From IMG/VR virus record IMGVR_UViG_2654587972_000002: DNA of 20,000 nt, one strand, 5' to 3'. Positions 1 through 20,000 of this stretch are shown one piece after another. The DNA is from an uncultured virus (IMG/VR IMGVR_UViG_2654587972_000002). Its lineage: Duplodnaviria > Heunggongvirae > Uroviricota > Caudoviricetes. Numbering within the stretch: position 1 is the first letter of the stretch; every line of letters begins with the position of its first letter. The notes beneath the pieces were generated by a model. It saw nothing but the letters and a program-made list of their open reading frames with translations, ran no database searches and was not told the origin of the DNA. A program made the translations under genes and the position numbers.

Positions 1-2
1 CA

Positions 3-1154
3 AGTAGAATGTTTAGTTTTTATGGATTACAATCTTTACTTCAATTAAGTTGGGTAATGAATGGAGATGCCTTTGCAATTCCATTAAGAAAAAAAAGAAA
101 AGGTGTTGACATAGAATTATGTGTGCAATTACTTGAGGCTGATAGAGTTATGAATCCTCCTGGTGCAAATCTTCAAACAAGAGCTGGAGTAGAATTTGAT
201 GAAAATGGAGAACTAAAAAATTATTATATAGCTACTTCTCATCCAGCAGATACTTTAAATTATTCTATAAAGGCTTATCCAGCATTTAATAGCTTAGGAA
301 GAAAAAATATTTTACATATTTTTGAGCCTGAAAGAATTGGACAAAGAAGAGGAGTTCCTATATTAGGACCAATTATATTTTCATTAAAACAATTAGGTAG
401 ATATAAAAGTTCAGAGCTTACAGCAGCTGTAATTAATGCAATGATAGGTCTTATAGTGGAAAGTGAAAGTGCAGATGATGAAGGATTTGCTGGAAATTTT
501 GGAACACCTATGGATGAAGAAGATGAAAGAACAATTGAAAGCAGAAAAAGAAAAGAAGAAAAGATAACTTTAGATCATGGAACTTTAGTTGTAGGGAAAC
601 CAGGAGAAAAAATAAAGGAATTTGCAACTAATAGACCAAACAAGCACTTTAAAGATTTTGTTGAAGCAATATGTGAAGAGATAGGTGCAAATTTAGAAAT
701 AAGTAAAGAAGTTCTAATGTCAAGTTTTAAAAATTCTTATAGTGCTGCAAAAGCATCACTAGAAGAAGCACATCAAAGATTCCAAGTTTCAAGAAAAATT
801 TTAGAGAGAACTTTTTGTCAACCAATTTATGAAGAGTTCGTTTTAGAACTTATAAGAAACGGAGAAATAGATTGTCCTGGATTTTTTGAAGATGAGTCTA
901 TTCGTTATGCTTTTACTCGTTGTATTTGGGTTGGTGCAGGGAAATCATCATTAGACCCTTTAAAAGATGCAAATGCTAACTCAAAAGAATTAGAAAATTA
1001 TACAACAAGTAGAAGTATTATATCTGCTACAAGTGGATATGATTATGAAGAAATCTTTAGAGAAAGAGCTGAAGAAGAAAAGGAATTAGCTCTTCTTGAA
1101 AGAGAATTAAAAATCATTCGTAAGGGGGTGAAAGAAAATGGAAAGAACTCATAA
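3..1154 (+). CDS. Phage portal protein, lambda family (5'-truncated by window edge)
   Basis: Frame is open from the window start. Motifs GVEFDENG..YYI, ILHIFEPERIGQRRGVP, NSYSAAKASL and LDPLKDANA are typical of lambda gpB-like portals; the gene precedes a protease and capsid. Confidence 0.93.
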   Translation, partial: SRMFSFYGLQSLLQLSWVMNGDAFAIPLRKKRKGVDIELCVQLLEADRVMNPPGANLQTRAGVEFDENGELKNYYIATSHPADTLNYSIKAYPAFNSLGRKNILHIFEPERIGQRRGVPILGPIIFSLKQLGRYKSSELTAAVINAMIGLIVESESADDEGFAGNFGTPMDEEDERTIESRKRKEEKITLDHGTLVVGKPGEKIKEFATNRPNKHFKDFVEAICEEIGANLEISKEVLMSSFKNSYSAAKASLEEAHQRFQVSRKILERTFCQPIYEEFVLELIRNGEIDCPGFFEDESIRYAFTRCIWVGAGKSSLDPLKDANANSKELENYTTSRSIISATSGYDYEEIFRERAEEEKELALLERELKIIRKGVKENGKNS

Positions 1155-2250
1155 AAATAATTTCTTTGAAATAAAAAATCTGAATGAAAATACTGCTGAA
1201 ATTAGAATATATGGAACTATTACAAAATGGGCTTGGGAAGAATATGGAGAAGTTAGTTCAGCTAATTTTGCCAAAGAGTTACAAAAATTAAAAAATGTTT
1301 CTCATATAAATTTAAGAGTTAATTCTCCTGGTGGAGATGTCTTTGAAGCTAGTGCAATTTATAATCTTTTAAAAGATTATGCAAAAGTAAATAATATTGA
1401 AATTACAGGATATATAGATGGTTTAGCTGCAAGTGCAGCAAGTTTTTTAGTTTTATGTGCTACTAAGGTAATTATGGGAACTGGAGCATTGTATATGATA
1501 CATAATCCTTTGACCTCTGCCTATGGAAATGCTGAAAAATTAAAAAAACAAATAGAACTATTAGATACAGTAAAGGAAGCTATTCTAGATATCTATTGTA
1601 GTAAATCAAAATTAAGTAGAGAAGAAATATCTGAAAAGATGAATGGTGAAAAGTGGTATCGTGCTAGCGAAGCACTTGAAGCTGGTTTCGTTGATGAAAT
1701 TACTGAAAATGATAATTCATTAGAAAATATTAAGAATATCTCAAATGAATTACACATTGAAAACTTTATAAATCAAGATTTATTAAAAGAAAAATTAAGA
1801 GAAATTGAAAATATAAAAAAAATAGGAGGAAAAAATATGGAAAAAACTATACAAGAATTAATTAATGAACATCCAAAATTAATGAATGATTATAAAAATC
1901 AAATCATTAATGAAATTGGAAATAGTGAAAAGGAGAAGATAGAAGCTGCAATAAAATCTGAAAGAGAGAGAATAAAGGAACTTGATAAAATCCCAACTTT
2001 AAATGATAAGCAAAAAGAAATTATCAATAAGGCAAAATTTGAAGATCCAAGAGAACCAAAAGATATTATGGCAGAATTTTTTATCTCAAATGCAAATAAA
2101 GCAGATCAAGAAATCCAGGCAGCTAAAGATGACATATTAAAAGCAGGATTAGATAGAATAATTCCTTCTAATTCAGATATGGGTGATAATTCGGTAGAAG
2201 ATGAAATATATAAAGCAGCATTAAATGCATACAATGATGAAGAAAAATAG
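1138..2250 (+). CDS. Head maturation protease, ClpP/S14 family, with C-terminal scaffold domain
   Basis: VNSPGGDVFEA, IDGLAASAAS (catalytic Ser), MIHNP (His) and EALEAGFVDE motifs; charged helical C-terminal third. Confidence 0.95.
   Translation: MERTHKNNFFEIKNLNENTAEIRIYGTITKWAWEEYGEVSSANFAKELQKLKNVSHINLRVNSPGGDVFEASAIYNLLKDYAKVNNIEITGYIDGLAASAASFLVLCATKVIMGTGALYMIHNPLTSAYGNAEKLKKQIELLDTVKEAILDIYCSKSKLSREEISEKMNGEKWYRASEALEAGFVDEITENDNSLENIKNISNELHIENFINQDLLKEKLREIENIKKIGGKNMEKTIQELINEHPKLMNDYKNQIINEIGNSEKEKIEAAIKSERERIKELDKIPTLNDKQKEIINKAKFEDPREPKDIMAEFFISNANKADQEIQAAKDDILKAGLDRIIPSNSDMGDNSVEDEIYKAALNAYNDEEK
1837..2250 (+). CDS. Putative nested in-frame scaffold protein (lambda Nu3-like), 137 aa
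   Basis: Perfect AGGAGG (1824-1829) 7 nt before an in-frame ATG at 1837, at the boundary between protease and helical domains. Confidence 0.65.
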   Translation: MEKTIQELINEHPKLMNDYKNQIINEIGNSEKEKIEAAIKSERERIKELDKIPTLNDKQKEIINKAKFEDPREPKDIMAEFFISNANKADQEIQAAKDDILKAGLDRIIPSNSDMGDNSVEDEIYKAALNAYNDEEK

Positions 2251-2259
2251 GAGGTAAAA

Positions 2260-2574
2260 ATGAAAAATAAAATTTATTCAGCAACTGATGTAAGAATATT
2301 TCAAGGAAGTTTTCCTGTTGAAACTATAAATCAAACATTAAAGACAAAAGTAGAAGCTGGTGATGTTATTGCATTAGACAATTCAAAGAATTTTGGGAAA
2401 TATGATGGAACAACATACACGAGTGTTTATGGAGTTTCTTATGAAACTATAGAACAACCTGGTGATGTTACTGTAATTTTAACAGGTGGTCTTGTAAAAG
2501 ACTTTGTTAAATTTAATAACAAAGAAAAAGAATTAACAATTGAACTTAGAAAATTAGGAATATTTGTAAAATAG
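2260..2574 (+). CDS. Head decoration protein (lambda gpD-like)
   Basis: 104 aa between protease and capsid; ends LRKLGIFVK as in gpD-like proteins; AGGAGG RBS. Confidence 0.75.
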   Translation: MKNKIYSATDVRIFQGSFPVETINQTLKTKVEAGDVIALDNSKNFGKYDGTTYTSVYGVSYETIEQPGDVTVILTGGLVKDFVKFNNKEKELTIELRKLGIFVK

Positions 2575-2585
2575 GGGGAATGTAA

Positions 2586-3593
2586 ATGTTAGGATTATAT
2601 ACACCAAAAACAATAAGAAAAGTTAGAGAAAATGTAGAAGTAAAAAGAAATTTTTTAACAGAATTATTTTTTAAAAAAGGTTCAACAGTTCCAACTGAAG
2701 AAATAATTTTAGAATATACAAAAGCTGGGGAAGCAGTCGCACCATATTTGACACCTTTAGAAGCAGGTAGACCTGTATATTCAAGAAGTAAAAAGTCAAA
2801 TGTAATTATAGCTCCTTCAATAGGACCTGAATACTCATTAACACCAAAAGATATGTTTATAAGAGAAGCTGGTCAACCTATTGAAAATTACAACCCAGCA
2901 AAAATGGTTGGTGAAAAAATTGGAAGAGTTTTATTAGACCAAGAAAATTATATTACTAACAAAATTGAATTAATGGTTTCACAATTTTTAACAACTGGAA
3001 TTGTTAAATCAGGAGATAAAGAAGCAGAGTATGAAGTCAACTATGAACTTGGAAATAAAATCACATTAGATAGCACACATAAATGGGGTGCTGCTGGAGT
3101 AGAACCTTTATTCAGTTTAGAAGAAATGATTAAAAAGGGTGAAGAAAATGGTTTAAAAACTGAAAATATAATTTTAGGTTCAAAAGCAGCTCAACTACTA
3201 AGAAAATCAGAAGAATTTAAAAAAGCTATTTCAAAGGATTTACAAAATGAATTTGTAAAAAAAGTTTTAAGAATTCATCCTGGTGTCATTTGGTTAGGAA
3301 CATATACAACATATGGTGTAGAGCTATTTTCTTACAGTAGAAAAGTAATAGGTGCTGATGGAAAACCAATACAATTAATGCCAACAAATATGGTTGTAGG
3401 TGGAGCTTCACAAGGAGAAATTTTATATGCTCCTATTGTCTTTATGTCTGAAGGAATTATTCATATGGCAAAAAGATATTCAAATTTAGATACAACAAAT
3501 CCAAAAGTTGCAAAAATTACTACAGAGTCGAGACCAGTATTACAACCTTGTGATGTGGATACTTACTTTTCTTATGTGGTATGTGATGAATAA
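2586..3593 (+). CDS. Major capsid protein, lambda gpE family
   Basis: 335 aa; N-terminal FLTELFF...VAPYL and C-terminal ESRPVL motifs; synteny. Confidence 0.9.
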   Translation: MLGLYTPKTIRKVRENVEVKRNFLTELFFKKGSTVPTEEIILEYTKAGEAVAPYLTPLEAGRPVYSRSKKSNVIIAPSIGPEYSLTPKDMFIREAGQPIENYNPAKMVGEKIGRVLLDQENYITNKIELMVSQFLTTGIVKSGDKEAEYEVNYELGNKITLDSTHKWGAAGVEPLFSLEEMIKKGEENGLKTENIILGSKAAQLLRKSEEFKKAISKDLQNEFVKKVLRIHPGVIWLGTYTTYGVELFSYSRKVIGADGKPIQLMPTNMVVGGASQGEILYAPIVFMSEGIIHMAKRYSNLDTTNPKVAKITTESRPVLQPCDVDTYFSYVVCDE

Positions 3594-3595
3594 TA

Positions 3596-3619
3596 GATAG
3601 AGAGCTTATGCTCTCTATC
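3596..3619 (+). promoter_or_regulatory. Perfect 10-bp stem-loop after capsid gene (mRNA stabiliser or partial terminator)
   Basis: GATAGAGAGC-TTAT-GCTCTCTATC; followed by AAACAAAA rather than a U-tract. Confidence 0.7.
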
Positions 3620-3639
3620 AAACAAAATTAGGAGAATAT

Positions 3640-3876
3640 ATGAAAATAAAATTTGAAAGAATGTATGGAGAACATAAAATAGGGGATATTGCTGAATTTG
3701 AAAAAGGTGAAGAATTAAATTATATTCTAGCAACAAAAACAGCATTAGTTATGGAAGATGATGATTTCGGGAATACCGAAATAGAAAATAATAAAAATGA
3801 AGAAACAGAAGAAATGGAAGATAATTTAGAAGAAGCTAATGAAATAGGAAAAAATGGAAAAAATAAGAAGAAATAA
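3640..3876 (+). CDS. Small acidic protein in the lambda FI-like (packaging chaperone) position
   Basis: AGGAG RBS; 78 aa with acidic C-terminal region and basic tail; function inferred from position only. Confidence 0.55.
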   Translation: MKIKFERMYGEHKIGDIAEFEKGEELNYILATKTALVMEDDDFGNTEIENNKNEETEEMEDNLEEANEIGKNGKNKKK

Positions 3877-3887
3877 AGGATCTAAAA

Positions 3888-4202
3888 ATGAACTTTAAAG
3901 AGCAACTAAAAGAAGATATAAAAATTTTTCTAAATTTAGATGAATTTGGAGAAGAAATAACTATTCAAAATAAAAAATATATTGGAGTTATGGAAAGACC
4001 TGATAATGAAAGCAATAAAAAAGAATATGAAGGAATTTCTAAAGAAATAGACTATATACTTTACTTAGAATATGAGGAAGAGTTAGAAAAATATATATCT
4101 GGAAAACAAATAGATGTAAATAATGGAACATTTGAAGTTTATAGATCGTATAAAGAAGAAAGCTTATTTATTATAGAACTTCAAGAAAGGATAGGAATTT
4201 AA
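3888..4202 (+). CDS. Head-tail joining/closure protein (gpFII-like)
   Basis: MNFKEQLKEDIKIFLNLDEFGE N-terminus is typical of this prophage family; synteny. Confidence 0.65.
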   Translation: MNFKEQLKEDIKIFLNLDEFGEEITIQNKKYIGVMERPDNESNKKEYEGISKEIDYILYLEYEEELEKYISGKQIDVNNGTFEVYRSYKEESLFIIELQERIGI

Positions 4203-4768
4203 TGCAACATTTTTTGGAAGTAAAAAATTTGGAATTGGCTCAAAATATGTTGAAAACTATTCCTAATGGAATTGAAAGAGCTATCACTGGAACTATTAAT
4301 AGAACTCTTAGTAAAGTAAAAACTGAAATAAAAAATAAAGCAACTTCTGAATACAACATAAAAAAGAGTGATATTGAAAGTAAATTAAATTTAACAAAAG
4401 CTACTTTTTCTATATTGAGAGGAACAATAAGTGCTAAAACACCAAGATTAGCACTATCTAAATTTTTAACTTCTCAATCTAAAAATAAAATAAAAGTAAA
4501 AGTAAAAAAGAGTGAGAGTTCTAAAATAGTAAAAGGAAAGAATGAATATGCTGGGAAGCCTTTTATTGCCACTATGAAAAACGGACATAAAGGGATATTT
4601 CAAAGAAAAAATAGTGAAAAATTTCCAATTAAACAATTATATACAATAGGAATTTCTGAAATGTTAGGATCTGAAAATGTTTCAAGTTATGCAGTTGAGA
4701 AAGGTGAAAAATATTTGGATGAACTTTTATTAAAGGAAGTTGAAAGAATATTGAAAGGATATATTTAA
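4202..4768 (+). CDS. Minor tail protein Z-like (tail completion)
   Basis: Basic 188 aa; AI..TINRT, FIATMKNGHKGIFQR and FPIKQLY motifs; TAATG coupling at both ends. Confidence 0.8.
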   Translation: MQHFLEVKNLELAQNMLKTIPNGIERAITGTINRTLSKVKTEIKNKATSEYNIKKSDIESKLNLTKATFSILRGTISAKTPRLALSKFLTSQSKNKIKVKVKKSESSKIVKGKNEYAGKPFIATMKNGHKGIFQRKNSEKFPIKQLYTIGISEMLGSENVSSYAVEKGEKYLDELLLKEVERILKGYI

Positions 4769-5238
4769 TGATAAATATTAAGAATTTAGAAGAGAGTATA
4801 AAAAAGTTAATACTTCCAATTGTAAGCGAAAAGAAATACAAAGCATATAAAAGTGAGGAGTTAAAAGAATTAAAAATATATACTGGTTTACTTCCACCCG
4901 ATCCAGAAGAAACCATACTTCCAGCAATAACGATAAGAACAAAAAAAATTAAGAATTCGTTAGAGAAAAAGGTATTAACTATAATAATATCTACAGGTAT
5001 TTTTGACAAAGATGTTGAAAAAGGATATGAAGAAATCTCCGAATTAACTCAAAAGATATTTGATGAAATTCAAAAAATTGGAATAATTGATGATAAATTT
5101 GAAATTCTTCCTGAAGCTGAATGGGAATTTCCAGAGGAACAACCAATTCCATTTTATGTAAGTTTTATTTATATAAATATTGTATATGAAAAAGATTATA
5201 GAACAGATTGTGATAATTGGATTAATGGAGGTGATTGA
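4768..5238 (+). CDS. Putative tail terminator protein
   Basis: Lies between gpZ-like gene and sheath; IYTGLLP..PAITIR and EEQPIPFY motifs. Confidence 0.6.
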   Translation: MINIKNLEESIKKLILPIVSEKKYKAYKSEELKELKIYTGLLPPDPEETILPAITIRTKKIKNSLEKKVLTIIISTGIFDKDVEKGYEEISELTQKIFDEIQKIGIIDDKFEILPEAEWEFPEEQPIPFYVSFIYINIVYEKDYRTDCDNWINGGD

Positions 5239-5239
5239 A

Positions 5240-5590
5240 TTGGCTAAGCCTGTTCAAAAAAATGAAGAAGATATAAAAAATGAAATAACTGAGGAAGTAA
5301 ATAATGAAATAATAGAAGAAGGAAATAATGAAATAAAGGAAGAAAAGAAAGTAGAAGAAAATTTACAAAAAATATATATTGGTCCAACAATAGCTGCTTT
5401 CTCTTTACAAGAAAATTCAATTTTTGTAAATGAATATCCATTTAATGTGCAAGAAGCAATTAAAAAATATCCACTTACAGAAAAATTATTTATAAATGTA
5501 GAAGATTTAAAATCAAGAAATAATGAGTATTATAGAACACTTTATAATACTTTAAATAATGAATTAAGGGGGAATATAAATGGCATTTAA
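5240..5590 (+). CDS. Hypothetical pre-sheath protein (TTG start)
   Basis: GGAGGTG (5227-5233) precedes in-frame TTG at 5240; contains IYIGPT motif; overlaps the sheath start. Confidence 0.7.
   Translation: MAKPVQKNEEDIKNEITEEVNNEIIEEGNNEIKEEKKVEENLQKIYIGPTIAAFSLQENSIFVNEYPFNVQEAIKKYPLTEKLFINVEDLKSRNNEYYRTLYNTLNNELRGNINGI
5279..5350 (+). repeat. 3 x 24-nt imperfect in-frame tandem repeat (NEIxEExN)
   Basis: AATGAAATAACTGAGGAAGTAAAT / AATGAAATAATAGAAGAAGGAAAT / AATGAAATAAAGGAAGAAAAGAAA. Confidence 0.8.
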
Positions 5591-6980
5591 TCATGGTATT
5601 ACAGCAACTGAAACTCCTACAAAACTAATTGCAGCAGTTAGTGATAGTATAACTCCAGTATATGTAGGAACTGCTCCAATAAACTTATGTAAAACAAGAA
5701 ACATAAATGAACCTATTTTATGTAGTTCTTATGCAGAAGCAGTAGAAAATTTTGGATTTTCAGAAGATTTTGAAAAATATACATTATGTGAAGCAATTGA
5801 TGTTCATTTCTCAAAATTTAACATAGGTCCAATTATTTTAATAAATGTTGTAGATACAACAAAGCATACAAAAGAAGTAGCAAATAAAACAATCAATTTT
5901 GTAGATGGAAAATACTTGATAGAAGATATTGGAGTTTTACCTGAAACTGTTGTTATAACTACATCATTTGAACATACAAAAAATTTTAATGACAAAGGGC
6001 AACTAGTTTTAATTCCAAATGAAACAAAGACAGACCCTATTGAAGTAAAATACACCATGCTTGATTTAGAAAAAGTAAAAGAAACAGATATTATTGGTGG
6101 AATAGATGGAGCAACTGGAAAGAAAAAGGGGTTAGAAGCAATTGCTGAAGTTTTTCCTAAATATAGAAAGGTTCCTAGCTTAATTTTAGCTCCAAAATAT
6201 TCTGCTAGTTCAACTGTTGCAGCTGTAATTGAAGCAAAAGCAAGAAAGATAAATGGTCATTTTCAAGGTCTTGGACTTGTAGATTTAGACACATCAAAAA
6301 TTAAGAAATATGGAGATACTGTTGCAAATAAAAATACAAATAATATCTCATCTACTTTTTTAGATGTAAGTTGGCCAAAAATTTCTTTAGGAAAACAACA
6401 ATATCATATTTCTACTCAAAAAGCAGCACTAATTCAAATGCTAGCTAAAGATAATGAAGATATTCCATATAAATCACCTTCAAACAAAAATATAAAAGGG
6501 GATGGAGCAATTCTTCTTGATGGGACTCCTATAAGATTAGGACTTGATGAAGCTAACTACTTAAATAGTCAAGGAATTTCTACTATTATAAATTGGATTG
6601 GTGGTTGGAGATTTTGGGGAAATAGAACATCTTGTTATCCAGCAATATCAGATCCTAAAGATTCATTTATAGTAAGTAGAATGATGTTTAACTGGGTTAT
6701 TAATTCTCTTGTATTAACATATTGGCAAAAAATTGATGAACCAACAAACAAAGTATTAATAGAAACAGTTACAGATAGCATCAATATTTGGTTAAATGGT
6801 CTTGTATCAGCTGGGAAATTAATAGGTGCTAGAGTTGAATTTAGAAGAGAAGACAACCCACAAACTAGTTTAATTGATGGAAAAATCAAATTTAAGTTAT
6901 ATTATACACCAGCTCTTCCAGCTGAAGAAATTAAATTTGATTTAGAAATTGATGTTAAATATTATGAAAAATTATTTTAG
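5580..6980 (+). CDS. Contractile tail sheath protein (P2 FI-like)
   Basis: MAFNHGI, YVGTAP, SPSNK, ANYLNSQGI, GWRFWGNRT and TPALPAEEIKF motifs. Confidence 0.95.
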   Translation: MAFNHGITATETPTKLIAAVSDSITPVYVGTAPINLCKTRNINEPILCSSYAEAVENFGFSEDFEKYTLCEAIDVHFSKFNIGPIILINVVDTTKHTKEVANKTINFVDGKYLIEDIGVLPETVVITTSFEHTKNFNDKGQLVLIPNETKTDPIEVKYTMLDLEKVKETDIIGGIDGATGKKKGLEAIAEVFPKYRKVPSLILAPKYSASSTVAAVIEAKARKINGHFQGLGLVDLDTSKIKKYGDTVANKNTNNISSTFLDVSWPKISLGKQQYHISTQKAALIQMLAKDNEDIPYKSPSNKNIKGDGAILLDGTPIRLGLDEANYLNSQGISTIINWIGGWRFWGNRTSCYPAISDPKDSFIVSRMMFNWVINSLVLTYWQKIDEPTNKVLIETVTDSINIWLNGLVSAGKLIGARVEFRREDNPQTSLIDGKIKFKLYYTPALPAEEIKFDLEIDVKYYEKLF

Positions 6981-6989
6981 GAGGTAAAA

Positions 6990-7523
6990 ATGGCTAAAAC
7001 AATAGGAATAATCCCTGAAAAGATAATAAATTATAAATGTTTTATAGATGGGGAAATGTCGCCAACAGCTTTAGTTGATGTTGACTTACCAGATATACAA
7101 TTTATGTCTGAAACAATTAGTGGAGCTGGGATAGCAGGAGAAATAGATTCACCAACATTAGGACATTTTTCAGCATTTGAAATTGGGATGAACTTTAGAA
7201 CATTAATAAAAGAGAATTTTAAAACATTTTCTCAAAAAGTGTATGCTTTAGAGTTTAGAGCAGCAACTCAATCTACTGACATGAGTGGTGGTCAAATAAA
7301 TAAAGGTAAATTAAAAATTTCTACAAGAGTAGTTCCAAAAAGTTTAGGATTAGGAAAATTAGAAGTTGGGAAACCTTCTGGTTCTAACCAAAAATTTGCA
7401 TGTAACTACTTGAAAGTTGAAGTAGACAATGAAACAGTATTAGAAATAGACAAAATTAATATGATTTTCAATGTGAATGGTGAAGATTTATTGGCAGAAG
7501 TTAGAGATGCAATAGGAATGTAG
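6990..7523 (+). CDS. Major tail tube protein (P2 FII family)
   Basis: VDLPDI..ISGAGIAGEIDSP and LEIDKINMIFNVNGEDLLAEVRDAIG motifs; follows the sheath. Confidence 0.93.
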   Translation: MAKTIGIIPEKIINYKCFIDGEMSPTALVDVDLPDIQFMSETISGAGIAGEIDSPTLGHFSAFEIGMNFRTLIKENFKTFSQKVYALEFRAATQSTDMSGGQINKGKLKISTRVVPKSLGLGKLEVGKPSGSNQKFACNYLKVEVDNETVLEIDKINMIFNVNGEDLLAEVRDAIGM

Positions 7524-7531
7524 GGGGGAAA

Positions 7532-7870
7532 ATGACAAAAATAAAGAATAAAATAAGATGTAAAAAGGATGATCAAGATATTGAAATATCTGAAATAAAT
7601 ATAACAAGAGATATGCTTTGTCCAAAACATCTTTTAGAAGCAGAAAAAGAGTTTTTATTGATGGGTGGAATTTTTCCACAAGGTGGAATGGAAGAATCAA
7701 AACATTATCTAACAATATTAGCAAGCAAAATATTAAATTGTTCTTATGATGATTTAGTTGAAAAACTCTCTGGAAATGAATTTTTAGAGGTTACAAATCA
7801 AGTTAAGGGTTTGTTCGATGGCTTGGGATTAGAAGCACTAGTTTCAAAGATCTTAGAAAAACAATCTTAA
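7532..7870 (+). CDS. Tail assembly chaperone (P2 E / Mu gp41-like)
   Basis: 112 aa between tube and tape measure; LSGNEF...VKGLF C-terminal signature. Confidence 0.8.
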   Translation: MTKIKNKIRCKKDDQDIEISEINITRDMLCPKHLLEAEKEFLLMGGIFPQGGMEESKHYLTILASKILNCSYDDLVEKLSGNEFLEVTNQVKGLFDGLGLEALVSKILEKQS

Positions 7871-7986
7871 TCCTAAGCAAAGAAAGTAAATCTGGGATAG
7901 AATTTTTCTTAAATATCTCATTTCAAGAATTTTTTGAATGGACAACAGATATGGGAGAAATTCTTGAAAGACAAACACATATATAA
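7807..7986 (+). CDS. -1 frameshift extension of tail chaperone (E'/T-like); fusion 7532..7986, about 151 aa
   Basis: The -1 frame is open 7807-7986 (…DLRKTILILSKESKSGIEFFLNISFQEFFEWTTDMGEILERQTHI*) and begins exactly at the heptamer G GGT TTG (7807-7813); no early start codon with RBS. Confidence 0.8.
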   Translation, partial: GFVRWLGIRSTSFKDLRKTILILSKESKSGIEFFLNISFQEFFEWTTDMGEILERQTHI

Positions 7987-7995
7987 AATAAGTGG

Positions 7996-8024
7996 TTGCT
8001 TTTTGATGAGATTTGTTATAAAAT
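7996..8024 (+). promoter_or_regulatory. Putative sigma70 promoter of moron
   Basis: TTGCTT (7996-8001), 17-bp spacer, TAAAAT (8019-8024); overlapping extended -10 TGtTATAAA (8014-8022). Confidence 0.6.
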
Positions 8025-8044
8025 CTTGTTAAGAGGTGATGAGT

Positions 8045-8299
8045 ATGTTAAAAGCTATAAAAGATTGGTATAATGGACAACAAGCTATATCAAATAAATA
8101 TAAAAAAGAAGCTATAAAAAATTTTACAGAAGCAGGAATAACTATAGAAAACATCAAAAAAATATTTTTTAAACTTATTCCTATAATTGTAGCTTTTGCA
8201 ATAGTTTTTTCTATATGTAATTATATTGCTCCATTTTTTCTAATTATTCTTATACTCTTTATTATAGCTATAATCAGCATACTTCAATTGATTTTTTAA
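8045..8299 (+). CDS. Small membrane protein (moron), two C-terminal TM segments
   Basis: AGAGGTG RBS (8032-8038) best fits ATG 8045 (alternatives 8036, 8039); about 40 hydrophobic C-terminal residues. Confidence 0.8.
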   Translation: MLKAIKDWYNGQQAISNKYKKEAIKNFTEAGITIENIKKIFFKLIPIIVAFAIVFSICNYIAPFFLIILILFIIAIISILQLIF

Positions 8300-8317
8300 A
8301 AAATAAAAGATAAAGTT

Positions 8318-8356
8318 AAAACCACTTATCAAAAAAAGATAAGTGGTTTTTTATTT
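8318..8356 (+). terminator. Rho-independent terminator of moron, directly upstream of tape measure
   Basis: AAAACCACTTATC-A7-GATAAGTGGTTTT followed by TTATTT. Confidence 0.85.
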
Positions 8357-8369
8357 GCTTGGAGGGTTT

Positions 8370-11009
8370 ATGAAAGAAATTGGAATTTCTTTTGGAATAG
8401 GAGCAGCATTAGGAGCAGGATTTGTTAAAACATTCTCGACTGCAAGTAAAGGAATTTCTGGTCTTAACCAAGAAATTATAAAATTACAAAGAACTCAAAA
8501 ATTATTAGAAAAATATGATGGAGATAAAAAAGCATTAAAAGAAAAAATTGAAGTTATTAAAAAAACTAAATTAGCAATAGCTGAGCTCAAAAAAAGTATG
8601 AAAGATGAGAAAAATCAGACAACTGAAAATGCAAAAGCATTACAAAATTTAGAAAAAAAATTAAATTCATTAAATAGTTCTTATTCAACTGAGCTAAAAC
8701 ATGTGAGGGAAACAGCAAAAGTATTGAGAGATAAAAAGGTAGATATAAGTAACACAGCAAAAACATATAAGGAACTTCAAAAAGAAATAGATAGAGCTAA
8801 TGAAGCAAGTAAAAGATTTGCAAAAGCTGAGGCATCTAAACAAGTAGCTGATAAATTTTCAAAAATAGGTGGTACTTCTATAAAAATGGGAGCTGCTGGA
8901 GTTGGGTTACTATATAAACCTGTTCAACAAGCAATAAGTGCTGAAAGTAACTTTGCTGCTGTAAAAAAACAATTTGATTTTAAAGATAAAGCTGAAGAAG
9001 AAAACTTTAAAAAAGAGCTCCATAAGATTATTACTGAAAAGAAAATAGCAATTGGACTTGATGAATTATATGCAGCAGCTGCTAATGCTGGACAAACAGG
9101 ATTAAATAAAGATGAAGCTATCCAATATATAGAACTTGCCTCTAAAATGGGAATGGCTTTTGATATGAATAGAGAAGAAGCTGCTAATGCTATGTTTAAT
9201 ATGAGAAACTCTTTAAATCTATCTTATGATGGGCTAGTTGAACTTACAGATAGAATAAACTATCTAGGAGATAAAACAGGAGCTAGTGCTTCAGCAATAA
9301 CAGATTTCACTAATAGAGTTGGAAGTATCGGAAAAGTTGCAGGATTTTCAGAAAAACAAGTTGCAGCTCTTGGAGCTTCATTAATTGAACAAGGAATGGA
9401 AGCAGAAGTTGCAGCAACAGGAGCAAGAAAAATACTTGTAGCTTTAAGTAAAGGAAATGCCACTACCAAAAATCAAGCAGAAGTTTATAAATCTTTGGGA
9501 ATAGATCCTGTTAAATTAGCTAAAATAGCACAAGAAGATAGTGAAAAAGCATTGTTTATGGTTTTTAATGAAATTAAAAAGAAAAGTAAAGATGAACAAA
9601 CTGCTATTTTAACTCAACTATTTGGTCAAGAAGGTTTAGATGCAGGCTCTAAATTTTTAACTAATATGGATAAGTTAAAAGAGAATTTAAATAAAGTAAA
9701 TGGAGATGAAGCTAAGGGAAGTGTAGATAAAGAAGCCGATATAAAAAGAGGAACAACTGAAAATCAACTTGCAATAACTATGGGGAAATTAAGTATAGCT
9801 GGAAGCCAATTAGGAGCATTATTACTTCCTGAAATAAATAAAATAATTACTGGATTTTCAAATTTATTGACAAAAATAACAGAATTTCAAAGACTACATC
9901 CTGAAGGTTTTAAAACATTTATGAAAATTTTTGGTTATGGTTCAGTAGCACTATTAGGATTTGGAAGTGCTTTAAAACTTATTTCAGGTGGAATAAATAT
10001 GTATTCTAACTATATGAAAATAGCTGGGTTTATGACAGAACATAAATTTGGAACAAAAATATTTTCTGTTGGGAAAAAACTATTAGGTGGAGTTGGTAAA
10101 ATTGCAAAAGGTTTTAAAGCTTTAAGTCTTACTATATTAACAAGTCCTGTTACTTGGATAATTGCAGGAATTTTAGCTTTAGTAGCTGCAGGTTATTTAT
10201 TATATAAAAATTGGGATACTGTAAAAGCTAAAGCTATTGAATTAAAAGATAAAGTAGTTGGACTTATTGATAAGTTTTGGTTTTTAATGGGTCCTTTAGG
10301 TTGGATTGTAAAAGCTGGAATGACAGTATATCGTAACTGGGATACTATTAAAGAAAAAGCAGGAGAATTAAAAGATAAAATAGCAAATATGGTTACTAAT
10401 ATTCTTTTAAAATGGGATAATTTCAAGGCTGCTACAAAAGAAATCTTAGGAAATGTTTTTAAATGGATGGAAGATAAATGGAACAGCATTAAAGAAGTTG
10501 GAGCAGCAGTAGCAGACTTTTTTATTGGAATATTTGATAAAATCAAGAGTGGATTTGAAACTGTTGTTGGATGGGGAAAAAAGATATTATTTATAGGTTC
10601 TGATGAAGAAAAAGCTCCACCAGGAAGAAGAGGATATTCACAACCTAATACTAAAACATATTCTTATGGTGGTAGAGGAGATATACCAAAATATGCTTTA
10701 GGTGGAATTGTAACTTCTCCTACTCTTGCTTGGGTTGGAGAAGGTGGAAGTTCAGAGTCAATTATTCCTCATGATAATAGTCGAAGAAGTTTGAACTTAT
10801 GGGAAAAGACTGGAAAATTAATAGGTGCATATGAAAGTAGTAATAACTCTAGTTCCTTTACTTTTACATACTCACCTGTTATTTATGCAAATGATAGTCA
10901 AAATATAGATAACACTCTAAGGAAAAATAAAGATGAAGCTTTTGATGAGTTTAAAAATATGATGAAAAAATATGAAAGAGAAAATATACGGAGAGGCAAT
11001 GGAAGATAA
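8370..11009 (+). CDS. Tail tape measure protein (TP901-family core)
   Basis: GGAGG (8361-8365) before ATG 8370; Ala-rich helical core, TM-like segments, NWDT/KW repeats, C-terminal YALGGIVTSPTLAWVGEGG motif. Confidence 0.95.
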   Translation: MKEIGISFGIGAALGAGFVKTFSTASKGISGLNQEIIKLQRTQKLLEKYDGDKKALKEKIEVIKKTKLAIAELKKSMKDEKNQTTENAKALQNLEKKLNSLNSSYSTELKHVRETAKVLRDKKVDISNTAKTYKELQKEIDRANEASKRFAKAEASKQVADKFSKIGGTSIKMGAAGVGLLYKPVQQAISAESNFAAVKKQFDFKDKAEEENFKKELHKIITEKKIAIGLDELYAAAANAGQTGLNKDEAIQYIELASKMGMAFDMNREEAANAMFNMRNSLNLSYDGLVELTDRINYLGDKTGASASAITDFTNRVGSIGKVAGFSEKQVAALGASLIEQGMEAEVAATGARKILVALSKGNATTKNQAEVYKSLGIDPVKLAKIAQEDSEKALFMVFNEIKKKSKDEQTAILTQLFGQEGLDAGSKFLTNMDKLKENLNKVNGDEAKGSVDKEADIKRGTTENQLAITMGKLSIAGSQLGALLLPEINKIITGFSNLLTKITEFQRLHPEGFKTFMKIFGYGSVALLGFGSALKLISGGINMYSNYMKIAGFMTEHKFGTKIFSVGKKLLGGVGKIAKGFKALSLTILTSPVTWIIAGILALVAAGYLLYKNWDTVKAKAIELKDKVVGLIDKFWFLMGPLGWIVKAGMTVYRNWDTIKEKAGELKDKIANMVTNILLKWDNFKAATKEILGNVFKWMEDKWNSIKEVGAAVADFFIGIFDKIKSGFETVVGWGKKILFIGSDEEKAPPGRRGYSQPNTKTYSYGGRGDIPKYALGGIVTSPTLAWVGEGGSSESIIPHDNSRRSLNLWEKTGKLIGAYESSNNSSSFTFTYSPVIYANDSQNIDNTLRKNKDEAFDEFKNMMKKYERENIRRGNGR

Positions 11010-11208
11010 ATGGAATTATTATACAACCAAAGATGGAGATACATGGGATAAAATCTCATATCTATTATATAAAAATTCTAAATTTATTCATTACTTAAAT
11101 TTATGGAATGAAGAATATTCAGAGTATTTTATTTTTCCAGCAGGAATAGTTTTAAAATACAAACAAATTGATATGAAAAGTTCAAATGTACCTCCTTGGA
11201 GAAGATAA
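10999..11208 (+). CDS. Tail protein X (LysM-like)
   Basis: YTTKDGDTWDKISY..Y, FIFPAGIVL and PPWRR motifs; GGAGAGG before ATG 10999. Confidence 0.88.
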   Translation: MEDKWNYYTTKDGDTWDKISYLLYKNSKFIHYLNLWNEEYSEYFIFPAGIVLKYKQIDMKSSNVPPWRR

Positions 11209-11210
11209 AT

Positions 11211-12317
11211 ATGGAAATTGATTTAAAAAAAATTGATACTTTTGACTTCACAAAAGAAGTTGAAAATGCAAGAAGAACTGAAATAACAATAATTTATGAA
11301 GGTAAAAATATAACAAAAGAAATCCATAGCCAACTTACATCATGTTCTCAAAGCGATTCTATAAATCAATTAGATACATTAGAACTTACTTTAGAAAATA
11401 GGGATATGCTATGGATATCATCTTGGATGCCTCAAAAGGGAGAAACATTAAAAGCATCATTAACATTAAAACATTGGGAAAAAGATTTGGAAATAATAAC
11501 ACATGATATGGGATTATTTTATATAGATACTGTTGATTTTAGTGGTCCTCCTGATATTGTTAATATAAAAGCTATTTCTTTTGATATAGCATCAGATATT
11601 GTTGATAAAAAAGAAAATAAAGTATGGGAGAATGTAACATTCAAAACAATTCTAAATGAAATTGCAAATAAAAGGAAAATAAAGGCTATTTGTGATATCT
11701 CATTTAATAGAAAATATAAAAGAATTGAACAGAAATTACAATCAGATTTTGACTTTTTGAAGAAATTATCTGAAGAAGCAGGAATAAATTTGAAACTATT
11801 TGATAACAAAATTATAGCTTTTGAAGAAGAGGAATATGAAAAAAAAGATATTAAAAAGATATTTTTTAAAAATCAATTAGAAAGTTATAGTTTTTCAACA
11901 GAAGATACTGATAGTTATTCAAGCTGCACAATAAGTTATTATAGCTACAAGAATAAAAAGAAAATTGAAAAAACTTTCAAAATAAAAAATAGAAATTCTT
12001 ATAAAAGGCAGACTAAAAGAAACTTATTTATCAACGAAGATAAGCAAGTTACTGGAAAAAATGCAAAGGAAATTGAAAAACAATTATTAGAAATAGCTAA
12101 AAAAGCATTAAGAGATAAAAATAAAAAAGAAATAAAAGGAAATATTTCTTTTATGGGAACAACCGAATTAATATCTGTTGGGGATACAATCCTTTTAAAC
12201 GATTTTGGAAGTTTTTCTGGGAAATACATTATAGATGATTTAAAAATTGATTTTTTATCTTATAAAATAAATGCTGAAATTCATAAAGTTATAAATTTTG
12301 AGGTGGAAAATGATTAG
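11211..12317 (+). CDS. Baseplate hub / late control D protein (P2 gpD-like)
   Basis: ARR..I.YEGKNIT, W...WMPQKG, G.FYID...SGPP and EQ..QSDFDFL motifs; ATG 11211 preferred over TTG 11196. Confidence 0.88.
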   Translation: MEIDLKKIDTFDFTKEVENARRTEITIIYEGKNITKEIHSQLTSCSQSDSINQLDTLELTLENRDMLWISSWMPQKGETLKASLTLKHWEKDLEIITHDMGLFYIDTVDFSGPPDIVNIKAISFDIASDIVDKKENKVWENVTFKTILNEIANKRKIKAICDISFNRKYKRIEQKLQSDFDFLKKLSEEAGINLKLFDNKIIAFEEEEYEKKDIKKIFFKNQLESYSFSTEDTDSYSSCTISYYSYKNKKKIEKTFKIKNRNSYKRQTKRNLFINEDKQVTGKNAKEIEKQLLEIAKKALRDKNKKEIKGNISFMGTTELISVGDTILLNDFGSFSGKYIIDDLKIDFLSYKINAEIHKVINFEVEND

Positions 12318-12843
12318 ATATGGAAAAGTAACAAGTATATTTCCTAAAAAAGGAACTATAAAAGTAACATTTGAAGATATCAATATTCCTTCTGTTGAAA
12401 TTCCTGTTTTACAAGGAAGAACAGATGGAACAAAGCATTATTCATTTCCTAAAATTGGGGAAGTTGGAATTTGTATATTTCCTGAAAATACTTTTAATGG
12501 TTTTTATCTAGGTTCTGGATATGATGAAGCAACACCGATACCAAATGGGGCAGGAGAAGGAATTGAAATAACTGTTTTCAATGATGGCACTATAATTTCA
12601 TATGATGAAAATAATTCTAAATTATATATAAATTGTCAAAATGAAATTGAGATAGTTGCTAAAAATATAAAAATAGAATGTCCAAAAACTAAAATTATAG
12701 GAGATATAGATATAACAGGTTCAGTGAGCATAGAGGGAAATTTAGATGCTAGTGAAGATGTTACAGCCGATGGAATATCTCTAAAAAATCACTTACATAG
12801 TGGAGTAAAAGCTGGTGGAGATAAAACAGGAGGTCCTGAATGA
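12310..12843 (+). CDS. Baseplate spike protein V (P2 gpV-like)
   Basis: IRYGKV OB-fold start; C-terminal GISLKNHLHSGVKAGGDKTGGP with HxH metal-binding apex. Confidence 0.92.
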   Translation: MIRYGKVTSIFPKKGTIKVTFEDINIPSVEIPVLQGRTDGTKHYSFPKIGEVGICIFPENTFNGFYLGSGYDEATPIPNGAGEGIEITVFNDGTIISYDENNSKLYINCQNEIEIVAKNIKIECPKTKIIGDIDITGSVSIEGNLDASEDVTADGISLKNHLHSGVKAGGDKTGGPE

Positions 12844-13226
12844 TAGTTGGTAGTTTAGGAAATTATATATTTTTTACAAGTTCAATATATACAAAAACAT
12901 ATAATTCTTTTTCAAGAACTATATCTTCAAGATGGGTAGAGCATAAAATTATTGGGGAAAAACCAAAACTGCAATTTGATGGATTAGAACTTGAAAATAT
13001 AAGTTTTTCTATACATTTAAATAGGTTTTTTAAGGTAGATGTAGAAAAAGAAAAAAAGAAATTAGAAACTTTTTTAAAAGAAGGTAAAGTTCTAAGACTT
13101 ATCCTTGGTGGTAAAAAGATAGGGAATTATGTTATTACAAGCATTGGAGAAGAACCTAAAGGTTATAATGCTTTTGGAGTTCCAACTAAAACAGACTTAA
13201 AAATAGAATTGAAGGAGTATAACTAA
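12840..13226 (+). CDS. P2 gpU-like tail protein
   Basis: MIVGSLG..F, RWVEH..IGEKPKLQF.G and LKEY motifs. Confidence 0.88.
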   Translation: MIVGSLGNYIFFTSSIYTKTYNSFSRTISSRWVEHKIIGEKPKLQFDGLELENISFSIHLNRFFKVDVEKEKKKLETFLKEGKVLRLILGGKKIGNYVITSIGEEPKGYNAFGVPTKTDLKIELKEYN

Positions 13227-13540
13227 TGGAAATATATATAGACTCTTCAAAAGAAAGAAATTATAAATTTTTAAAAAATAGAACAGATGAAATTATTCAA
13301 AATATTGAAAATATTATATCTCGAATAAGAGGAAATGTTGTTTTAGCAAGAGAAAAAGGAATTAATTTTAATTACATTGATGAACCAATGGAGATAATTA
13401 ATGCTCAAATTATAGCTGATTGTATGGAAGAAATTGAAAAAGAAGAACCTAGATTTAATGTAGATGAAATAAAAATATTGGAAAATCAAGAATTAGCCAA
13501 AATTAAAATAGTTGTTATTGGAGATGTTAAAGATGGATAA
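13226..13540 (+). CDS. Baseplate wedge protein W / gp25-like
   Basis: IIQNI..I...RG.V.LAR..G and EPRF.V motifs. Confidence 0.8.
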   Translation: MEIYIDSSKERNYKFLKNRTDEIIQNIENIISRIRGNVVLAREKGINFNYIDEPMEIINAQIIADCMEEIEKEEPRFNVDEIKILENQELAKIKIVVIGDVKDG

Positions 13541-14630
13541 ATTTACATTCATAGATTTAGATACTAATCAAATAAAAAAAGAAATAAAAAATGGATATGA
13601 AGAAATTATGAAAACCAAAATTTCAGCAGGAGATCCAGCTGAAGATTTTATTGATTGGGTTACATATCTAGTATGTACATCAAAAGACTATATGAATTTC
13701 ATAGGGAAAATGAATTTACTTCAATATTCAAAGGGGAAATATTTAGATGCTTTAGGAGCTCTTATAGATGTTTCAAGAATAACTGAAAAGGAAGCTGAAT
13801 GTTCAATAGAATATACTTTTTCTAAAATTTTTGATGAAAGAAAAATAATAGGAAAAGGACATAAAGTAGCAAAAGATAATTTATACTTCGAGAGTATCGA
13901 AACAATAATATTAGAACCAGGAAGAAGAACAGTGATAGGTAAAGTAAAATGTCTAGCACCTGGATTAATAGGAAACGATATTGAAATTGGAGAAATAAAT
14001 ACAATTGTAGATGATATTCCATATTTACTATCTGTTTCAAATATTACTAAAACATCTGGTGGTGCTGATAGAGAAGATGATGATGCATATAGAAATAGAA
14101 TAAGATTAAGACCTAGAGCCTTTTCAGTAGCAGGACCTCATGGAGCGTATCAATATTATACCTTAACATCACATCAAGATATTAAAGACTCTTATATTTA
14201 TACTCCTCCATTAACACCTGGAATTGTAAAAATTATTCCACTATTAAAAAATGGAGAATTACCTAGTCAAGAAATATTAGAAAAAATTAAAGAAAAATTA
14301 GCTGATGATGTAAGACCATTAACAGATAAGATTGAGATAGAAAAGCCAAAAGTGCAACCATATAACGTAGATATAAAATATTGGACTAAAAAAGGAGATA
14401 ATCCTATTTTAGTGAAAAAAGAAGTAGAAGCTGCTTTCAGCGAATATATCTACTGGCAAAAAGAAAAACTAGGAAGAGATATAAATCCAAATAAATTAAC
14501 TCAATTATTAATATTAGCAGGAGCAAAGAGAGTTGAAATAACAAGTCCTATATTTCAAAAAATAGAAAGAGATACTGTAGCAAAGGAACTAACAAAGAGT
14601 ATAAAGTATATAGGTGAGGAAGATGAATAA
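13533..14630 (+). CDS. Baseplate J-like protein
   Basis: GKYLDALG, GGADREDDDAYRNRI, FSVAGPHGAY, VRPLTD and LGRDINP motifs; ATG 13533 preferred. Confidence 0.95.
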   Translation: MDKFTFIDLDTNQIKKEIKNGYEEIMKTKISAGDPAEDFIDWVTYLVCTSKDYMNFIGKMNLLQYSKGKYLDALGALIDVSRITEKEAECSIEYTFSKIFDERKIIGKGHKVAKDNLYFESIETIILEPGRRTVIGKVKCLAPGLIGNDIEIGEINTIVDDIPYLLSVSNITKTSGGADREDDDAYRNRIRLRPRAFSVAGPHGAYQYYTLTSHQDIKDSYIYTPPLTPGIVKIIPLLKNGELPSQEILEKIKEKLADDVRPLTDKIEIEKPKVQPYNVDIKYWTKKGDNPILVKKEVEAAFSEYIYWQKEKLGRDINPNKLTQLLILAGAKRVEITSPIFQKIERDTVAKELTKSIKYIGEEDE

Positions 14631-15258
14631 GTTAGAACATGCAAGTTACACAGCGATATTTCCTGAAAATTTAAAAAAATATAAAAATCTAACAGCATTT
14701 TCTAAAAATATTGAAAACACTTTTAAAACTTATATTGTAAGTAAAATTCAAAATTTAGCACTTTTTTATAATCTTGAAATACAGGAAGATAAAGTATTAG
14801 ATGAAATTGCTTGGTTCTTTAATATTGATAAATATAGAACTGATTTAGATAGGGAAATAAAAATAAAATTAATAAAATCAGCATATTGGGTGCACTCAAA
14901 AAAAGGAACTAAAACTGCTGTAATTTCTCAATTAAAAAATCTAAATTATGAAATAAAAATTGAAGAATGGTTTGAATATGGGGGAAGACCTTTTACATTT
15001 AGACTTATAACAGGAAATGAGAGTAAAGATAAAAACTGGTTAAAAAATGTTTTATCACTTATAGAAGAATATAAAAATGTTAGAAGTATTCTTGAAGCTT
15101 TTTATTCATTGAAAGAAAAAAAATATAACTATTATGTTGCAGGATATAAAGAAGTATTTATAACAGCAAAAAAAGTTAATGCTGCAGAAGATAGAGAGAT
15201 AAATAAAAACATATTCTTAGGAGCATATAAGCAAATTAGAAAGGAGATTATAAAATGA
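14623..15258 (+). CDS. Tail protein I (P2 gpI-like)
   Basis: LDEIAWFF, H.KKGTK.AV, EEWFEYGGRPFTF and YKNVRS.L motifs. Confidence 0.92.
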   Translation: MNKLEHASYTAIFPENLKKYKNLTAFSKNIENTFKTYIVSKIQNLALFYNLEIQEDKVLDEIAWFFNIDKYRTDLDREIKIKLIKSAYWVHSKKGTKTAVISQLKNLNYEIKIEEWFEYGGRPFTFRLITGNESKDKNWLKNVLSLIEEYKNVRSILEAFYSLKEKKYNYYVAGYKEVFITAKKVNAAEDREINKNIFLGAYKQIRKEIIK

Positions 15259-16286
15259 AATTTAGTGGATTAACTAAGAAAGGAAGAGCATACCTGGCAA
15301 AATGTCAAGCTGCTTCTACTCCAATTCAATTTACAAAAATGAAATTTGGAGATGGAAAACTTATTGATAATGAAAATCCAGCAGATTTGACAGATATAAA
15401 AAATATAAAAGTAGAAAAATCAATTTTAAGCAAAGAGTCAAAAGGGGATGCAGTTGTATTAACAACTATTATAGATAATGTTTCACTTGGACAAGGGTAT
15501 TTCCCAAGAGAAACAGGAATATATGTATTAGATGAAGGTGTAGAAGTTTTATATTTTTACATGAACGATGGTGATGAAACTTCTTGGATTCCACCTGAAG
15601 CTGATGGACCACATAGAATGGAAGTAAAAATTAATTTAATTTCATCAAATACTGGTTCTGTTATTGTTCATAATGATGGGAAAGATTTATACATTACAAA
15701 AGAGTATTTAGAAGCAAATTACACCCAAAAAGGTGAATATGATGGAACAGCACAAAATATTGAAGATAGAGTTGTTGCAGCAGTTGGAAAAGAAGATGGG
15801 AAATTTCCATTATCAGAGGCAATTCAAGGGAATGTTTACTACTTTATGGGAAATAAAAAATTCTACTATTGTTTAAAAAGCCAAAGTAATAGAGTGAGTG
15901 TTCCAAATGCAGATTTTGAAGAATTGTCTATTTATCAAAATCGGAAGAAATTGGAAAATTTATCTAGTTCTGGCTCTAAAAAAATAGAGCTAAATATTCC
16001 TAATTCAAGTTACTCTTATGCTTATAGAATAGGGGATATCTGCATTTTAAACATAGATAGTGGAAGTGCTTTTGTTGGAAAAAAAGCGAATGACATACTA
16101 TTTAAATTACCATCTAATTTATATCCAAAAACTAGGACTATCGCAACACTCGGCTCTTTCGTTCCTCGACTAAGTAGAGAAATTGTAGTATATATAGAGC
16201 CGAATGGAGATTGTGTCTTAAAAACTCAAGATGCAGTTTGTCAGACCGCATACTATGGGAATATTAGCTATATAGTCCAAAATTAA
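15255..16286 (+). CDS. Tail fibre protein (N-terminal baseplate-anchor/tail-collar domain plus variable C-terminal tip)
   Basis: GLTKKGRAYLAK..FTKMKFGDG and RETGIY motifs of P2 gpH-type N-termini; tip with YRIGDICIL..LFKLP...P..YIEPNG pattern. Confidence 0.85.
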   Translation: MKFSGLTKKGRAYLAKCQAASTPIQFTKMKFGDGKLIDNENPADLTDIKNIKVEKSILSKESKGDAVVLTTIIDNVSLGQGYFPRETGIYVLDEGVEVLYFYMNDGDETSWIPPEADGPHRMEVKINLISSNTGSVIVHNDGKDLYITKEYLEANYTQKGEYDGTAQNIEDRVVAAVGKEDGKFPLSEAIQGNVYYFMGNKKFYYCLKSQSNRVSVPNADFEELSIYQNRKKLENLSSSGSKKIELNIPNSSYSYAYRIGDICILNIDSGSAFVGKKANDILFKLPSNLYPKTRTIATLGSFVPRLSREIVVYIEPNGDCVLKTQDAVCQTAYYGNISYIVQN

Positions 16287-16297
16287 ATATAAAAAAC

Positions 16298-16321
16298 TGA
16301 ATAAATTTAAAAATCTATTCA
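16298..16321. other. Dyad with 11-bp arms and 2-bp AA core (candidate recombination or protein-binding site)
   Basis: TGAATAAATTT-AA-AAATCTATTCA; arms 10/11 complementary; intergenic. Confidence 0.5.
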
Positions 16322-16341
16322 AAATTGAAAGGAGTAAAAAT

Positions 16342-17103
16342 ATGTTCTACATATATACAAAACAAAAAAAAGCAGAGATAAAGTTCACAGTAAATCTAAC
16401 AGCAAATGAAGTTAGAGATTTTATGGGTAATAATTTATTTTTAGATTACCCTGAATTAAACAAAGATGACTATATAGTAGTTGAAAAAAATGAACCATTC
16501 AAATATCCAACTTATGATGTAGCAACTAATAGTATAAGAGAAATGAGTAGAGATGAGCTTATTGAAGAAGACATTGAAATTCAATTAGTCCCTGGGGAGT
16601 ATATTGAAAATAAAAAATTAAAGTTTATTCCACAACCAAGTACTTACCATACTTGGAATACTGGTACACATAATTGGGATATAAATATGGAAGATGTTAA
16701 GAGAACATTTAGGCACAAGTTTAGAGAGATTTTATTAGATAAAATGTTTGGTTCTTATGAACATGATGGTAAGATTTTTCAAATGAAAGAATACGATGAA
16801 ATTAATTTTATGCGTGTAAAAATGGCATTAGACATTGCTGGAGAAACAGAAGACTACAATGTAATAAAAAAAGCATTAGAAACATTGGGTATATCTGTAA
16901 ACAAAGAACTTGAAGAAAAAATAAAAGGTGCAATGAAAATTGGAAAACTAAAACAATTTTTAAAATCTTTAAATACACAATGGAGATTAAAAGATAATTC
17001 TGTTGTACCTATCTCGCTTGGAGACTTAAATCAAGTTTATTTCTCTTGGATATTAAGAGTTATAGCTGCTCAAAACAAATACACTGCTATAACTAAAAAA
17101 TAA
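16342..17103 (+). CDS. Tail fibre assembly-type protein (DUF4376-like), apparently truncated by an A-tract frameshift; natural end probably 17150
   Basis: Follows the fibre; PQPSTYHTW...W and WRLKDNS motifs; the -1 frame after the A6 run continues IRDVETVKELETIEWE*. Confidence 0.75.
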   Translation: MFYIYTKQKKAEIKFTVNLTANEVRDFMGNNLFLDYPELNKDDYIVVEKNEPFKYPTYDVATNSIREMSRDELIEEDIEIQLVPGEYIENKKLKFIPQPSTYHTWNTGTHNWDINMEDVKRTFRHKFREILLDKMFGSYEHDGKIFQMKEYDEINFMRVKMALDIAGETEDYNVIKKALETLGISVNKELEEKIKGAMKIGKLKQFLKSLNTQWRLKDNSVVPISLGDLNQVYFSWILRVIAAQNKYTAITKK

Positions 17104-17175
17104 GAGATGTTGAAACTGTTAAAGAACTTGAAACAATTGAATGGGAATAAAAAGAAAAGAGGTAGAGATAAAAGT

Positions 17176-17790
17176 ATGAAAAAATTCGCATTAGTAATAG
17201 GACACAATCCTAGAGGAGAAGGAGCTTATAGCACACATTTAGGTTTATCAGAATACAGATATTGGAGAAATGTTTGTGATGAAATTAATCAAATAGATGA
17301 TAATATTGATATTTATTCAAGAAAGCCTGAAGAAAATTACATCCAGGAAATGAAACCTGTTGTTACCGAAATTAATAAACATAATTATAATTTTATTTTA
17401 GAATTACATTTTAATGCAGCTTCTCCACAAGCAAAAGGATGTGAAAGCTTAGTTTATTACAAAAATGAACAAGCTAAAAAAATTGCTACAGCTTTTATGA
17501 ATAAATTAAAAGCTGAATATGGAAGTAACATAAGAAGAGAGTGGAACAAGTTAAAAGAAAAGAAAATAGATAAAAATGGTAAGGAAGAAATAATAGAAAA
17601 AACAGTAGAAACACAGGGTATAATCCTGATTACTGATTCCAAAACGAGAGGAGGTTATGGAATATGCAATACAAATTGTACTTATGTTTTGGTTGAACCC
17701 TTCTTCGGAACTAACGAAGAAGCAAGTAAATTTAAAGATGTAAAAAAAATGGCACATTTTATAGTTGATTTTATAAATAGTATAAAATAG
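17176..17790 (+). CDS. Endolysin, N-acetylmuramoyl-L-alanine amidase (Amidase_3)
   Basis: LVIGH, SEY, LELHFNA and VLVEPFF zinc/catalytic motifs; AGAGG upstream of ATG 17176. Confidence 0.92.
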   Translation: MKKFALVIGHNPRGEGAYSTHLGLSEYRYWRNVCDEINQIDDNIDIYSRKPEENYIQEMKPVVTEINKHNYNFILELHFNAASPQAKGCESLVYYKNEQAKKIATAFMNKLKAEYGSNIRREWNKLKEKKIDKNGKEEIIEKTVETQGIILITDSKTRGGYGICNTNCTYVLVEPFFGTNEEASKFKDVKKMAHFIVDFINSIK

Positions 17791-17803
17791 TAGGAGAAAA
17801 AAA

Positions 17804-18187
17804 ATGAAAGATTTAATTAATAAAGCGATAGGATATTTAGCTGGTTTTAATACAGAACAATGGGTATGGATAGCAGTAGCAGGAGCAATTTTAATTTATA
17901 TTGTTTATAATAGAAAACAATATGTTAATTTATTTAGACAAGCTGTAATTGTATCAGAAGAGTCATTTAATAGTGGAGAAGGTAGAAAAAAATTAGAAGC
18001 AGCAATTAACTTTATATTATACAGAACTTCTAGTTTACCTTGGATAGCTAGAATAGTAATTATAAGATTTATTAATAAGAAAAGAATGGTTGATATTATA
18101 GAAAAAACATTACAAAAGTTTTCTGATGTTTTTGCTAATAGTTATAAAATAGACATTAAAGGGAATGAGGAAGATGGAGAAAACTAA
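17804..18187 (+). CDS. Holin-like membrane protein (LL-H-like, one N-terminal TM)
   Basis: TM segment WVWIAVAGAILIYIVY followed by AV..SEE....GEGRKKL motif; located in the lysis cassette. Confidence 0.6.
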   Translation: MKDLINKAIGYLAGFNTEQWVWIAVAGAILIYIVYNRKQYVNLFRQAVIVSEESFNSGEGRKKLEAAINFILYRTSSLPWIARIVIIRFINKKRMVDIIEKTLQKFSDVFANSYKIDIKGNEEDGEN

Positions 18188-18626
18188 GTTATTAATGCAT
18201 CCTCTTTCAGATGGAAAAAAACAAGAGTTATTTCAAGATTATATCTATGAAGTTAATGGGTACAGAATTACTGTACCCAAAGGCTTTATTACTGACTTAG
18301 CTTCTGTTCCTCGTTCATTTTGGACTATATTCCCACCATTTGGAAGATATACTCCAGCAGCAGTTATTCATGATTTTCTTTATAGTAAATATAATACTAC
18401 AGGAATAAATAGAACCTTATCTGATAAAATTTTCTTATACATTATGAAAGAACTAGGAGTAGGTTTTTTAAAAAGAAAAACTATGTATAAAGCTGTGAGA
18501 TTATTTGGAGAAACTTCCTGGAAAAATAAAATAGATAATGAAGGCTATAAAGACAAGGCAGTAATAGATAAAACATATGAAGCTATATCTTATTATACTT
18601 ATTGGAATAAAATTCTCAAATTATAG
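18174..18626 (+). CDS. DUF1353 family protein (HDxxY motif)
   Basis: ITVPKGFITDLASVPR, AAVIHDFLY, DKIF and MYKAVRLFG motifs. Confidence 0.88.
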   Translation: MEKTKLLMHPLSDGKKQELFQDYIYEVNGYRITVPKGFITDLASVPRSFWTIFPPFGRYTPAAVIHDFLYSKYNTTGINRTLSDKIFLYIMKELGVGFLKRKTMYKAVRLFGETSWKNKIDNEGYKDKAVIDKTYEAISYYTYWNKILKL

Positions 18627-18641
18627 TTAGGGGTTGATATA

Positions 18642-19031
18642 GTGGCAGTTTTGGCAAAGTTTGGAGCATATTTTATCGCTTTTCTAATTTGGCTAATTGG
18701 GGGGTTTGACACTCTTGCAAAAGTTCTCTTCGGGTTAATGCTTTTAGATTTTGCAACTGGATTGATTGTTGGATATAAAATGCAAAATCTAAATTCAAAA
18801 AGAGCTTTCAAGGGATTAAGAAAAAAACTTTTAATTCTAGTTATTTTATGTGGAGCAAGTCTTATGCATAGGTTAGTCCCTAATCTAGGATTTAGAACAT
18901 TAGTTGGAATATTTTACTGTGCAACAGAATTATTAAGTATCACAGAGAATGCTGCAAAAGCAGGAGTACCTATTCCAAAAAAATTAAAAAAAGCTCTTGA
19001 GCAATTGAAAGAAGAAGATAAAGAAAATTAA
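18642..19031 (+). CDS. Phage holin (holin_4 / toxin secretion-phage lysis family)
   Basis: GGFD, LDFATG, LNSK...KGLRKK, FY...ELLSITEN...GVPIP..L..AL.QL motifs. Confidence 0.92.
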   Translation: MAVLAKFGAYFIAFLIWLIGGFDTLAKVLFGLMLLDFATGLIVGYKMQNLNSKRAFKGLRKKLLILVILCGASLMHRLVPNLGFRTLVGIFYCATELLSITENAAKAGVPIPKKLKKALEQLKEEDKEN

Positions 19032-19061
19032 AGGACAGAATTTATTTCTGTTCTTTTTTTT
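19030..19061 (+). terminator. Rho-independent terminator ending the late operon
   Basis: GGACAGAA-TTTAT-TTCTGTTC stem (one G-U pair) followed by T8. Confidence 0.85.
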
Positions 19062-19103
19062 GATAAAATATAAAATAATCTATAAATAAAAAGGAGTATT
19101 AAC

Positions 19104-20000
19104 ATGATAAAATTTCTCAAAAAAAATAAAGTTGTTATTATAATTTTTGTATTTTCTATTAGTCCTATTATTTTAAATCTATTTTTTTTCTTGACTGATT
19201 ATATTGCAGAAAAAGAAGTAAAATGTGGAGAAATACTTTATTCATCTCTATCCAATGAAAAATGGTTGGAATTTTGGGGAACTTTTATGCCTGCTTTGGC
19301 TGCATTTTCTTTTTTATACTTTACAAAAAAACAGATAGACAGTATTAGAGAACAGTTAGATTTTGAAAAAACTAAATACGAGGAAGAAATAAATTCTAAT
19401 AAAGAAACATTAGAAATCGAGAAAGAAAAATATAAAAAAGAAAAAAATATATTAATCTTTGAAAAAAATGTTGAATTAGAATTGACTGAATTAAAATTAT
19501 CTAAAATGATAGTTCATAATCTTCTTGTTGAACTTGATATAGCAGATATAGATTCTTGTATAGAAACCCCTGAAAAATACAGTAGAAAAATCAAGAAAAT
19601 AAATTCTAAACTCACAGCAGTAGATTTTTTAACAAATATTAGAATACAAGATGTTATTAAAATAGATAAAAAGATAGATGAATGTCGAGAAGAAAGCTAT
19701 GAAAAATTAAAAAAACTACATGAGTTATACACTATTATTTTAAAAGAAAGTTATAATAATAAATATAATAAAGAAGATGAAATGGATAAAGAAAAATTTT
19801 TTATAGTATTAAACGAAATAAGAAAATTACAAGAAAAAGATTTATTTAAAATTACTGATTTTATAGATGAAATAACTATAGCAAAAGTCTATAATGAATT
19901 TTATAATATAACTTTAAATACTTTACTAAAATATTTTTATTTAAAAAATGATAAAATGAAATATGAAAGAATAGTAATTTATAATAAAGAAGAGATATAA
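19104..20000 (+). CDS. Hypothetical membrane-anchored protein (accessory/moron), 298 aa
   Basis: AAGGAG RBS; two N-terminal hydrophobic segments (second WLEFWGTFMPALAAFSFLYFT), then coiled-coil/helical domain; very low GC; TAA at 19998-20000. Confidence 0.75.
   Translation: MIKFLKKNKVVIIIFVFSISPIILNLFFFLTDYIAEKEVKCGEILYSSLSNEKWLEFWGTFMPALAAFSFLYFTKKQIDSIREQLDFEKTKYEEEINSNKETLEIEKEKYKKEKNILIFEKNVELELTELKLSKMIVHNLLVELDIADIDSCIETPEKYSRKIKKINSKLTAVDFLTNIRIQDVIKIDKKIDECREESYEKLKKLHELYTIILKESYNNKYNKEDEMDKEKFFIVLNEIRKLQEKDLFKITDFIDEITIAKVYNEFYNITLNTLLKYFYLKNDKMKYERIVIYNKEEI

Follow-up and report, generated by a model that had tools for sequence, protein, structure and literature searches.

In the shufflon of plasmid R64, the tyrosine recombinase Rci rearranges the tips of pilV by multiple inversion; Gin, Cin, and Min are small serine invertases that act with an enhancer. 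For tyrosine recombinases in general, unlike spacers prevent crossing between sites, and heterospecific lox pairs, i.e., pairs of sites with unlike spacers, are used for engineered cassette exchange. Among phages, the closest described counterpart of the locus presented here is the Rin shufflon of Bifidobacterium breve and Bifidobacterium longum prophages (Mavrich et al. 2018, PMC6109161). According to that paper, Rin is the first phage-encoded tyrosine-family invertase responsible for RBP variation; a single inverted locus described there as having no flanking recombinase is reported as well, and Gin of Mu, Cin of P1, and Min of p15B are named as fibre inversion systems. The term shufflon is also used for Eggerthella lenta prophages (PMC8778435).

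The stretch of DNA analyzed here (20,000 nucleotides, hereafter the window) probably carries a tail-fibre tip shufflon in a collapsed allelic form, with intact counterparts in relatives; what remains of the locus is most likely an inert relic. This kind of system is already known from the Rin shufflon, and its Fusobacterium family appears undescribed. The literature search returned no account of the system in Fusobacterium phages, with a prior mention possible in Cochrane 2016 (Funu1) or in the JD-Fnp supplements; the main text of the JD-Fnp paper contains none of the terms 'shufflon', 'recombinase', 'integrase', and 'tail fiber'.

Setting of the fibre gene and the sampled relatives

ORF, domain, and PHROG annotation places the window (G+C content of 27.5%) in the late region of a P2-like myovirus prophage of Fusobacterium. 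The late genes present are those for the portal, protease, capsid, sheath, tube, tape measure, gpU-like, baseplate J, and gpI-like proteins, and the 3' part runs from the fibre gene through the genes of a 253-aa tail-associated protein, an amidase, and a DUF1353 protein to that of a holin. The fibre gene, whose upstream neighbours are homologues of baseplate J and P2 gpI, also matches tail-fibre PHROGs. No NCBIfam match was found for the fibre, and neither a Pfam nor an NCBIfam match for the 253-aa protein, homologues of which come after the fibre gene, or after the shufflon, in 23 of the 29 loci compared. The features of the locus are listed in Table 1.

Table 1. Features of the fibre locus in the window, with the evidence for each assignment
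Feature	Position	Strand	Evidence
Tail-fibre gene, 343 aa	15255..16286	+	PF12571 tail-collar fibre N-terminus, E 2.3e-5; phrog_23632, E 1.5e-97
Constant fibre stem, residues 1-236, ending in ..RKKLENL	15255..15962	+	tblastn matches reach residue 236 in 29/29 relatives' loci
In-gene crossover site (shufflon head site), AGAAAT-TGGAAA-ATTTAT	15946..15963	+	Top match of the relatives' matrix
Tip cassette, residues 237-343 and stop codon, presumed receptor-binding end	15963..16286	+	Identity to silent cassettes of relatives; receptor binding presumed from position
TTAAATATAAAAAACTG, probable deletion joint, 17-nt repeat	16283..16299	+	Repeat copies in relatives
Intergenic dyad, putative orphan right-hand switch site, ATAAAT-TTAAAA-ATCTAT at 16301-16318	16298..16321	+	Second match of the site matrix
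Downstream gene, 253 aa, tail-associated, conserved N-terminus	16342..17103	+	phrog_2837 'tail protein', E 5e-8

The relatives compared comprise Funu1, Fusobacterium vincentii ATCC 49256 (contig L034), the Fusobacterium necrophorum phage phiRTG5, and IMG/VR contigs, among them the complete provirus L007; the tblastn set contains 29 loci. By fibre, the nearest named phages are Fusobacterium phages: the Funu1 fibre is 67.5% identical to that of the window over 343 aa, the fibres of JD-Fnp2, JD-Fnp3, and JD-Fnp5 show 57.7% identity over residues 1-248, and the Funu2 fibre shows 34.6% identity over residues 159-343. The closest relative overall is L034, with 88.6% nucleotide identity up to position 15961, 89.2% over 16283-17796, and 87.7% full-length identity between the 253-aa protein and its homologue; it carries 3.7 kb of shufflon in place of the 321-nt tip of the window. 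A fibre-alignment pattern search of genome contigs yielded 202 pattern matches, none of which was confirmed. Among sequencing runs, the best coverage share of the stretch was 0.27 and none reached half; only contigs of relatives aligned. A joint seen in a single contig (14877>16287, side 21) was not counted as evidence, nor were the parts of the stretch left uncovered.

Tip cassettes and recombinase in related prophages

In relatives, as many as seven silent, start-less tip cassettes, distributed over both strands, occupy the interval that separates the fibre gene from the next one, every cassette being headed by the core TGGAAAAT and reading ..EN(L/F). The heads follow the layout (A)TAGAT-TGGAAA-ATCTA(T); in each cassette, the left context changes just 5' of the core, and cassette-specific DNA begins just 3' of it. 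Many heads are perfect palindromes, each serving two cassettes. In Funu1, the interval from the fibre gene to that of the 253-aa homologue spans about 2 kb and holds three start-less ORFs headed by ENL or ENF on both strands, together with the gene of a 324-aa 'integrase'; two of its heads make a perfect palindrome that reads RFSTVENL on either strand. Of the six heads in L007, five are silent and the remaining one is that of the stem, and L034 has eight (seven silent cassettes) in addition to a recombinase gene and a 155-bp switch. The order in phiRTG5 is fibre gene, two reverse ORFs, recombinase gene (product 60.6% identical to that of L007), and next gene. Start-less ENL ORFs headed by sites and lying near a recombinase, which the preliminary description of this DNA had proposed to look for, are thus found in the relatives, to which the scan was limited.

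The 324-aa recombinase matches PF00589 (E 8e-23) and has a weak SAM-like N-domain, with Xer models matched far below their cut-offs; the enzyme encoded beside the cassettes is, as judged from these domains, an Xer-like tyrosine recombinase. In the Funu1 and phiRTG5 records, 'integrase' is its sole label. In 5 of the 29 loci, the gene is situated 3' of the fibre gene and 5' of the next gene, and it is also present in L031, L034, and L035 (8 loci in total). It lies on the fibre strand in 7/7 loci that have both stem and recombinase.

Several tips are found in the expressed position in some relatives and in silent cassettes in others: LQRYEVLDK is the expressed tip of L004 but a silent cassette in L005 and L007; IKVKNNKIF is the expressed tip of L015 and L034 but a silent cassette in Funu1 and L007; and FKYSEIF is the expressed tip of L007 but a silent cassette in Funu1, L005, and L034. 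From this comparison of states between loci, we infer that the cassettes of relatives invert. At its left end, the L031 contig repeats the recombinase-proximal flank in inverted form over 77 nt (79/80). This contig end comes nearest to direct evidence of inversion and is suggestive of it, an assembly path or a real repeat being other possible sources.

Eleven relatives (class-II) carry one inverted cassette with an intact head and no adjoining recombinase. Four of their records are complete, and in these a recombinase homologue was found in 0/4, the only integrases being located at the ends. Either action in trans is common or these loci are also relics. Two class-II stems, L026 and L028, have an altered core.

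In the intact form, an Xer-like tyrosine recombinase encoded 3' of the fibre gene would invert the DNA between short sites, each composed of inverted arms of about 6 bp and the asymmetric spacer TGGAAA and containing the same invariant core. One site would lie within the fibre gene at ..LEN(L/F), and the rest would head start-less cassettes that lie tail to tail and occupy both strands. With every inversion, another tip of about 100 aa would be joined to the constant stem, presumably altering receptor specificity. Past the recombinase gene, a second pair of sites (TTGAAA or TTAAAA, matched within each phage) would flip a 155-bp segment. Crossing between the two site classes may be blocked by their unlike spacers, a block for which the one line of support in these loci is the constant orientation of the recombinase gene (7/7).

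The two sites of the window and the probable collapse of its locus

The preliminary description drew attention to two related dyads: GGAAGAAATTGGAAAATTTATCTA at 15943-15966, within the fibre gene and reading RKKLENLS (dyad 6/11), and TGAATAAATTTAAAAATCTATTCA at 16298-16321, between the fibre stop codon and the RBS of the next gene (dyad 10/11). Both sequences and their coordinates were exact on recheck, as was the ungapped match of 15933-15963 to 16288-16318 (24/31 identical). By itself, the raw match is only modestly unusual, because the intergenic 31-mer finds matches of 23/31 (at 3199) and 22/31 (at 8539 and 14662) elsewhere on the two strands of the window. The match nevertheless passes the shuffle test suggested along with it: when fibre genes were shuffled with dinucleotides preserved, 24/31 or better against any intergenic 31-mer arose in 6/1000, and an 11-2-11 dyad of 10/11 appeared in 2/5000 intergenic 55-mers shuffled in the same way. 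Only two 10/11 dyads exist in the 20 kb, at 16298 and 3596. The one at 3596 is an ordinary GC-rich hairpin 3' of the capsid gene.

The strongest test was a site weight matrix derived from 32 unique silent-cassette heads of relatives only, the window sequence being excluded; its sites were chosen by GGAAAAT plus an open frame, and a few of them fall within the recombinase gene. Among approximately 40,000 window positions, the matrix ranks 15940(+) first with 16.5 bits and 16295(+) second with 12.1 bits. The third place is taken by the intergenic dyad on the minus strand, and the best background position scores 4.1 bits. The second rank against heads of relatives assigns the dyad to the same site family as the cassette heads, and the intergenic dyad and the in-gene site would accordingly represent one family by matrix score. 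The invariant block of the family is the 8-bp TGGAAAAT, and the intergenic site scores 12.1 bits in direct versus 5.5 bits in inverted orientation; the site is probably better described as a 6-bp asymmetric spacer flanked by inverted arms of 6 bp. TGGAAAATYT has a single occurrence in the window, which is the in-gene site.

The stem ends at this site in relatives as well. IMG/VR matches to the whole fibre stop exactly at residue 236 in 8/26 cases and at 236-239 in 10/26, and the homology of the window with L034 ends at 15961; the break of identity predicted to lie at KLENL is found at residue 236. In an alignment of four fibres, LEN is invariant, and Funu2 changes from a JD-Fnp3-like to a Funu1-like sequence exactly at LEN. 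The site itself is conserved at the level of nucleotides: TTGGAAAAT is present in 28/30 stems, both exceptions being non-synonymous, and the Leu codon of the site is TTG in 30/30 stems, while that of the neighbouring LEN six codons upstream is TTA or CTA in 17/18. Such codon usage suggests that the constraint at the in-gene site acts on DNA. As for reads switching near 15955, the material consists of contigs of relatives only: one Logan contig follows the window to 15962 and then runs into another tip, and another contig joins or breaks at 16283. These contigs of relatives lend weak support to tip movement.

The idea that the tip of about 107 aa is swappable holds well. The occurrence of the tip in relatives supports its reading as a movable cassette whose 5' boundary would be the in-gene site; receptor binding is presumed from its position. 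In L010 and L011, the tip is 88-89% identical to that of the window, and the stem there is only 42% identical. L031 contains the tip at 100% aa identity as a silent cassette adjoining the recombinase gene (95.5% DNA identity over window positions 15952-16304), and the silent copy in P0003, which likewise shows 100% aa identity, lies behind a palindromic double head. The 13 members of the tip family are alike from ENL onward and occur in at least six different upstream contexts. Structure prediction for the tip from a 13-row alignment gave no usable fold (mean pLDDT of 42.5). At the 3' end, the homology boundary of the tip falls at about 16283-16304, left of the dyad centre, and looks like a deletion joint at the 17-nt repeat rather than a site-specific joint.

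Sites homologous to the intergenic dyad lie about 30 nt 5' of the next gene in L001, L006, L007, L009, L010, L014, L024, and L034. In seven loci (L001, L007, L010, L024, L027, L031, and L034), the site pairs with an inverted copy just 3' of the recombinase stop codon; the partner copy is 122 nt away, and the segment measures 155 nt from site to site in 7/7 loci. The segment has one orientation in four loci and the other in three, with fixed outer flanks and an ungapped alignment once oriented. Between paired switch sites, the central spacer base is G/G or A/A in 7/7 loci. The segment is best understood as a separate small invertible element with its own spacer class (TTGAAA or TTAAAA), and the dyad of the window would be its orphaned right-hand site, not the partner of the tip. 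Of the proposal that the tip is bracketed by two related sites, the membership of both in one family stands, but the dyad is apparently not the second crossover site of the tip. What remains of the segment in the window is the right-hand site and 17 nt of its inner flank. The dyad is in direct orientation to the in-gene site, and the two spacers (TTAAAA vs TGGAAA) differ at two positions.

Promoter-like sites in the switch of Funu1 and L024 and in the window locus were no more numerous than in shuffles, which leaves the notion of the 155-bp segment as an invertible promoter unsupported, and terminator scans of the same sequences returned none at the dyad. The frame ..KNLF.. of the dyad is fused in frame to the ATG of the next gene by chance, being out of frame or stopped in L006, L007, and L024.

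The repeat TTAAATATAAAAAACTG is found 3' of this tip where the tip abuts or overlaps a convergent cassette end (L031, L011, and L010), and it also adjoins the right switch site on the inner side in L010, L006, L034, and L001. The window has a single copy, located exactly at the joint, and homology with L034 resumes at 16283. Most simply, the arrangement would result from a deletion between two copies of the repeat in a shufflon-bearing ancestor, with both the event and its direction read from an unrooted comparison. Recombination between the copies would have removed all the DNA reaching from one tip's stop codon to the final 17 nt of the 155-bp segment, leaving an intact in-gene site, one fixed tip, and an orphan right-hand switch site. 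L010, in which one cassette is truncated and the recombinase gene is reduced to its last codons, may represent an intermediate stage of decay and supports this route. Further support comes from a second collapsed allele with a different joint, present in L009 and L014; L029 and L006 are shufflon-less as well.

The window has no spare cassette: 55 nt separate the fibre stop codon from the next gene, and no matrix site occurs beyond the dyad. No PF00589 domain is encoded among the 28 ORFs scanned, tblastn with the Funu1 enzyme gave no match, and no inverted partner site was found within the 20 kb. The domain scan of ORFs, tblastn, and the site matrix bear out the earlier remark that the window contains neither a recombinase nor a spare cassette, and 'remnant of a shufflon', one of the two options offered there, is the best description of it. 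The locus is most likely inert, because its sites are direct with unlike spacers and no partner site, spare tip, or recombinase is present in the 20 kb.

Alternative readings and relation to known systems

The collapse of a tip shufflon has to be weighed against readings in which the sites belong to another kind of enzyme, have another role, or are still in use. The preliminary description likened the sites to those of Hin, Gin, and Cin. In such systems, a serine invertase acts on a pair of inverted 26-bp sites with 12-bp imperfect arms and a 2-bp core. Both sequences can indeed be drawn as 11-2-11 dyads with an AA or GA centre (10/11 and 6/11), and the fibre tips of Mu and P1 are indeed switched by Gin and Cin, as stated in PMC6109161. 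The comparison is effectively refuted by the gene content: no PF00239 protein is encoded in the window, PF00239 occurs in the records of five relatives only in two open frames, of 472 and 512 aa, that lie at genome ends and have the size of large serine integrases, and the gene adjoining the cassettes in 8 loci appears to encode a tyrosine recombinase, with no small serine invertase beside them. It is also very improbable that the dyad is a regulatory or RNA element of the next gene (an operator, promoter element, or terminator) that resembles the in-gene site through AT-rich composition. Such a role would fit its place about 30 nt 5' of the next gene in many relatives, with a shufflon or without, and chance likeness would fit DNA of 27.5% G+C in which another position matches the 31-mer at 23/31. 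However, the dyad comes second among all positions scored with the matrix of relatives' heads, and the shuffles give P of about 0.006 for the 24/31 match and 0.0004 for the dyad. Moreover, in seven loci it belongs to a pair of inverted sites whose intervening segment occurs in either orientation, the crossover falling at the site, and neither a terminator-like nor an above-chance promoter-like signal was detected there.

A working cassette exchange, in which a recombinase supplied in trans by a co-resident prophage or the host swaps tips directionally between the two unlike sites, has more in its favour and is still unlikely. Both sites of the window are intact members of the site family, and 11 loci combine an inverted cassette and an intact head with no adjoining recombinase. 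Funu1, which has the recombinase, and Funu2, which does not, come from one strain and share near-identical expressed tips on different stems. The leader of L010 is a hybrid with its joint at the right arm of the site, and the sequence from the site to the RBS varies among loci, as does the downstream gene itself in L027 and L031. What speaks against exchange at the dyad is the position of the 3' boundary of the tip (16283-16304), which is off the dyad spacer (16307-12), together with the homology of the window with L034, L006, and L001, which is continuous across the dyad; the changed cores of the class-II stems L026 and L028 suggest decay where the recombinase is absent. A wider scheme is conceivable, if doubtful, in which one recombinase serves two orthogonal site classes, TGGAAA sites shuffling tips and TT(G/A)AAA sites flipping a 155-bp regulatory switch located 3' of the recombinase gene and ahead of the late genes that follow, and the sites of the window act as a docking platform for directional exchange of tip modules between co-resident prophages. 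Such exchange might be possible because two unlike sites flank the whole tip module.

Read as a collapsed shufflon, the window indicates that such switches decay by simple deletion, leaving functional-looking sites behind. Fusobacterium nucleatum and its relatives are targets of phage-based control, and fibre tips are the main determinants of phage host range. Funu1-type prophages have up to eight interchangeable tips and a dedicated recombinase; tip shuffling explains mosaic fibres and provides a natural catalogue of tips, and it warns that the phage progeny of one lysogen may be of mixed specificity. New elements are the sequence of the site, the double heads formed by palindromes, a further class of sites that bounds the 155-bp segment, and a clear example of collapse by deletion.

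Among known systems, heterospecific lox pairs offer an analogy only: they are engineered, and the likeness consists in two classes of site for a single tyrosine recombinase, unlike in the spacer alone, which in the relatives are matched within the pair in 7/7 loci and would be orthogonal. Gin, Cin, and Min likewise provide alternative fibre tips by site-specific inversion, but they are serine enzymes, whereas the relatives have a tyrosine recombinase and no serine invertase near the locus. The R64 shufflon resembles the proposed system of the relatives in that multiple inversion by a tyrosine recombinase exchanges the C-terminal part of an adhesin and in that the recombinase gene adjoins the cassette array; in contrast, the target in R64 is a plasmid pilus gene instead of a phage fibre gene, and the site sequences are unrelated. 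The Rin loci, as described in PMC6109161, share with the relatives a constant 5' part of the RBP or fibre gene, start-less variable 3' cassettes each placed behind a short repeated site, and a flanking Xer-like tyrosine recombinase distinct from the prophage integrase; the lone inverted locus of that description resembles the 11 class-II loci. Of these features, the window retains the constant stem ending in a site, the spare cassettes and the flanking recombinase being absent. The likeness to Rin is one of locus organisation, the enzyme of the relatives being only a generic Xer-like tyrosine recombinase by Pfam and NCBIfam. The 11-bp Rin site given in that paper, TTCCCTAACCC, is unrelated to the TGGAAAAT core, and the relatives further differ from the Rin loci in their Fusobacteriota host, their P2-like myovirus background, their palindromic double heads, and their second site class with its 155-bp segment.

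The 155-bp segment downstream of the recombinase gene

In seven loci of relatives, the 155-bp switch segment follows the recombinase gene and precedes the next gene, and both of its boundaries are formed by inverted sites, AWARATTT(G/A)AAAATYT, which agree with each other in the central base, locus by locus. The segment is in itself a rough palindrome, and it is found one way round in four loci and in the opposite orientation in three. A promoter scan of the segment (Funu1, L024) gave a signal no higher than chance.

Positions of the 155-bp segment in the loci of the relatives
Locus	Coordinates	Remark
L001	6990-7144	
L007	9564-9718	
L024	7374-7528	
L027	7892-8046	
L010	7009-7163	
L031	1694-1848	
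L034	4031-4185	reverse complement

A decayed shufflon, altered stem sites and unusual contigs

One of these loci contains a decayed shufflon (L010:6776-7000), in which a shortened forward cassette is fused to the final codons of the recombinase gene (..KQEKS and stop, then DNA resembling ..GIF and stop). The switch and the hybrid leader come after this junction, and the recombinase gene was lost by deletion. Two further loci (L026 and L028) have one reverse cassette each and no adjacent recombinase; their stem sites carry altered cores, TTGAAAAAT at L026:6220 and TTGGAAGAT at L028:6220, both changes being non-synonymous, which fits relaxed selection on the site. The 52-aa ORF P0013 (present on seven contigs; source-given name Fusobacterium polymorphum) has its final 48 residues identical to the final 48 of the window's fibre tip, and its first four differ; possibly it represents what is left of a truncated cassette in another genome.

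The left end of the L031 contig (L031:1-80) is an inverted copy, with 79 of 80 positions identical, of L031:647-726, the recombinase-proximal flank that reaches the site core. Such an end is the expected assembler output if the population contains both orientations of the segment; alternatively, it could be a real repeat. The stretch L015:1-2270 holds a convergent pair of fibre genes that enclose one tail-to-tail cassette pair (IKVKNNKIF/ITNDNYSF); the second fibre gene is accompanied by a gpI-like gene of its own. In L007 this cassette pair makes up an inner shufflon segment. The arrangement could be a genuine two-fibre layout, or two prophages may have recombined by inversion, or the contig may be a misassembly, chimeric at the shared site.

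Other features of the window

Only one further 11-2-11 dyad occurs in the window: GATAGAGAGC-TTAT-GCTCTCTATC (3596-3619), immediately 3' of the stop codon of the capsid gene. This is an ordinary hairpin that probably acts as a terminator or stabilises the transcript. Conservation of the 253-aa protein encoded after the fibre gene (16342-17103) is confined to the first 110-145 residues in most relatives, and its homologues in L008, L012, and the F. vincentii ATCC 49256 contig (L034) are conserved over the full length. The C-terminus of this protein may constitute another variable, specificity-linked part.
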